Source of the DNA: an uncultured Sphingobacteriales bacterium
GTDB lineage: Bacteria; Bacteroidota; Bacteroidia; CAILMK01; CAYYUA01
Reading direction: 5' to 3'
Assembly (NCBI GenBank): GCA_964561545.1
Contig: CAZLQF010000014.1
Location: forward strand, 7,401 to 71,400
DNA length: 64,000 nucleotides
Below are positions 1 to 64,000 of the stretch, one piece after another. Position numbers and translations under genes: made by a program. A model generated the notes under the pieces. That model was given only the letters and a program-made list of their open reading frames with translations. It was not told the DNA's origin and ran no database searches. How positions within the stretch are numbered: position 1 is the stretch's first letter; each line of letters opens with the position of its first letter.

Positions 1-230
1 AAAGTTTCAGATGGATACCCTTCTACATTAAGCTCCGATGAAACCACGGATTTTAGCGCCCGAGCATCATTGTATTTAATATGCCGCTCATCAGGCCTTG
101 GATGAATGGTTATGCCCTGCGCTCCATAATGCTCACAATCCTTGGCAACTTGAACAACATCCGGCAAATTCTTGCCTCTTGAATTCCTGATCAAGGCCAC
201 TTTATTGATGTTGACGCTTAAACGAGTCAT
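1..230 (-). CDS. pdxJ: pyridoxine 5'-phosphate synthase PdxJ (N-terminal fragment, runs off window)
   Basis: Minus-strand translation starts [60 protein letters not shown], which matches the conserved PdxJ N-terminus. The ATG is at 228-230. Confidence 0.8.
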
Positions 231-365
231 GTAGGTTCACCTTGTTTATATTGGAAACTATGTTAATTTTTTAGTGCTGTGTTGGTATTTAAATATTGAT
301 CGCTTAACATAACCTTTTCAATCAAAACTTCAATCAATAAGGGTTAAATTTTAACATCCAAACAA

Positions 366-400
366 AAAAGGGGAAGCCCCCGAAAGAACTTCCCCTTTTG
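366..400 (-). terminator. rho-independent terminator downstream of ahcY
   Basis: GC hairpin GGGGAAG-cccccgaaagaa-CTTCCCC flanked by A/T runs. It sits in the 190-nt gap between the ahcY stop (423) and the pdxJ start (230), and is followed by a U-run on the minus strand. Confidence 0.6.
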
Positions 401-422
401 TATTGCATAGGTACGCATATTA

Positions 423-1739
423 TTAGTACCTGTAATGTTCGGGCTTGAATGGACCATTGATATCAACACCAATGTAATCCGCTTGATCTTTGCTAAGCTT
501 GTCAATATTTACACCAATTTTTTCAAGGTGTAATTGAGCAACTTTCTCGTCAAGATGCTTGGGAAGTACATGAACTTGGTTGTCGTATTCGTCATTCTTA
601 TTGAAAAGGTCCATCTGTGCAAGTGTTTGGTTGCAGAAGGATGCGGACATGACAAATGAGGGATGGCCCATGGCAACGCCAAGGTTCATCAAACGACCTT
701 GTGCAAGTAGGAGTATTTCTTTGCCATCAATATTATACAGATCTACTTGAGGTTTGATGTTATCACAATTATCGCCATAATTGTTGTTCAACCAGCTAAC
801 ATCGATCTCATCGTCAAAGTGGCCAATGTTACCGAGAATTGTTTTATCTTTCATCTTGCGGAAATGACGCTCAGTAACAACATCTTTGTTTCCTGTTGCT
901 GTAATTACAATATCGGCTTCTTCAATTGCATCGTCCATGGATTTAACTTCAAATCCTTCCATTGCAGCTTGCAAGGCACAAATAGGATCGATTTCAGTAA
1001 CAATTACACGGGCACCTGCACCACGAAGTGATTCGGCAGAACCTTTACCAACGTCACCGAAGCCTGCAACAACAGCTACCTTTCCAGCCATCATGATGTC
1101 CGTACCTCTTCGGATGGCGTCAACACATGATTCACGACAACCGTATTTGTTGTCAAATTTGGACTTGGTAACCGAATCGTTTACGTTAATGGCCGGAACT
1201 GGAAGGGTGCCATTCTTTTGGCGATCAACAAGCCTTAATACACCGGTTGTTGTTTCTTCTGAAGTTCCGTAAAGGTTTTTAGCCAACTCGGGATATTCTT
1301 CAAATACTTTGTGGGTGAGGTCACCGCCATCATCGAGGATCAAGTTCAAAGGTCTGCTTTCATCACCGAAGAAGAGGGTTTGTTCAATGCACCATTCGTA
1401 TTCATCTTCGGTTTCGCCCTTCCAGGCAAATACTGGTGTTCCTTCAGCAGCAACGGAAGCAGCAGCGTGATCTTGCGTTGAATAGATATTGCAGCTTGAC
1501 CAACGAACTTCCGCACCTAATTCACGGAGTGTCTCAATCAATACAGCAGTTTGGACGGTCATGTGAAGGCATCCGGCAATTCGTGCACCTTTAAGTGGCT
1601 TTGATTCACCATATTCTTCACGTAAAGCCATTAGACCGGGCATTTCAGCCTCGGCAAGTTTGATTTCTTTACGTCCCCAATCTGCGAGGTTAATGTCTTT
1701 TACTTTAAAATCAGCATGTTGTGCTTTAGTTTCTGTCAT
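423..1739 (-). CDS. ahcY: adenosylhomocysteinase (S-adenosyl-L-homocysteine hydrolase)
   Basis: 438 aa. NAD-binding motif [47 protein letters not shown] and the full-length AhcY architecture are present. Confidence 0.95.
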
Positions 1740-1770
1740 AATAAATTATTTTTGTTCCTTTAATAATCGA

Positions 1771-1806
1771 GTGCAAATATACAAGTATTTTTGCATTATC
1801 CAAGGT
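1771..1806 (-). promoter_or_regulatory. candidate Bacteroidota sigmaA promoter for ahcY (-33 TTG / -7 TAtaTTTG)
   Basis: Minus-strand reading ccTTGg-19nt-TATATTTG, about 35 nt upstream of the ahcY ATG. It fits the Bacteroidetes -33/-7 consensus TTG ... TAnnTTTG. Confidence 0.25.
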
Positions 1807-2047
1807 ATTTAACATGGTTAAGTCATATTAGTTTAAATTAATTGTAAAAAGTTTTTAAAATATTATAAATCAGTTCTTTATAAAAGCTTGCTTTATTCAA
1901 ACTATTCATGACGCTAAACCAGAAGGCAAGCAATAATATGGTATGTGATTATTGCTAATAAAAAATTGAATAAACGATACGACATTTTCAAGTAAATAAC
2001 ATAAAGATTAACCCTGATACTAAATTATTCTGTAGATCTTAGCTACA

Positions 2048-2764
2048 ATGTACCCATTTAACAGCCGTTGGAAATTGGCCCAATATTTTGAATTGAAGTG
2101 GTGGCAAAATTATTTTAGGCGAAAGCATAAAAACCGTTACTACCAATGGAAATCTCAATATTGGCATCAAGTTCTTCAGGCAGGTGGTTTTTCAGGATTG
2201 GATGAAAAAGAACTTAAAATCCTGGATGCCGGTTCCGGCCCTGCTGGTATTTTTACCATTTTAGATACCCATCAAGTGGATGCTATGGATCCATTGATGA
2301 ATGCTTATGAAACCAAACTTCCATTATTTGATAAGCAGGATTATCCCTGGGTTCAATTTTACCAGGCTGCTCTGGAGGATTTTAAAGTATTTCAACAATC
2401 TTATGATGTCATATTTTGCATGAATGCTATCAATCATGTGGCAGATATTGAAGTTGCCACCCAACATTTAGCAGATCTGTTAAAAGACCAGGGTATTTTA
2501 TGGATCACAGTGGATGCCCATAATTTTCATTTTTTTAAGCATCTTTTTCGTTTAATTCCGGGAGATATTCTACATCCCCATCAATATGAGCTTTCGGAAT
2601 ACAAGACCTTGGTTCATAACAAAGTTGGCCAGATTAGCAAGTTTATTTCCCTCAAACATGAATTTTTCTTCAACCATTATTTAATGATAGCTCAAAAAAC
2701 ATCATTTCAAAAATTTGATGAAACTGCCGAATCATTCAAGAATTCTCTGAATTCCAATCAATGA
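2048..2764 (+). CDS. class I SAM-dependent methyltransferase (hypothetical)
   Basis: Motif I ILDAGSGPAGIF (GxGxG) and post-I DVIFCMNAINHV are present. The N-terminus is Trp/Tyr-rich. Confidence 0.55.
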   Translation: MYPFNSRWKLAQYFELKWWQNYFRRKHKNRYYQWKSQYWHQVLQAGGFSGLDEKELKILDAGSGPAGIFTILDTHQVDAMDPLMNAYETKLPLFDKQDYPWVQFYQAALEDFKVFQQSYDVIFCMNAINHVADIEVATQHLADLLKDQGILWITVDAHNFHFFKHLFRLIPGDILHPHQYELSEYKTLVHNKVGQISKFISLKHEFFFNHYLMIAQKTSFQKFDETAESFKNSLNSNQ

Positions 2765-2807
2765 TGGATTGCTTTAAAAGCGGATTTTGAATGAGGTCGT
2801 AACTACC

Positions 2808-3764
2808 TTAAAAATAAATAGGATGGAATATTAGTTGGTCTTTGGAATTGTATTCAAGCGCTGGCGTGGGGAACTTTAAATAATTAGCCACGTCAAGCAA
2901 CAAGTTCAAAAATTGAGAATTTGTCTCGATTTCAGACCAATCCAGATCCGGAGCAATTAAATATTGTCGGTAACGTTCGATGGTTTTGTTGTCGGTAACT
3001 TCATAAGTTGCTCGCTCTGCTCCTAACATTTGTGCACCACTGTAGCCCGCAGCGATGTTTAACCAAGGTGGCATATTGGATTCCGGCATAAAGTCATCCA
3101 TGTTTAAAGAAAGCCAAAGCGTTTGCGCGTTGTAATCTTTGATCAACTGCTCTGGTAGTGAGCTTCCAAAGAGGTCCCTTGCTCGTGGTTTTACGCTTTC
3201 CTGATAGGTGTTTGGAAACCAGGAAAATTTGGGCTGGATTCGTTGCTCATTCCATAATATCTCCTGACCAATTAAAAGGGCAGATCCTGCTGTGTTAGCG
3301 GCAAAGTCGGTTGTCGAGGCGCCCCATTTTGCTGAAAATCCATCCAATATCTCTACGGTTGCTAGGAAAAATGAGCCGTAAAGCCCACCATACCAAATAG
3401 CTTTATCATCCTTGACCCCGGCCCATCGAAGTGTATTTAGGCCCAAATGTCCAAAAAGGTAAGCGGAGTAGAGATGGCCGGCTTTATCAACTTGCAGCCA
3501 ACCACTTTGGTCGTTGAAGAAATGAAAGGAAGTTCTTTCATAATTCTGGTACCACAAGCTGTTGAGGCCGATCATTACCCCCGAATAAAATCCAAAGCCG
3601 GTTCCAGCAACGGTTAAAGTTCGTGATTGATGGTACCCTGGAGATTGGGTTAGAAAACCAAGGGTATCATCTTCATACATATTGAGGGGCTGACTTGATA
3701 AAGCATTATTCGATAATCCAAAAAATAGGCCAATCAATAAAATTCGGGCGAACAACCCCAACAT
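2808..3764 (-). CDS. hypothetical secreted protein (DUF2279-like periplasmic protein)
   Basis: N-terminal signal peptide MLGLFARILLIGLFFGLSNNALS. Conserved-looking DKAGHLYSAYLFG segment. No catalytic motif recognised. Confidence 0.4.
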   Translation of the reverse strand: MLGLFARILLIGLFFGLSNNALSSQPLNMYEDDTLGFLTQSPGYHQSRTLTVAGTGFGFYSGVMIGLNSLWYQNYERTSFHFFNDQSGWLQVDKAGHLYSAYLFGHLGLNTLRWAGVKDDKAIWYGGLYGSFFLATVEILDGFSAKWGASTTDFAANTAGSALLIGQEILWNEQRIQPKFSWFPNTYQESVKPRARDLFGSSLPEQLIKDYNAQTLWLSLNMDDFMPESNMPPWLNIAAGYSGAQMLGAERATYEVTDNKTIERYRQYLIAPDLDWSEIETNSQFLNLLLDVANYLKFPTPALEYNSKDQLIFHPIYF

Positions 3765-3816
3765 AAGATTTGAATTTACACCATCTCTTCCAACATTTGC
3801 ATTGGATGAAATTTAA

Positions 3817-4347
3817 TTACCCGATTAAAGCGTTAATTAAACTGTTAATAATGACATAAACGATGAAACCAAGCAAGACCACAAAAATAGCTCGCCAAGT
3901 ATGCTGGTAATCAAGGGCTTGTCTTACTGCTATCACCATTGCAATCAGCATCCAAATATTAGCAATTACCATTACAACGCCTTGTATTGCTGTAATGATG
4001 CCAAGAACTTTAATTACGCCGGGGGCACTTGCAAAGCCTAAAGTCCTTAGCATTTCTTTAAAGTCTGATTCAGTGTTTTCGCCAGGTAGTACTTTGGTGC
4101 CTATAATGTACGTTAAGTAAGCCCAAACAACCCAACTGATCAAAGCTGCAACGATGCCCAGGATTAAGCCACCAAATTCCTTCTCTGGTAAAAATGCAAT
4201 GCCTGAGGCTAAACTAGCCAATACAACCACCCAAACAGCCTGTTTAAGCGATGATTCATCGGCTTCTACTTCTTCATACAAATCACTTTCGAGCTTTGCA
4301 GCCCTTACCATTCTATTAAATAACTGTTTCATAGGTCTTTTTGCCAA
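3817..4347 (-). CDS. Yip1-domain family membrane protein
   Basis: Four to five predicted TM helices follow a cytoplasmic acidic N-terminus. The layout is typical of small Bacteroidota Yip1 proteins. Confidence 0.5.
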   Translation of the reverse strand: MAKRPMKQLFNRMVRAAKLESDLYEEVEADESSLKQAVWVVVLASLASGIAFLPEKEFGGLILGIVAALISWVVWAYLTYIIGTKVLPGENTESDFKEMLRTLGFASAPGVIKVLGIITAIQGVVMVIANIWMLIAMVIAVRQALDYQHTWRAIFVVLLGFIVYVIINSLINALIG

Positions 4348-4405
4348 AAATTTAAAAATCCGAAAAATTGCTTTAGCGAACGTTTAAAGGTTTCAATTTA
4401 TTGAT

Positions 4406-4831
4406 TTATCTAACTTTGTTAAAACGATTGATGATTTTCAAGTTGCCGGCTTTAATAGAATAAAAATAAATCCCAGGTTTTAAGTTGCCGGCATTGTAGT
4501 CAACTTTGTGCTCACCTTGGTCGAGGTTATCTTTCAGCACATTTTTGACTTTGTTGCCCAACAAATCGTAGACATTTACTTCTACTTTCATGCTTTTCTT
4601 AATGGTAAAAACAAATTTAGTTTTTTCTTGTACGGGATTTGGAAAATTGCCTTTGACTTTTAACTTATCTTCGCTATTTTGATTCTTGCTTTTTGTTAAA
4701 GCAATCTCATCCGATTGAGTCTTGCGCTCAGAGAATTGTTTTTGACCAATAGCAGAAGGTGTAAAGTTTAAAAGTAATGCTGCTAAAAGTAGTGTAAATA
4801 ATTGTTTCATAATACCTGTTTTTATTCCCAT
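4406..4831 (-). CDS. small secreted protein with T9SS C-terminal sorting domain (CTD)
   Basis: Signal peptide plus C-terminal ...NVYDLLGNKVKNVL...GEHKVDYNAGNLKPGIYFYSIKAGNLKIINRFNKV, the classic Por-secretion type A CTD. Confidence 0.7.
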   Translation of the reverse strand: MGIKTGIMKQLFTLLLAALLLNFTPSAIGQKQFSERKTQSDEIALTKSKNQNSEDKLKVKGNFPNPVQEKTKFVFTIKKSMKVEVNVYDLLGNKVKNVLKDNLDQGEHKVDYNAGNLKPGIYFYSIKAGNLKIINRFNKVR

Positions 4832-4895
4832 AAGTATAATTCAAAGATGTTAATTTTTTATTATCCCAGAAAATTAATGGGTTTAATTTTAAGGG

Positions 4896-5504
4896 TTAAT
4901 GCATTCTATCTCCTCGGATTTCAAGATTGTTGATAATATCTGCTTCAATTTTTAGAAACTCCTGCCATCTTTTATTTACGGTCTCTTCAGGTACATAAGC
5001 TTTGGCTAAATCTAAAAACATTCTGTAGTGACCGGCTTCTGATACCATTAAATCATAATAAAATTGTTGTAGTTCCTGGTCTTTTATATTCTGATGTAGT
5101 AGCTTAAATCGTTCGCAACTTCTGGCCTCTATTAAAGCACTTGTTAAAAGTTTATCCAAAAATTGTTCTTCGTCTTTATTGCCTTTTCTTATATGTTTCA
5201 ATAATTTATTAACATATTCATCCTTGCGCTGGCGCCCTAATTTTAAATTACGCTTTTCAATTTGATTCAAAACCATTCTAAAGTGGCCCCATTCTTCTGT
5301 TACCACAGGTGCTAATTGATAGACTAACAGCGTTTTATAAGGGTATTGAACTATCAAAGAAATACAAGTTGTCGCAGCTTTTTGTTCGCAATAGGCATGA
5401 TCGGTAAGTATTTCCTGGATACTGATTCCTGCTAAATTTGCCCATCTTGGATCGGTTGGGAGTTGTAAGCCTAAAACACTTTTGGTGTAAGTTTCATTTT
5501 CCAT
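4896..5504 (-). CDS. miaE: tRNA-(ms2io6A37)-hydroxylase MiaE-like ferritin-fold di-iron protein
   Basis: Two ExxH di-iron motifs (TEEWGHF and SEAGHYRMF) in an all-helical ~200-aa protein. The N-terminal LQLPTDPRW is typical of Bacteroidota MiaE. Confidence 0.55.
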   Translation of the reverse strand: MENETYTKSVLGLQLPTDPRWANLAGISIQEILTDHAYCEQKAATTCISLIVQYPYKTLLVYQLAPVVTEEWGHFRMVLNQIEKRNLKLGRQRKDEYVNKLLKHIRKGNKDEEQFLDKLLTSALIEARSCERFKLLHQNIKDQELQQFYYDLMVSEAGHYRMFLDLAKAYVPEETVNKRWQEFLKIEADIINNLEIRGDRMH

Positions 5505-5525
5505 ATTCCAATTTTTTTATATTCA

Positions 5526-5987
5526 TCACAAAATACGTTCCGAAATAAATTTAGTCACTTCTTCAAGGTATCGTTGATCGGTTTCATCAAAAACATCTTT
5601 TTCCAAATGATCGATATCAAGTACAAATTCAACGCGATTGCTCTTAGTGCCAGGAACAACAATTTCAGCGCTGGTTTCTTCGTGGCAGGCAATGTAGTTG
5701 GTTAGCAGGCTTACATCATTCACGTATTGGGTTAAGCCCGAATTGGCCACGGTACCACATAAGCCACTGCCATATTGGATTTTCATGCATGCTGTCATTC
5801 CCTGAAAAGGCCCAAGAACCATTTTATCAGGTTTGCAATAATAAATTCCAATCCAGAAAAAATCCATTTGATACTTCATAGCAGCCAGCACATTACAGAG
5901 CATGGTGCTTTTGTCAATCTCCTTTTCAAGCAATGGTTCTAATTGTTTGAGTAGTTCTTGGTATTGGGCTTCCTTGCTTTGGTTCAT
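5526..5987 (-). CDS. GAF-domain protein, free methionine-(R)-sulfoxide reductase family (MsrC/YebR-like)
   Basis: 153 aa. FFWIGIYY...GPFQG...GSGLCGTVANSG...ACHEETSAEIVVP matches the fRMsr GAF domain with its conserved Cys residues. Confidence 0.6.
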   Translation of the reverse strand: MNQSKEAQYQELLKQLEPLLEKEIDKSTMLCNVLAAMKYQMDFFWIGIYYCKPDKMVLGPFQGMTACMKIQYGSGLCGTVANSGLTQYVNDVSLLTNYIACHEETSAEIVVPGTKSNRVEFVLDIDHLEKDVFDETDQRYLEEVTKFISERIL

Positions 5988-6360
5988 TAGTTTTGCTCTT
6001 TTATCTTAATCAAATGGTTTAAAAAGCGATACCGTTCGTAACTGAATTTTTGAATGGTTGAGTTTTTGAGCGGTTGAATGGTTTGGAAAAAGGGTTCTTA
6101 GATTTTTGTGTCAGATTTCTGATTAGAAGGGGTTCCAAAAGCGATTAAAGCTTAAAATTCAAGAAATCAAGCCATTTAAAAAAGCAATCAACATCTGAAA
6201 TGCATTTTCATCATATCTCCACGTCATTTCATTTTGATCAAGGTAGTAATTTGACAGACCCATGAACAAACCAACCGAGCAACACAATCTATAATGGAAA
6301 CCCTCATTTTTTGCTATTTTCGTGCACCAAATCTATTGAAACAAGGTAAAATCACGATCC

Positions 6361-9132
6361 ATGGCTGAATTCAACTTTCAGAAGATCGACCAAAAGTGGC
6401 AAAACCATTGGGAAAAAAATGGTACTTTCAAGGCAGATGAAAACAGCGGCAAGCCTAAGTACTATGTCCTTGATATGTTTCCTTATCCATCCGGAGAGGG
6501 GCTTCATGTGGGGCATCCGCTTGGCTACATCGCTTCAGATATATTTGCCCGTTATCAGCGCAACCGCGGCTATGAGGTATTACATCCCATGGGTTTTGAT
6601 GCGTTTGGGTTGCCTGCTGAACAATATGCCATTGAAACAGGGCAACATCCGGCCGTTACAACCGAACAAAACATCAAGCGCTATCGCGATCAGCTTAAAA
6701 TGCTTGGCCTGTCCTTTGATTGGTCCCGGGAGGTAAAAACTTGTGATCCCAACTACTACCAATGGACCCAATGGATTTTTCTGAAGTTTTACAATGCCTG
6801 GTATAATAAAAGTCTTGACAAGGCAGAACCCATAGCCAAGCTGGTAGAGATTTTCAACCAAGAAGGCAATGTTAATGTCAATGCTTTTTGCAATGAGGTG
6901 CCAACTTTTACGGCTGAAACATGGCGATTAAAAAATCATGACGAAAAGGAACAGATCCTTCTAAATTACAGGCTGGCCTACATCGCTGATTCTGAGGTTA
7001 ATTGGTGCCCAGCATTGGGTACGGTTCTGGCCAACGATGAGGTTCAAAACGGTTTTTCTTTGCGTGGGAATCATCCCGTGGAGCGAAGAAAGATGCGGCA
7101 GTGGTTTTTAAGGATCACCGCTTATGCCGATCGTTTATTGGCAGACCTGGATGAAATTGATTGGCCGGATTCCATTAAGGAAGTTCAAAGGAATTGGATT
7201 GGGCGCTCTGAAGGTGCTGAGATCCTATTTCCGCTTCAAGGCCAAATGGACAAGGGATTGATGGTCTTTACCACAAGGCCTGATACCATATTTGGCGTTA
7301 CTTACATGGTGCTTGCACCTGAGCATGAAATGGCTGAAGCATTGGCCACAGAGGAATACAAAGATGAAGTTAAGGATTACATCCAATCGGCCATGCGAAA
7401 ATCCGAACTGGAGCGCAAAGCGGAATCCAAAGAAATGAGCGGTGTTTTTACAGGCAGCTATGTGCTACACCCATTTACCGGTAAACTCATTCCGGTTTGG
7501 GTAGCCGATTATGTGTTGGTTGATTATGGAACCGGAGCCATTATGGCCGTTCCCGGGCACGATGAGCGCGACCACAAATTTGCTCAAACCTATGATCTGT
7601 CCATTGTCAAGGTGATCGAGGGCGATGATGAAAGTAGTGATTTGGGTAAAAAAGAAGGGAAATTGATCAATTCGGATTTCATTAATGGCCTGGAAGTACC
7701 CGATGCCATTGAAAAGATCATTCAAACCGTGGAGGCAGAAAACATAGGTGTTCGCAAGATCAATTATAAACTCCGCGATGCCACTTTTAGCCGTCAACGG
7801 TATTGGGGCGAGCCTTTTCCAGTTGTTTATAACAATGGCGTACCGCTTGACTTGGATAAAAAAGAATTGCCAGTTGTTTTGCCCGAAGTCGAATCGTTCA
7901 AGCCGGCAGAAAGCGGAGAATCTCCATTAGCACGGGAAACCGATTGGATCAACCTGCCGGATGGAACTAAACGCGAAACCCATACCATGCCTGGTTATGC
8001 TGGCTCCTCTTGGTACTTTCTACGCTACATGGATCCTATGAATAACAAGGAATTGGTATCTGAAGAAAGAGAAGCTTTTTGGCAAAATGTGGATTTCTAT
8101 GTGGGCGGATCGGAGCATGCTACCGGGCACTTGATGTATGCCCGTTTTTGGCAAAAATTTCTTTATGACCTTGGTTGCGTTTCGCAAAAAGAGCCTTTTA
8201 AAAAGATGGTCAACCAAGGCATGATAGAGGGCTACTCTGCTTTCGTTTATCGCGTAAAAGGGGAGCATAAGTTTGTTTCCTACAACTTGCGCAAAAATTA
8301 TGACACCATTCCAATGCATGTGGACGTGCATTTAATCCGTGATAATGTTTTGGATGTAGAGGCTTTTCGCCAATGGCGGAAAGAATACAAGGATGCCGAA
8401 TTTTTGACAGAGGATGGCCAATATATTGTGGGCCGCGAGATTGAGAAAATGTCCAAATCCAAGTACAACGTTATCAATCCCGATGATGTGATCGATGAAT
8501 ACGGATGTGATACTTTTAGGATGTATGAGATGTTCCTGGGGCCGGTTGAACAATCAAAACCTTGGCAAACCGAAGGCATTGAAGGGGTTTACAAATTCCT
8601 AAAAAAATTCTGGCGCTTGTTCATCAATTATGATCAACAATTACATATTACTGATGAAGCGCCCAATGAAGATGAATTAAAAGTGCTTCACAAAGCCATC
8701 AAAAACATTAAAACGGATGTTGAACGGTTTTCTTTAAACACATGCGTCAGTCATTTTATGATCGCGGCCAATGAACTCACCAAATTAAATTGCCATAAAA
8801 AAGCTGTCTTAGAGCCCTTACTCATTTTGCTATCCCCGTTTGCGCCCCATATGACAGAAGAAATTTGGGAACAATTGGGCTATGAGCCTTCCATCAGCAA
8901 TGCGCCATGCCCTGAATACAACGAGGATTATCTGAAAGAAGAGGTCCATCAATATCCCATTTCGATCAATGGTAAAGTAAGGGCTAAGCAAGAATTTCCC
9001 GTTGACAAGTCCCAAGCGGAAATAGAGCAGGAAGTGTTTGAAATACCAGCTGTTAAGAAATGGACTGAGGGCAAAGCCGTTAAAAAGATAATTTATAAGC
9101 CAGGGAAGATCATTAACATTGTAGTGAATTGA
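6361..9132 (+). CDS. leuS: leucine--tRNA ligase
   Basis: 923 aa. HIGH motif (HVGHPLGY), KMSKS motif (KMSKSKYN) and the editing domain are present. Confidence 0.97.
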   Translation: MAEFNFQKIDQKWQNHWEKNGTFKADENSGKPKYYVLDMFPYPSGEGLHVGHPLGYIASDIFARYQRNRGYEVLHPMGFDAFGLPAEQYAIETGQHPAVTTEQNIKRYRDQLKMLGLSFDWSREVKTCDPNYYQWTQWIFLKFYNAWYNKSLDKAEPIAKLVEIFNQEGNVNVNAFCNEVPTFTAETWRLKNHDEKEQILLNYRLAYIADSEVNWCPALGTVLANDEVQNGFSLRGNHPVERRKMRQWFLRITAYADRLLADLDEIDWPDSIKEVQRNWIGRSEGAEILFPLQGQMDKGLMVFTTRPDTIFGVTYMVLAPEHEMAEALATEEYKDEVKDYIQSAMRKSELERKAESKEMSGVFTGSYVLHPFTGKLIPVWVADYVLVDYGTGAIMAVPGHDERDHKFAQTYDLSIVKVIEGDDESSDLGKKEGKLINSDFINGLEVPDAIEKIIQTVEAENIGVRKINYKLRDATFSRQRYWGEPFPVVYNNGVPLDLDKKELPVVLPEVESFKPAESGESPLARETDWINLPDGTKRETHTMPGYAGSSWYFLRYMDPMNNKELVSEEREAFWQNVDFYVGGSEHATGHLMYARFWQKFLYDLGCVSQKEPFKKMVNQGMIEGYSAFVYRVKGEHKFVSYNLRKNYDTIPMHVDVHLIRDNVLDVEAFRQWRKEYKDAEFLTEDGQYIVGREIEKMSKSKYNVINPDDVIDEYGCDTFRMYEMFLGPVEQSKPWQTEGIEGVYKFLKKFWRLFINYDQQLHITDEAPNEDELKVLHKAIKNIKTDVERFSLNTCVSHFMIAANELTKLNCHKKAVLEPLLILLSPFAPHMTEEIWEQLGYEPSISNAPCPEYNEDYLKEEVHQYPISINGKVRAKQEFPVDKSQAEIEQEVFEIPAVKKWTEGKAVKKIIYKPGKIINIVVN

Positions 9133-9558
9133 TAACTGGCGTTCACGCAGGCTCTTTCAATAAAACGTTATGATAACATTAAAGGTGTTATTAAAGCAAG
9201 CAACATTGCTAAAAAGTTGAGGACTTTGCGGTTACTTATTTACAGCGAACTGCCGATTCCCTTAATACCCTTTTTTTGGTTTTAGTAAAATGCCTAAGGA
9301 TGTATTTTTCTTAAGGTTATAAGCACAGGTTTTCGGAAAACTTGCCTGAAAGTAAACCATAGCTACAAACCTCAAATTATCGTAGTTAAAGAACCGTTGA
9401 AAGTTCAAACGTTTGAGGTGTAATGGTCCGAGTTGGATTCAAATTATTTCATTTATGTCAACCTCGTTGATACAAAAGTTTAAAGCCAACAGGTAGAAGT
9501 TTAAGATTGATATGTGAAAACACTAACGCGCACAAATATTAGAACAGCGGCTCTCGAT

Positions 9559-10269
9559 TTATGCATTGCCGATCAAGAAAATGGCTTTTCTTTTATTAAA
9601 ATTTTTGTTCAATTGTTTCCAGGTGCCCACATCCAAGGTAAGAATTTCCTCTTGAGGGCTCGAAATATCGCAAGCTACACAAAGCATTGTTTGTGGGTGA
9701 CAGGATTTCAGGATACTTTCAACCATGGCCTGGTTGCGGTAGGGTGTTTCCATAAAAATCTGGGCATATCCGGTTTGCAGGGCTTGCTTTTCAATGGTTT
9801 TAAGCTGCTGTTCCCTTTGGTTTTTTTTGATGGGCAAATAACCATGAAACGTAAAGGATTGTCCATTAAGCCCTGAGGCCATTAAAGCCATGAAAATAGA
9901 GGATGGACCGGATAAGGGTTTTACTGAAATGCCATTTTTATGCGCTTCTTGAATAAGATGGCTACCCGGATCAGCTATTGCCGGGGTTCCTGCTTCAGAA
10001 ATGAGGCCCATGTCGTTTCCCTTGAACAGTGGCATCAGTGCTTTTAATTGTTCCTCGGCATCCGTCTTCTTGTCTACTTTGTGGAATTCCAGATGGTCAA
10101 AAGGGCTGGGAACGCCGCAGGTTTTAAGGAAGCGCCGTGCGTTTTTGGGGTTTTCAACGATAAAATATTCCAATGCTTTGATCAGGGATAAATTGTAAGC
10201 CGGCAAAACATTTTCTGGCGCTGTATCTGCAATGAGATTAGGTAGTAAGTATAAATTGCCTGGTACCAT
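9559..10269 (-). CDS. rsmI: 16S rRNA (cytidine1402-2'-O)-methyltransferase RsmI (tetrapyrrole-methylase fold)
   Basis: LYLLPNLIAD...SEAGTPAIADPGSHLIQEAHKNGISVKPLSGPSSIFMALMASGL is a TP-methylase/RsmI signature. Confidence 0.85.
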   Translation of the reverse strand: MVPGNLYLLPNLIADTAPENVLPAYNLSLIKALEYFIVENPKNARRFLKTCGVPSPFDHLEFHKVDKKTDAEEQLKALMPLFKGNDMGLISEAGTPAIADPGSHLIQEAHKNGISVKPLSGPSSIFMALMASGLNGQSFTFHGYLPIKKNQREQQLKTIEKQALQTGYAQIFMETPYRNQAMVESILKSCHPQTMLCVACDISSPQEEILTLDVGTWKQLNKNFNKRKAIFLIGNA

Positions 10270-11559
10270 TCAGGAAGCTTCACTTTGGTGAGGAATTTCT
10301 TTTTGGATCTTTAATCGAACTTCATCGATTTTGGCGCCTGAAACAGCATTAATGACAAATTCAAAAGGCTCGTAACTGATCACGTCTCCTTTTTTGGGTA
10401 TGTCTTCATGAATATTTAGGATAAGGCCTCCAAGCGTTTCATAGTCACCTTCAGGTAAATTTAAATTGTATTGCTCATTGATGTAATCAATTTCAAGGCG
10501 GGCAGAAAAGATATATTCGTTATCACTCACCTGCTTTTCCACCAATTCTTCCTGGTCGTGTTCATCACGTATTTCTCCAAAAATTTCCTCAATAATGTCT
10601 TCAACAGTTATTACACCGGATGTTCCACCAAACTCGTCCACAACTACGGCCATGCTCCGATGTTTTTCTATTAAGTTCTTAAGCAATTCACTGGCTTGCA
10701 TGGCTTCGGTGGCAATAGTAATGGTCATGAGAATTTCATCTATAGAAGCGGGATTCTTAAAAAGGTCAATGATGTGAACATAGCCTACTATGTTGTCGAT
10801 GTTTTCTTTGTAAATGAGAATCTTAGAATGGCCCGTGTCTACAAATTTTTGTCTTAGCTCATCGAGGGAGTCATGTTTCTCATTGGCAACTAACTCAGTT
10901 CTGGGGATCATGCATTCCCTCACTCTAACATTGGGAAAGTCGATCGCGTTTTTAAATATTTGAGTGTCAAGCTCTATTTCCCCTCCAGCTTCTTCTTTAT
11001 TGCTTTCTCTTACAAAATCAAAAAGGTCGTAATGATTGAAAACCGGCTTGCTTTCTTCAACTTTTACCCTCAGAAAACGCCTGAGAATAATTTTAGAGAT
11101 CCAGACCACAAAAATATTTAAGGGGTAAAACAAGTAATAAAAAAGGAGAAATGGCCAGGACAAGTAGGTTAAAATGACATTTGGGTTCGCCCGGAAAAGC
11201 GCTTTGGGCAGAAACTCCGCAAATATTAAAACCACAATGCTGGAAATAATAGTAATGGCAATAAATTTAGCAAACCCATAATGTAGCCATTCAAATGGTA
11301 AGCCCATAATCAGTTGGCTTAAAAGCACTTTCATGTAAATCCCGTAAATTACCAAAGCAATGTTATTACCAACCAGGGTGTTGGTCATGAAATAGGAAGG
11401 ATGGTTGATGAAATAGGAGAGTAGTCGAGCGGAGAGCATATTTTGCTTCCGCTTTAATTCTATTTTTAATTTATTGGCACTGTAATAAGCTATTTCGATC
11501 CCGGAGAAAAAACCAGAAAAAATAAGTGCCAGTAAAATAATTGTAAGATTAACATCCAT
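10270..11559 (-). CDS. CNNM/DUF21-CBS-CorC_HlyC hemolysin-family membrane protein (GldE-like)
   Basis: N-terminal 4-TM DUF21 region, tandem CBS domains and a C-terminal CorC/HlyC transporter-associated domain. The stop abuts the rsmI start with no gap. Confidence 0.75.
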   Translation of the reverse strand: MDVNLTIILLALIFSGFFSGIEIAYYSANKLKIELKRKQNMLSARLLSYFINHPSYFMTNTLVGNNIALVIYGIYMKVLLSQLIMGLPFEWLHYGFAKFIAITIISSIVVLIFAEFLPKALFRANPNVILTYLSWPFLLFYYLFYPLNIFVVWISKIILRRFLRVKVEESKPVFNHYDLFDFVRESNKEEAGGEIELDTQIFKNAIDFPNVRVRECMIPRTELVANEKHDSLDELRQKFVDTGHSKILIYKENIDNIVGYVHIIDLFKNPASIDEILMTITIATEAMQASELLKNLIEKHRSMAVVVDEFGGTSGVITVEDIIEEIFGEIRDEHDQEELVEKQVSDNEYIFSARLEIDYINEQYNLNLPEGDYETLGGLILNIHEDIPKKGDVISYEPFEFVINAVSGAKIDEVRLKIQKEIPHQSEAS

Positions 11560-11949
11560 TAAAAATAAGCTGCTTTGTAAGCATCAAAATTTAAGAAAAA
11601 CAATGAGATAATAGCACGGTAAGGTTTGAATGAGTAATAATCAAATGTTTAAAAGCGTAAAGCGTATTTTTTTAGCATTGAAGGATGAACTTGTTTGTAA
11701 TTATCTATGCAATACAATTTGTCACCTTTCTTTTTTCTTTTCCTGATCAAGTTGCAAGCTGTAAAGCCAAATTAAATTAAAAAAAACCGATCTTTTTACC
11801 AGCCAAAAGTTAAAACTAGTACCAACTTAACCCTAAAATTAAATATTTCAATCTTATTTCTAAAATGTTACGGTCAGTTAGCCTCTTAAAAGCCTTTTTC
11901 TAAGATCTTAAAACAGGCATTGATGATGGTAAAGACATTTGGTTCCCTG

Positions 11950-12033
11950 TGCCGATGGTGGGATTCGAACCCACACGGGTTTTAACCCACTACGACCTGA
12001 ACGTAGCGCGTCTACCAATTCCGCCACATCGGC
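11950..12033 (-). tRNA. tRNA-Leu (anticodon CAG)
   Basis: Reverse complement GCCGATGTGGCGGAATTGGTAGACGCGCTACGTTCAGGTCGTAGTGGGTTAAAACCCGTGTGGGTTCGAATCCCACCATCGGCA. Class II long variable arm, anticodon loop TTCAGGT, T-loop GGTTCGAATCC. CCA is not encoded. Confidence 0.9.
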
Positions 12034-12142
12034 CTTAAAGCCGCAAAATTACTTATTTTTTAGGTTTTACAAAGTTTCATGTTAGTTTTGTTCCCTCAAA
12101 TGAGTACCTAAGCAAAACACTTAAAGAACGAACCTTGAACTT

Positions 12143-13423
12143 ATGAAACGAATACCCATCCATTGGCAGATCATTGGTGGCATCGTCCTTGGTATCTTAT
12201 TTGGCCTTCTTGGTGTCCAATTAGGAATTGAAGAATTTACCAAAAACTGGATTGCCCCCTTTGGTACCATCTTCATTAACCTGCTTAAACTGATTGCCAT
12301 TCCGTTAATTCTTGTATCCTTGATCAATGGCGTTTCGAACCTCAAAAATGTGGCTAAACTCTCAAGAATTGGCGGAAAAACCATAGGCATTTATATGATG
12401 ACTACTGTGATTGCGATTACGGTAGGGTTGATATTCGTAAATAGCATGCAGCCTGGCAAAACCTTTTCAGAGGATAAGCAAATGGAGCTTCGGGAACAAC
12501 ATGCTGACCAATCAGCCGAACAAGCCATGACCGCCAAAGAAGTACAGGAAGAGGGGCCATTGCAATTTTTGGTGGACATTGTGCCACAAAACTTTTTCAA
12601 TGCCGTAGGTGATAATTCCAAGATGTTACAAGTGATCTTCTTTTCCTTGCTATTTGGAATAGCCATGGTCATGGTACCTGACGATAAAACCAAGACGCTC
12701 AAAAACTTATTAGAAGGATTAAATGAGATCATCCTTAAAATTGTAGAGCTTATTATGCGTTTTGCCCCAATTGGGGTTTTTGCCTTGTTAGCCGGGCAAA
12801 TAACGGATTTTGCAGGGGAGGAATTGGCCCAACTTTTTCAGGCATTGGGCTATTACAGCTTAACTGTGGTACTTGGCCTTGCCTTTTTAATGTTCCTGCT
12901 TTATCCCACCATTATATCTATTTTTACAAAACTCAATTACAAGCAATTTATCCAAGGAATCGGGCCAGCCCAGATGCTTGGTTTTTCCACAAGTTCAAGT
13001 GCTGCAACGTTGCCAGTCACTATGGATCGGTCTGAAAAGAAGCTGGGTGTTTCAGAAGAGGTATCAAGTTTTGTATTGCCGCTCGGAGCCACCATCAATA
13101 TGGATGGCACCAGTCTATACCAAAGCGTTGCGGCTGTATTCATCGCTCAGGCATTTGGCTTTGATCTTACCATTGGTCAGCAAATTACCATTGTTTTAAC
13201 CGCTACCCTGGCATCAATCGGTTCTGCAGCTGTTCCCGGGGCCGGGATTATTATGCTGGTTATTGTGTTGGAATCTATTGGACTGGATCCTAAAGGAATC
13301 AGCCTGATTGTTGCGGTTGACCGGCCTTTAGATATGCTTAGGACCTCAGTCAATGTTACAGGTGATGGCATGGTAGCCTCCATTATAGCAGAAACGGAAA
13401 ATGAACTTGAGCCAGCTGTTTAA
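12143..13423 (+). CDS. dicarboxylate/amino acid:cation symporter (DAACS family, GltP/GltT-like)
   Basis: 426 aa with about 8 TM helices plus re-entrant hairpins. The SSSAATLP motif is characteristic of sodium:dicarboxylate symporters. Confidence 0.85.
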   Translation: MKRIPIHWQIIGGIVLGILFGLLGVQLGIEEFTKNWIAPFGTIFINLLKLIAIPLILVSLINGVSNLKNVAKLSRIGGKTIGIYMMTTVIAITVGLIFVNSMQPGKTFSEDKQMELREQHADQSAEQAMTAKEVQEEGPLQFLVDIVPQNFFNAVGDNSKMLQVIFFSLLFGIAMVMVPDDKTKTLKNLLEGLNEIILKIVELIMRFAPIGVFALLAGQITDFAGEELAQLFQALGYYSLTVVLGLAFLMFLLYPTIISIFTKLNYKQFIQGIGPAQMLGFSTSSSAATLPVTMDRSEKKLGVSEEVSSFVLPLGATINMDGTSLYQSVAAVFIAQAFGFDLTIGQQITIVLTATLASIGSAAVPGAGIIMLVIVLESIGLDPKGISLIVAVDRPLDMLRTSVNVTGDGMVASIIAETENELEPAV

Positions 13424-14144
13424 AACTACAACTATGCGATACTACTTCATTACTGGAACAAGTACAGGGATAGGTAAAGCAATAACCGAAGAGGCCTTAA
13501 AACGAGGTAACCATGTAATGGGATTCAGCCGAAGAAATACCATAGAACATGCCAACTATACCCACAATGCTATTGATTTGAGTGATCTTGATCAAACCAA
13601 AAAAATCAGCTTTACCTTACCCAACCCTGATCAATACCAAGGCATCGTGTTGGTGAATAACGCAGGAGTTATAGAGCCTGTCCAATATTTAGGCAACATG
13701 GATCCTGATGAAGTTATCAAGCACTACCATGTCAATATGATAGCCCCTGTGCTCCTGATCAATCAATTTTTAAAAGCTTTTAAAAATTTTAAAGGCGACC
13801 AATGTGTTTTCAATGTTAGCTCAGGTGCTGCTAAATATCCGGTGGATGGTTGGAATTGTTATTGCAGTAGTAAAGCTGCTTTGGACATGGTTAGTCAGGT
13901 AGGCGACCTTGAAAATGAAAAAAGCAACGGAAATTGCCGATTTTATGCAATTGCACCGGGCGTAGTTGATACACCCATGCAGGACCAAATTAGAAGTGCA
14001 GAAGAATCAGCATTTAGCCGTTTGCAGGAATTTATCAATTACAAAAAGGAAAATGTGCTGGTACCGCCAGAACAGGTGGCCCACCGTCTGGTAGATATTA
14101 TGGAAGACACTGAAAGCCATAAAAATGTGATTGATCGGATTTAA
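13401..14144 (+). CDS. short-chain dehydrogenase/reductase (SDR) family oxidoreductase
   Basis: N-terminal YYFITGTSTGIGKA (TGxxxGxG). The catalytic YxxxK is in CYCSSKAALD. The 5' end overlaps the symporter 3' end by 23 nt. Confidence 0.8.
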   Translation: MNLSQLFKTTTMRYYFITGTSTGIGKAITEEALKRGNHVMGFSRRNTIEHANYTHNAIDLSDLDQTKKISFTLPNPDQYQGIVLVNNAGVIEPVQYLGNMDPDEVIKHYHVNMIAPVLLINQFLKAFKNFKGDQCVFNVSSGAAKYPVDGWNCYCSSKAALDMVSQVGDLENEKSNGNCRFYAIAPGVVDTPMQDQIRSAEESAFSRLQEFINYKKENVLVPPEQVAHRLVDIMEDTESHKNVIDRI

Positions 14145-14193
14145 TTACGGATCATTTTTGTACGGACAGGCAAGTAATATAAAACGTTAATTC

Positions 14194-16281
14194 ATGAATC
14201 TAATTAGACCTCTTAATTTATTAGCACTCTTTCTACTGCCACTCACCTTACTTAGTCAGAAAGATGAGAAGTTTTGCGGGACTGATGAATACTACCAGGA
14301 TCAATTGGAAAAGAATCCTGAATTAAAAAAATTAGAACAGGCGTCTAATGATTTTGCTGAAGGTTATCAACCACCCATGACCAAAAATGGGCAAAAGTAT
14401 ATTATACCAGTAGTTTTTCACGTCATGCACACCTATGGGCCCGAAAATGTGGATAAAGAAAGAATCCTGGCCAATTTTAAGACGTTAAATGAAGATTACC
14501 AAAAACAAAATTCAGATACTCAGTTCGTAAGAGATCAATTTAAATCCCTAATTGCTGACCATAACATTGAGTTCCGCTTAGCAAGGGTTGATCCCCAAGG
14601 CAATTGTACGGATGGTATAGAAAGGCATTATTCAGAAAATACCAACAGTGCCAATGACAATGTAAAGCGCGAAGTACAATGGGATCCGGACAGGTATTTA
14701 AACGTATGGATTGTAGGAACAATAAATCGCGGTGGCAATACCAACATTGGGGGTTACGCCAATTTTCCTTGGGATAAGCCTTACAAGGATAATGATGGCA
14801 TTGTAATTATAGCCAGGAGCATTGATGGAGGTGATCGAACATTAACCCATGAGGTAGGCCATTATTTGGGGCTTTACCACCCGTTTCAAGGAGGATGTAA
14901 TCAGTGGAATGTTAATAGTAATGATGAGGTAGACGATACTCCTATGACTGAAGACCGGGACGGCATTATAAGTAGTTGTGATGGCCGGAATACTTGTGAT
15001 CTGGATTTTCCACAAGGACAGGACAAGCCGGATATGCTCGATAATTTTATGGACTATACCCCTTGTGGTCGAATGTTTACTAAAGGCCAGAAAACCAGGA
15101 GCCTGTCTTATTTAGATCCCAATAATACTAATAATAGGGCGCAAATGGTATCGCAATCCAATTTGGCTTATACAGGCGTATTGGATACCATTCAAAATAA
15201 AAAACCCCTTGCTTATTTTGATACTGAGGAAAAAGAAATTTGTTCAGGAGATTCAACCCAATTTGAGCAGGTTACATGCCAAGGTAACCCTGACTCATTT
15301 AAGTGGTATTTCCAAGGAGGCGAGCCCAAGGTTTCAACCAAAGCCAACCCTCAAGTATTGTACAAGGACACGGGTAGTTACAACGTGACCTTAGTGGTTG
15401 CTAATGAGAACGGTAAAGACAGTGTTACCCTTAAAAATCATGTAAATGTAATTCAAGGAGAACCAGTGAGCTCTAATCCATTTCAAGCAAATCTGGACTC
15501 AGGCAATTTGAAAGCTAAAGGGTGGCGTTTTAAACAAACCCTTCCTGATGACACGGGTTGGCAATTGTCCTCCAAAGCATCATTCACTGGCACTAAAAGC
15601 CTTTATTTAAATAATTACAACCTTGATAGAGAGAACTTAACTTATTCGGTAATTACCCCTAAACTCAATCTTTATGAACCCAAAAGTATCAAACTTACTT
15701 TTAATTATGCTTATGCCAATCTTTCCAATTCTTCTACCGATAAAATGACCATTGAAGTCTCTAACGATTGTGGAGCTACCTGGAAATCAGTGGCCAATAT
15801 GTTTAACCTGACATTAAAAACCACTGATAATCCTGTCAGTGAAGATTTTGTTCCAAGCCCTAACCAATGGGATGAACAAGTTGTGAATTTTAACACGGTT
15901 GATTCCGGACAAATATTCCTTAAATTCAATTTTATTACTGGTAAAGGCAATAATATCTATATGGACAATATTAGGTTTGGCTACTCGGTAGGTATGGAGG
16001 AAAGGGGCAACCAGCAAGGGCAACTGCGCTTATATCCCAACCCAGTTCAGGACAAATTGAACCTGTCAATAAGTAATGTGAGCGCTGGCAATGCGCAATT
16101 AACGATAAGAAATATGGTAGGTCAGGAACTAAGTAGGCGGAACATTCAATTAAACAATCCTACGGAAAATAATGTTAAATTGGACGTTGAAAATTTGAAC
16201 ATTCAAGATGCAGGCGTTTACTTCTTGATGGTTGAAACTGAAGATTCCAGAATTGTTAAAAAGTTTAACTACGTTAAATAA
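14194..16281 (+). CDS. M43 (pappalysin/cytophagalysin-type) zinc metalloprotease with T9SS C-terminal sorting domain
   Basis: Signal peptide, HEVGHYLGLYHPF zincin motif (HExxHxxGxxH) with the Met-turn region NFMDYT, beta-rich middle domains, and a C-terminal T9SS CTD (LRLYPNPVQDKLNL...AGVYFLMVETEDSRIVKKFNYVK). Confidence 0.8.
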   Translation: MNLIRPLNLLALFLLPLTLLSQKDEKFCGTDEYYQDQLEKNPELKKLEQASNDFAEGYQPPMTKNGQKYIIPVVFHVMHTYGPENVDKERILANFKTLNEDYQKQNSDTQFVRDQFKSLIADHNIEFRLARVDPQGNCTDGIERHYSENTNSANDNVKREVQWDPDRYLNVWIVGTINRGGNTNIGGYANFPWDKPYKDNDGIVIIARSIDGGDRTLTHEVGHYLGLYHPFQGGCNQWNVNSNDEVDDTPMTEDRDGIISSCDGRNTCDLDFPQGQDKPDMLDNFMDYTPCGRMFTKGQKTRSLSYLDPNNTNNRAQMVSQSNLAYTGVLDTIQNKKPLAYFDTEEKEICSGDSTQFEQVTCQGNPDSFKWYFQGGEPKVSTKANPQVLYKDTGSYNVTLVVANENGKDSVTLKNHVNVIQGEPVSSNPFQANLDSGNLKAKGWRFKQTLPDDTGWQLSSKASFTGTKSLYLNNYNLDRENLTYSVITPKLNLYEPKSIKLTFNYAYANLSNSSTDKMTIEVSNDCGATWKSVANMFNLTLKTTDNPVSEDFVPSPNQWDEQVVNFNTVDSGQIFLKFNFITGKGNNIYMDNIRFGYSVGMEERGNQQGQLRLYPNPVQDKLNLSISNVSAGNAQLTIRNMVGQELSRRNIQLNNPTENNVKLDVENLNIQDAGVYFLMVETEDSRIVKKFNYVK

Positions 16282-16355
16282 ACCATTAGCTTTAATACGA
16301 TTTGTTTGCTATTGCTTTAATCTCATAAAATTGTGATATCATAAAAAAGGTATTT

Positions 16356-18716
16356 ATGACAAAAAATGTTGTCATAGTTGAATCACCAGCCAAAGCTAAG
16401 ACCATCAAAAAGTTCTTGGGAAATGATTTTGATGTTACCTCTTGCTATGGGCATATACGTGATTTGGCTCCGGACAAAATGTCTGTGGATATAGAAAAGA
16501 ATTATGAACCTCAGTACCAGATTCCTTCGGATAAGAAGAAGCTGGTAAAGGAGTTGAAACAGCTGGTGAAAGACGCTGAGCAAGTTTGGCTGGCCACAGA
16601 TGAGGATCGCGAAGGTGAGGCCATTTCATGGCATTTAAAAAAGGCTTTGGAGTTAAACGAAAATCAAATTAACCGAATTGTTTTTCATGAGATTACCAAG
16701 CAAGCCATCCAGAATGCCATTGAGAATCCGAGGAAGATCGATAAGAAACTGGTGGATGCCCAGCAAGCTCGTAGGATACTGGACCGCTTGGTTGGGTTTG
16801 AACTTTCTCCCGTTTTATGGAAAAAAGTGCAGCCTGCTTTATCTGCTGGCCGTGTTCAATCAGTGGCTGTTCGGCTTATTGTAGAGCGAGAGCGGGAAAT
16901 CAATGATTTCAAGCCGGACAATTTTTTCAGAGTGTCAGCCGAACTCCATCCTGTCAATGACAAGGGAGCGGTAGAAGAAGCAGTGTTAAAAGCTGAGTTG
17001 CCGCATAAATATCAGCAATATGAGGAGGCGAAGAAGTTCATTGATAATTGTAACGGTTCCAGCTTTCACATAGACTCCATTGAAAAGAAACCAGCTAAAC
17101 GCAAACCTTCGCCACCCTTTACTACTTCTACTTTGCAACAAGAGGCAGGCAGAAAGCTTGGTTTTTCAGTATCCCGTACCATGACCCTTGCTCAAAAACT
17201 ATATGAAGCTGGCCGCATAACTTACATGCGTACCGATTCCGTTAGTCTTTCAGATGAGGCGAGAAGTTCTGCTGAAGATGAGATCAAAAAGACATATGGT
17301 GACAAATATGCCAAGCCACGGCAATATCAGACCAAAAATCAAAGTGCTCAGGAAGCACACGAGGCTATCAGGCCTACCTCAATGAACACTAAAAGTGTTA
17401 AGGGTGAAGGGGAAAATAAACTTTATGATTTGATCTATAAGCGAACCCTTGCTTCCCAAATGGCTGACGCTGAACTTGAAAAAACCAACGTTAAGGTTGG
17501 CATATCAAACAGCAATGAGCAATTAACAGCTAAAGGAGAAGTGGTTAAGTTTGATGGTTTTTTAAAAGTTTATATTGAATCCTCCGATGATGAAGAGGAA
17601 AAAGATAAAGGAGAAACCCTGTTACCTCCTATTAAAGAAGGACAGCAACTATCGCTGGATGCAATGAGAGCCACCGAAAGGTTTACCAAACCACCCGCTC
17701 GCTACACCGAGGCATCTTTGGTTAAAAAACTTGAAGAACTTGGTATTGGAAGGCCTTCCACCTATGCACCTACCATCTCTACCATCCAAAAGCGGGGCTA
17801 TGTAACTAAAACCAATAAAGATGGTCAAGAAAGGAATTATAAAGTAATCGCTTTGAGCGATGGAACTGTTCAGGAACTTGAGAAAACCGAAACCTACGGT
17901 GCTGAAAAGGGCAAAATATTCCCCACCAACACTGGTATGGTCGTTAATGATTTCCTTACTGAGTATTTCTCCAACATTGTGGATTATAACTTTACTGCCA
18001 ATGTTGAGAAGCAGTTTGATGAAATTGCAAGCGGTACTGAAGATTGGCACAAAATGATCGATAATTTTTATACCCGCTTTCACCCAATTGTAGAAGATAC
18101 TGAAAAAAATACCAGTAAATTCAAAGGCGAACGCTACCTGGGTAAGGACCCAAGTTCTGGGAATGAAGTTTACGTTAAGTTAGGGAAATACGGTGGCTAC
18201 GTTCAGAAAGGCTCCAGTGAGGGCGATGAAAAACCTGAATTTGCGAAATTGCGTGAAGGCCAGCTTATAGAAAACATTACCCTTGAACAAGCCCTGGAAT
18301 TGTTCAAATTGCCTCGACATTTGGGCGAATATCAGAATTATGACGTAGCTGCCTCTGTGGGCCGTTACGGCCCCTATATCAGGCACGGATCCAAATTTTA
18401 TTCGCTTCCTCAAGAAGATGATCCATATACTGTAATGTACGACCGAGCCATTGAAATTATTGAGGAAAAGAAGAAAGAAGAAGCTAAAAAGAACATCAAC
18501 ACCTTTGAATATGATGGTAAAGAGCTAAGGGTCTTGAACGGGCCTTACGGGCCCTACATCTCCTACGATAAACAAAACTACAAGATACCCAAGGACTACG
18601 AAGCCCATGAGCTTACCTTAGATGATTGTATAAAGATCCTTGAAGATCCTAAGAATCAATCGAAGAAAAAGCGAAAAGGTGGCGGTAATAAAAAAACATC
18701 TAAGAAAAGCTCCTAA
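16356..18716 (+). CDS. topA: DNA topoisomerase I
   Basis: 786 aa. TOPRIM N-terminus (VVIVESPAKAKTIKKFLG), type IA core, C-terminal repeats and a Lys-rich tail. Confidence 0.95.
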   Translation: MTKNVVIVESPAKAKTIKKFLGNDFDVTSCYGHIRDLAPDKMSVDIEKNYEPQYQIPSDKKKLVKELKQLVKDAEQVWLATDEDREGEAISWHLKKALELNENQINRIVFHEITKQAIQNAIENPRKIDKKLVDAQQARRILDRLVGFELSPVLWKKVQPALSAGRVQSVAVRLIVEREREINDFKPDNFFRVSAELHPVNDKGAVEEAVLKAELPHKYQQYEEAKKFIDNCNGSSFHIDSIEKKPAKRKPSPPFTTSTLQQEAGRKLGFSVSRTMTLAQKLYEAGRITYMRTDSVSLSDEARSSAEDEIKKTYGDKYAKPRQYQTKNQSAQEAHEAIRPTSMNTKSVKGEGENKLYDLIYKRTLASQMADAELEKTNVKVGISNSNEQLTAKGEVVKFDGFLKVYIESSDDEEEKDKGETLLPPIKEGQQLSLDAMRATERFTKPPARYTEASLVKKLEELGIGRPSTYAPTISTIQKRGYVTKTNKDGQERNYKVIALSDGTVQELEKTETYGAEKGKIFPTNTGMVVNDFLTEYFSNIVDYNFTANVEKQFDEIASGTEDWHKMIDNFYTRFHPIVEDTEKNTSKFKGERYLGKDPSSGNEVYVKLGKYGGYVQKGSSEGDEKPEFAKLREGQLIENITLEQALELFKLPRHLGEYQNYDVAASVGRYGPYIRHGSKFYSLPQEDDPYTVMYDRAIEIIEEKKKEEAKKNINTFEYDGKELRVLNGPYGPYISYDKQNYKIPKDYEAHELTLDDCIKILEDPKNQSKKKRKGGGNKKTSKKSS

Positions 18717-18733
18717 ATTTCAGGGAGGTCATA

Positions 18734-19651
18734 ATGCCTGAAAAAAACGAATTAGAAGCCCTTGTTTATTTGTTGGATGACGCTGATGAAGAAGTGGTGA
18801 AACATGTGACAGATCAACTGCTATCCTATGGGAAATCTATTATCCCCGTATTGGAAGACCTTTCGCTAGAAAAACCTGATGATTATCCCCAATCCAAAAT
18901 CGATGATGTAATTCAGGAGATTCAATTTTCCGAAATATCTGATCAGTTTTTAAGCTGGGCTCAAAGTGGTGCTGGTGATTTGCTGCAAGGCGCATATTTA
19001 GTGGCCAAATACAGGTATCCGGGCCTTGAGCGCGAGGAAATCGAAGACAGGATCAATAAGATCAAACTGGACGTTTGGCTTGAATTAAGCAACCATTTAA
19101 CACCGCTTGAAAAAGTAAAGAAGTTTAATTACATATTTTATAATTACTACAAATTTCAGGGTGATGTAGATGACTACCATGCGCCTGAAAATTCGTTGAT
19201 CAATAAGGTTGTTGAGAAAAAGAAAGGCAATCCTATATCGCTGGCCATTGTATACTCAGTAATTGCACAGCGCTTGGGTATTCCCGTTTTTGGGGTGAAT
19301 TTACCCCAGCACTTTATACTTGCGTATAAAGATGACCGGCAATTCCCAAAAGACAATTCTTTACAAGGTTTTAACTATTTAACACCTGACCAGGCTGGTG
19401 AAACGCTATTTTACATCAATGCCTTCAACCGCGGCACCGTTTTTAATAAATGGAACATTGACCAGTTCCTGAAACAACTTAACATTGACAAGCATGTCAT
19501 GTATTATGAGCCATGCTCCAATGTGGATACCATTCTAAGGGTTCTACGCAACCTTGTTTTTTCTTTTGAATCAACAGAAGAAGATAAAAAGGTTAGTGAT
19601 CTTAACAGGCTTCACGAGCTTTTAGAACCTTATTCTGAAGGTTATAGCTAA
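18734..19651 (+). CDS. transglutaminase-like/SirB1 (UPF0162) family protein
   Basis: GNPISLAIVYSVIAQRLGIPVFGVNLPQHFIL closely resembles the SirB1/YchA transglutaminase-like core. It starts 17 nt after the topA stop. Confidence 0.5.
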   Translation: MPEKNELEALVYLLDDADEEVVKHVTDQLLSYGKSIIPVLEDLSLEKPDDYPQSKIDDVIQEIQFSEISDQFLSWAQSGAGDLLQGAYLVAKYRYPGLEREEIEDRINKIKLDVWLELSNHLTPLEKVKKFNYIFYNYYKFQGDVDDYHAPENSLINKVVEKKKGNPISLAIVYSVIAQRLGIPVFGVNLPQHFILAYKDDRQFPKDNSLQGFNYLTPDQAGETLFYINAFNRGTVFNKWNIDQFLKQLNIDKHVMYYEPCSNVDTILRVLRNLVFSFESTEEDKKVSDLNRLHELLEPYSEGYS

Positions 19652-21105
19652 AAATAAGAGGCCAGCCATTCCTCGTAATTGATGAGGTCATTAGACGTGT
19701 CGGCATTTTTCTCGGCTTCCCTGAATGCCTCTATCTCATCCACCAATTCCTGATTGTTTTTCCAATACAAGGAGCAAGACATTTGCTCCAAAAGTTTTAT
19801 TAAAGTTGCTTCTCTTTGGTAATCCTGACCGGCCAGAACGTGCGGAAAGTCTTTTTTTAGATGATGGATTCTTTTTTCCAGGATGTCAAGGTCTCTAATT
19901 TTATGGCGGATCATTAGTTCATTCAAGCGGATTTTAAACCTTAAGTATTCATCTAACTTAGGGTAACTTGCATCTTGATACAATTCATTGAGTTGTTTAA
20001 TGGCAAGCTTATTTTTCCCGGTTTCATAATACATTAAGGCCAGGTTGAGCAATACAAATACCGGGTAATGGGAGAGCTGCTTAACTTTTTCATCTCCCTT
20101 GAGGTTTTCTAATAGATCAATGGCTTTTTGAGGAGCAATCTGGGAATAATTAATAAAAAGCGCATTATAGTAAAATATCAAGTATTTGTTGTAATAAAGG
20201 CAATGATACCTTTTCATTTCTCTTTTCAATAATGCTCCATATTTTAAGGACTCGTCATGGTTGCCGATTTTAAAGTTTGCATTTACCAAATACGATATCA
20301 TTTTTAATTTGGTATCGTGGTTTTGCTTGTTAAAGAGGCCTTCTGATGAAAAAGCGTTGTAAGTGTTTTCAATGTACTCCGCCAGTGCTTGAAACTCGTT
20401 ATTTTGCAGCAGCATGTTACTAACGGCATGGTAAATCTTAAAACGAAACGAAGGCGTGTTTACCAAATCATATTGCTGGCTGAATTTATCAATGGTTTTT
20501 TGAAGCATCCCAGAAATTTCAGGGGATTTTGAGGTTCGGTTGTAAGTTCGGTGGATTCTGTTTTTAACAAGGGCCAATAATTCATCTATTTCGCGAAGTT
20601 GATCTAATTTTTTCCGGTTGTAATTTCTTTTGATGATGTAAGATTCAGGGTCTACATCCAGGGATTCTCCTCCTAACTGTATCAGTTCACCGTAAATCAA
20701 ATCTAAAATGCCATATTTTTCAAAGTTTAGCGCCTGTTTCTCGGCTTTTATTAGGTATCGATAAGCCAATTGGTAGTGATACCGCTCGGTAAATAACCTG
20801 GCGAGGCCATAGTTTTTAATAACCTTTTGCTCAGGATCCTTTTCGGTGTTTAAAAAAAGTAAGCTTTTGTTAATGTCGGCTACCACCTTATTTTTAAGCC
20901 TGTAAAAAGGGTTTTTAGAAGCATTGTTCGGGAAAAGTTTGTTAAAAATTTCTTCATCATTGGCATGGCCATCGTTTTTCCTGTAATAATTAAATAAATT
21001 AAGATCTTTGCGTTCCTTATGGTTACGCGTTCTATTGGCGATTAATTTGTAACTTTTTACCTCTTCTTTGGAAAGCTGATCTATTAAAGCCTTTAAAACG
21101 TCCAT
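19648..21105 (-). CDS. hypothetical all-alpha (TPR-like) protein
   Basis: 485 aa with strongly helical, repetitive Leu/Tyr/Lys-rich composition. No recognisable catalytic motif. The stop codons overlap convergently with the upstream gene. Confidence 0.4.
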   Translation of the reverse strand: MDVLKALIDQLSKEEVKSYKLIANRTRNHKERKDLNLFNYYRKNDGHANDEEIFNKLFPNNASKNPFYRLKNKVVADINKSLLFLNTEKDPEQKVIKNYGLARLFTERYHYQLAYRYLIKAEKQALNFEKYGILDLIYGELIQLGGESLDVDPESYIIKRNYNRKKLDQLREIDELLALVKNRIHRTYNRTSKSPEISGMLQKTIDKFSQQYDLVNTPSFRFKIYHAVSNMLLQNNEFQALAEYIENTYNAFSSEGLFNKQNHDTKLKMISYLVNANFKIGNHDESLKYGALLKREMKRYHCLYYNKYLIFYYNALFINYSQIAPQKAIDLLENLKGDEKVKQLSHYPVFVLLNLALMYYETGKNKLAIKQLNELYQDASYPKLDEYLRFKIRLNELMIRHKIRDLDILEKRIHHLKKDFPHVLAGQDYQREATLIKLLEQMSCSLYWKNNQELVDEIEAFREAEKNADTSNDLINYEEWLASYF

Positions 21106-21193
21106 AGGAGCTATTTTAAAAATGTAAGATAAATAATAATATGTTTTTGAAAAAATAAAATCAAGAATTTAACTTTAAACAAAATTTTAAAAA

Positions 21194-21886
21194 ATGAAGC
21201 AAGCATTACTTTTTATTATCTTAGTATGGGGAGCGGTCTTGACAGGACATGCTCAAGAAGAAAACGGGTTTGAATTAGATTTATCCCAAATGCCCGATGA
21301 AGTGGTTAGGGATTCTGTTTATAGCTTTAGCATACCTTTAGAATTTACAGGGGATACCTCTCACAATACCAAAATACATTTGGTCTATGCTATCAATAAT
21401 GGCTCGCCCCAATTCGATATGGAGCACCGTGAGCAAAGTGAAAAGTTTTCGGTCAGCCCTCAGGATAACAGAGATACCATAAATGTCGATACCTTTCGAT
21501 TTTCTTCAGCCAAGGTTGATAAGGGGGTTAATGTTGTTGAAATATGGCCTGCTACGCCTGATACCACGGTCTTAGGGGATACAGCAACCAAACAGATCAC
21601 TGCGGTAGATAACTCAACAGGAGGGCTTCACAATCCCAAAAACCAAGATTTAAAAATTTACCCCAATCCAACATCGCAAAAATTAAAGCTTAACAGCAAT
21701 CATTGGGAACTTAAAGAGCTAACTATTTTCAACGACCAAGGAAAGCAGGTTAAAAGCTTTTCAAAACCAGCCCAATCAGTTTTGGTCGGTGACCTCCCCA
21801 AAGGACTTTACATTTTAAAAGCTCGTTTAACATCTCAATCCTTAGATGAAGCGGTAATTACCAAAAAATTGATTTTGAATAGGTGA
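21194..21886 (+). CDS. secreted protein with T9SS C-terminal sorting domain
   Basis: Signal peptide plus C-terminal KIYPNPTSQKLKLNS...GLYILKARLTSQSLDEAVITKKLILN CTD. Confidence 0.65.
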   Translation: MKQALLFIILVWGAVLTGHAQEENGFELDLSQMPDEVVRDSVYSFSIPLEFTGDTSHNTKIHLVYAINNGSPQFDMEHREQSEKFSVSPQDNRDTINVDTFRFSSAKVDKGVNVVEIWPATPDTTVLGDTATKQITAVDNSTGGLHNPKNQDLKIYPNPTSQKLKLNSNHWELKELTIFNDQGKQVKSFSKPAQSVLVGDLPKGLYILKARLTSQSLDEAVITKKLILNR

Positions 21887-21944
21887 ACGGTTCGCATTGA
21901 ATGCCAACCCATCTATTAAATAGACTTGCTGCAGGAAGAGGTAA

Positions 21945-21990
21945 AATAAAAAAGCCCCAACCGTAGAATATCTCTGGCGGGGCTTCTTTG
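21945..21990 (-). terminator. rho-independent terminator between convergent genes (functional mainly for pruA)
   Basis: AAGCCCC ... GGGGCTT stem. On the minus strand it is followed by TTTTTTATTTT. Confidence 0.5.
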
Positions 21991-22010
21991 GCTATAGGCT
22001 TTTTTTAGCT

Positions 22011-23645
22011 TTATTCCTCACTAAGGAAAGGATAACTGTAATCCCTTGGTGTAACAAAGGTTTCTTTAACAGAGCGCATGGATATCCAGCGTACCAAATT
22101 TAAGTAGGAACCAGCTTTGTCGTTGGTACCAGATTGACGGGCACCGCCAAAAGATTGTTGGCCTACCACGGAGCCCGTAGGTTTGTCATTGATGTAAAAG
22201 TTACCCGCCGCGTCTTCCAGCTTTTTATCAGCCAGCTTGATGGCATCGCGGTCTTGCGCCAAAATAGCGCCGGTCAGTGCATAAGGAGAAGTTTGATCTA
22301 CCAACTCAAGGGTTTCCTCAAACTTATTCTCATCGTAAACGTAAATGGTTAAGACCGGCCCAAAGAGCTCTTCTTGCATGGTGATATATTTGGGATCTTT
22401 GGCGAGGATAACGGTCGGCTCCACAAAATACCCTACAGATTTATCGCAATTGCCCCCAATGATCACTTCGGCATCATTGTCTTGCTTGGCCTGTTCGATG
22501 TAACTTTTGTGTTTTTCAAAAGCATTCTCGTCAATTACAGCATTAATAAAATTGGTAAAATCTTCTACATCACCCATTTTAAAAGTGTTCATCTGTTGTT
22601 CCAGGATCTCTTTTACTTCATCCCAGCGATTAGAGGGAATGTAGGCCCTTGAGGCTGCTGAGCACTTTTGGCCTTGGTATTCGAAAGCACCTCTGCTAAG
22701 AGCTGTGGCCACTTGGTCTGCATGAGCAGATTCGTGCATTACAACAAAGTCTTTACCACCGGATTCTCCGACTATACGTGGGAAGGACTTGTATTTATCA
22801 ATGTTCTGGCCTGCTTGCTTCCACAAGTCTTTCAGAACTTTATTAGATCCGGTAAAATGCAATCCGGCAAAATCAGGATGGTCCAAAATTGTATTGGTGG
22901 TTTCTTCAGGATCGGCAAATATCATGTTGATTACGCCATCGGGTAAGCCGGCTTCTTTGAAAATTTCCATGGTAACCTGGGCAGAATAGATCTGTTTGTC
23001 AGATGGCTTCCAAATGGCGGTATTGCCCATTAAGGCTGGAGCAGCTGGTAAGTTACCACTAATGGAAGTAAAGTTGAAGGGTGTAACGGCATAAACAAAG
23101 CCTTCCAGCGGCCTGTAATCGCTACGATTCCACATCCATTTGCCATTGTTGGGTTGGCCCTCATAAATTTCTTGGGCTGCCCAGACGTTGAATTTAAGAA
23201 AGTCTATAAACTCAGCAGATGCTTCAATTTCTGATTGAAAGGCATTTTTAGACTGCCCTACCATCGTAGCAGCATTCATTTTTTGCCGATAGGGCCCTTG
23301 AAGCAGGTCTGCTGCCTTTAAAAATATGGATGCCCGATCTTTCCAGGGCATGTTGCGCCATTTTTCCTTGGCATCTAAAGAAGCTTTAATGGCATCCTGG
23401 ACTTGCTGTTTTCCTCCATAATAATAATTTGCCACCGTTTGGTTCAAGCGGTGAGGCGGCCGGTATTCTCGTATATCGTTGGTTTTTACTTCCTTGCCAT
23501 TGATGATCATGGGTACTTCCCGGACTTCGCTGTAGCATTTTTTTATTTCCTGCTTAAGCTCCTTTTTTTCAGGAGTTCCTGGACCATAAGATAAAAATGG
23601 TTCGTTATTGGGTTTGGAGATTTTAAAAAATCCGTCTGCTGCCAT
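22011..23645 (-). CDS. pruA: L-glutamate gamma-semialdehyde (1-pyrroline-5-carboxylate) dehydrogenase
   Basis: 544 aa ALDH superfamily protein. Catalytic Cys is in GQKCSAASR. Glu/NAD motifs are present. Length matches Bacteroidota P5CDH. Confidence 0.8.
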   Translation of the reverse strand: MAADGFFKISKPNNEPFLSYGPGTPEKKELKQEIKKCYSEVREVPMIINGKEVKTNDIREYRPPHRLNQTVANYYYGGKQQVQDAIKASLDAKEKWRNMPWKDRASIFLKAADLLQGPYRQKMNAATMVGQSKNAFQSEIEASAEFIDFLKFNVWAAQEIYEGQPNNGKWMWNRSDYRPLEGFVYAVTPFNFTSISGNLPAAPALMGNTAIWKPSDKQIYSAQVTMEIFKEAGLPDGVINMIFADPEETTNTILDHPDFAGLHFTGSNKVLKDLWKQAGQNIDKYKSFPRIVGESGGKDFVVMHESAHADQVATALSRGAFEYQGQKCSAASRAYIPSNRWDEVKEILEQQMNTFKMGDVEDFTNFINAVIDENAFEKHKSYIEQAKQDNDAEVIIGGNCDKSVGYFVEPTVILAKDPKYITMQEELFGPVLTIYVYDENKFEETLELVDQTSPYALTGAILAQDRDAIKLADKKLEDAAGNFYINDKPTGSVVGQQSFGGARQSGTNDKAGSYLNLVRWISMRSVKETFVTPRDYSYPFLSEE

Positions 23646-23799
23646 AATGTTTTGATTTTTAGTTTACCACAAAAATAGAAAATTTCCGGCCTTTCATTGA
23701 GAAGCAATCCATTGATTTCAATACACTTAAATTCGCGATCAATTGTAAATCTATTTGGTATTTCTGCTAACTTGGTTCCTGCTTTAAAGCTTCCAATAA

Positions 23800-24285
23800 A
23801 TGCTCAAAACCCGTTTCAGGATCGATACCCAACTTTCTAAAAAATCGATTGTATCGGTATTACTGGAAAATACCGAAGTCACCAATCCGTGGCAATATTT
23901 AAAGGATCCATCCAAGCCATTGAAAGGTGATATTAACGAAAATCAATTCACCCTTGCTTTAAATACTTGGTATGCCAATGGTTCTTTTCCGCTAGCTTCG
24001 GGAACAATCGAAGAAACAGGTTATGGCTGTGTAATAGAAGTATCCCTTCATGCCCGTCAACTGGCCTTGCCTTTTTTGGTTTCGTTTCTGTTTGCCTTAG
24101 CATTTTTGGCTGCAGTTGTACTACTACTGTTTCAATTTGACTTGTTCTTAATTCAGGACTTAAGGGCCTTTATTTGGATCTTTATCTTGTCCATCCCCAT
24201 CATGTTGATTCCTTTCTATTTTGAAAAAAGAAGCCTTGAAAGAACATTGGTAGATTTACTGGAGGGAGAGCTTACTTATCAATAA
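23800..24285 (+). CDS. hypothetical membrane protein
   Basis: 161 aa with two C-terminal TM helices. No known motif. Confidence 0.35.
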   Translation: MLKTRFRIDTQLSKKSIVSVLLENTEVTNPWQYLKDPSKPLKGDINENQFTLALNTWYANGSFPLASGTIEETGYGCVIEVSLHARQLALPFLVSFLFALAFLAAVVLLLFQFDLFLIQDLRAFIWIFILSIPIMLIPFYFEKRSLERTLVDLLEGELTYQ

Positions 24286-24394
24286 AAATTGAAGTATGTT
24301 TTGAATTATGTTACTTTCTTTCCCAACCCTTGCCCCAATTAAACGTATTCCCTCTATTTTTGCAAGGTTTTAAAAGTATTAAAACAACCAAAGA

Positions 24395-25285
24395 TTGACT
24401 TCTAAAACCTTTTCCTACCTACAGATACACACAGCTGTGTTGCTGTTTGGTTTTACGGCCATCCTCGGGCGCTTGATCCATATTTCCGAATTAGGCATTG
24501 TTTGGCACCGGTTGATCATAACCTGCGCCAGTTTGCTATTTTTACCACAGGTTTGGCGTGAACTAAAACATACTGATTGGAGGACTACCCTTAAACTCTC
24601 AGGTATTGGTATATTGGTTAGTTTACATTGGGTGCTGTTCTATGGGGCTGTCAAATATTCAAATGTTTCGGTTACGCTAAGCTGTATGGCCACATCCTCT
24701 TTTTTTACGGCCCTGATTGAACCTTTGTTCTTTCAAAAACGCGTGAAATCCTATGAACTCATTTTAGGCGTTTTTATAATTGGTGGCATTTATTTGATCT
24801 TCTTTTTTACGGAATTGTATTTAGCTGGTATTATAATGGGATTGCTGGCAGCTTTTCTGGCAGCTACCTTTGCCACCCTCAACAAGAAGATGGTGACCAA
24901 CCAGGGTGCCCTGAGCATGACGTTCATCGAATTAGGAGCGGGCTGGCTGTTTCTTAACCTGGTTACGCCCATTTATTTTAACCTCTTTCCCGAATCAGGA
25001 TTTGAGGCCAGTGGTATGGATTGGATGTACCTGATCGTATTGGGCTTACTGTGTACCACTTTTGCTTTTGTGTTATCCATTCAAGCGCTTAAAAACCTGA
25101 CCGCTTTCGCCACTAACCTCACCATTAATCTTGAGCCTATTTACGGGATTATCATGGCCTTTTTTATCTTTAATGAGCATCAGGAAATGGATTATAGGTT
25201 TTATTTCGGAACGCTATTGATCTTAACCGCCATTTTCCTTCATCCAATTTTGGAAAAACGATTGGGTGCGAAAGAAGCGCCCTGA
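24395..25285 (+). CDS. DMT superfamily transporter (EamA-like)
   Basis: About 10 TM helices in an internally duplicated EamA-like arrangement. Start is TTG. Confidence 0.7.
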   Translation: MTSKTFSYLQIHTAVLLFGFTAILGRLIHISELGIVWHRLIITCASLLFLPQVWRELKHTDWRTTLKLSGIGILVSLHWVLFYGAVKYSNVSVTLSCMATSSFFTALIEPLFFQKRVKSYELILGVFIIGGIYLIFFFTELYLAGIIMGLLAAFLAATFATLNKKMVTNQGALSMTFIELGAGWLFLNLVTPIYFNLFPESGFEASGMDWMYLIVLGLLCTTFAFVLSIQALKNLTAFATNLTINLEPIYGIIMAFFIFNEHQEMDYRFYFGTLLILTAIFLHPILEKRLGAKEAP

Positions 25286-25356
25286 ATTTTTCTACAATAA
25301 AAAAATTATAGCTAAAAGGTGGGATTGTTCAGGAGAGAAAATGGGGCAGCAAACCG

Positions 25357-25905
25357 TTAATACATGTTCCCTTCGTAGTTAAACAAACTAATGATTGACT
25401 GGCCGTATTTGTATTTTTTGATGAAATGAGGGATGTCACCAAATTCCTCTTTCTTGTAATGTTCCAAGGCAAATAAACCTTTCGGTTTCAACAACTGCTT
25501 TTCAAAAACTTTATACACCATGTTTTTACTCTCTGGGTTGTTGAATGGTGGATCAGCAAATATAATATCAAACGTCTCGTCTGTATTTTCCAGATAACTC
25601 ATGACCTCAATGCAAATGGGCTCAATTTCGTAAAATTCAAAACGTTCGCTTTCCTTGTTAATGAACTTGATGGAGCTTGAATTTTGCTCAACAGCGACTA
25701 TATGGGGTGTTCCACGGCTTGCAAATTCAAAACTAACACTACCCGTACCTGAGTAAAGGTCTAAAACCGAGACTTCATCAAAGTAGTAATAATTGTTCAA
25801 AATATTAAAAAGTCCCTCTTTGCTCCGATCTGTTGTAGGCCGAGCTGGCAAGTCATTTGGAGGGTAGATGGACATGCCTTTCTTTGATCCACTAATTATT
25901 CGCAT
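25357..25905 (-). CDS. rsmD: 16S rRNA (guanine966-N2)-methyltransferase RsmD
   Basis: LDLYSGTGSVSFEFASRG (motif I) and the ADPPF catalytic motif are present. Length 182 aa. Confidence 0.9.
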   Translation of the reverse strand: MRIISGSKKGMSIYPPNDLPARPTTDRSKEGLFNILNNYYYFDEVSVLDLYSGTGSVSFEFASRGTPHIVAVEQNSSSIKFINKESERFEFYEIEPICIEVMSYLENTDETFDIIFADPPFNNPESKNMVYKVFEKQLLKPKGLFALEHYKKEEFGDIPHFIKKYKYGQSIISLFNYEGNMY

Positions 25906-26648
25906 AAGCCGATACCAAATAAGGTATAGTAGTTGTGAGCAGAAATTTGATTGAATTGATGACTGTATTCCAACGTTTCAGGCCTTTGGCCAAAGGAAAT
26001 GTTCTTCAAATAACGTTCAAGCAGTTGATACAATTCCGAGTTACGATAGAATTCACCGGTAAAAACATAAGGATCTTTATGTGGTTTGATCTCCAGCTTT
26101 TCGCTTACGTACATTAAATAATAAAGCAAATCAACATCATTGGAGTAAGAAAAAATATTAAAGAAATGAAGGCTCCCTTGTTTCATAACGGCAATCCTTG
26201 CCAGGGACGCTTCTAAATCAGTAATGATCAAATTCTGATAATCTTTTTGGTATTGAATCAGAATGTTTTCAAGGAATAAAGTACCGGAGTGGTAAAGATG
26301 TTGGGGTGCTTTTATGTTTGCTTTAAACGAATCTAAAAGCGTGGAAGGTAAACTCCAGACAAAATATGCCCTTAATTCATTAACAAAGTTTTCCTCAATA
26401 GTTTCCTCGGAGGTTTTTTGAAAATTAAGGTTGAAATAGGAATATTTTAATTCGTGATCAAAAAAAGCTTCGGGTACCAAAGTTCCGCGCGAATTGGATA
26501 ATACCAGGTTAACGGTATTGTATTCTGGGGTTAGTAAATCAGCATTGGCCAATGCTTTCGGGGCTTCTTTCAAAGGATCATTTGATGCCTCGGGCATGGG
26601 CAATGGCTCCAAGTAAACAAACTTTCCTCGCTCACGGTCATATACCAA
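25896..26648 (-). CDS. hypothetical protein (DUF3822-like, conserved partner upstream of rsmD)
   Basis: 250 aa. Overlaps the rsmD start by 10 nt, indicating translational coupling. No catalytic motif. Confidence 0.45.
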   Translation of the reverse strand: MVYDRERGKFVYLEPLPMPEASNDPLKEAPKALANADLLTPEYNTVNLVLSNSRGTLVPEAFFDHELKYSYFNLNFQKTSEETIEENFVNELRAYFVWSLPSTLLDSFKANIKAPQHLYHSGTLFLENILIQYQKDYQNLIITDLEASLARIAVMKQGSLHFFNIFSYSNDVDLLYYLMYVSEKLEIKPHKDPYVFTGEFYRNSELYQLLERYLKNISFGQRPETLEYSHQFNQISAHNYYTLFGIGLCE

Positions 26649-26751
26649 AAAATCTATTTGATCCCGCTCATAACCAATAGTAAGGTCATATTGATCTGCT
26701 AAATCCAGATCAAAACCCTCATCTTTAATGCGTTTTGTTTTCCTTATTTGT

Positions 26752-27288
26752 TTACTGCCAGTTGCCAGAAGTAGTTGCTTTCGTTAATGAACCAACTTTG
26801 AGTGTTGTACCTTTTATCGGGCGTACGTCCTTGGCTTCAAATACGTTGACGTTAACCCCCCTTTCCGTGATCATGTCTGCTTCCAAGTTAAATTTTTTGC
26901 CACCAGTGTTTGGCGAATATTGTATCGAATCAATGGGATAGTCTTCAGCAAATAGATCATCCTTAATGGGCACATAAGAAGTATCCCTGCTTACTTGAAT
27001 TGTTGTATCGTTGGGATCACCTACTGTCTTAATCCTGGTGAAGCTATCATGTTTAACAGTGTAGAGGAGGCTGTCCCAGTTTCCTGTATATTTACCATGG
27101 AGTTCTTTGTAAGCATTTTCCGCATCACGTACATGCTTGAGCCGCTTAATAACCTTATTCTTAGTTTCTTTAATCCTTTGTTCCTTAACAATAGGTTCCC
27201 TGATTACTGCGTAAAGCCAGTAACCAAGCAAAAGGACAACGAGTACAAGTACTAATCTTGTGACGATCTCTACAGTTCTCTGATTCAT
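26752..27288 (-). CDS. hypothetical membrane-anchored protein
   Basis: Single N-terminal TM (LVLVLVVLLLGYWLY). The remainder is presumably periplasmic. Confidence 0.4.
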   Translation of the reverse strand: MNQRTVEIVTRLVLVLVVLLLGYWLYAVIREPIVKEQRIKETKNKVIKRLKHVRDAENAYKELHGKYTGNWDSLLYTVKHDSFTRIKTVGDPNDTTIQVSRDTSYVPIKDDLFAEDYPIDSIQYSPNTGGKKFNLEADMITERGVNVNVFEAKDVRPIKGTTLKVGSLTKATTSGNWQ

Positions 27289-27338
27289 GATTGTTGGTTT
27301 CGAATTTCTTGAGGCATCGCAAAGCTATAAATTATCTG

Positions 27339-29438
27339 CTAAAAATTTAACCTTATTTGCGCTTTAACCTCTGTTCGTTTATTGCCAGGAATGGTATTCA
27401 AAGCACTTCCAACTTCTTCTCGGTTCCTATAATTGGTTTGCCCGATCTTCAACCAAAAATCTAAATACCTTGCCGGTTCCCATTTGGCTAAAAGGTAATA
27501 CCGCATTCCTTTATCAGAGAAAAAGGGTATGCTAAAAGCATAAAGTAAATCGTTTTCGTAGGTATAAATTCGACTCTGGAAACCATCAATATCAAAAACT
27601 CCGTATCTCGCTGTTAAGCTAAATTGATCATTGCGGCTCTCATATTCTACATCCTGAAAGAGTAAAACGCCATTTTGGTTCGCTTCTAATTCTGAATTGT
27701 AGTGGGAATAGGCAATCCGGCTTTGGAAAGAAAATAAACCTGAAGTTCGGTAACTTGCGTTCCATCTCAAATTATGGCGTTGATACCGGGTAAGCGAACT
27801 CATTGAGGATTCGCCCCCTGCTAAATTTCGATCCTTGATCTGTGCCTTGTAACGCCAATAAGTTTCAAACCATCGTGAGGGAGTATAAGTAACATCAGCC
27901 AAATATTCATAACCATCAGATGGGACATCCGCACGAAAACGCAACCAAGGGAAATCAAATTGATCCATGTAAAGGTTGATGTTCCAATCCTGGAAAGGTG
28001 ATAAGGTCATCCCTAAAAACAAACCCCTTTCATTGTCAACACCACCGGCTTCACTGAATGCATTGGCATACACCGCTTGGTAATCTTTTGGGTAATTCCG
28101 GTAAATGGCTCCCAGGTTAACTCCGGAGCCTAAATTGGCCATAACTCCTTGCATATAGGCAATTGCTCCATTATGCGAATAGCCAGCTTCTCCAAAAGTA
28201 AAAATGTTTTCGTAGGACCAGGCGTAATTGACGCCCACATCCCAAAAGGACCGACCTGAAAAGTCAAATTTTTTATACAAGCGATTTTCATTAATCTTTG
28301 GCACATCATATTCAGCATGAACACCTGTTGCTCCTAATTCCAACTTACCAAATGTATATTTTACATTACCGCCTATGATCGTTTCTCTAATGGCATTTTT
28401 GTCCTTAAGATCCGTTTTGGTGCGGTGGTAACCGGTATTGTCAAAAGAAGTAAAAAATTGATCGAACGATGAGGTGCTATCGGCCTGATTGATATTGGCA
28501 TTTTTGGGTTTATCAGAATAAAAACCGGTCACTTCGGCATCGCCAAATTGAAAGGTGACACCTGCTCCCCTTAAAAACTGGTTTTCATTTGAGGATCGGT
28601 AGGGCCTTAAACCTCGGCCATTTTTGTAGATGTTCATGACATCCGGCGTTTTGCCAAAACTTAAACCAGACCACATCACCAATCCTTCTCCAAACTGCGC
28701 ATGGTAATCACCTATGGCCAAGGATTTGATAAAGCCAATGTCTGATAAGTAAAAATGAGCAGAATAAAAATCATAGCCGTCTTGATGGGCCCCTCTAAAA
28801 AATTCTTCGCCTGGATCCTTATCTGCTGTAAAACCCAGGCTTAAGTTATCGGAATATTCATAAGTATAGCGGGTGTAAAGCCGGTAAGGACTTCCTAAAT
28901 AACCAGTATTGGTAGCTCGATTTGATGTATCCCTTCTTTGCTGGCCTTCAGTCTTTTCGAGATTTCGGCTGCTTCTAATAAATAGGTCATGATCCCCATA
29001 TTTCCAAATGTTCTCCAATGATAAGCTTACTTCCTCTTCATCACGCCTGATGGTGACGAATTGCAATAGCCATCTTAAGGTTTGTTGGTCCAAAGATTCA
29101 ATGGCTTGCAACTCATATAAGGTTACAAAGTCACCATAACGGTCTCGATAAGCCAGGATTTCATTAACCTCTGAAATGTTTAAGAAATGCATTGACAAGA
29201 GCTTCTCTCGTGTAGCCTTGTTAAGTGATAAAGGGCGTTTGTAATATTGGTTGAGGGTATTAACCAATTCGGTGTAATCAACATTTTTATCAGCTTCTTC
29301 AAGTATGGATTCAACGATTCGTTCTAACTCAGGATCATTCACATCCTGGGCCTTTAAAGGCCCATAGAAGGTCATCAAAATACTGAGAAGAAGGACGCCA
29401 ACAGTCCAATTGAGGTTATGTTGTATGCTTGCTTTCAA
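27339..29438 (-). CDS. outer membrane beta-barrel protein with N-terminal ComEA-type helix-hairpin-helix domain
   Basis: Signal peptide. LSLNKATREKLLSMHFLNISEVNEILAYRDRYGDFVTLYELQAIESLDQQTL aligns with the ComEA HhH DNA-binding motif. The C-terminal ~550 aa are rich in alternating aromatic/Gly beta-strands and end in RLNF (terminal Phe OMP signature). Confidence 0.6.
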   Translation of the reverse strand: MKASIQHNLNWTVGVLLLSILMTFYGPLKAQDVNDPELERIVESILEEADKNVDYTELVNTLNQYYKRPLSLNKATREKLLSMHFLNISEVNEILAYRDRYGDFVTLYELQAIESLDQQTLRWLLQFVTIRRDEEEVSLSLENIWKYGDHDLFIRSSRNLEKTEGQQRRDTSNRATNTGYLGSPYRLYTRYTYEYSDNLSLGFTADKDPGEEFFRGAHQDGYDFYSAHFYLSDIGFIKSLAIGDYHAQFGEGLVMWSGLSFGKTPDVMNIYKNGRGLRPYRSSNENQFLRGAGVTFQFGDAEVTGFYSDKPKNANINQADSTSSFDQFFTSFDNTGYHRTKTDLKDKNAIRETIIGGNVKYTFGKLELGATGVHAEYDVPKINENRLYKKFDFSGRSFWDVGVNYAWSYENIFTFGEAGYSHNGAIAYMQGVMANLGSGVNLGAIYRNYPKDYQAVYANAFSEAGGVDNERGLFLGMTLSPFQDWNINLYMDQFDFPWLRFRADVPSDGYEYLADVTYTPSRWFETYWRYKAQIKDRNLAGGESSMSSLTRYQRHNLRWNASYRTSGLFSFQSRIAYSHYNSELEANQNGVLLFQDVEYESRNDQFSLTARYGVFDIDGFQSRIYTYENDLLYAFSIPFFSDKGMRYYLLAKWEPARYLDFWLKIGQTNYRNREEVGSALNTIPGNKRTEVKAQIRLNF

Positions 29439-29441
29439 AAG

Positions 29442-30278
29442 CTATTGTTCAGTCAATCCTGTTATGTAATTGGTGCCTAAATTGGGTGTAAATCCAAGCT
29501 TTTGATGGATAGAAAAAGCTATATCAATTCTGAAATTGTTAAAATCGAATCCCAGCCCAAAGTGGTATTTTAAAGGCTTGGTAGCAAAACCACCTCTTAA
29601 ATGAAAATTGTTGCCAGGGTGGTATTCCAGTCCATTTTTAATGGACAAATCCTGTTCGATGGGTTTTTCACCTTCAACCAGCCATGTAAGCTTTTCTGAA
29701 AAGTCAAAACCTGTACCCAACCTGAACACCGTAGGATATGGCTCATCTTGATAAGAGGCGAATTGCTGGTTGGTGGGATTGAAAACGTGGGCTGCCAGGT
29801 CCACCTTCTCACTGATGTGAAAGAGCAGGCCAGCCTCTGCGAGTACATCCCACTGATTGCCGGTTTCGCGTACAAAGGTATTAAAGGCATCAAATTGTAT
29901 CCCTGCTGATACACGATCTCCAAAGGAGCGGGCATAAGTAAGTCCATATCGTTGCTGGTAAAAAAAGTTACTGTTGTTAAACTGGTAGAAACTTAGGCCA
30001 AATGTTCCCACATTCTTAAAGGGTTTAACAACCGAAATAGCCCCTGCATTGAGTTCTTTAATGCTGAATTTCCGCTGGGCATAAAAGCCAACCGAAAAAC
30101 TTTGCAATTCTGCCAATGCTGCCTGATTGTGAAATGTAGCCCAATGATCAGGAAGGGTTAAGGCCGCATGGGCAAGTCCTGCAAAGCGGCTACCGGCAGG
30201 AAAATTTTCTCCACCGGCTTTAACCAAACAGGGCAATAGCAAAAGACCCAGCAAACAAATGCGTAGAAAATGCTTCAT
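29442..30278 (-). CDS. PorV/PorQ-like (FadL-fold) outer membrane protein
   Basis: Signal peptide then GGENFPAGSRFAGLAHAALTLPDHWATFHNQAALAEL. This matches the N-terminal pattern of T9SS PorV/PorQ family barrels (F..AR.AALGGA..ADDASA..NPAGLA). The gene lies 3 nt upstream of the HhH OMP gene. Confidence 0.45.
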   Translation of the reverse strand: MKHFLRICLLGLLLLPCLVKAGGENFPAGSRFAGLAHAALTLPDHWATFHNQAALAELQSFSVGFYAQRKFSIKELNAGAISVVKPFKNVGTFGLSFYQFNNSNFFYQQRYGLTYARSFGDRVSAGIQFDAFNTFVRETGNQWDVLAEAGLLFHISEKVDLAAHVFNPTNQQFASYQDEPYPTVFRLGTGFDFSEKLTWLVEGEKPIEQDLSIKNGLEYHPGNNFHLRGGFATKPLKYHFGLGFDFNNFRIDIAFSIHQKLGFTPNLGTNYITGLTEQ

Positions 30279-30545
30279 AAATTAGCAAGCAACCATAGAT
30301 TTCTTAGGCTAATATAGGGAATCAGCAAGTTTTATCGGTGTTAAAATTGAAATTTGGTTTACATCAAAGGTTTAAGGTTCAACTTCAAACCTCCAACATT
30401 GAACCACTTATGATGTCTCAGCGGAGGCTTTTCTTGTAACTTCAGAATTTGGATTAACCAAAATATCTGTAAAAAGCTCGAGATACCAGGTATTTCAGGC
30501 CAGCGAAAAACTCCGCGTTGTGTGAAGAAATGGCCTAATCTTGTT

Positions 30546-32036
30546 TTAGGTTGAGCGGTTTGAATTCCTGGAGCGGGGGATGGTATGTTTGGCCAAAATC
30601 CGTTGCTTTTCGGCTTTTACGATTTCCTGTTTGCGAAAGCTCCACAATTTTTTGCGGGCTGCCTTGCCAGCTTCCTTAATATCAACGATGGGTAAGGGAT
30701 AGGTTTGACCGGGCTTGAAACCTGAAAAGTCTTGTTCTAATACTGGCACAGTCCACGGTTGGTGTATGTAATGATCAGGACAAGATTGAAGTTCAGGAAC
30801 CCAGGTTTTGATAAAAATGCCCTCCGAGTCGTGGTCCTGGGATTGTTTGATGGGATTGTAAACCCTAACCGTATTGGTTCCGGTAACGCCTGCTTGCATT
30901 TGCAATTGCGGAAAATGAATGCCAGGCTCAAAATCCAGGAAATCTTTCGCTAAATGAGCACTGATCATGGACCATGGAAGCCAAAAGTGATGGGTGGCCA
31001 CTGAAGTTAGCATAGCACGCATACGAAAATTGATGTAGCCTGTTTGGTTCAGGCAGCGCATACAAGCATCAACAAGCGGTAGCCCTGTTTTGCCTTTACT
31101 CCAGGCTTGGTAGAGCTCTTTGTCATAACATTGGATCATTGCCTCATAACCTTGGTTGAGGGACCTAAACTCCAATTCAGGTTCCATTTCAAGCTTTTGT
31201 ATAAAATGGCTCCGCCAAAAAAGCCTGGACTGAAAAGCTGAAAGCGGGCCTTTCCATTGTCCTTGTGCACGAACCTGCTGAGTGGCTTTGTAAACCTGGC
31301 GCAAGGATAAATTACCCCAAGCCAGGTAAGGGGAGAGCCGGCTGCAGCTTTGACGGCTTTCGAGCGGTTTTGAAATGTGCTTGTTGTAAGTAGCCGCTCT
31401 ACCTTTTGAAAATGAATTTAAAACACCCTTTCCCTGTAATTCACCTCCGGTTTGGAATTTTTTGGCAGTTTGATTGTCGAGGTCTTTCATGAGGGGAAAG
31501 TAGCTCATCAGATTTTCGACAAAACTTGCTTCAATAAATCTGATCTTGTTTAAATCCGGATCGGCCGTTTTTTGCTTCATGTAGTTGTACCATTGTTGAA
31601 CCCATCTATCCCGGCTAATAAGACCTCTAAAAACGCCATTATGGGTATATTCATACCAAGGGAATGCTTGGGATCGGCACCATTGTTTAATTTGCTCATC
31701 CCTTTGGTAAGTGATGTAAAGCCCTGTCTCTTTATGGGAATACAGACCTTGAATGGTTACAAGCGTTTGCAAGATTTGCAATAATCTCAACACAGGTACT
31801 TTAACGCGTAAGATCCTGGTTCCTAATGGGGCTAATTGTGAATCCAGCTCATCGAGCGATTGCTGTTGGAAGAGGAGGTGACGATCATCGGTATGATCAT
31901 GGTGTAGTAAAGCGGGTTCAAAAGTATGAAAGAGCAAAACCGGCCTACCAGCTTCAGCAGCTTTTAGCAAAGCTTGGTGGTCGGTGATACGTAAGTCCCT
32001 TTTGAGCCAAACCAGATTTAAACCATCGGTTACCAT
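30546..32036 (-). CDS. cryptochrome/photolyase family protein (FAD-binding; DASH/CryPro-type)
   Basis: N-terminal photolyase alpha/beta domain ([20 protein letters not shown]) and a C-terminal FAD-binding helical domain with Trp-rich motifs. Confidence 0.75.
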
Positions 32037-32222
32037 ACTTCCTCAACAATCGGTTCTGCATCTGGTTTACTGCTATAAACACCGATCAACTGTCAACTGC
32101 AAATACGCAAAACCTTTAATCTTAATGGATGAGAGCTAATTAAAAAGTATTTATAGCGCGCATAAACCAGGATTATGGATGTTATTTATTGTTGGTAGTT
32201 TGTTAGGAAAGCCGTTGGTTTA

Positions 32223-32936
32223 TCAAGTGTAGCTTACTATTGTTCCTACATCTTCACCATTCACCACGTAATAAAGGTTGTTGGGTTTGTTCATGTTAAA
32301 AACGATGACAGGTAGCTTGTTTTCTTTGCAAAGAGTGAAAGCCGTCATGTCCATCACGTCAAGGTTTTTACTGTAAACCTCGTCAAAAGAAACGTTGGTG
32401 TAACGCTTGGCCGATTCATCTTTTTCAGGATCAGCTGAGTAGATCCCATCTACACGGGTCCCTTTCAGGATTACATCAGCATTGATTTCAATGGCCCTTA
32501 AGACAGCTGCCGTATCAGTGGTAAAATAGGGATTTCCCGTTCCGGATGAGAAAATGACCGCTCGGCCTTTTTCAAGGTGACGAATGGCCCTTCTGCGAAT
32601 GAAAGGTTCACAGATTTCTTCCATTTTAATGGCGGATTGAAGGCGGGTTTGTAATTCTTGGGACTCGAGGGCAGTTTGAAGGGCCATACCGTTAATGGTT
32701 GTGGCAAGCATGCCCATGTAATCGCCCTGGGCGCGGTCCATAAGGCCATCCCTTGAAGCATCAAGCCCCCTGTAGATGTTACCGCCTCCTATCACAATGC
32801 CCACTTCGCAACCGGCATCTTTAATGGTTTTAATTTCCCTGGCATAGTCTGCTATGACGTCTCCATTGATACCATATTCCTTGGAGCCCATCAAGGCTTC
32901 GCCACTAAGTTTGAGGAGGATCCTGTTGTATTTCAT
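32223..32936 (-). CDS. pyrH: UMP kinase
   Basis: [18 protein letters not shown]-terminus and amino-acid kinase fold. 237 aa. Confidence 0.95.
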
Positions 32937-32974
32937 CTATGATGATTTTAGCGCAAAAGCATTTTGTAAAGGCC

Positions 32975-33010
32975 AAAAAAAGAGGCTTGCTCGCAAGCCT
33001 CTTTTTAAAT
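32975..33010 (-). terminator. intrinsic terminator/attenuator between tsf and pyrH
   Basis: Near-perfect hairpin AAAAAGAGGCTTGC-tc-GCAAGCCTCTTTTT with a U-run on both strands. Confidence 0.65.
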
Positions 33011-33016
33011 TTTATT

Positions 33017-33853
33017 TTAATTACCAGCTACGGCTATACGTTTAAATTCTTTGATCTGTAAATCTTTATCAATCTCAGCCAGGTAATCTTTCACGGTTTT
33101 CGAACTATCTTTAACAAAGTCTTGATCAACAAGGGTATTTTCCTTGTAGAACTTTTTCATTCGACCCTGCGCTATCTTTTCCGTTACATGCTCTGGCTTA
33201 CCTTCGGCCTGGGCTGATTCTTTGGCATATTGAAATTCACGGTTCAGGACGTCTTCAGGAATACCCTCTTCGTTGGTGGCCAATGGACTCATCGCAGCTA
33301 CCTGCATAGCAATGTCACTTGCGGCTTCTTGAATGTCTGCGTTATTCGGATTTTCAAATCCAACCAATACACCAATTTGGTTACCAAAATGGTTGTAGGC
33401 TACCACGTGGTCGGCTTCCATTTTTTCATAGTCTGATAGTGTAAGTTTCTCGCCAATTTGAGCAATTTTCTCATCAAACAAGTCTTGCACCTTCTTGCCC
33501 TCAATTTCTAAATTATAGACATCATCTCTTTGGGCGGGCAAATTTCTAAGCACTTCATCTGCTACTTGACCAGCAAAACCCTGAAAATCTTGGTTTTTGG
33601 CCACAAAGTCCGTTTCACAATTGATGGAGAAAACAATGCCAGTTTTGTGATCATTGGTTGTTCTTGAAAGTACAATGCCTTCGTTGGCTTCTTTATCAGA
33701 CCTTTTAGCTGATACTTTTTGCCCTTTTTTTCTAAGGTAATTTATGGCTTCGTCAAAATCGCCACCGGTTTCCTCAAGGGCTTGTTTACAATCCATCATT
33801 CCTGCGCCGGTGGTATTTCTTAGCTTCTGTACATCAGATGCGGATATTCCCAT
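33017..33853 (-). CDS. tsf: translation elongation factor Ts
   Basis: MGISASDVQKLRNTTGAGMMDCKQAL (UBA-like N-terminus), 278 aa. Confidence 0.95.
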   Translation of the reverse strand: MGISASDVQKLRNTTGAGMMDCKQALEETGGDFDEAINYLRKKGQKVSAKRSDKEANEGIVLSRTTNDHKTGIVFSINCETDFVAKNQDFQGFAGQVADEVLRNLPAQRDDVYNLEIEGKKVQDLFDEKIAQIGEKLTLSDYEKMEADHVVAYNHFGNQIGVLVGFENPNNADIQEAASDIAMQVAAMSPLATNEEGIPEDVLNREFQYAKESAQAEGKPEHVTEKIAQGRMKKFYKENTLVDQDFVKDSSKTVKDYLAEIDKDLQIKEFKRIAVAGN

Positions 33854-33882
33854 GGTTGGTTTATTTGTTTTAGGTATTGGAA

Positions 33883-34680
33883 TTATTCTTCACTTGTTGA
33901 GTCGCTTTCTTCAGCTTCTTTCTTTTGAGATTCTTCTTCTGCAGCTTTTTCCTGGTCCTCACCTTTCTTCTTGGCTTCCTCTTTTTCAGCTTTGCGCTCG
34001 GCGAGCCCTTCTTCCACAGCATTGGTAAATTGTTCTGTGATCATTGCAATGGATTTGGAAGCATCATCATTGGAGGGAATGGGATAATTAACCTGAGAAG
34101 GATCACTGTTGGTATCAACCATTCCAAAAGAAGTAATGTTAAGCTTTTGAGCTTCTGCTGTGGCAATGTGTTCTTTATGAATGTCCACTATAAAAACGGC
34201 AGCTGGTAACCTGCTGAGGTCCGTGATACCACCAAGGACTCTTTCAAGTTTTTCACGCTCGCGCTGAAGTGCCAATCTTTCTTTTTTGGCCATGTTGTTG
34301 ACGGTTCCTTCATTGAACATTCGATCAATGTTGGACATCTTCTTGATGGATTTCCGAACGGTAGCAAAATTGGTCAACATGCCGCCAAGCCAACGCTCAG
34401 TAACATAGGGCATATCAACTCGCTTGGCATTTTCGGTGGCAATATCTTTGGCTTGCTTCTTGGTAGCAATGTATAAGATTTTTCTACCCGATTTGGCAAG
34501 GTTTTTAGCTACTTCACAAGCATTATCCAGTTTATGGGCTGTTTTGTTAAGATCTATGATGTGGATCCCGTTTTTCTCCATAAAAATGTAGGGTGACATG
34601 TTGGGATTCCATTTGCTCCTAAGGTGGCCAAAGTGAGCTCCTGCATCCAGCAGGTCTTGTATAGATACTTCTTTTGACAT
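33883..34680 (-). CDS. rpsB: 30S ribosomal protein S2
   Basis: SIQDLLDAGAHFGH...YIFMEKNGIHIIDL is the S2 signature. The C-terminus is an acidic/Lys-rich tail. Confidence 0.95.
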   Translation of the reverse strand: MSKEVSIQDLLDAGAHFGHLRSKWNPNMSPYIFMEKNGIHIIDLNKTAHKLDNACEVAKNLAKSGRKILYIATKKQAKDIATENAKRVDMPYVTERWLGGMLTNFATVRKSIKKMSNIDRMFNEGTVNNMAKKERLALQREREKLERVLGGITDLSRLPAAVFIVDIHKEHIATAEAQKLNITSFGMVDTNSDPSQVNYPIPSNDDASKSIAMITEQFTNAVEEGLAERKAEKEEAKKKGEDQEKAAEEESQKKEAEESDSTSEE

Positions 34681-34694
34681 ATATAATAAGGGTT

Positions 34695-35081
34695 TTAGCG
34701 CTTCCTAAATTGTTCTTGTTTTCTGGCCTTGAGGAATCCGGATTTCTTCCTTTCTACCATTCTGGCATCACGAGTTAAGAACTCTTTATCTTTCAAGATC
34801 TTTTTGAAATCCTCGTTGATCTGAACCAACGCCCTGGAAATGGCGTGCCTGATGGCTTCTGATTGGCCGGTCATTCCACCACCATGAACGCGTATTTTTA
34901 CATCATACTGACCATCGGTTTCAGTTATGGTAAACGGCTGTTTTATTATGGTTTGAAATGTCATTTTAGGGAAATACGCTTCCAGCGATTTTCCGTTAAT
35001 GCTAATATCGCCGTTTCCGGCTTTGAGGTAGGCTCTGGCTACAGAGGTCTTTCTTCTGCCGGTGCTGTTAATGTATTCCAT
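34695..35081 (-). CDS. rpsI: 30S ribosomal protein S9
   Basis: GRRKTSVARAY...GGGMTGQSEAIRHAISRAL...KARKQEQFRKR matches the S9 signature. Confidence 0.95.
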   Translation of the reverse strand: MEYINSTGRRKTSVARAYLKAGNGDISINGKSLEAYFPKMTFQTIIKQPFTITETDGQYDVKIRVHGGGMTGQSEAIRHAISRALVQINEDFKKILKDKEFLTRDARMVERKKSGFLKARKQEQFRKR

Positions 35082-35091
35082 GTTTTATTTT

Positions 35092-35571
35092 TTAAAGGTC
35101 GATTTTTTCAGGTTTTTGTGCTTCATGGGGATGATCATCTCCAGTATATAAGTACAAGTTTTTAAGGAACTCATCGCGTAACTTATTTTTGGGCAACATG
35201 CCCCTAACTGCATTGTGGAGTACTTCATTAGGCTTTTTCTGGAAAAGTTCCTCAGGTGTTCTTGTGCGAAGCCCGCTTGGATACCCTGTATAGCGTACGT
35301 ATGATTTTTGTTTGTTTTTCTTACCAGTAAACCTTACTTGATCTGCATTAAGTATGATCACTTTGTCTCCACAATTAACATGCGGAGTATAAGATGGTTT
35401 GTGTTTACCTGAAATGATCTTGGCAATTTCTGTTGCTAATCTTCCCACGACTTGGTCGGTGGCGTCAACGATGTACCAATTGCGCTGTACGGTTTCCTTC
35501 TTGGCGGATAGGGTTTTATAGCTCTGTGTATCCACTTTTATTGCTTTTGTAGTTTCAAAATGTGATTGCAA
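35092..35571 (-). CDS. rplM: 50S ribosomal protein L13
   Basis: WYIVDATDQVVGRLATEIAKIISGKHKPSYTPHVNCGDKVIILNADQVRFTGKK is the L13 signature. An in-frame GTG at 35533-35535 would give MDTQSYKTL, matching the Bacteroidota L13 N-terminus, so the true start is probably there. Confidence 0.9.
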   Translation of the reverse strand: MQSHFETTKAIKVDTQSYKTLSAKKETVQRNWYIVDATDQVVGRLATEIAKIISGKHKPSYTPHVNCGDKVIILNADQVRFTGKKNKQKSYVRYTGYPSGLRTRTPEELFQKKPNEVLHNAVRGMLPKNKLRDEFLKNLYLYTGDDHPHEAQKPEKIDL

Positions 35572-36122
35572 AAGTACAGCTTTCGATAAAATTTCAAAAA
35601 TTTCAGCAGGGTTAAGTTCAGGAATTGCGTAAACGCATGTAGGTTGATGATTTTTCCAAAAATTTCACCACTAATCGAGGAAAGCTTACTTAGGTAAATC
35701 AATCTATAACTTTTGGCATTTATTTAAGTTTATTGTGTGGGCTTTAAGGAGAACAAACAAATGGCTTTGGCCCGTTTAAGTTCCCTAAAGTCCTAAGGGT
35801 ATTTAAGATCCTCATCATCAAAAATTTACAGACTTTAAAAAAGGTACCATGCTTAAAAGTTATGCGGGAGTGAATCCTTGTTGGAATAGGTATGAATGTT
35901 TGATGTAAGATTTTCGGCCTTTGACATATAAGCTATGGCTGTTAATTAAAGGTTTTTTGGACCTGAATCAGGTAAGCTTTGAATGGTATTTTAATTCAAT
36001 TTTTATCCAAGCTACAAGTCTGATTAAAGGTTGCTTAGTGAGCGAATAACCAATTGGTTGGCAAATCAATTACAAAAACTCTGATGCATCTGCTTTTAGC
36101 TCATCTAAGTTGCTTTTGTTAT

Positions 36123-37487
36123 CTAAAACATTGTGGGCTCCTGCATCTTATGCTCGAAATCAAAATTTTCAATGAAGCTTGTTGTAATATTGCCTTTCCT
36201 GAAAGTTTCGTCTTGCATAATGGCCATGTGAAGGGGGATTGTTGTATCCACGCCCTCTACGATGAATTCTTCTAAACATCGGTGCATACGTACTATGGCT
36301 TCATCCCTCGTTCGGGCACTTACAATTAGTTTACCAACCATGGAATCATAATAGGGTGGTATTGAATATCCTCCATAAACATGAGAGTCAACTCGCACGC
36401 CATGGCCTCCGGGTTTGTGTAAATTTACGATTTTGCCAGGGCTTGGCCGGAAATCTTTAAAAGGATCTTCTGCATTGATCCTGCATTCAATGGCACATTT
36501 GTCAGGGAAGTAATTTTTGCCAGATATGGGAATGCCAGCAGCTACTAAAATTTGTTCTTTCACCAAGTCATAATTGATCACTTCCTCAGTTACAGGGTGC
36601 TCAACTTGTATGCGGGTATTCATTTCTATGAAATAGAAATTGAGGTGCTTGTCGACTAAGAACTCTACGGTACCAACGCCCTCGTATTCTACAGCTTTAC
36701 CTGCCTGAATAGCAGCCTTGCCCATTTGCTCTCTTAATTCAGGCGTCATGATGGGAGAAGGGGTTTCTTCAATTAATTTTTGATGGCGCCTTTGAACGGT
36801 ACAATCCCGTTCAGAAAGGTGACTAATGGAGCCAAACTGGTCTCCAATGATCTGAATTTCAACGTGACGGGGTTCTTCTACAAACTTTTCCATGTAAACC
36901 TCATCACTGCCAAAAGAAGCTTTGGCCTCTTGCCTTGCATTGTTCCAATTCTCTTCCAAGAGATCCTCACTTTTGATGATCCGCATGCCCTTGCCGCCTC
37001 CACCTGCTGATGCTTTTAGCATAACAGGATAACCGATTTTTGCTGCTGTTTTCTTGGCCTCATTAAGGTCTGTTAAAACACCACCTGAACCAGGGACCGT
37101 TGGCACGCCTGCATTTTCCATGGTTTCCTTGGCCCTTGCTTTATCGCCCATCCCAGCTATCATTTCAGGAGAAGAACCAATGAATTTGATGCCATTGATT
37201 CGGCAAGTTTCTGAAAACTTGGGACTTTCTGAAAGAAAACCATATCCGGGATGTATGGCATCAGCATTGGTGATTTCCGCGGCTGCAATTAAATTGGGTA
37301 TGTGAAGATAGGATAGATTACTTTGGGCGGGCCCGAGGCAAACTGCCTCATCAGCAAAGCGTACATGAATGCTATCCTCGTCAGCCCTGCTGTATACCGC
37401 TACTGTCTTAATACCCATTTCCTTACAAGTACGGATAATTCTAAGCGCAATCTCCCCTCGATTGGCTATTAGGATTTTATTAAACAT
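36123..37487 (-). CDS. accC: acetyl-CoA carboxylase biotin carboxylase subunit
   Basis: 454 aa ATP-grasp protein. N-terminal [26 protein letters not shown] and [14 protein letters not shown] are present. Confidence 0.95.
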
Positions 37488-37514
37488 ACCCTTTTAGGTT
37501 TTTTTTGGAAAAAA

Positions 37515-38063
37515 TCAGGAGGGATCTATAAGGAACAAGGTTTGGTCATATTCAACCGGGCTTGCATCTTCAGCCACAATTTTTACTATTTTACCACTAT
37601 ATTCCGATTCGATTTCATTAAAAAGCTTCATGGCTTCCACGATGCATACCACATCCCCCTGCTTTACTTCATCTCCCACTTTAACATAGGCGTCTTTTTC
37701 AGGGCTGGGAGAGCGGTAGAAAGTACCGATCATAGGGGCCTTTACTGCTACGTATTTGGATTCATCTTCTTGGGCTTCACCCTTTTCTTGGGGAGGTGCT
37801 TCTTCTTGTTGTGGTGCTGCTTGCTGCTGTTGTTGGGTATTCTGAGGTTCCTGTGGTGGTGCCTGCTGCGGCATCCCTTGGGGCGTCATCATTTGAGCAG
37901 GCATCATTTGCGGGTAAACTTGGGTTTGTACTTGCTCTTTATTCTTATCTTCATCATTACCTGTACGAATGGTAAGTTTAATATCGTCCTTTTCAAGTCG
38001 TACCTCGCTTACACCGGATTCAGATACAAAATTGATAAGGTCCTGAATTTGCTTTAGGTCCAT
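37515..38063 (-). CDS. accB: acetyl-CoA carboxylase biotin carboxyl carrier protein
   Basis: C-terminal biotinyl domain with the EAMKL biotinylation motif (CIVEAMKLFNEIESEYSGKIVKI). The linker is Gln/Pro/Ala-rich. Confidence 0.9.
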   Translation of the reverse strand: MDLKQIQDLINFVSESGVSEVRLEKDDIKLTIRTGNDEDKNKEQVQTQVYPQMMPAQMMTPQGMPQQAPPQEPQNTQQQQQAAPQQEEAPPQEKGEAQEDESKYVAVKAPMIGTFYRSPSPEKDAYVKVGDEVKQGDVVCIVEAMKLFNEIESEYSGKIVKIVAEDASPVEYDQTLFLIDPS

Positions 38064-38069
38064 GACTAA

Positions 38070-38636
38070 TTATTTTTTAACTCTTTCAACGTAAGCTTTC
38101 TTTCTTGTATCAATTTTAAGCAAATCCCCTTTTTCTACAAAAAGCGGAACTTGAATGGATGCTCCTGATTTTACTTCGGCTGCCTTGTAGGTGTTAGTCG
38201 CTGTATCCCCTTTAACGCCCGGCTCTGAATACGTTACCTCTAAGTTAATAAAATTGGGGAGGTAAACATGAATGGGCGTTTCCGTTTCATCATGATAAAC
38301 AATCTCTACTTGCTGACCTTCTGTGAGTAATTCTGGTCTATCTATCAGACTTTCTTCAATGGTTATTTGCTCAAAATTTTCTTCATTCATGAATACATAA
38401 CCTTCATTGTCGGTATATAGAAATTGGAAAGGTCTTTTTTCAACCCTTGCGGTCTTAACCTTTTCTCCTGCATCGAATGTTTTTTCCAAAACCTTGCCGG
38501 TTTTTACACTCTTAAGCCTCGTTCTTACAAAAGCAGCACCTTTACCTGGCTTTTTATGTTGAAATTCAAGAATTTGCATGAGATCGTCATCAATTTCCAG
38601 GCACATTCCATTCTTAAAATCTGCGGTACTTGCCAT
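38070..38636 (-). CDS. efp: translation elongation factor P
   Basis: 188 aa. KPGKGAAFVRTRLKSVKTGK loop and three-domain EF-P architecture. Confidence 0.93.
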   Translation of the reverse strand: MASTADFKNGMCLEIDDDLMQILEFQHKKPGKGAAFVRTRLKSVKTGKVLEKTFDAGEKVKTARVEKRPFQFLYTDNEGYVFMNEENFEQITIEESLIDRPELLTEGQQVEIVYHDETETPIHVYLPNFINLEVTYSEPGVKGDTATNTYKAAEVKSGASIQVPLFVEKGDLLKIDTRKKAYVERVKK

Positions 38637-38955
38637 ACCTCAACGGACCATTTTTATTGTTGAACGCAAATCTACAAGTACAAAATTAAAATTAGCATTT
38701 AAGGTTGGAATTTTTTGTATTAAGATGGTTGGGTAAGTTTTGCCTGTAGATTTAGCTTTAAACAATTCTTAAATAATAAGGGGTAATTTTTACTGAATAA
38801 ATAATGCCATCCCAAGCCCAGATAGTGCCTTTATCTCTGATGAAAGAATAGCTCAGCTCCCTGATGAATAGCAGGATAAATTTGATCAAGTTTGTCCGGT
38901 CTTTGCTACCAAGGTACAGTCAAAATCTGACTACCTTCAATAGCTCCAAGCCAAA

Positions 38956-39123
38956 ATGCATGAATGGATGGACAATGGCTGCCCTATTGATCATGAGCAG
39001 GAGCAAGCTTACATTAACCGGGAATACGGAGCTCATCAAGCAATTGATGATTTTGATCAAAAGCTTTCCGGAAAATGTGTTAAGCGGTTTCACATGTATT
39101 TAAGTGCTTTGCGGCTTAGTTAA
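38956..39123 (+). CDS. possible unannotated small ORF (55 aa, Cys/His-containing acidic peptide) in the efp leader region
   Basis: The ATG at 38956 opens a 55-codon frame, MHEWMDNGCPIDHEQEQAYINREYGAHQAIDDFDQKLSGKCVKRFHMYLSALRLS. It is below the ORF-track cutoff, lies in a 563-nt intergenic region, and has no clear RBS. Confidence 0.15.
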   Translation: MHEWMDNGCPIDHEQEQAYINREYGAHQAIDDFDQKLSGKCVKRFHMYLSALRLS

Positions 39124-39199
39124 AACCCAATAGGTTTACCTGCCGGTTTTTTGTTCCTATGAATGGTTAAAATGAATGCACTCAATTAGTTTATCGACC

Positions 39200-41188
39200 T
39201 TAAGACAGGTCATGTTTCAAAATAGCAATATCCTCTGGTTTACCAATCACATACAATACATCATTAAAATGAATTTTAGTATCGGCTGTAAGTTCATAAT
39301 AAACCTGATCATCGCGCTTAATGGCCACAACGGTCACTTTATAATGATTGCGAATATTCGCTTCTTCAAGGGTTTTTTCCGCGATTCCGGAGGGTGCATT
39401 AATAACTTTGAGGGCTGATATTTCCATTTCAGGTAGTACAAAAGGCCTTTGCCGATTTGTGCCCAACTCGCGGTACATTTCATAGTTATCGGCTCTTAGA
39501 TAACGGGTAAAATCTTCAATTTCATCTTTTGGAACCAAGTATTTGGTAAGTACCCTGTTAAAGATTTCAATGGATGTTTCGAATTCCTCAGGAATAACCT
39601 CATCAGCTCCAAGCCTCAAATTTTCATCAATCTCATTTAAAAACCGTGTTCTTACAATGATGTAAACGTGCTTATTGCTTTCGCGGATGTTTAAGATAAT
39701 CTTCTTGGTGGCTGATGGATCAGAAATTGCTACAACGATTACCCTTGCCTTGTGTAAATTAACACTGTGAAGTATTTCATCATGAATGGCATCTCCATAT
39801 ACAATGGGCTCTCCTTTGCGCTTTTCCTCGCGTACGGTTTCGGCATTTAACTCTATAATGCTGTAAGGAATGTTGGAATTTTGGGCTGCTTTGGCAACAT
39901 TTCTTCCGTTGACGCCATATCCAATGATAATTATATGGTCTTTAAGTTCTTCTTCTTTGGAAGATTTGGGGGTGGATACTGTATGGACATTCCTAAAAAG
40001 CCTCTTAAAAAAAGATCCTGTTAAACTTGTATCCAACAATGCTGAAGTAATACGGTCTCCGAACTTGATCAAAAATGGTGTGGCAGCCATGGTTAGTATG
40101 GAAATGGACAGGAAATATTGGTAAGTTTCCATTGCAATCAAGTCGTATTCAATACCAGTTTTGGAGAGAATAAAAGCAAATTCCCCTACCTGGAAAAGGG
40201 ATAAGCCTACCAAAATAAAAGTTCGTGGCGGATATTTCAGGATCAAAGCGGCTACGGTACAAATAATACCTTTAATGACAATTGTGAAGATTGTAAAGAC
40301 GAGGATCAGGGGCAAATTCTGAAACAAAAATCCCAAATCAAGCAGCATTCCAATAGATACAAAGAAAATACTGGTAAAGATCTCGCGAAAAGGCAGTACA
40401 TTGGCCGTGGCTTGATGACTGTAATCTGATTCAGAAATAATAAGACCGGCCATAAATGCACCAAGCGGTAAAGAAAGGCCAAAACTTGAGGTAAGCCAGG
40501 CAACAGCAAAGCAGATGACCACAATGGTAAGGATGAAGAGCTCTTTGCTTTTGGTCTTGGCAACCTGGTACAAAAGCCTTGGTACTACATAGCGGGCACT
40601 TAAAATAACAACCAAAATAAGCCCAAGCCCCTTCAAGCCAAGCGTAAGGATCGATATCCAAACGTTTTTAGATTCACCCGCAATAATCGGTGTAAACAAG
40701 ATCATGGGCACCACAATGATGTCCTGGAATATCAGAATTGCCAAAGCAAACTTACCGTGCGGGGCTGTAAGTTCACCTCTTTCTTGCAGCAATTTTAAGA
40801 CAATGGCTGTACTACTTAAGGAAAATAAAAAACCAAGAAAAATGGCCTCGCCTGTTTCATAGCCAAATCCAATGGCCAGTAAGGCTACAACCCCAATAGT
40901 GATCAGAACCTGCAGCCCGCCACCAATGAAAACGGCTCTTTTGATGGCTGCCAGGCTTTTTAATGAAAATTGCAGCCCTATAACAAAAAGCAGCAAAATG
41001 ACGCCAATCTCGGCAAGGATGTCCACTTCATGACTGGCCTGGACAAGACTTAAACCATAGGGTCCAGCTATGGCTCCCGACAAAAGAAACCCCAAGATGT
41101 TGGGAAGGTTCAATCGTTGAAAAGCTAATATGACAAGGACCGCAAGGCCAAGGATAATGACGAGATCAGCTAATAAGGGTATTTCCAT
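39200..41188 (-). CDS. monovalent cation:proton antiporter-2 (CPA2/Kef-type) with tandem RCK (TrkA-N/TrkA-C) domains
   Basis: 662 aa. N-terminal ~380-aa Na+/H+ exchanger membrane domain with about 12 TM helices. C-terminal Rossmann motif IIIIGYGVNGRNVA and TrkA-C. Confidence 0.88.
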   Translation of the reverse strand: MEIPLLADLVIILGLAVLVILAFQRLNLPNILGFLLSGAIAGPYGLSLVQASHEVDILAEIGVILLLFVIGLQFSLKSLAAIKRAVFIGGGLQVLITIGVVALLAIGFGYETGEAIFLGFLFSLSSTAIVLKLLQERGELTAPHGKFALAILIFQDIIVVPMILFTPIIAGESKNVWISILTLGLKGLGLILVVILSARYVVPRLLYQVAKTKSKELFILTIVVICFAVAWLTSSFGLSLPLGAFMAGLIISESDYSHQATANVLPFREIFTSIFFVSIGMLLDLGFLFQNLPLILVFTIFTIVIKGIICTVAALILKYPPRTFILVGLSLFQVGEFAFILSKTGIEYDLIAMETYQYFLSISILTMAATPFLIKFGDRITSALLDTSLTGSFFKRLFRNVHTVSTPKSSKEEELKDHIIIIGYGVNGRNVAKAAQNSNIPYSIIELNAETVREEKRKGEPIVYGDAIHDEILHSVNLHKARVIVVAISDPSATKKIILNIRESNKHVYIIVRTRFLNEIDENLRLGADEVIPEEFETSIEIFNRVLTKYLVPKDEIEDFTRYLRADNYEMYRELGTNRQRPFVLPEMEISALKVINAPSGIAEKTLEEANIRNHYKVTVVAIKRDDQVYYELTADTKIHFNDVLYVIGKPEDIAILKHDLS

Positions 41189-41314
41189 GTTGCAAAAATA
41201 AAGGTCACTAAAACATTTATCAATTTGATACCAAGAACTTAAGGCTTAATCTTAAAACAAATAAAACAAGCTTGATATTACCTCAACGCTTTGAAAATCC
41301 TGTCAAGGCTTGCC

Positions 41315-41803
41315 TTAAAAAGCTTTATAAACAAGGGTCAGCTTTTGATCATTATATGTCTTGATCATTGCTTTATAGTGAGCCCCGGAGCTTGACCTCA
41401 CTATAAATACTAAACCTTTTAGGGTGTCGTCCTGAATGATATAAGGCTGCCAATTAACTGTTTGGGGTAGATCCTTTAGTTTTTTGAAAGGCTTATTCTT
41501 TATAATTGCGACTTCCGTTGTTTGCCCTACATGATTTTTATTGGCAAAACTATCATCGAAGGTGCCGATTTCCTGATCTCCTGGCTCTACCCAAATATCA
41601 GCTCGAATCATTGAATCTTGCATGGCTCCTTGAATGGAACGGGAATTGCCTTCATCCATCGATATGAAGTAAACATTAGAGGGTTTGTTATTTTTGGTTG
41701 GTAAATCAAATTGCTGAGGCCCTAAAATGCCACAACTACTTAAGCAAAAGATTGTGCTTAACAGTAAAATGGACCGTTGACCAAAAGCCCTTATTATTAG
41801 CAT
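41315..41803 (-). CDS. hypothetical lipoprotein
   Basis: Signal peptide with lipobox-like LSSCG. 162 aa, no known motif. Confidence 0.4.
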   Translation of the reverse strand: MLIIRAFGQRSILLLSTIFCLSSCGILGPQQFDLPTKNNKPSNVYFISMDEGNSRSIQGAMQDSMIRADIWVEPGDQEIGTFDDSFANKNHVGQTTEVAIIKNKPFKKLKDLPQTVNWQPYIIQDDTLKGLVFIVRSSSGAHYKAMIKTYNDQKLTLVYKAF

Positions 41804-41813
41804 GGTATATCAA

Positions 41814-42824
41814 TTAGATCAAACGGTTCTTTCTGAGCCACTCAATGGTTTCTTCTAATGCTTGTTTGAAAGGGGTAATGGTGTAGCCCAGTTCCTTTTT
41901 GGCTTTTTCAGATGAGCAAGCCCAGTTTTTGGAGTATTTAGTTACCCAATCGGGGGTAATCATGGGTGGTTTCCCGGTTAATTTGGCTTTAAGTGTCTGA
42001 AATCGTGCAAATGTGATGGCCAAGCTAATCGGTATACCAAATAATTTTTGCTTTTCGCCGGCAACTTCTCCTATTGTATTAAAATATTCGTTAAAAGATA
42101 AATTTTCACCACCAAGGATGTATTGCTCACCAGAACGGCCATGTTTCATGGCTAATAAATGCCCATCAATGACATCTTTAACGTACACGTAGCTGCCTAC
42201 TGCTTTTCCATTACCCAGTACAAAATGCCATTTGCCCTGGATGTAATAACTGATCAAACGAGTGGCCGCATTGCTCACTGTCAAAAGGCCCGGGCCAAAC
42301 ACCCTGGTAGGATTAACGATGACCGTTTCTAAATCATTAGAGGCAAAATTCTTTACTACCTGTTCAGCTTGGTATTTGGTACGTTCATAGGGGTTGTAAA
42401 AAAAATCAGAGCGAGGGGTTTCTTCATCTGCCGGCTCATGATTGGATTCAGCAAGGGTTCCTCCCGAGGATGTAAACACCACTCTTTTAACCCCAGTATT
42501 TTTTGCAGCTTCCAGAACTTTTCGCGTTCCTTCAATATTAACCTCATCAAAGATACTTTCATCTTTAGCCCAAGCCTTTGCCAAGGCTGCTACATGGTAA
42601 ACCTGGCTGCAGCCATCCATAGCCTTTTCTAAAACAGCTTGATCGGTAAGGTCTCCTTCAAAAAATTTAATGTGATCAGTTTGCTTTTGGAAAACCGGCA
42701 AGTCATTGAGCTTATAAGCGGATGCTCCTCTGTAAATGATATGCAACGTGTTTCCTTGATTAATCAATGCTCGCACCAGTTCGTGGCCAATGTACCCCGT
42801 AGCTCCTGTAATCATTATATTCAT
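41814..42824 (-). CDS. NAD-dependent epimerase/dehydratase family (extended SDR) protein
   Basis: MNIMITGATGYIGHELVRAL Rossmann motif, and YxxxK in the central region. The track ORF extends to 42941, but that extension overlaps the upstream gene by 94 nt. The ATG at 42824 is the probable start. Confidence 0.75.
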   Translation of the reverse strand: MNIMITGATGYIGHELVRALINQGNTLHIIYRGASAYKLNDLPVFQKQTDHIKFFEGDLTDQAVLEKAMDGCSQVYHVAALAKAWAKDESIFDEVNIEGTRKVLEAAKNTGVKRVVFTSSGGTLAESNHEPADEETPRSDFFYNPYERTKYQAEQVVKNFASNDLETVIVNPTRVFGPGLLTVSNAATRLISYYIQGKWHFVLGNGKAVGSYVYVKDVIDGHLLAMKHGRSGEQYILGGENLSFNEYFNTIGEVAGEKQKLFGIPISLAITFARFQTLKAKLTGKPPMITPDWVTKYSKNWACSSEKAKKELGYTITPFKQALEETIEWLRKNRLI

Positions 42825-42847
42825 GAAATTACTTTTATTTAGAGCGG

Positions 42848-43627
42848 TTAATATTGAGTGGAAAACATATTGCCGGTTAATTTTAAAACAAGCTGTTCCG
42901 GTAACAATCGGATAAATGTAGCAAGGATCCTGTTGGGCCAACCGGGAATAATAATGGTTCTTGGTTTCATCATGCCTTCAACAGCCTGCTTGGCTACTTC
43001 AGCAGCGGACAATGTAAAAATTTCGGCTTTTAATCCTTGTTCGCGGGTTCTTTTTTCAACTTCTGGATTGGTAATGGTCGGCCCCGGACACAAGCAGCTT
43101 ACAGAAATATTAGTGTCTTTTAATTCTTCATTCAAGGCACAGGATAAAACCTTAACGAAGTTCTTGGAGGCCGAATACAATGTTTTATTGGGCATCATCA
43201 TGAAGGAGGCCATGCTGCCAACGTTTAAAATGTATCCATTTTCTTGTTGCTTAAGCATCGGCATGAAATTGTAAATCATCTTCACCATCACCTCGGAATT
43301 GAGCCTTACCATTTCAAGTTGATTGGAGAGTTGAAGCTTGTCCAAAGCCCCTTGAAGCCCAAATCCAGCATTGTTAACGATCGTATCGATCGGTATTTCA
43401 TTGGATTCACAAAAAGATAAAAGATCCTGAGTCGCTTCACTCTCTGTAAGATCGGTAGTATAAGTGAGCACTTGAATGCCATATTTCTGCTTTAATTCCC
43501 AAGCATAATCTTCTAAGCCATCATTAGAAAGAGATACCAACAATAAATTACATTGCCTGGAAGCCAATTCATTTGCAATACTTCTTCCTATGCCCTTACT
43601 TGCACCAGTAACAAGTGCGTATGCCAT
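42848..43627 (-). CDS. SDR family oxidoreductase (classical short-chain dehydrogenase)
   Basis: MAYALVTGASKGIGRSIANELA (TGxxxGxG), NNAG, and catalytic S...YSASK. The longer track ORF (to 43708) adds an atypical 27-aa N-terminal extension. Confidence 0.8.
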   Translation of the reverse strand: MAYALVTGASKGIGRSIANELASRQCNLLLVSLSNDGLEDYAWELKQKYGIQVLTYTTDLTESEATQDLLSFCESNEIPIDTIVNNAGFGLQGALDKLQLSNQLEMVRLNSEVMVKMIYNFMPMLKQQENGYILNVGSMASFMMMPNKTLYSASKNFVKVLSCALNEELKDTNISVSCLCPGPTITNPEVEKRTREQGLKAEIFTLSAAEVAKQAVEGMMKPRTIIIPGWPNRILATFIRLLPEQLVLKLTGNMFSTQY

Positions 43628-43779
43628 TGATTCACTACTTTTTTTCCGGTTCAAAACTACATAAATAAAACCGGATATAGGAAATGCTTTAGTATTGTAA
43701 ATCTTCATTTATTTTGCATTTAAAATACTTGAGCTTAATCGGCTTACGTTTTACCATTGTTCATTATAATTAATCAAAT

Positions 43780-44535
43780 ATGCTCAAAGGACTTTTTGTT
43801 GCTAGTGTGTACCTTATTTGTTGTTCTAATGTTGTTGCCAATCCCAATGACCCTGATAGCCTTGAACAAAACCTGCCTTTGATAACGGGTGAATTGACCA
43901 TGGGCACTTCTGTTCCGGTCGCTGACTTCTATCCATCCAATAAAAGCTCGGGTTATGCGCAACCAGGTTTTACATTGAGCTTTAAAGGCAATTATTTCCT
44001 CCAACCCAAACTTGGTATTCATTTTAAAGGCGGCTTTTTGATCAACAATTTTAATAAGCATGATTATCGGGAAGATCAATTAGAAAAAGGTTCATTCCAG
44101 GATTTAGAACTAAATACCGGGACTTATAAAACTTTGTACTTGACAGTCGGCCCAACTTACCAAATACCCTTGCAATGGCTGAGATTACAAGTACATGCCG
44201 GTATAGGTTATTTGTACGAACATGATTCTAAAATTGATGAAACCCGGATTTTTGGTTCGGGATACCGATCGCGGAGCGAAAAAGCCAGTGGCGATGGAAA
44301 TGCCATGGCTTTTAACGTAGGAGGCCAAATGCGCTTTGAGCTTAATTCAAGGATGGATTTATCATTGGGCGTTGATTACCTGGTTGCTAAGCCAGGTATT
44401 AAAGCTGAAAAAACCAGCGGCAGTTTTGATCCCGAAACGGATCAAACAATCGAGAACTCAAAGACTGAGGAATACCGCCTGCTGATATCATCCTTGAACA
44501 TTAGTGCAGGTTTGGCTTATCGGTTTAATTGGTAA
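43780..44535 (+). CDS. outer membrane beta-barrel protein (OmpW/OmpA-like small porin, hypothetical)
   Basis: Signal peptide, alternating hydrophobic beta-strand pattern, and a C-terminal aromatic residue (AYRFNW). Confidence 0.5.
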   Translation: MLKGLFVASVYLICCSNVVANPNDPDSLEQNLPLITGELTMGTSVPVADFYPSNKSSGYAQPGFTLSFKGNYFLQPKLGIHFKGGFLINNFNKHDYREDQLEKGSFQDLELNTGTYKTLYLTVGPTYQIPLQWLRLQVHAGIGYLYEHDSKIDETRIFGSGYRSRSEKASGDGNAMAFNVGGQMRFELNSRMDLSLGVDYLVAKPGIKAEKTSGSFDPETDQTIENSKTEEYRLLISSLNISAGLAYRFNW

Positions 44536-44555
44536 TAATTGAGATACTTGGTAAA

Positions 44556-45296
44556 TCAAAATTCAACAAAATCGAATCCATATTGCTTGGAGGCCTCCTC
44601 AAGCAGGGTTTGTTCTTTAAAATATTGATTATCAGGTTGTTGAAGAGATTTTTGAACAACAAACGACTGCAAAGCCTCATCAGGGAAAGGGTAGATGCAG
44701 GATTTGGCTTCTTCAGAAGGCAAATCCTTGTCAAGCCAGGCTTGCCGGTTTTCGGAATTTAAAATAGCCGGCATTCGGTGTTTGTTGGCTCCTTGGTTAT
44801 GAACTATTTTCAACAATTGATTGGCTTCTACGGTAATTAAGCAAGCCACCAACCGGGTTGCCCCTTCAATTTCCTGCTGTTTGTATATGCCGGCAACGGC
44901 AAATGGCTCATTCGATTTCATTTGAATGGCAAATGGAAGTTTACCAGCTGAAGTGGCCATCCACTCGTAAAACCGCGACATTAAAAATATACAGCGCTGC
45001 CCTTCTTGCCAAGGCCCTTTGAAGTTTTTCTTTTCGTCAATGCCTTCACTACGGGCATTGATAAACAATTTTTCTACGAGGTTTTGGGTTTTAGGATTGA
45101 ACACTTTTCCCTTGAACCCCCAATGAGCCAAATTGATGGATTTTGAACCTGAAGTAGTTACAACGGGCACATCTGTTGTAGGACGGACGTCATAAGTGGG
45201 TTTATAGTCTTTTCTTATTTCGTCCGAATAAAAGCTGGCGTTGAATTGCTCTTCAAGTTCTTGGGCCTGCCGATCGATACCAAATCTTCCGCACAT
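44556..45296 (-). CDS. SOS-response-associated peptidase (SRAP/YedK/HMCES family, abasic-site DNA crosslinking protein)
   Basis: Begins MCGRF with the catalytic Cys2. 246 aa, SRAP-fold length. A conserved HNQGANKHRMPAIL motif is present. Confidence 0.85.
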   Translation of the reverse strand: MCGRFGIDRQAQELEEQFNASFYSDEIRKDYKPTYDVRPTTDVPVVTTSGSKSINLAHWGFKGKVFNPKTQNLVEKLFINARSEGIDEKKNFKGPWQEGQRCIFLMSRFYEWMATSAGKLPFAIQMKSNEPFAVAGIYKQQEIEGATRLVACLITVEANQLLKIVHNQGANKHRMPAILNSENRQAWLDKDLPSEEAKSCIYPFPDEALQSFVVQKSLQQPDNQYFKEQTLLEEASKQYGFDFVEF

Positions 45297-45468
45297 GCCT
45301 AAAAGTTTTATGTTCAGTTAAAGGTTAACGCAATAAAACAAACCCTGGTTAATAAATGTTGCATGAATAAGGACTTATAGTAAGCAAACCAACTTTAATT
45401 ACCTACGATGATTACTTAAAATAAAGTTGGTGCCATAGAGTGGCAATTTCTTTCGAATACATTTTTAG

Positions 45469-46116
45469 TCAAAAATGCCAATTAACCGATAAAAGCCGCA
45501 GGGGGTTTAAATAACGATGCGTAACACCTGAAACTTCCTCACCATTGTCATAAATAAGTTTAGCAAAGTTCGCATTGGCTTCTGCGGTAAAAGAGAAATT
45601 ATGATAAGGGAAAACCTGGACCCCAACGACCGGTCCAAAGCCAAATCCTTTAATTTTATAATGGTAATCCCGATCATCCCCAAGCATCCTACTTCTTCTT
45701 ATTCCGTCTGATTCACCAAAAGAAAAATAAAAGTCATTGCCGATAAAGGGTTGAACACTTCCTGAAAGCATTTTGAATTCCAAACCTGCACTTGCCACAA
45801 AACCCTTATACATCCCAAAATGATCTGTTTTATTTAATGCTTGATCAACATTGTCCCTGGATTCGTATTGTTCTTGGTAATCTGCTGCAAATCTGAAAGT
45901 GAATTGTTTTGAATACCTTTTGTAAACAATTCCACCCATAAGATTATGATTAAAGGCAGCACCGTTAACGTTCTCATCTGAATTAACAATATCATGGGGC
46001 ATTCTTAAACTGTAAAGATTGATCCCTATTTGATTCTTGAGGCTATCGGACGGCTGCTGCCCTGGTAGCTCCTGTGCAAAAATTAACAATGGTAAGATTG
46101 CAATGAATCGATACAT
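45469..46116 (-). CDS. outer membrane beta-barrel protein (hypothetical)
   Basis: Signal peptide and beta-strand periodicity. Ends in NWHF. Confidence 0.45.
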   Translation of the reverse strand: MYRFIAILPLLIFAQELPGQQPSDSLKNQIGINLYSLRMPHDIVNSDENVNGAAFNHNLMGGIVYKRYSKQFTFRFAADYQEQYESRDNVDQALNKTDHFGMYKGFVASAGLEFKMLSGSVQPFIGNDFYFSFGESDGIRRSRMLGDDRDYHYKIKGFGFGPVVGVQVFPYHNFSFTAEANANFAKLIYDNGEEVSGVTHRYLNPLRLLSVNWHF

Positions 46117-46395
46117 AAGTATTGTTATTTAATCAAAAAAGATAGCTATATAACCGTCTGGCCTATTATCACGGCATTTAAAATCAATTTGTCTTAAAAT
46201 AATTAAGCGGATTTTAATAAAATTCATCCTCTAATTTATGCACAAAGTCCTGTTTAGCAAAATTTAAATGCCAATGAACCCGTAACTAAGATTGGCATTT
46301 AGGCTTTGGTCAATAAAAAACTTATCAATGGTATTTTAAGGATGCTTAAAATTGTTCGGCTAAATATCTTTTAATTTGCTCTAAAAAGAGAATTC

Positions 46396-48513
46396 ATGCA
46401 CAAATTAGCTTTTTACTTACTGCCATGCTTGCTTTTGTTCGCTTGCCAGTCCAACAAACAAGAACAATTTGACCTTAATTATCCAGAAGCCCACAAAGTT
46501 GACACGGTTGATAATTATTTCGGGACTCAAGTAAAAGATCCCTATCGTTGGATGGAAAATCTTGACTCCGATACCTTAGAGCATTGGATTCAGAAAGAAA
46601 ACGAAATTTTTGATGGCTACATGGAACATGTAGGACTCAAAGATACCATTCAAAGCCAGCTTAGCAATATCTGGGATTATCCCAAGTATTCAAGCCCATT
46701 CCGAACAGCCAAGCATTATTTCTATTTTAAAAATTCCGGGCTAAAGGATCATTCCGTACTTTACAAGCTTGATAGTCTACATGATGAGCCAGAAGTGTTC
46801 CTGGACCCCAATACATTCTCTGAAGACGGAACGGTGGCTTTATCTAATACGCAGGTTTCCAACAATGGCAAGTACATGGCCTATTCCATCAGCAAATCCG
46901 GTTCTGACTGGAAAGAGCTATATGTTAAAAACATCCAATCCGGCAAAAAACTAGACGATCACTTAAAGTGGATCAAATTCTCAGGCATTAGCTGGAAAGG
47001 GGATGGCTTTTATTACAGCCGTTATGATGCACCAGAGGAAGATAAACACAGCAAGCAAAACAAGTTTCATAAGGTTTATTACCATAAGCTTGGCCAACCT
47101 CAAAACCGGGATCGTTTGGTATATCAAGACCAACAAAACCCCTTAAGGAATTTCTTTGCCCAAACTACGGAAGATGAAAGGTTCTTGATCATTAGTGCCT
47201 CTGAGGGAGCCAGCGGTAACAATGCGCTATATGTTAAAGATCTACGCAATCCCGGAAGGGGCTTTACCAAGATCATCAAGCACTTTAACAACAGCTATAG
47301 CGTCATTGGTAATATGAATGGCAAATTGTTGGTAAAAACCAACCAAAACGCCCCTAAAAATAAGCTGGTAAAAATCGATCCTAAGAAACCGGATACTTCC
47401 AATTGGCAAACATTGGTGCCTCAACAAGAGGAAGTCATGCAATCTGCCAGTTTGGCTGGCGGGCATATCCTCACCAAATACATGAAGGATGCCAGCTCGC
47501 TGCTAAAGGTATACCATCAGGATGGTTCATTTGCTCATCAAGTCGGTCTTCCTACCATAGGTTCTGTAAGTGGCTTTAGTGGAAGAAAACAAGATACCGT
47601 TGTTCATTTTAGTTTCCAATCGTTCAACTATCCCAACACGATTTACAGTTACAACATACGCACCAATGAGACGGTAATCTTTCGTGAATTTCAACTGGAT
47701 ATGAACCCGAATGATTACATAACCAAGCAAGTATTTTATGAGAGTGAGGATGGTACGGAAATACCTATGTTCATTGTTCACAAACGAGGTATAGACATGG
47801 ACGGCAAAAACCCGTGTTTGCTTTATGGTTATGGCGGTTTCAATATCAGTTTAAATCCGGAATTTGACATTTCGAGGTTTTACTTCCTTCAAAACGGTGG
47901 CGTTTTTGCCATGCCAAACCTTCGGGGTGGGGGTGAATATGGAGAAAAGTGGCACAAAGAAGGTATGCTGGACAACAAGCAAAATGTTTTTGACGACTTT
48001 ATTCATGCCGCCAAGTATTTGTTTAAAAAAGGTTATACGAACAAAGACCAAATCGCCATTTCCGGGCGTTCCAATGGCGGATTACTGGTGGGGGCCACCA
48101 TGATCCAAAAGCCTGAAATGTTTGAAGTAGCGCTTCCGGCCGTAGGGGTCATGGATATGTTGCGATACCATAAATTCACCATCGGTTGGGCCTGGGCTTC
48201 CGAATACGGTACAAGTGATGATTCAACCCAATTCCAATACCTTTACGATTATTCTCCCTACCACAATCTCAAGGAAGGTACTTGCTATCCGGCTACGTTG
48301 GTAACAACAGCCGATCACGATGACAGGGTGGTTCCAGCCCATTCCTTTAAATTCACTGCAAGGTTACAGGAATACCAGTCATGCGACAATCCTACGCTCA
48401 TCAGTATAGAAACCAAAGCCGGGCATGGAGCAGGGAAACCGGTCTCTAAAACCATTAAACAACAAGCGGAAAAATGGGCTTTTACGTTTGATCAACTGGG
48501 AATGGAACCTTAA
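46396..48513 (+). CDS. prolyl oligopeptidase family serine peptidase (S9A)
   Basis: 705 aa. Lipoprotein-like signal, N-terminal beta-propeller, and a C-terminal alpha/beta hydrolase with catalytic Ser in GRSNGGLLVGA plus Asp/His (DDRV...HGAGKP). Confidence 0.9.
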   Translation: MHKLAFYLLPCLLLFACQSNKQEQFDLNYPEAHKVDTVDNYFGTQVKDPYRWMENLDSDTLEHWIQKENEIFDGYMEHVGLKDTIQSQLSNIWDYPKYSSPFRTAKHYFYFKNSGLKDHSVLYKLDSLHDEPEVFLDPNTFSEDGTVALSNTQVSNNGKYMAYSISKSGSDWKELYVKNIQSGKKLDDHLKWIKFSGISWKGDGFYYSRYDAPEEDKHSKQNKFHKVYYHKLGQPQNRDRLVYQDQQNPLRNFFAQTTEDERFLIISASEGASGNNALYVKDLRNPGRGFTKIIKHFNNSYSVIGNMNGKLLVKTNQNAPKNKLVKIDPKKPDTSNWQTLVPQQEEVMQSASLAGGHILTKYMKDASSLLKVYHQDGSFAHQVGLPTIGSVSGFSGRKQDTVVHFSFQSFNYPNTIYSYNIRTNETVIFREFQLDMNPNDYITKQVFYESEDGTEIPMFIVHKRGIDMDGKNPCLLYGYGGFNISLNPEFDISRFYFLQNGGVFAMPNLRGGGEYGEKWHKEGMLDNKQNVFDDFIHAAKYLFKKGYTNKDQIAISGRSNGGLLVGATMIQKPEMFEVALPAVGVMDMLRYHKFTIGWAWASEYGTSDDSTQFQYLYDYSPYHNLKEGTCYPATLVTTADHDDRVVPAHSFKFTARLQEYQSCDNPTLISIETKAGHGAGKPVSKTIKQQAEKWAFTFDQLGMEP

Positions 48514-48593
48514 AGGAAATACTTTACTTTTTGAACTTGCTGAGTAATTTTATTTGATCATAACTGCTTTGCCAAGAATAATACAGTTGCTAT

Positions 48594-50879
48594 ATGGATG
48601 TTTACCTAAAAACCCTGATCTTGTCTATTGCAATATTATTAGGCCAACAAAATGGTTCTATTGCCCAAACCACCCTCCAAGGCAAAGTAATTGATGAAGT
48701 TAGTGAGGAGCCGGTGCAGGGTGCTAATGTTCAATCCTTAAAGCTTAATCGGCAAGCAGTTACGAATGCCAATGGGCAGTTTGAACTCAAGTTAACAGTA
48801 GCTAACGATACGCTCAAGATTTCCCATATAGGTTACGAAGCGAAGTATCTGGCAGCCAAAAAGGGAAGAAATAATACCTATGCACTGATGCCCACTTCCC
48901 TTAATAAGCAAGAAGTGAAGGTAGAAGCTTACGAAGAATCGATTCCCTTTGAAAATGTGGCTGGCGGCATGAATCTCCTCAATAAAAAGGACTTGCAACG
49001 GGATGCCGAAGTTAGTATGGTTTCATCGTTAAGCCGGGTGCCGGGTGTATTGTTTCAAAATGGTACCTTTTCTACTGGCAAGATGTCCATAAGAGGTATT
49101 GGATCAAGATCCCGATACACCACTACCAAGATTAAGGCCTACTACCAGGGGATTCCTATTACTACAGGAGAAGGAGTTACAACCATTGAGGATTTAGACC
49201 CTGAGCTAATGCAAAAAACAGCAATTCTCAAAGGGCCTTCATCCAGCATTTATGGCGCTGGATTGGGAGGTGTGGTGTTGTTAAGGCCCGATTATGGAGA
49301 ATCCGGACAATCATCCATCTCTCAAAAAACCATGATCGGATCTTTTGGGTTGTTTAAAAGTCATACGGCTTTCCAGCACAGCGAGGATGGTAGCCAATTT
49401 TCAGTCAATTACCTTAACACTCATAGTGATGGATGGCGTGATAACAGCACTTATGACAAGCACACCATCAATGCCAACGGAGCTTTTGATGTTGGTGAAG
49501 ATGCCCAACTTAACGTACTTGCATCTCATATTGAAACGAAGGGGTTCATTCCAAGTTCTCTTGATCAATCAACATTTAACAACAATCCTTCTGCGGCAGC
49601 AGAAAGCTGGGACAATGCCAAGGGCTATGAGGATTATAGCAAAACCTTGTTGGGCTTGTCTTTAAATGCTGAGGTGGCTCAGAACCTGCATCAAACCACC
49701 AGTATTTTTGGGCATTTTAAGCACAATGATGAACCACGTCCTTTTAATGTGCTTAGGGAGGGCAGGTTTTCCAGGGGTGCACGGACTAAATGGGCTTATA
49801 CCCCTACCATAGGGAATGTCCAATCTACTTTTATCGTGGGCGGTGAATACTTCAATGAATGGTACAAATGGCAAATATTTGAAAATGTAAATCGCTCAAT
49901 TGGGCCGCATATTAATGAAAATGAGCAATGGCGTACCTATCTAAATTTATACGCCAAGGGGAGTTTTTCTTTGAATACCGGCACCCGCATAACCGCTGGC
50001 GTTAATTACAACCATACCAATTACGAATTGACTGATCTTTACATAGATACCGTTAACCAAACCGGTGATTATTCATTTAACCCAATAATTTCACCTCGAT
50101 TGGGGATCAGCCAAGCGATAACTGATCAAATCCATGTATTTGCATCCGTAAGCCATGGTTTTTCGACCCCAAGTGTTTCAGAGACTTTAACACCTCAAGG
50201 GCAGCTCAATTCGGATGTTGAACCAGAGCATGGATGGAGCTATGAGTTAGGTTCCAGGGGCCAATTGTTCAACCATCTTTACTACAACTTAACCCTATTC
50301 CGGATGGACTTGGAGGACAAGTTGGTTGCGCAACGGGTTGCGCCTGACGCTTATATTGGGGTTAATGCCGGAGCTACCGGGCATGAGGGGTTTGAGTTAA
50401 CCACTGGTTATCACTTGGTTACTGGAAGTTCTGCTTTCCAATACGTGCATCCTTATTTAAATTATACCTATGGGAATTACCGTTTTGAGGAGTTTCAGGA
50501 TGAAGGTAAAGTCTATGATGGCAATCGCTTAACGGGTACTACCCCTCACCAACTTACTGCTGGCCTCGATGTGCGGGGGCCTTGGGGGCTTTATACCAAC
50601 CTTGTTTACGAATACCAGGATGAATTGGTCATGAACGATGCCAACACTGAGTTTGCCGAATCCTATGGCTTATTAAACGGTAAATTGGGAATTGAAAGGC
50701 AATTTGGCAACTGGCAATTCAACTTCTATGCCGGCCTCAATAACATACTGGATGAACACTACGCGGCTATGACGGTGGTCAATGCACCTGGTTTTGGCGG
50801 GCCGCCCCGTTATTATTATCCCGGTAAGCCGCAGAATTATTATACAGGATTGAAGATCAAGTATTTAATTGGTAATTAA
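48594..50879 (+). CDS. TonB-dependent receptor with N-terminal carboxypeptidase-regulatory-like domain
   Basis: Signal peptide, a CarbopepD_reg-like domain (LQGKVIDEVSEEPVQGANVQ), a plug region, and a long beta-barrel with TBDR-like periodicity. Confidence 0.7.
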   Translation: MDVYLKTLILSIAILLGQQNGSIAQTTLQGKVIDEVSEEPVQGANVQSLKLNRQAVTNANGQFELKLTVANDTLKISHIGYEAKYLAAKKGRNNTYALMPTSLNKQEVKVEAYEESIPFENVAGGMNLLNKKDLQRDAEVSMVSSLSRVPGVLFQNGTFSTGKMSIRGIGSRSRYTTTKIKAYYQGIPITTGEGVTTIEDLDPELMQKTAILKGPSSSIYGAGLGGVVLLRPDYGESGQSSISQKTMIGSFGLFKSHTAFQHSEDGSQFSVNYLNTHSDGWRDNSTYDKHTINANGAFDVGEDAQLNVLASHIETKGFIPSSLDQSTFNNNPSAAAESWDNAKGYEDYSKTLLGLSLNAEVAQNLHQTTSIFGHFKHNDEPRPFNVLREGRFSRGARTKWAYTPTIGNVQSTFIVGGEYFNEWYKWQIFENVNRSIGPHINENEQWRTYLNLYAKGSFSLNTGTRITAGVNYNHTNYELTDLYIDTVNQTGDYSFNPIISPRLGISQAITDQIHVFASVSHGFSTPSVSETLTPQGQLNSDVEPEHGWSYELGSRGQLFNHLYYNLTLFRMDLEDKLVAQRVAPDAYIGVNAGATGHEGFELTTGYHLVTGSSAFQYVHPYLNYTYGNYRFEEFQDEGKVYDGNRLTGTTPHQLTAGLDVRGPWGLYTNLVYEYQDELVMNDANTEFAESYGLLNGKLGIERQFGNWQFNFYAGLNNILDEHYAAMTVVNAPGFGGPPRYYYPGKPQNYYTGLKIKYLIGN

Positions 50880-50885
50880 TAGGTT

Positions 50886-51389
50886 CTATCTTGTCGTCAA
50901 TTGATCTTTTAAAATGGTGGGTTTTAGATGTTGTGGGTCAATGATAATGTCCGCTTGCATGTAGTAATAAGCCCTTTCGAACATTTTGGTGTGGATGAAG
51001 TCCTCAAGTTCATCTTCATCCATTCCTTGGATCAAAGGCCTTGAATCCTGTTGAGATTGGAGGTTTTTAAAAAGCGTTTCTGTTTCTAATTTCAGGTGGA
51101 TGGTGGTTCCATGTTCCTTCATCCACTGCATGTTATCGTGGTAGCAAGGAGCACCACCACCTGTTGATATGATCTGGTTCTCTTTGCCGCCCAATTCCCT
51201 TAACATATCGCGTTCCAGGATCCTGAAATAGGCTTCTCCCTGGCTTTCAAAAATGGTACTGATCGACATGCCTGTTCTTTGTTCGATCAGTTGATCAAGG
51301 TCCACAAAATCTATGTTCATTTGCTTTGCAAGCCGCTCGCCATAAGTTGATTTGCCGCTCCCCATGAAGCCTACTAAAAAAATATTCAT
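50886..51389 (-). CDS. aroK: shikimate kinase
   Basis: MNIFLVGFMGSGKST Walker A. 167 aa. Confidence 0.9.
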   Translation of the reverse strand: MNIFLVGFMGSGKSTYGERLAKQMNIDFVDLDQLIEQRTGMSISTIFESQGEAYFRILERDMLRELGGKENQIISTGGGAPCYHDNMQWMKEHGTTIHLKLETETLFKNLQSQQDSRPLIQGMDEDELEDFIHTKMFERAYYYMQADIIIDPQHLKPTILKDQLTTR

Positions 51390-51490
51390 TCTTGGTTGTT
51401 TAAAATTTAGTGCAGTAAGGGTAAAATTGAATCTTAGAGATCAAAAAACCCGGTATCAGCCCAAGTTATTATTGATTTTTTAGGTTGCTT

Positions 51491-51889
51491 TTAGTCGTTT
51501 TGAACCTGACCTTTAATGTGCAAGGTTTTTTCACTGCCAAAAGGAACGTTGGTAATGATTTTAATCGATTTATCAAACTTTCCTTTTTTACCAGAGGCGT
51601 CAAAAACTGCTTTAATCTTGCCGGATTCTCCAGGTTCGATGGGTTGTTTGGGCCATTCAGGCGTTGTACATCCGCATGACGGGTTGACGTCCTGAATTAC
51701 CAAGGGTCCATCGCCTGTATTTTCAAACGTAAATTCGTGAACTGCTTTTTCTTCCGAGGAAATGACCCCAAAGTCATACTTTTTGGTTTCAAATTTGATT
51801 TTGGGTTCGCCTTTAGATTGAAACTCTTGGGCTTGACCCATTGTAATAACGCCTACCAGGCAAAAAGTGAGAACAAGCAGCTTTTTCAT
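51491..51889 (-). CDS. DUF1573 domain-containing periplasmic protein
   Basis: Signal peptide, and the conserved PSCGCTTPEWP motif of DUF1573. Confidence 0.65.
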   Translation of the reverse strand: MKKLLVLTFCLVGVITMGQAQEFQSKGEPKIKFETKKYDFGVISSEEKAVHEFTFENTGDGPLVIQDVNPSCGCTTPEWPKQPIEPGESGKIKAVFDASGKKGKFDKSIKIITNVPFGSEKTLHIKGQVQND

Positions 51890-52027
51890 AACTTTTTATT
51901 TTTAGGTTTACAGCTAAAACAAATTTAATTTTTATAATGGCTTTGAAATAGGTGCAAAGATCTTGCCTAATGAGTAAAAAGACTACATAACCATTGAAAA
52001 GAAACAATATGAACAAATAAAACGCTT

Positions 52028-52909
52028 ATGAAAATTGGGTTTATTGGATTAGGGATCATGGGAAGTCGCATGGCTCAGCAGCTCCTGCAAGCTGGTTATG
52101 AAATGGTGGTTTACAACCGCAGCGAGGAAAAAACTGAACCTTTGAAAGAAGTAGGTGCTCAAACAGCAGCATCCCCTGCTGAAGTGGCGAAAAATACGGA
52201 TATACTTATTACCATGTTGGCCAACCCGGAAGCAGTGGAGGTTTCCGCCTTTGGTGAAAATGGTTTCCTTGAGGTCATGAACGAGAACATGCTATGGGTA
52301 GATTGCAGTACCGTGAATCCATCTTTTACGCAAAAGATGGTTGAGTCCGTAAAGGCCCGTAATTTACGGATGGTGGATGCGCCAGTGGCAGGCTCTAAAA
52401 TCCCTGCTGAACGCGGGGAATTGGTGTTTTTAGTAGGTGGAAGCGATGGTGATGTGGCCTTTGTTCAGCCTATACTGGAAGATATGGGCAAAGCCATCAA
52501 CCATGTAGGTACTCATGGCCAGGGTTCTGCTATGAAGATGGTGATCAATCTGCTTTTAGGCCAGTCGATGGCTGCATTTTCTGAGGCGATGCGCTTTGGA
52601 GAAGCTTTGGGCATCCATCAGGACCAACTGTTACAAAGTTTATTAGGTGGTCCGGTGACGGCTCCTTTTCTTCAAGCTAAAAAGAATCATATCCAGGAGG
52701 CCAATTATGAAGTTGAATTTCCTTTGAAATGGATGCGCAAAGATTTGCATTTAGTAGCGCAGTCAGCCTATGAAGCCAATGTGCCATTGGTAGCTACCAA
52801 TACCGTGAAGGAAGTTTATGCCGGCGCTAATCAAGCAGGATGGGGCGACCTGGACTTTTCAGCCATTTACCAATATTTGAAAGCTAATAGCATTGAATCA
52901 AACCAATAG
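52028..52909 (+). CDS. NAD(P)-dependent oxidoreductase, 3-hydroxyisobutyrate dehydrogenase (HIBADH) family
   Basis: MKIGFIGLGIMGSRMAQQLLQAGY Rossmann fold plus the C-terminal 6PGDH-like NAD-binding domain 2. Confidence 0.85.
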   Translation: MKIGFIGLGIMGSRMAQQLLQAGYEMVVYNRSEEKTEPLKEVGAQTAASPAEVAKNTDILITMLANPEAVEVSAFGENGFLEVMNENMLWVDCSTVNPSFTQKMVESVKARNLRMVDAPVAGSKIPAERGELVFLVGGSDGDVAFVQPILEDMGKAINHVGTHGQGSAMKMVINLLLGQSMAAFSEAMRFGEALGIHQDQLLQSLLGGPVTAPFLQAKKNHIQEANYEVEFPLKWMRKDLHLVAQSAYEANVPLVATNTVKEVYAGANQAGWGDLDFSAIYQYLKANSIESNQ

Positions 52910-53112
52910 CAACAAGATCGCAGAATGGTGAACCATGCTTTTAAGCAAAGTTTCCATTAAAGTCATTTTTAATTGGTTAGTAGGGGGTATTGAAGTTTAA
53001 GCCCCACAAAGCCTCCAAAAGAAGAGGATTTTGGTTGCTTTGTTTGCATGGATCAATAATAGTTGCTTATCAATAAAAATTAGCTGTAACTTCTTTTAGG
53101 AATGGTAATTTT

Positions 53113-53916
53113 GTGAGTTTAAAGGATAGTGGTTTGCATCTTCCTAAAGGCAAGCAACAATACGGGCAGCATTTTTTAAGTGATCCGAATTATGCCCGGA
53201 AGGTCCTTGAAGCTATTGATCAGGATTTAAAGAACGTTAATTGCTTGTTTGAAGTGGGGCCGGGAAAAGGGGTTCTTACAACGCATTTTCAAAATTTACC
53301 AACCATTGATTTTTATCCAGTGGAAATTGACCAGCCAATGGTTGATTACCTAACCCACCATTGTCCAACCATTGCTGACCAGATCATCAAAGCGGATTTC
53401 CTGAAATTGGGTATAACACAAACATGCCCAAATAGGCAAATAGGTATCATAGGCAATTTTCCTTACAACATTTCCAGCCAGATTGTCTTCAAAGTCCTTA
53501 ATAACAGAAGCGCTGTAGAATTGATGACGGGTATGTTTCAAAAAGAAGTGGGGGAGCGCATTGCAGCCCAACCGGGTAGTAAAACTTATGGGATTTTGAG
53601 TGTTTTAACTCAGGCCTTTTACGAAGTTAAGCTGCTATTTAAAGTGCCGCCAGGTGCTTTTGCACCACCCCCCAAGGTTTGGTCGGTGGTGATCAAAATG
53701 CGCAAGAAAGCCACGGAACCCTTTATTCAGGATACTGATGTATTTTTTGATGTAGTAAAAACGGCCTTCAACCAAAGGCGTAAGATGCTTAGGAATGCCT
53801 TAAAGAAATATGAAGCCGGATTTGCCCAAATTAATCCAAAACTCTTGCACCTAAGGGCTGAACAATTGCGTGTAGAAGATTTTGTCGAGTTTAGTAACCA
53901 AGTGGCAACTAGCTAA
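53113..53916 (+). CDS. rsmA: 16S rRNA (adenine1518/1519-N6)-dimethyltransferase RsmA/KsgA
   Basis: GQHFLSDPNYARKVLEAI, FEVGPGKGVLT motif I, and IGNFPYNISS. Start is GTG. Confidence 0.9.
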   Translation: MSLKDSGLHLPKGKQQYGQHFLSDPNYARKVLEAIDQDLKNVNCLFEVGPGKGVLTTHFQNLPTIDFYPVEIDQPMVDYLTHHCPTIADQIIKADFLKLGITQTCPNRQIGIIGNFPYNISSQIVFKVLNNRSAVELMTGMFQKEVGERIAAQPGSKTYGILSVLTQAFYEVKLLFKVPPGAFAPPPKVWSVVIKMRKKATEPFIQDTDVFFDVVKTAFNQRRKMLRNALKKYEAGFAQINPKLLHLRAEQLRVEDFVEFSNQVATS

Positions 53917-53921
53917 TAAAT

Positions 53922-55736
53922 TTATTCCGCCAATTGCTGAAGTTCATATAAATGACGGTAGAGCCCTTCTTGCTCAATAAGTTCTGCATGGCTTCCAACT
54001 TGAACGATGTTGCCCTTTTCTAAAACGACAATTTCGTCTGCTTCCTGAATGGTGCTGAGGCGGTGTGCAATAATAACCGTGGTTCGGTTTCGCATTAAGC
54101 GGCTTAGGGCTTCTTGAACGATCTTTTCAGATGATGTATCCAGGGCAGAAGTGGCTTCGTCCAGGATCATGATGGGCGGGTTTTTAAGTATAGCCCTGGC
54201 AATGCTTAGGCGTTGCCGCTGCCCACCCGATAAGAGCACACCCCGGTCGCCAATGAAGGTTTGATAACCCTCATCACATTCTACAATAAAATCGTGGGCA
54301 TTGGCAGATTTGGCAGCTTCAATGACTTGCTCTTCCGTAACTTCTTCCATGCCAAATGCAATGTTTTTAAAAATCGTATCATTGAAAAGAATGGGATCCT
54401 GGGTAACCAGCCCGATTTGTTTTCTCAAGGAAAATAGGTCATAGTCCCTTGCGTCAATATCGTCAATGTAAAGGTTGCCTTCGGTAGCTTCGTAAAACCT
54501 TGGGATCATTTCAGCCATGGTAGTTTTGCCACTTCCAGAAGGTCCTACAAGCGCATAAGCTTTACCTTTAGGGATCTTTAAGTTAACGTCTTTCAGCACC
54601 CGGTCCTTAGAATAGGAAAATGATACCCCGTCAAATTCAATGGATGCTTTAAAATCGTCAAGGGGCTTCCCTCCATGTTGCTCTTTCTTGGTGCCCGGCG
54701 CATCCATTACGTTAAAAATCCGTTCACCGCTCGCGATCCCGCGGTAGATGTTACCAAAAGCATTGGAAATATTTTTAGCTGGATTCATGATCTGCTGGAA
54801 ATAAAAAATATAAACGAGGAACCCAGAGGCCCTTAGCTCACCTTCAAAAACCAACTGACCACCAAACCATAAGATGAGGCCTACCGTAATAACTCCCATT
54901 GCTTCCGAAAAAGGGGGTACCAGCCGCTGTTTGTAAAACTGCCGCTTGAGGTGGTGGCTGTATTTTTCATTGTAGCTGCCAAAAACCTTGGCAATGTATT
55001 TCTCAGCATTGAAAGCCTTGATGATCTTGACGCCTGAAATCACTTCATCCAAAACGCTCATGATCCAGGCCATCATATCCTGCGTGTTGTAGGCATCTTT
55101 GCGCAATGATTTGGCAAGCGTAGTAATTATCAAGGCAGTAATTGGTAGCACCGCAAAAATGAACAAGGTTAATTTCCATGAGTAGCTAAACATCAAGAAC
55201 AAAAAGAAGAGAATAGTAATAGGAGCTCGGATCAGGGATTGAAAGGTGACCACCACGGATTTTTCCACTTCGTTTACATCAGAAGTCATGCGTGAAATAA
55301 TGTTCCCTTTTCGTTCTTCTTCAAAGTATCCAACCGGCAGGGATTTGATCACTTCGAACAGCCTCGTTCGAATGTCTCTGATGACGCCAGTTCTAATGAT
55401 GGCCATGAATATGGCCGAGAGGTACTTAAATACATTACCAATTAAGTTAATGCCAACAATAAAACCAATGGAAATGGCCAATGCCTGTACTTTGCCCTGT
55501 TCTTCAATGATTCCGGCTATGTATTGATTGAAAATTTCATTGAATTTTAGCGAAAATTGTTCGGTGTTCAGCGAAGATGGGCTCTTTTTTTCGGTGAACA
55601 GTAAATTAAGGACGGGATCCAATAAAGACAAGGCAATACCTGTAGCAAATACGGCTATGATGGCAAATAAGGTATGAAAAACAACCTGCCAGCCATAAGG
55701 TTTCGTAAATTTGAGAATGCGCCAGTAAATATTCAT
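53922..55736 (-). CDS. ABC transporter ATP-binding/permease protein (MsbA-like lipid exporter, type I exporter)
   Basis: 604 aa. Six-TM domain followed by an NBD with Walker A GPSGSGKTT, signature LSGGQRQRLSIARA and Walker B ILDEATSALD. Confidence 0.9.
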   Translation of the reverse strand: MNIYWRILKFTKPYGWQVVFHTLFAIIAVFATGIALSLLDPVLNLLFTEKKSPSSLNTEQFSLKFNEIFNQYIAGIIEEQGKVQALAISIGFIVGINLIGNVFKYLSAIFMAIIRTGVIRDIRTRLFEVIKSLPVGYFEEERKGNIISRMTSDVNEVEKSVVVTFQSLIRAPITILFFLFLMFSYSWKLTLFIFAVLPITALIITTLAKSLRKDAYNTQDMMAWIMSVLDEVISGVKIIKAFNAEKYIAKVFGSYNEKYSHHLKRQFYKQRLVPPFSEAMGVITVGLILWFGGQLVFEGELRASGFLVYIFYFQQIMNPAKNISNAFGNIYRGIASGERIFNVMDAPGTKKEQHGGKPLDDFKASIEFDGVSFSYSKDRVLKDVNLKIPKGKAYALVGPSGSGKTTMAEMIPRFYEATEGNLYIDDIDARDYDLFSLRKQIGLVTQDPILFNDTIFKNIAFGMEEVTEEQVIEAAKSANAHDFIVECDEGYQTFIGDRGVLLSGGQRQRLSIARAILKNPPIMILDEATSALDTSSEKIVQEALSRLMRNRTTVIIAHRLSTIQEADEIVVLEKGNIVQVGSHAELIEQEGLYRHLYELQQLAE

Positions 55737-55993
55737 TGCGGGGCAAAATTAGGGCTTTGTTGAGACAAAAGATAAAAGCGCCAAGACATAAGCCTGTTTG
55801 CATTACAACTGCAATATAAAGTTAAGTGCTTGTAAGAGATTACCGAGATAAAGGATAACTTAACCGCTTAGATTTAGGGGTGTTTGCAGTAAATTGAAAT
55901 CAACAAACGATGGTGTGCTGCAATTTTAAAACAATGGTTTAAGCGCTTGTCAAAGACGAGGGCAATTGGGTTAATGCGTACCATTGTTATCCT

Positions 55994-57145
55994 TTACTTA
56001 AATGGATTGCTGTATTGGGGGTTTTTGATGAACGAGGAATCGGTAAAGGTTTTCAAAAAATTGATCAAGTCCTGCTTTTCCTGATCAGTGAGGTTGACGC
56101 CCCCGGTTCGAAAATAGCCATCGTCACTGGGTGGTAAATGTTTCCGTATATTGGAATTAACATTGGTGGCTGGTTGTAGGTTGTCGCTGTAAAAATTGAT
56201 AACCTCTTCCAAGGTAGCAAATCGGCCATCGTGCATGTAAGGTGCTGTCAAGGTGACGTTCCGCAAAGTGGGGGTCTTAAACTTGCCGTTGTCCTTTTTA
56301 TTGCTGGTAATTGTTCCCCGTCCCTTATCCGGAAAATCAAATTCATTAGGACCTAATGAATCTAAGCCATTGTTATGGAAGTTGTTGTCAGTGAGTAAAA
56401 CCTGGGATGATGGGATGCCATGACAATGAAAGCAATCAGCCTGTTCAGAAGTATACAAGATCAGGCCATTCCGCTCAGATGAGGTTAAGTTGACTTCACC
56501 CCTCAAGAAACGGTCAAATTTGGAGTCGGCCGAGATCAGGGTGCGCTCGAATTGAGCTATGGCCTTAGTGACCAAATGCCTTGTTATTTCTTGGTCGCCA
56601 AAAGCTGCTTCAAACAGGGAGGGATACTCCGGGTGCCTTTTTAGCTTGTTTTCCACCCGCTCCCAGCTTTCCATCATCTCCAACGGGTTGGTAACAGGCT
56701 CCAGGGCTTGCTCCTCTAAAGTGTTCGCACTACCGTGCCAATTAAAGGTTGGATAAAAACCTACGTTAGCCAGGGACATTGCATTCCGAACGCCTTGAAA
56801 GCCTGAAACACCCTTGTTAAACTTAACATCACTGGCGAAAGCATTTTTTTGTTGATGACAGGTTGCGCAGGCTATGGTACTATCGCGCGATAAGATCGGA
56901 TCGTAAAACAGCATGCGCCCCAATTCTACGCCCTCTTCCGTCATTGGATTGTCCTCAGGAATATCCATTTCAGGGAAAAGCGATGGAATGTCAAGGTTAT
57001 AGGGAGTGCCGGCCATTTCTTCTTTTGATCCTGAGTTATCCCTGGGTTCAAAGGGCTCATACTCTGGATCCCTTTCACAACTATAAACCATAAAAGCTCC
57101 CAGTGCAATGAAGAAGCAAAACTTAATTAAGGTGTTAGGCTTCAT
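55994..57145 (-). CDS. di-haem cytochrome c peroxidase (MauG/CcpA superfamily; MbnH-like)
   Basis: Two CxxCH haem motifs (CATCHQQ and CFHCHG). The PTLRNV region is typical of bacterial CCP. Signal peptide present. Confidence 0.85.
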   Translation of the reverse strand: MKPNTLIKFCFFIALGAFMVYSCERDPEYEPFEPRDNSGSKEEMAGTPYNLDIPSLFPEMDIPEDNPMTEEGVELGRMLFYDPILSRDSTIACATCHQQKNAFASDVKFNKGVSGFQGVRNAMSLANVGFYPTFNWHGSANTLEEQALEPVTNPLEMMESWERVENKLKRHPEYPSLFEAAFGDQEITRHLVTKAIAQFERTLISADSKFDRFLRGEVNLTSSERNGLILYTSEQADCFHCHGIPSSQVLLTDNNFHNNGLDSLGPNEFDFPDKGRGTITSNKKDNGKFKTPTLRNVTLTAPYMHDGRFATLEEVINFYSDNLQPATNVNSNIRKHLPPSDDGYFRTGGVNLTDQEKQDLINFLKTFTDSSFIKNPQYSNPFK

Positions 57146-57211
57146 TGAATGTATCAGGTTTTAAGTACAAATGTTAATTAACCTTTAATTGGTTGCTTTA
57201 AGCCCTAAGCG

Positions 57212-58039
57212 TTATTGCTGCTTTTTCGATTTCAAAGAAAATAAATCTTTCCGACCATTTTCCATTAGCGTTTGCTGGATTGCTTGATTCATCATGATGC
57301 CCTCATTTTCGAGGCTGGAAAACTTGTAAGTATTCGGGTTCTCATACCATTTGTTCAAATCCATTCCTACCATCAATTGCCGAGCATTGTCATTCACACT
57401 AAGGTTTAGATTATCAAATTTGACCTCAAAAGAAAAATGTTGAAGAGGCCCCGTTTGGGTAGGGGAGGTGGTGCTCATGTCCCATTTTTTGGCATTACCC
57501 AAGTGAGTGGTAAAGCCATCCTCGGAGCCTGAACTATCATAGACGCCATTCATCCGCATGTAATGATAACCACCGCCATTCATTTCTGGCCATGCCATGT
57601 TGTTGAAATTTTGAGTATTGGGAAGCTTACCGGTTTGATTTTTACTGGAATCTATGCCAAAAGTAAAAGCCATGGCATTGTAATCTCCATTGGGCAAATT
57701 TTCAAAGGTTAAACTTTTTGTACCATCTTTATTTGGATTTACATAATGGCTGGTGTCGAACTCTACAATACTTCCATTTGCCTTAAAAAGGCGGAAATCA
57801 GTGAGGATGTATTCGAGTTTTGTAACCCCATATTGCTCGCCGGCTTGATTGGTGTACTTCATCGAATCAAATAATAGGTCTTGTCCGTCTACATTATGGC
57901 TAAATGAAAATGTTACGCTACCAGTTTGGTTTTGAGCATCGTTAGGATTGCCACCGTTTTCATCATCATCATTGCATGAAAGAAAAATAAAAGGTAAGGT
58001 AAGGAAAACTACAAGGGAAAAAGTTGTAAATTGCTTCAT
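57212..58039 (-). CDS. MbnP-like periplasmic (copper-binding) lipoprotein partner of the di-haem peroxidase
   Basis: Lipoprotein signal (FIFLSCNDDD). About 250-aa beta-rich protein with a conserved-looking NMAWPEMNGGGYHYMRMNG segment. It sits immediately upstream of, and co-oriented with, the CCP gene, matching the mbnP-mbnH arrangement. Confidence 0.45.
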   Translation of the reverse strand: MKQFTTFSLVVFLTLPFIFLSCNDDDENGGNPNDAQNQTGSVTFSFSHNVDGQDLLFDSMKYTNQAGEQYGVTKLEYILTDFRLFKANGSIVEFDTSHYVNPNKDGTKSLTFENLPNGDYNAMAFTFGIDSSKNQTGKLPNTQNFNNMAWPEMNGGGYHYMRMNGVYDSSGSEDGFTTHLGNAKKWDMSTTSPTQTGPLQHFSFEVKFDNLNLSVNDNARQLMVGMDLNKWYENPNTYKFSSLENEGIMMNQAIQQTLMENGRKDLFSLKSKKQQ

Positions 58040-58206
58040 GGTGGAATATAAATTTTATTAGACAATTTGTTCAATCGGCAAAACGCTTAATTTATGAGGT
58101 TTAGTTTCTTTTAAAAGGGCCATTTAAATTTTTGTAGCCTTTAATTGGAAATAAATAGATGTTTCGTACTTTTGCAGCTGCAAAAATAAAACCGTACTAC
58201 GTAATT

Positions 58207-58593
58207 ATGCAGCGACAATACGAAACAGTGCTTATTTTAACCCCGCTTTTAACAGATGAGCAGGTTAAAGAAACTGTTAAGCGATTCAAAGAATTGTTAG
58301 AAAAAGAAGGGGCTGAGCTGATCCATCAAGAAAATTGGGGTTTGAAAAAGCTCGCTTATCCCATCGATAAAAAATCCACTGGTTTTTACCATTTATTTGA
58401 ATTCAAAGCTTCCCCTGAATTTATTACTAAATGGGAAACGGAATTCAAACGCGATGAACGTGTAATGCGCTTTTTAACCGTTCACCTTGACAAATACGGT
58501 ATTGAATACAATGAAAAGCGGAACAAAGGTGAATTAGGTCGTAAAGCCAAACAAGAAGTCAATCAGGGAACAGAAGAAGAAGAAGTTAAATAA
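58207..58593 (+). CDS. rpsF: 30S ribosomal protein S6
   Basis: [15 protein letters not shown]...[15 protein letters not shown] is the S6 signature. The track ORF begins 48 nt upstream at 58159, but the internal ATG at 58207 matches the canonical S6 N-terminus. Confidence 0.9.
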
Positions 58594-58613
58594 CAAAAAA
58601 AGCTTAAAACATT

Positions 58614-58898
58614 ATGGCTAAGCCGAAGACCAGCCTTAAGCAAAGGAACATATTCATCAATATTTCTCCGCAGGAGCAACCCAAAAAGCGGAAATATTGC
58701 TGGTTTAAGAAAAATAACATCAAATATATTGACTACAAGGATCCTGATTTCCTTTTAAATTTTGTTAACGATCAAGGCAAGATTTTGCCCAGGCGGATCA
58801 CGGGTACTTCTGTTAAATACCAGCGAAGATTGGCCAAAGCTATTAAGCGGGCCAGGCAATTGGCTTTGTTACCCTATGTAGCAGATTCCTTAAAATAA
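58614..58898 (+). CDS. rpsR: 30S ribosomal protein S18
   Basis: [22 protein letters not shown]...[29 protein letters not shown]. Confidence 0.93.
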
Positions 58899-58907
58899 AT
58901 TAACGTT

Positions 58908-59363
58908 ATGCAGATCATATTGAATGAAGACATCGATAAGTTAGGCTATAAAAACGACATTGTGGAAGTGAAACCGGGTTATGCCCGTAATTACCTCATT
59001 CCGCAAGGAATGGCGAAAGTAGCCAATGAGCCCAATAAAAAGATGTTGAGAGAAAACTTGAGGCAAGCATCTCATAAACTCCAAAAAATTAAGCAAGATG
59101 CTGAAAATCTATCGAGGCAGTTGGAGGCGACCAATGTTAATGTTACAACGAAAGTTGGTACAAGCGGAAAGATTTTTGGCTCCGTCAATACCCAGCATAT
59201 AGCCAAGGCTTTGAAAGAAAAAGGCTTTGATATTGACCGCAAGAAGATTAAACTTAATGAAGACATCAAGTATTTAGGAACCTATACGGCAGAAGTTGAA
59301 CTTCACAAAGAAGTGAAAGCTACCATCAATGTTACCGTAGAAGGTGAGCAGCAAGAAGCTTAA
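58908..59363 (+). CDS. rplI: 50S ribosomal protein L9
   Basis: MQIILNEDIDKLGYKNDIVEVKPGYARNYLIPQGMA. Confidence 0.93.
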   Translation: MQIILNEDIDKLGYKNDIVEVKPGYARNYLIPQGMAKVANEPNKKMLRENLRQASHKLQKIKQDAENLSRQLEATNVNVTTKVGTSGKIFGSVNTQHIAKALKEKGFDIDRKKIKLNEDIKYLGTYTAEVELHKEVKATINVTVEGEQQEA

Positions 59364-59395
59364 ACTTACCTTATCTCCTTTATTTTACTTATAAA

Positions 59396-59428
59396 ACAAA
59401 AAATCCGCCTTTGAGCGGATTTTTTGTT
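59396..59428 (+). terminator. rho-independent (bidirectional) terminator after rplI
   Basis: AAAAAATCCGC-ctttga-GCGGATTTTTTGTTTTT is a perfect 7-bp GC-containing stem followed by a T-run. The opposite strand also has an A/T run, serving the convergent isochorismatase-family gene. Confidence 0.7.
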
Positions 59429-59470
59429 TTTAAAATCTTAAGATAAAAATGACTTTAATAAGCCAATGAA

Positions 59471-60163
59471 TTAAGCCTCCACCTTCTCAAATTTCAAAGC
59501 CGATGACTCGGCAAATTTGACACTTTTCTCTTCCATTTCTTCTTCGGCCTTTTCTATTCTACCCTCGGGCGAACCTACTGGTTGGGTTAGGTCTAACAGG
59601 GTATACACTTCATAATTTTTGGTTGCGCCATCCACAGCAGTAAAAAAGACGCAGTAATCAAAAGCCAATCCGGCAATAAAAATCCGCTTTACATTCCTAT
59701 CCCTCAAATAACCATCTAAACCCGTTTCTGTTTGGTGGTCGTTTTCTATAAAGCCCGAATAGCTGTCAATTTCTTTATTGTAGCCTTTTCGAATAATTGC
59801 ATTGGCAGGTTTTGTATTGAGATCGGGTGCAAATTCAGCACCCTTAGAACCCTGTACACAATGTTCTGGCCATAAAACAGGCCCTAATGCTTCGGCATGG
59901 AATTCATCAAATGGTTGCTTTCCCTCATGGGCAATGGCAAATGAATAGTGTCCCTCCGGATGCCAATCCTGAGTGAAGATTACCGGTAGGTTAAGTTCCG
60001 TGAATTTTTGGATGGTTTGATTGATATTTGGTACGATAGGATCGCCAGGCTGGGTCGCCAAAGCACCGCCTGGTAAAAAGTCATTCTGCACATCAACAAC
60101 AATTAGTGCATCGCCTTCTCGTATCAGTATTTCATTTTCATATTTGGCCGTTTTAAGCTCCAT
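59471..60163 (-). CDS. isochorismatase-family cysteine hydrolase (nicotinamidase/pyrazinamidase PncA-like)
   Basis: LIVVDVQNDFLPGGALA, and catalytic Cys in GLAFDYCV. Confidence 0.7.
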   Translation of the reverse strand: MELKTAKYENEILIREGDALIVVDVQNDFLPGGALATQPGDPIVPNINQTIQKFTELNLPVIFTQDWHPEGHYSFAIAHEGKQPFDEFHAEALGPVLWPEHCVQGSKGAEFAPDLNTKPANAIIRKGYNKEIDSYSGFIENDHQTETGLDGYLRDRNVKRIFIAGLAFDYCVFFTAVDGATKNYEVYTLLDLTQPVGSPEGRIEKAEEEMEEKSVKFAESSALKFEKVEA

Positions 60164-60238
60164 AAATAATACTTTTAGGGTTAATTTTTACAAGAAAACT
60201 ACAAAGCCAACTTCTTAGTTTTACTAATAGGTTAAAAT

Positions 60239-61603
60239 CTAAAACTTAAGTTTTTCTTCCTTAATTTGATGCTCCCAAAGTTTTGCTCCCTCCTTGTTAA
60301 ACACCTCAATTTTGAGTTTACGCGAATCATCTTCCCCGCTAACACCAATCCGGGCAAAATTCTGTTTCTTTACCTTGGTACCATCCACGCGGTAAGGGTT
60401 GTCTTCTTCTTTTCCCAGGCTTGAGGGTGCAGCTGAAGTCAAAGGGGAGCATGTAAAATCATACAACGGGTAGTGGTCATCCTTTTCGATCTTGATTAAT
60501 TCTGTAAAATGACGGTCACCGGTTAAAAACATTATGCCTTCAATCCGCTCTTTTTCGATGAAACCCAATAATTGGTTTACCTCATAAGGGTAGTCCTGCA
60601 GGGTTTCATAACCGCTCAATGGATTGAGGACCTGGCCGCCAATTACAATCACCTTAAACGTGGCCCTTGAAGCCATTAGGCGATCCTTGAGCCATTGAAG
60701 TTGCTTTTTTCCTAATTGACGTTTTTCTGGATTGGGGTTGCCATTTGGCAAGAACGGGTCCTTGTAGTTATGAGAGCGGTGGTACCGGTTATCAAGCAAG
60801 AAGAAATCAACATCTGACCATCCAATTTTTGAATAGATGCCTTGATTGTTTGGTTCGCCATAAGTCTGGTTGCCCCAATAATCTTTAAATGCTTGAAGGG
60901 TTACATTTTTAAAAGGATACGTTTTACTGGAATTGTTTGGCCCGTAATCATGATCATCCCAAATGGCATAATTGGGCCTTGACCGCAAAAGTTTTTGCAT
61001 TTCTTCAGTTTGCCTGGTGTGATGGTAGCGGTAATAAATACCCGATTCAGAACTCCAATCAGCTTCTCTCAGGTAAATATTGTCACCACCCCAAAGCATG
61101 AAATCAGAGTCCGTATTGCCCATACTTTCAAAAATCTGGTAATCCTGGCCATATTCGTCACCCGGCCGGTCGTACTTCTCTTCATTGATGTAAGCACAAG
61201 ATCCAAACAAAAAGGAGAAATCGGGGGGTGGCTTTCGCCATTCCCACAAAGTCCTGGTTGAAAATGAATATTGCCGGGCTTGCTCGTTCATCTCATCACT
61301 TAGATGAATTTCATATTGGTAAGTGGTGCCCATTTTAAGATTCGGCAAGACGATGTTAACCGGGTTGTATTTTTGGTCCAGGGTTCCTTCATACTCATGA
61401 ACTTTTTTCTGCTCAAAATTTTCCTCGGGCCAGTATCGAATCGCTACATCTTTTACATCCTGGCTTACCTCCAGCCAGATTAAGACTTCGCGGTGCTCTG
61501 TGTAGCCCAGCATGGGACCTGCTGAAAGCTGATCATTAACTTGTCCGAATGTTTGAATGAGAGGTAATAAGAGGAAAGTAAATAAGAAAATCAAGTATTT
61601 CAT
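60239..61603 (-). CDS. alkaline phosphatase D (PhoD)-like metallophosphoesterase, secreted
   Basis: Signal peptide MKYLIFLFTFLLLPLIQTFG beginning at the internal ATG 61603. Metallophosphatase motifs GDNIY and WDDHDYGPN are present. The track ORF extends 45 nt further upstream. Confidence 0.6.
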   Translation of the reverse strand: MKYLIFLFTFLLLPLIQTFGQVNDQLSAGPMLGYTEHREVLIWLEVSQDVKDVAIRYWPEENFEQKKVHEYEGTLDQKYNPVNIVLPNLKMGTTYQYEIHLSDEMNEQARQYSFSTRTLWEWRKPPPDFSFLFGSCAYINEEKYDRPGDEYGQDYQIFESMGNTDSDFMLWGGDNIYLREADWSSESGIYYRYHHTRQTEEMQKLLRSRPNYAIWDDHDYGPNNSSKTYPFKNVTLQAFKDYWGNQTYGEPNNQGIYSKIGWSDVDFFLLDNRYHRSHNYKDPFLPNGNPNPEKRQLGKKQLQWLKDRLMASRATFKVIVIGGQVLNPLSGYETLQDYPYEVNQLLGFIEKERIEGIMFLTGDRHFTELIKIEKDDHYPLYDFTCSPLTSAAPSSLGKEEDNPYRVDGTKVKKQNFARIGVSGEDDSRKLKIEVFNKEGAKLWEHQIKEEKLKF

Positions 61604-61703
61604 GGTCAATTGATTTTTAAGCAAAAATCGGAATTGAGGTAGAATCAAGAAAAAAACCGTTTCAAGTTTTTGTAAAATCTTTGATATTTGAGGGCAAAAA
61701 GCA

Positions 61704-62990
61704 TTGAGCCTTTACACCTATTTAAAACGGTACACCCGGTACCCCCAACAAATTCAAGCGCGTCCGGCAGCTGATACCAACCTCATCGTAATCATTCCTT
61801 GCTTTAATGAGCCAGATCCATTCACCACCCTTGAATCCTTATGGGCAGCGGAGCGCCCTCAAAAGCCTGTTGAAGTTTTAATCATCATCAACCAATCTGA
61901 TGAGCATACACCGGAAGAAGTTAAAGCTTACCATGAAGACCTATATAAAAAACTTTTGGAATGGTGCCGGCATCACCAAGATGATCAGTTGAGGTTCTAT
62001 ACGTTACACTTTAAATCCATAAGGTCTAAAATTTTGGGTGTTGGCACAGCTCGTAAACTTGGGATGGACGAGGCTGCTTACCGTTTTTACAGCCTTGGCC
62101 ATGAACAGGGAATCATGGTCAATCTGGATGCCGACTGCACGGTTGAAAGCAATTACTTTAAGGCCATTGAGGACCATTTTAAAGCTAACAATACGCAAGC
62201 ATGCTCCATTTATTTTGAACATCCTTTGAGTGGTGACCATTCTGAAGCGATCTACCGGGCCATTATGGATTTCGAATTGTATTTGAGGTATTACAAGAAT
62301 GCTTTCTTATGGACGGGATTCCCTTATGCATACCATACCATCGGATCAGTAATGGCGAATACTTGCGAAGTCTATCACAAGATCGGGGGCATGAATAAAC
62401 AAAAAGCAGGCGAGGATTTTTATTTTATTCAAAAGCTTGTTTACCAAGGCCATTTTTCAGAACTTAACACAACCAGGGTGATTCCTGCTCCAAGAAAATC
62501 CCTGAGGGTTCCCTTTGGTACTGGGCAAGCCGTGACCGATTATGTAGAAGATGCCCTGGATTCGCTTGATGTTTTTAATCCTCAAAGTTTTTTGGCATTC
62601 CAGCAATTTATTGAAAGGGTGCCGGACTTATATAAGCTCGATCCCGATCAATCCTATGCATTTCTTGAATCTTTACCATTATCAGTAGCAACTTATCTGG
62701 CCAGGAATGATTTCAAATATTACCTGGCAGAGTGCCAGGAACATGTAAAAAACCAAGCCGTTTTTGTTAAGCGGTTCTATCATTGGTTCAATGCTTTCCA
62801 GGCATTGCAGTATTTGCATCATGCCCGAGATCATTATTACCCCAATGTACCCGTAGAAGAAGCCGCTCGTTGGCTATGTGACCAGTTGGGGCTAAGATTT
62901 AAATCGCAGCAAAAATTAGAGCTTCTTTACACCTTAAGGCAATTTGACAGGTATGGCGAAATAGCAAGGCCTCAAGTATTTGAAATTTAG
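61704..62990 (+). CDS. glycosyltransferase family 2-like protein with long C-terminal extension
   Basis: LIVIIPCFNEPD (GT2 N-terminal motif) and VNLDADCTV (DxD). The C-terminal ~200 aa are not recognised. Confidence 0.5.
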   Translation: MSLYTYLKRYTRYPQQIQARPAADTNLIVIIPCFNEPDPFTTLESLWAAERPQKPVEVLIIINQSDEHTPEEVKAYHEDLYKKLLEWCRHHQDDQLRFYTLHFKSIRSKILGVGTARKLGMDEAAYRFYSLGHEQGIMVNLDADCTVESNYFKAIEDHFKANNTQACSIYFEHPLSGDHSEAIYRAIMDFELYLRYYKNAFLWTGFPYAYHTIGSVMANTCEVYHKIGGMNKQKAGEDFYFIQKLVYQGHFSELNTTRVIPAPRKSLRVPFGTGQAVTDYVEDALDSLDVFNPQSFLAFQQFIERVPDLYKLDPDQSYAFLESLPLSVATYLARNDFKYYLAECQEHVKNQAVFVKRFYHWFNAFQALQYLHHARDHYYPNVPVEEAARWLCDQLGLRFKSQQKLELLYTLRQFDRYGEIARPQVFEI

Positions 62991-63099
62991 TCTGGAATTT
63001 TGGAATAGAGCCCCTTGATGCATTGGGGGTTAAGTTAAAAAAACAGGAAAGTGTTGTTTAAAGCTTTCGTTCATTGGTTCTTGCTAATTAAAAATGCCC

Positions 63100-63522
63100 T
63101 CAGCACTTGCCTCCATAAGTAGTATGGATCAAATTTTTGATCTCATCAACCATTCCTTGTGGCATGGCATCAGCGGCTGCGTGAAAGATTTGGTTTTTGG
63201 CTTCGTTCATGGCTTGATTTTCATCCAACCCTTGCTGTATAAAACGATTCGATGCTTCCAAGTACAACTCTTCAATGGCGCCAATTTCTTCCTGGAAATT
63301 CTTCAGTATCGGTTGTTTCAAGGGCTCAAAATTTTGCGGCAGCGCCGCCTCCATTTCAAATGCTTTTAGCAATACTACTTTAATGGTTAAGCCTAATACC
63401 ATATCTGTTTTGCCTTGCCACTTTTCACTGAATTGCTCCTCCACTTTATGATTAACCGACTCCATGATCCGGAGGGTAACATCCCTGATGGTTACTTGTT
63501 TTTCTTGTTGTTTCATTATCAA
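63100..63522 (-). CDS. hypothetical protein
   Basis: 140-aa helical, acidic protein. No motif recognised. Confidence 0.3.
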   Translation of the reverse strand: MIMKQQEKQVTIRDVTLRIMESVNHKVEEQFSEKWQGKTDMVLGLTIKVVLLKAFEMEAALPQNFEPLKQPILKNFQEEIGAIEELYLEASNRFIQQGLDENQAMNEAKNQIFHAAADAMPQGMVDEIKNLIHTTYGGKC

Positions 63523-63683
63523 TCAATTAAACGTCAAAAGCCAAATTTACAACAAAACATTTTTTCTTAGCAATAGGTAGGACCCTTTGCTTTGCTTATT
63601 TTTGCGGCGAAAAATGGAGCTAATTTAAACTTTTTTGTTCTTGTATTCATTTGGTATAATTAACAACTAACGTTTTTTTATTA

Positions 63684-64000
63684 ATGGTTATTATTGCATT
63701 CTTTATCGCACATTGGTATCTGTCTCTGTTCTGCCAAACTTTCTTTCATCACCGTTATGCAGCTCATGCGATGTTCACGATGAATAAAGTGTGGGAAAGG
63801 GCTTTTTATTTCTTGTCTTTTATCACCCAAGGGTCTTCCTATTTGAGTCCGTACTCATATGGCATTCTGCACCGAATGCATCATGCGCACGCAGACACAG
63901 AATTGGATCCGCACTCTCCTAAATACGATCGCAACCTTTTCTCCATGATGTGGCGAACTAAGGTAATCTATTCGGACATTTCTTCAGGTGACATCGAAAT
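63684..64000 (+). CDS. acyl-CoA/acyl-lipid delta-9 fatty acid desaturase (N-terminal part, runs off window)
   Basis: Translation gives MVIIAFFIAHWYLSLFCQTFFHHRYAAHAMF...GILHRMHHAHADTELDPHSP. These are His-box motifs HHRYAAH and HRMHHAHAD of membrane desaturases. No stop before the window end. Confidence 0.75.
   Translation, partial: MVIIAFFIAHWYLSLFCQTFFHHRYAAHAMFTMNKVWERAFYFLSFITQGSSYLSPYSYGILHRMHHAHADTELDPHSPKYDRNLFSMMWRTKVIYSDISSGDIE

Follow-up and report, generated by a model that had tools for sequence, protein, structure and literature searches.

What does an outer-membrane barrel that carries a ComEA-like domain do in a member of the Bacteroidota, and with which genes does it act? The question was raised by a locus within the analyzed window, a 64,000-nucleotide stretch from an uncultured Sphingobacteriales bacterium (contig CAZLQF010000014.1), for which the original prediction had proposed a three-gene envelope operon engaged in DNA capture.

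Gene order and the conserved unit

All genes of the locus lie on the minus strand. According to the ORF map they run from a photolyase/cryptochrome gene (30546-32036) through a 278-aa ORF (gene 1, here called "mini-PorV", 29442..30278), a 699-aa ORF (gene 2, an outer-membrane protein, 27339..29438, stop codon included) and a 178-aa ORF for a bitopic protein (26752..27288) to a DUF3822 gene (25896-26648) and rsmD (25357-25905). This order bears out the claim that the block sits directly upstream of DUF3822 and rsmD. The intergenic stretch 5' of the barrel pair (30279..30545, 267 nt) is the presumed promoter region; a sigma-70 promoter scan of this upstream DNA gave sites that were not above those in shuffled sequences, and the sigma-70 consensus does not fit Bacteroidota promoters.

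Genes 1 and 2 are separated by only 3 nt (ctt, 29439..29441). The junction reads TAG-ctt-TTG, with TAG as the stop of the 278-aa ORF and TTG as the start of the 699-aa ORF, which confirms the 3-nt gap reported between the PorV/PorQ-like gene and its neighbor. We accepted the TTG start because it yields a signal peptide ending in PLKA before a Gln, because this peptide aligns with those of 29 homologues, whose Gln at this place is nearly invariant, and because one public gene call (P0234) has the same product length of 699 aa; another call (P0001) gives 678 aa from an internal ATG and thereby loses the signal peptide. Both ORFs represent real genes, since homologues were found with E-values down to 1e-220.

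With one genome scanned for each species, at least 595 species were found to encode a relative. The 80 best loci from these species are all labelled Bacteroidota and belong to Bacteroidales, Marinilabiliales, Lentimicrobiaceae, families of Flavobacteriales, Chitinophaga and Saprospirales. When 1.84 billion cluster representatives were searched with a profile, the family came to 5,243 clusters (50% identity, E≤1e-30), the best 150 of which are all 652-744 aa long. By tblastn, a PorV-like gene lies directly upstream and on the same strand in 75 of the 80 best loci, and an HMM search added one more (L011). Three loci end at a contig edge and were left out, which gives an upstream PorV-like gene in 76 of the 77 evaluable loci. 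The sole true exception is L071, where the upstream gene was rejected as a divergent PorV-like partner (no Pfam match, hhalign probability 2.5%). Adjacency holds while sequence identity across orders is about 35-40%, and the tight linkage foreseen for the two barrel genes is supported. The spacing between gene 1 and gene 2 was −47 to +20 nt in 63 of 72 other loci, with modes at −11, −4, −1 and 0, a pattern of overlaps and short gaps that is typical of translationally coupled subunits made in a fixed ratio. Complete genomes of two cultured species also contain the pair, namely Draconibacterium halophilum, where the genes overlap by 4 nt, and Saprospira grandis. We found no natural fusion of the two barrels; the apparent case in L076, a 1051-aa ORF in a high-GC genome, was discarded as an ORF artefact caused by out-of-frame extension.

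Besides the PorV-like gene no neighbor is conserved among the 80 best loci. Recurrent neighbors of the pair are purE, hpt, adk, obg and a PAP2 phosphatase gene, and competence genes do not recur in these loci. The housekeeping context and the spread over the phylum suggest a constitutive role in the envelope.

The 178-aa gene, co-directional with the barrel pair and 50 nt away from it, behaves differently. Few homologues of its product are detectable. A homologue occurs in two of the 80 barrel loci (L069 and L071), both times beside DUF3822 and rsmD, and it adjoins the barrel gene in only one of the 80 other loci (L069); in L071 the trio of small gene, DUF3822 and rsmD lies on the opposite strand, 3 kb from the barrel gene. 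The gene also sits with DUF3822 and rsmD in L081/L082. Homologue P0125 comes first in a row with DUF3822 and rsmD that adjoins a divergent PIF1-type helicase gene and has no barrel pair nearby. Because the homologues keep this company, we assigned the 178-aa gene to the DUF3822-rsmD unit. The proposed three-gene envelope operon was therefore rejected as a conserved unit, which consists of genes 1 and 2 only. DUF3822 itself shows the fold of actin-like ATPases (PDB 3hrg, E 1e-8).

The two outer-membrane barrels

The product of gene 2 starts with a signal peptide (residues 1-30, 29349..29438), which in at least 90% of the family members consists of a hydrophobic core followed by Ala and Gln, and cleavage is predicted to occur before the nearly invariant Gln31. 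It is followed by the N-domain (residues 31-135, 29034..29348), supported by its HHH_3 match, ComEA alignment and column statistics, and by a beta-barrel (residues 149-699, 27342..28994). In the AF2 model (moderate pLDDT, 77.8) the DSSP string contains ~24 long strands, and the C-terminal aromatic F699 is kept in at least 90% of the members. A signal peptide, an even strand count and a C-terminal aromatic residue are what characterizes an outer-membrane barrel, and both the secretion signal and the barrel-like C-terminal region ending in Phe that had been proposed for this protein are upheld. The turns on the side of the termini comprise 2-5 residues and the loops on the opposite side are long and conserved; conservation is higher in these long loops than in strands and turns, and many invariant positions are charged. 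From the even strand count and the short turns at the end of the barrel where both termini lie, the HhH domain is predicted to be periplasmic. The suggestion of extracellular or eDNA capture is thereby made unlikely.

Apart from HHH_3 the 699-aa protein has no Pfam match (Plug, TonB_dep_Rec and Usher are absent), and the barrel wall is the only part of it with fold matches. The ~24 strands of the model would make the barrel about as large as those of pilus ushers and MtrB, a size at which a folded domain or a polymer could pass. Comparison with FimD/PapC ushers and MtrB gave TM-scores of only 0.3-0.4 and an identity of 7-11%, and the protein lacks the plug of ushers as well as their N- and C-terminal domains. 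The likeness is generic large-barrel similarity, not homology. Neither the plug and TonB box of TonB-dependent transporters nor the domains of ushers were found in it, and identity with PorF of P. gingivalis was dismissed, as PorF is a TonB-dependent-receptor plug protein.

In the 278-aa protein a signal peptide (about residues 1-21) is followed by an N-terminal segment that forms a hatch inside the barrel and by a 14-strand FadL-fold barrel, in agreement with the earlier description of the protein as PorV/PorQ-like with a FadL fold. In the hatch, N51 and A53 are invariant across the family (NQA motif in the query, N-(Q/P)-A in general), and we take this motif to resemble the NPA motif of FadL. 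The protein ends without an aromatic residue, and the family keeps an LGFTP motif followed by a variable tail. Scores against the NCBIfam models PorV_fam (58.8 vs. 90 bits) and T9SS_OM_PorV (15.8 vs. 250) were below cut-off, the query had no Pfam match at E≤0.1, PF03349 included, and a precomputed PF03349 match exists for only three of 106 homologues.

The ComEA-like domain and its lost DNA-contact residues

The N-domain is made up of two acidic helices and a degenerate ComEA-type double-HhH (residues 69-130, 29049-29234). The earlier alignment of the HhH region with the ComEA domain proved sound: Pfam HHH_3 matches residues 70-128 with 30.1 bits against a gathering score of 27, and it also hits 29 of 30 members of the family at E<0.01. 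The sole PDB sequence match of the N-domain is ComEA (E 0.014). The NCBIfam ComEA models, in contrast, remained far under their cut-offs (TIGR01259, 17.9 vs. 152.35 bits; TIGR00426, 17.8 vs. 53.1).

HhH domains touch DNA phosphates via backbone amides, and the best-conserved residue of ComEA, K164 in B. subtilis and K63 in V. cholerae, is required for transformation; in B. subtilis, K164A and K199A each reduce transformation >100-fold (Ahmed et al., PMC9747964). In our HMMER alignment the four hairpin glycines of ComEA correspond to F85, N87, S115 and D117 of the query. Among 121 family members, Gly occurs at these positions in 0%, 0%, 79% and 0%, and position 117 is Asp or Glu in 85%. Three of the four glycines are thus gone family-wide and all four in the query, and the Gly-hydrophobic-Gly hairpin is missing from both HhH motifs. 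At the position of K164/K63 the query has Glu90, where 97% of the family have Gln; at that of K199 it has Leu125, and the family Leu, Gln or Met. The net charge of the N-domain is −9 in the query, with a family median of −15. The charge of the HhH segment alone was abandoned as an argument against DNA binding, since two ComEA HhH domains are likewise at −2, and our argument rests on the specific residues together with the charge of the whole N-domain.

The homology to the ComEA-type fold is real and the DNA-contact signature is lost. What stands of the proposed DNA capture is therefore the fold; the glycines and lysines that should make the contacts are replaced, and the domain is acidic. Judged from these residues, the N-domain most likely does not bind DNA and serves to dock a partner or substrate in the periplasm, and the automatic labels that databases give to the family ("ComEA family DNA-binding protein" or "DNA uptake protein") are, on the same grounds, probably wrong.

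A candidate two-barrel machine and its rivals

In recent structures, FadL-fold barrels are seen as bound subunits of larger Bacteroidota barrels (PMC12611786, PMC12578637; PDB 6h3i), namely PorV on SprA in the T9SS translocon (6h3i) and BamG on BamA. Because of these precedents and the near-obligate overlapping gene pair, we propose that the two proteins form a complex. In this complex the ~24-strand barrel would be a gated conduit whose long conserved loops most likely close or line its lumen. The trimmed PorV/FadL barrel may dock on the large barrel within the membrane, in the manner of PorV on SprA and of BamG on BamA, and could supply a membrane-facing or cargo-handling side path, while the ComEA-like domain would hang in the periplasm and dock a partner or substrate. 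That genes 1 and 2 encode a constitutive two-barrel transport machine of this kind across the Bacteroidota is a reading that we hold with about even confidence.

The pair differs from each of the closest known systems. Unlike SprA, the large partner has ~24 strands and 699 aa and shows neither sequence likeness nor specific fold likeness to that protein, and the 278-aa protein is ~100 residues shorter than PorV and stays under the PorV/PorQ family cut-off. Unlike BamA in the Bacteroidota BAM complex (PDB 9n2d, 9hj3, 9hjm), the large barrel is not an Omp85 protein and lacks POTRA domains; BamG, at 390-406 residues, is far longer than the 278-aa protein. To ComEA (PDB 8dss, 8dfk) the likeness lies in the double-HhH fold and the predicted periplasmic location of the N-domain, whereas the 699-aa protein fuses this domain to an outer-membrane barrel and has both the hairpins and the transformation lysines replaced. 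Possibly, the Bacteroidota have in this pair a third, hitherto unrecognized outer-membrane machine with a FadL-type partner, alongside the T9SS translocon and BAM. It would be a dedicated translocon for a macromolecular or lipid-linked substrate for which no way in or out is known in the phylum, a bolder suggestion that we put forward tentatively and with some doubt. Such a machine might take up transforming DNA with no secretin involved, or handle a lipid or lipoprotein that is exposed on the surface.

If the Bacteroidota outer membrane, which uses FadL-fold barrels as subunits of T9SS and BAM, contains this pair as a complex, another module would be added to this set. A full-text literature search found no publication on the 699-aa barrel family, HhH/ComEA terms are absent from the text supplements of the BAM papers on F. 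johnsoniae and B. thetaiotaomicron, and no homologue with an established unrelated function came up that would have contradicted the earlier proposal. A large-barrel family of >5,000 clusters amid housekeeping genes has no published function that we could find. The pair offers a defined two-gene target, for which the model predicts complex formation, no binding of DNA and a periplasmic docking domain.

Three other explanations were weighed against the proposed two-barrel complex. The two genes could encode outer-membrane proteins that share an operon and act independently, such as a small channel for hydrophobic compounds and a large structural or tethering barrel with an N-domain that binds peptidoglycan or another envelope component. 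FadL-fold proteins do transport alone, and the hatch motif with its invariant N51 and A53 is kept, in line with a channel function of its own; however, adjacency in 76 of 77 loci across orders at such low identity, with overlapping stop and start codons, is far tighter than for any other neighbor, and we regard independent action as unlikely. Highly unlikely, to our judgment, is a DNA-uptake pore in which dsDNA passes the 24-strand barrel and the tethered ComEA-like domain acts as a periplasmic ratchet. Such a pore would agree with the HHH_3 match above the Pfam threshold and its presence in nearly all members, with ComEA as the only PDB sequence match and with a barrel that, judged from the usher/MtrB size class, should be wide enough for 2-nm dsDNA, and the outer-membrane step of Bacteroidota transformation is unresolved, the Riemerella model being speculative (PMC8459023). 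Against it stand the absence of Gly at hairpin positions 85, 87 and 117 with an acidic residue at the last, the Gln/Glu and Leu/Gln in place of the two lysines, the acidic N-domain, the low scores of the NCBIfam ComEA models and the lack of recurrent competence genes beside the 80 best loci. The transformation-essential HhH protein of Riemerella (RA0C_RS02645) is also built differently, with its HhH at residues 236-301, and identity with the 699-aa protein was rejected.

The pair could also be an accessory module of the T9SS, in which a PorV/PorQ-family shuttle hands a subset of cargo to a dedicated anchor or exit barrel. None of the genes linked to the pair belongs to the T9SS, the genomic partner of gene 1 being the HhH barrel instead, and we consider this reading quite unlikely. 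As a separate observation, the window encodes a T9SS cargo protein, an M43 peptidase with a Por_Secre_tail domain, and the organism therefore has a T9SS.

The unit of the 178-aa gene, DUF3822 and rsmD

The gene for the 178-aa bitopic protein, downstream of the pair of barrel genes, forms a conserved three-gene unit of its own together with DUF3822 and rsmD (window 25357-27288, minus strand), and the same unit is found in three other loci that we compared with the window (L069, 7997-9898; L071, 573-2839; L081, 2822-4847). The fold of DUF3822 is that of an actin-like ATPase (PDB 3hrg, BT_3980; E-value 1e-8). An actin-fold DUF3822 beside a small single-pass membrane protein brings to mind PilM-PilN or FtsA-type pairs, a putative resemblance.

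Alignment with homologues showed that the conserved N-terminus of DUF3822 (...KDEGFDLDLADQYDLTIGYERDQIDF...) extends in frame about 27 codons 5' of the first TTG start, and in this upstream in-frame stretch (window 26649-26735, minus strand) ATG, GTG and TTG are all absent. Translation may thus really begin at a codon outside the canonical set, e.g. the in-frame ATT near 26729.

Surroundings and relatives of the barrel pair

The immediate upstream neighbour of the pair is a photolyase/cryptochrome-family gene (30546-32036, minus strand; FAD_binding_7, E 1e-64), which scored below all NCBIfam subfamily cut-offs (DASH, 146.8 bits vs. 317). The 90% cluster of the 699-aa barrel protein includes PSR06026.1, named 'Bacteroidetes bacterium SW_10_40_5', and this metagenome-assembled genome or a close relative of it is therefore the probable source of the window. 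At least 90% of the members of the 699-aa family share Gln31 (window 29346-29348, minus strand), which directly follows the site where the signal peptide is predicted to be cleaved. Exported proteins of Bacteroidota tend to carry an N-terminal Gln (pyroglutamate), a habit with which the conservation of Gln31 presumably agrees.

Unassigned ORFs and type IX secretion cargo

Two ORFs in the window, of 485 aa (19648-21105, minus strand) and 251 aa (43780-44535, plus strand), had no Pfam family at E≤1e-5. [quoted passage not shown]

Follow-up and report, generated by a model that had tools for sequence, protein, structure and literature searches.

The window is a stretch of 64,000 nucleotides from an uncultured Sphingobacteriales bacterium. 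Its minus strand carries two open reading frames, encoding an MbnP-like protein and an MbnH-like di-haem enzyme. Both lie at the coordinates proposed in the original prediction, and the gene order given there is confirmed as well: the MbnP-like gene is located upstream and is followed, after a gap of 66 nt, by the co-oriented MbnH-like gene (Table 1). In relatives the gap between the paired genes is typically 0 to ~100 nt, or the reading frames overlap. No terminator-like site was found in the region 55600..58300, and we infer that the two genes are co-transcribed. A sigma-70 promoter scan of the locus is uninformative for Bacteroidota.

The pair sits amid housekeeping genes, and no copper-related gene or regulator was found within the window. 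The ABC exporter encoded downstream (53922..55736) was considered as a part of the module and rejected, given that no ABC-transporter family is present among the neighbour clusters common to at least 4 of 80 collected loci. Two proteins whose genes adjoin the pair in other genomes, a lipoprotein of ~120 aa and a Cys-rich protein of ~126 aa, have no counterpart in the window.

Table 1. Genes, motifs and residues of the MbnP/MbnH-like locus (positions in the window)
Feature	Position	Strand	Comment
MbnP-like lipoprotein gene	57212..58039	-	275 aa; predicted to serve as substrate and to bind the metal
Lipobox L20-S21-C22 of the MbnP-like protein	57974..57982	-	Cys22 in 81/81 relatives
Acidic run N-D-D-D-E after Cys22, MbnP-like protein	57953..57973	-	
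M148-A149-W150, MbnP-like protein	57590..57598	-	counterpart of canonical M-A-W174, first Trp of WxW
G155-G-G-Y-H-Y-M-R162, clade-specific motif	57554..57577	-	canonical family has Q-A-G-R-K-F at aligned positions
H179, candidate His ligand of the metal site	57503..57505	-	invariant in 81/81 relatives
Intergenic spacer between the MbnP-like and MbnH-like genes	57146..57211	-	66 nt
MbnH-like di-haem MauG-type enzyme gene	55994..57145	-	383 aa; also predicted lipoprotein
Lipobox Y-S-C23 of the MbnH-like enzyme	57077..57085	-	Cys23 kept in 65/66 partner enzymes
C93-A-T-C-H97, first haem-binding motif	56855..56869	-	66/66 partner enzymes
W136, position of the inter-haem Trp of bCcP and MauG	56738..56740	-	in FNWHGS, usually FWDGR
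C238-F-H-C-H242, second haem-binding motif (six-coordinate haem)	56420..56434	-	66/66 partner enzymes
Y319, predicted axial Tyr ligand of the six-coordinate haem	56189..56191	-	marks MauG/MbnH-type enzymes

The upstream product is, as claimed, a lipoprotein of 275 aa: its N-terminal signal peptide ends in the lipobox L-S-C22 (MKQFTTFSLVVFLTLPFIFLSC, followed by NDDDENG). For the pair as a whole the claim was incomplete, the lipobox Y-S-C23 of the peroxidase having been missed. The acidic run after Cys22 fits the published Bacteroidota lipoprotein export signal, which consists of a polar residue at +2 and then acidic residues (PMC5080379), and from this fit we infer that the MbnP-like lipoprotein may be exposed at the cell surface. 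The string C-N-D-D-D-E is near the consensus of that signal.

The 275-aa protein matches the Pfam MbnP profile (PF20243) with 104.8 bits (E 6.7e-30), above the gathering threshold of 27 bits, over profile positions 1–182 of 189, so that the proposed membership in the MbnP family is borne out. Fold searches assign to it the MbnP fold as in 7L6G, the only structure that scored strongly; identity to 7L6G in structural alignments is only ~14–16%. Sequence-only PDB searches, started either from the window protein alone or from the profile of the clade alignment A1, did not find 7L6G, and therefore homology to it is demonstrated via the canonical-family profile and the fold. The TIGR04052 model (MbnP_like_WxW) is matched weakly by 30 of 40 clade members (best E-value 1e-11), and the window protein misses its equivalog cutoff (25.6 vs 140 bits). 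Taken together, homology, fold and conserved synteny show the 275-aa product to be a protein with the MbnP fold.

In canonical MbnP the aligned counterparts of M148 and W150 are M169 and W171, both invariant. Canonical W171 is residue 149 of the 7L6G chain and becomes W174, the number given to the Trp oxidised to kynurenine in 7L6G (published review, PMC11951088), if a signal-peptide offset of 25 is applied; this offset was picked to match the published numbering. The position of H179 is that of H242 in canonical MbnP, an invariant His of the HLGS/HVGS motif. M148 and W150 are invariant in all 81 relatives, and neither belongs to the pattern used to collect them. M148 and H179 are the only His/Met residues shared invariantly by the window clade and canonical MbnP. 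Thus, as far as sequence comparison goes, Met-x-Trp and His are the only ligand-type residues kept from the canonical family and mark a minimal conserved site, with W150 as the predicted kynurenine precursor and M148 as a candidate Cu ligand.

Other canonical features are missing. Of the two Trp of WxW only the first is present (the window protein reads W150-P151-E152, and the hhalign column opposite the second is variable in the clade, M, L or N). The four Cys invariant in the canonical alignment (C248, C260, C303, C312) have no equivalents, the only Cys of the window protein being Cys22 of the lipobox, and the second invariant His of canonical MbnP (in LNHS) is not conserved in the clade. 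An added motif, GGGYHYM(R/K), shows little or no variation in set A1, which was collected independently. Its invariance in the 80 loci is circular, since these were gathered with GGGYHYM(R/K) as the search pattern. The clade-specific block Y158-H159-Y160-M161 suggests that the metal site may differ from the canonical one; H159 or M161 may be extra ligands.

The 383-aa product contains the two CxxCH motifs claimed for it (C93ATCH97 and C238FHCH242) and matches Pfam CCP_MauG with 197.7 bits. Compared with the alternative classes named in the prediction (CcpA and MauG), MbnH is the best match among both NCBIfam models and solved structures. The best model, TIGR04039 (MbnH), scores 301.4 bits and falls short of its cutoff (362.85); TIGR03791 (MauG) scores 178 bits at a cutoff of 444. 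In PDB, 6e1c (MbnH) scores 226.8 bits, bCcPs at most 155.8, MauG ~100, and 6nx0 (BthA) ~50. TIGR04039 is matched by all 36 clade enzymes tested, the window enzyme having the best E-value. The identity of 6e1c as BthA was considered and ruled out: 6e1c matches the MbnH of the Methylocystis mbn operon at 557 bits, while BthA fits 6nx0 (477 residues). BthA is a longer protein, with Tyr463 (PMC6405878).

By homology, the haem bound at C93ATCH97 would be the peroxide-binding one, and the distal Glu is E156. W136 occupies what we take to be the position of the inter-haem Trp, assigned from the WDGR motif. It is invariant in the alignment A2, which takes in MauG and canonical MbnH, and is found in 65 of 66 partner enzymes; the role of the inter-haem Trp is described in PMC6405878 and PMC11892367. 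The column of Y319 holds Tyr294 in Paracoccus MauG and a Tyr in 6e1c; in the bCcPs 2c1u and 3o5c the residue is Met (for Tyr-His vs Met-His haem ligation see PMC6405878). The alignment of Y319 with Tyr294 was obtained with the C-terminal segment alone as the query. Methylobacterium MauG was dropped as a bridge to Tyr294, given that it scores bCcPs above Paracoccus MauG. Of 66 partner enzymes, 65 have Tyr at the Y319 column and one has a gap. Homology, fold and conserved synteny identify the 383-aa product as a MauG/MbnH-type di-haem enzyme.

The expected co-occurrence across genomes was observed. The MbnH-like gene lies directly downstream of the MbnP-like gene in 63 of 77 informative loci from several phyla, with otherwise unrelated flanking genes; in ~11 of the 77 loci there is no peroxidase within 8 kb of the MbnP-like gene. 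The clade is distributed in FCB-group phyla, including Bacteroidota, Latescibacterota, Gemmatimonadota and related phyla. The MbnP-like and MbnH-like genes travel together across phyla, as the conserved synteny shows. An identical peroxidase was found on independent metagenome contigs, and so were MbnP-like proteins from the cluster with at least 90% identity that contains the window protein. The pair is real and widespread, yet the family is already known and annotated, and for the window itself the finding is correct annotation rather than a discovery. Close relatives of the peroxidase are labelled simply ‘cytochrome c peroxidase’ in public sources, a label that could lead one to ascribe H2O2 detoxification mistakenly to thousands of genes.

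The statement that methanobactin genes are absent agrees with our searches: MbnB, MbnC, MbnM and MbnF from the Methylocystis operon had no phmmer match with E<=0.01 in six frames of the window; mbnA is too short for a reliable search. The TonB-dependent receptor (TBDR) noted at 48594..50879 is indeed one (Pfam CarboxypepD_reg, Plug and barrel) and is, as stated, not adjacent to the pair, its gene lying on the other strand at a distance of 5.1 kb, beyond five unrelated genes. As a part of the module it was rejected: it is unrelated to MbnP-linked TBDRs, and it matches models of PqqU and of siderophore receptors better than the copper receptor model. Overall, the PF20243 match, TIGR04039 as the best model, Y319 and the conserved pairing support the idea of an MbnP/MbnH-like pair outside a methanobactin context.

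We consider it probable that the pair is a self-contained MbnP/MbnH-type module of a divergent FCB-group clade, making a Trp-derived copper site. The MauG-like di-haem enzyme most likely oxidises one Trp of its partner lipoprotein, yielding a copper-binding site. Both proteins would be exported via Sec and lipidated at Cys22 and Cys23, respectively, and two c-type haems would be attached to the peroxidase at C93xxCH and C238xxCH. The five-coordinate haem would be the site of the reaction with peroxide, and the second haem, ligated by His and Tyr319, would help to form a bis-Fe(IV) oxidant, as in MauG and MbnH. This oxidant would act on the partner protein and convert W150 to kynurenine, which together with M148 and H179 would create an MbnP-like Cu(I) site. 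Given a Cu(I) site, the MbnP-like protein would be a lipid-anchored copper-binding protein for methanobactin-independent acquisition or handling of copper in the envelope. Several observations stand against the copper-module reading, namely the missed cutoffs of TIGR04052 and TIGR04039, the absence of three canonical features (the second WxW Trp, the four-Cys motif and the His of LNHS), the Y158-H159-Y160-M161 block with its hint of a different site, copper-model scores of the TBDRs below that model's cutoff, the lack of a copper-related gene or regulator in the window, and ~11 of 77 loci with no peroxidase nearby.

Some of the same differences fit an alternative in which the MauG-type enzyme modifies the lipoprotein otherwise, producing a Trp/Tyr-derived quinone or a Y158-H159-Y160 cross-link, and the lipoprotein is redox-active or catalytic or binds another metal, e.g. 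iron. Such a product would be in line with the nearly invariant GGGYHYM(R/K) in place of canonical QAGRKF, with the loss of the second Trp, the four Cys and the LNHS His, with both equivalog cutoffs being missed, and with the variety of cofactors built by MauG-family enzymes, TTQ by MauG and kynurenine by MbnH (PMC11951088). We nevertheless regard it as unlikely: the invariant Met-x-Trp and His are the residue types reported for the Cu site and are common to canonical MbnP, the pair-linked TBDRs of Bacteroidales are closest to copper receptors, and there is no positive sign of another metal or cofactor.

The peroxidase could also be an ordinary periplasmic CcpA detoxifying H2O2, the lipoprotein being functionally unrelated or serving as an accessory or anchor. 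The public label of close relatives, the fairly good scores of bCcP structures (up to 156 bits) and the breadth of Pfam CCP_MauG, which takes in both classes, are compatible with a CcpA. It is made very improbable by Y319, a Tyr in nearly all partner enzymes and the equivalent of MauG Tyr294 at the Met-ligand column of bCcPs, by MbnH being the best match among structures and NCBIfam models, and by the strict conservation of gene order with an MbnP-fold protein in several phyla. It is hardly credible that the pair has no present function in this organism and survives as an inactive or decaying remnant, as could be imagined from the housekeeping neighbourhood with neither metal-related genes nor a regulator. 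Both reading frames are intact and retain every family-invariant residue, none of the 36 clade enzymes tested matches the MbnH model with a better E-value than the window peroxidase, and the identical peroxidase and MbnP-like proteins of the same >=90% cluster recur on independent metagenome contigs.

Among known systems, the closest to the pair are MbnP/MbnH of Methylosinus trichosporium OB3b (7L6G, 6e1c) and the stand-alone ‘metallo-mystery pair’ (TIGR04052/TIGR04039, GenProp0940) of Proteobacteria. Compared with canonical MbnP, the window protein has M-x-W-P for WxW, lacks the four Cys and the LNHS His, and has the added GGGYHYM(R/K). Both window partners are lipoproteins, whereas the canonical proteins have no lipobox; the window pair scores below the NCBIfam equivalog cutoffs and belongs to FCB-group phyla rather than Proteobacteria. 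The system of MauG and pre-methylamine dehydrogenase likewise features a di-haem enzyme with a Tyr-His second haem (Y319 corresponds to MauG Y294). MauG oxidises Trp residues of a partner protein via bis-Fe(IV) in TTQ biosynthesis; in contrast, the window lacks mau genes, and the substrate has the MbnP fold instead of being the MADH beta subunit. CcpA (1iqc, 2c1u, 3o5c) shares the CCP_MauG fold, two c-type haems, the inter-haem Trp and the distal Glu (E156), but has a Met axial ligand at the Y319 column and no conserved MbnP-type partner gene, and reduces H2O2 for detoxification.

MopE/CorA of methanotrophs are surface or secreted Cu proteins with kynurenine at the Cu site and an adjoining gene for a di-haem peroxidase of the MopG/CorB type (PMC3621798, PMC11951088). 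According to a review, their copper-protein fold differs from that of MbnP (PMC11951088), and no sequence or fold match of MopE or CorA to the window MbnP-like protein was seen. BthA of Burkholderia (6nx0) is a MauG-like di-haem enzyme with Tyr-His ligation and a bis-Fe(IV) state (PMC6405878); it differs in having no inter-haem Trp and in its partner, a putative phosphatase and not an MbnP-fold protein.

Only a few proteins, MbnP among them, are known to have a metal site with a kynurenine derived from the protein itself. In a version that is lipid-anchored and divergent in sequence, the partnership of an MbnP-fold protein with a MauG-type enzyme reaches Bacteroidota, Latescibacterota, Gemmatimonadota and related phyla. 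It is a rather unlikely possibility that in Bacteroidota the clade is a surface-displayed copper-capture system, a SusD-like or hemophore-like ‘cuprophore’ feeding an OprC-type TonB-dependent copper receptor. The MbnH lipoprotein would then face the periplasm and oxidise the Trp, and the MbnP-like lipoprotein would subsequently be flipped to the cell surface. In this reading the Y-H-Y-M block could supply further ligands or another cofactor made from the protein. Such capture would fit the gene arrangement in Bacteroidales, that is, TBDR, small lipoprotein, MbnP and MbnH; the TBDRs linked to the pair there are closest to copper receptors, with copper-model scores below the cutoff of 472 bits. 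If true, a major phylum would have a hitherto undescribed route of copper uptake, and a kynurenine site would serve a new purpose. Tractable targets for studying the role of MbnPH outside methanotrophs include Chondrinema litorale, which is in culture, and those Bacteroidales loci that carry copper-type TBDRs.

The lipoprotein and peroxidase genes are read in the same direction, the lipoprotein gene lying upstream of the peroxidase gene and a 66-nt spacer separating the two. These coordinates, the shared orientation and the mbnP-mbnH-like order are exactly those of the original prediction, and the two CxxCH motifs it assigned to the peroxidase gene are seen in the translation. No terminator-like site was found between or downstream of the two genes. 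The upstream neighbour is the divergent rpsF-rpsR-rplI, 119 nt off, and an MsbA-like ABC exporter follows downstream after a 257-nt gap.

Features of the window and of loci from other genomes (L handles; coordinates as locus:range)
Feature	Location	Strand	Details
MbnP-like lipoprotein gene	57212..58039	-	275 aa; N-terminus MKQFTTFSLVVFLTLPFIFLSC then NDDDENG; signal peptide ending in lipobox L-S-C22
Lipobox-Cys region, MbnP-like	57953..57976		
Peroxidase gene	55994..57145	-	383 aa; C93ATCH97 and C238FHCH242
Lipobox-Cys region, peroxidase	57056..57079		
Inter-haem Trp motif, peroxidase	56729..56746		F-N-W-H-G-S, residues 134-139
TonB-dependent receptor (TBDR)	48594..50879	+	
Shikimate kinase			between TBDR and pair; our reading of the translation
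DUF1573, dehydrogenase, KsgA-type rRNA dimethyltransferase (Pfam RrnaAD), ABC exporter			between TBDR and pair
Type IX sorting-domain proteins	14194..16281, 21194..21886	+	
Kinase/regulator arrangement	L007:6975-9880		also about 26 other Latescibacterota and Gemmatimonadota loci
Bacteroidales TBDR cluster	L051:1717-6546		also L054, L061, L069, L072, L084, L087
Two adjoining pairs	L003:7421-13270		Chondrinema litorale plasmid NZ_CP111054.1
Peroxidase-less loci	L027, L033, L039, L058, L059, L067, L073, L074, L075, L083, L085		

The peroxidase could be MbnH/MauG-like, as originally proposed, or a canonical bacterial cytochrome c peroxidase (bCcP/CcpA). The top NCBIfam model was TIGR04039 (MbnH family di-heme enzyme) with 301 bits, under its cutoff of 363, the MauG model being well below at 178 bits; TIGR04039 matched 36/36 tested enzymes of the divergent FCB-group clade, the window enzyme having the best E-value of the set. 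The closest solved relative was 6e1c (227 bits), which, given its 557-bit match to the mbn-operon MbnH of Methylocystis, is an MbnH structure. Canonical bCcPs (up to 156 bits), Paracoccus MauG (about 100) and BthA (50) scored lower, although among bCcP/MauG structures raw bit-score ranking is unreliable for class assignment and the axial-ligand column is reliable, since one MauG (locus L088, Methylobacterium sp. DM1 plasmid, with mauG annotated within the mau cluster alongside amicyanin and mauJ) gives about 197 bits with canonical bCcPs and only about 95 with Paracoccus MauG. The six-coordinate haem separates the classes, with Met-His ligation in bCcPs and Tyr-His in MauG (Tyr294) and BthA (PMC6405878). 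Direct alignment of the C-terminal segment places Y319 of the window enzyme opposite MauG Tyr294 (ILFY294N) and the 6e1c tyrosine (IDIYSE), whereas bCcPs 2c1u and 3o5c have Met in this column (KIMS, NTMAD). Of 66 partner enzymes, 65 keep Y319 and one has a gap; both CxxCH motifs occur in 66/66, and W136, which occupies the inter-haem Trp position, in 65/66. The enzyme is therefore of the MauG/MbnH type, not CcpA. The motif at its inter-haem Trp differs from the F-W-D-G-R usual in bCcPs, MauG and most clade members, near a Ca2+ site; its closest relatives have NWHGS or NWDGS.

The copper site of MbnP consists of His, Met, a solvent ligand and kynurenine-174, which MbnH makes out of the first Trp in a conserved WxW; the W174Y mutant binds much less copper (PMC11951088). 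In the MbnP structure 7L6G this motif reads G-M-A-W-N-W, its first Trp being chain residue 149 as counted through the alignment, which equals W174 only with a signal-peptide offset of 25, picked to fit the published numbering. Clade and canonical profiles were mapped onto each other, and columns at least 85% conserved in both were listed. Identical residues common to both are L84, G118, Y120, F125, G128, N134, M148, W150, G157, H179 and G181. Of these, only M148, W150 and H179 are of ligand type; they correspond to canonical M169, W171 and H242 (Methylocystis numbering). Each of the three is invariant across 81/81 sequences from species-representative genomes and lies outside the motif pattern used to find those genomes. 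Thus the clade keeps the modified Trp, a Met two residues before it and a His, and conservation suggests that M148 and H179 are the equivalents of the copper ligands. Unlike canonical MbnP, the clade has not kept the second WxW Trp (the window protein reads M-A-W-P-E), the four Cys behind the family's older name or a second invariant His (LNHS), and an invariant or nearly invariant block G-G-G-Y-H-Y-M-(R/K) replaces Q-A-G-R-K-F.

Homology, fold, residue conservation, enzyme class and gene coupling of the window pair are observed; its chemistry and metal are what we infer. Both partners would be exported and then lipidated, and the peroxidase would mature with two c-type haems. Peroxide would react at the five-coordinate haem, the Tyr319/His-ligated haem permitting a bis-Fe(IV) oxidant, as happens in MauG and MbnH. 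The partner's W150 would be oxidised to kynurenine, and Cu(I) would be bound by kynurenine-150, M148 and H179.

A lipobox cysteine is present in 81/81 MbnP-like proteins (Cys22) and 65/66 peroxidases (Cys23), and both window partners are predicted lipoproteins, whereas the canonical proteins have no lipobox. The lipoprotein export signal of Bacteroidota consists of a polar +2 residue followed by acidic residues (SDDDD, SDDFE, QKDDE; PMC5080379). C-N-D-D-D-E of the MbnP-like protein fits it, so surface exposure of the copper-binding partner is a possibility; C-E-R-D-P-E of the peroxidase fits less well, and the two proteins might therefore reside on opposite faces of the outer membrane.

A search of one-genome-per-species contigs with the GGGYHYM[RK] motif alone gave at least 599 stretches, 597 of them confirmed relatives, spread over Bacteroidota (Sphingobacteriales, Bacteroidales, Flavobacteriales, Chitinophagales, Cytophagales), Latescibacterota, Gemmatimonadota, Calditrichota, Eisenbacteria, Chlorobiota and a few others. 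When 1.84 billion representatives at 50% identity were searched with a profile, 5,525 proteins matched at E<=1e-3, of which 2,856 reached E<=1e-10. The neighbourhood survey covered the best 80 of the at least 599 loci. In 66/80 the MbnP gene has an MbnH-like gene no more than four genes away, and in 63/80 directly downstream; the order was always P then H, usually with a gap of 0 to about 100 nt or an overlap. Since three of the 14 loci missing the peroxidase are contig ends, 77 loci are informative, and the peroxidase gene is directly downstream in 63 of these. No other neighbour family common to the whole set was found in these 80 loci, and in three contigs studied in detail the flanking genes are wholly different. 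The window pair is a conserved module. The window comes from an uncultured Bacteroidota: an identical copy of its peroxidase occurs on metagenome contigs, and the >=90% cluster of the window protein includes a member labelled 'Bacteroidetes bacterium SW_10_40_5'. In about 11 loci the MbnP-like gene keeps intact equivalents of M148, W150 and H179 but has no MbnH-like gene within 8 kb; there the enzyme may be encoded elsewhere or the Trp left unmodified.

A 2013 paper described stand-alone MbnP/MbnH pairs, conserved 'far beyond' methanobactin producers (PMC3621798), the Pfam MbnP model covers the FCB clade, and in a plasmid record (PLSDB/RefSeq) a Bacteroidota homologue already bears the name 'MbnP family protein' beside 'cytochrome c peroxidase'. 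Hence the window pair is a correctly identified divergent member of a known family. Our literature search found no paper on the FCB clade, whose peculiarities are notable, not categorically new. The absence of a methanobactin context was borne out, as phmmer with MbnB, MbnC, MbnM and MbnF found no homologues in the window. Its larger ORFs are housekeeping only (including leuS, topA, tsf-rpsB, accC, efp, photolyase, transporters; names are our reading of Pfam matches), with no copper, cytochrome oxidase or regulator genes among them.

In seven Bacteroidales loci a TBDR, a lipoprotein of about 120 aa without Pfam or NCBIfam match, MbnP and MbnH form a cluster in that order; in L054 and L061 the peroxidase gene is upstream of the TBDR instead. 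TIGR01778 (TonB-dependent copper receptor) was the top model for 6/6 full-length receptors (222-261 bits, under the cutoff of 472, yet 60-100 bits over the next model), which links the clade to copper independently of MbnP homology. The window's only TBDR was confirmed and was, as predicted, about 5 kb away and not adjacent (5.1 kb, opposite strand, five genes between). It matched best the PqqU model (179 bits, far under the cutoff of 1200), plus siderophore receptor models, and not the copper receptor model; being unrelated to the MbnP-linked receptors, it was rejected as part of the module.

As a lineage-specific addition, loci of Latescibacterota and Gemmatimonadota have a dCache-HAMP-HisKA sensor kinase together with a sigma-54-dependent response regulator directly upstream of, and divergent from, the MbnP-like gene; these two could be a dedicated regulator or mere lineage synteny. 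At L003 the two plasmid-borne pairs run in opposite gene order, H-P first and P-H second. A Cys-rich protein of about 126 aa without family match comes before each (homologues in L053, L060), and a 327-aa hypothetical protein follows (relatives in L035, L043, L053, L064). Type IX secretion C-terminal sorting domains occur in two window proteins, of which one is an M43 metallopeptidase that also has a PKD domain; this agrees with the window being of Bacteroidota origin. Two family representatives from the profile search, P0059 (499 aa) and P0062 (520 aa), have roughly double the usual length and two profile-matching stretches each, and appear to be tandem-duplicated MbnP-like proteins.
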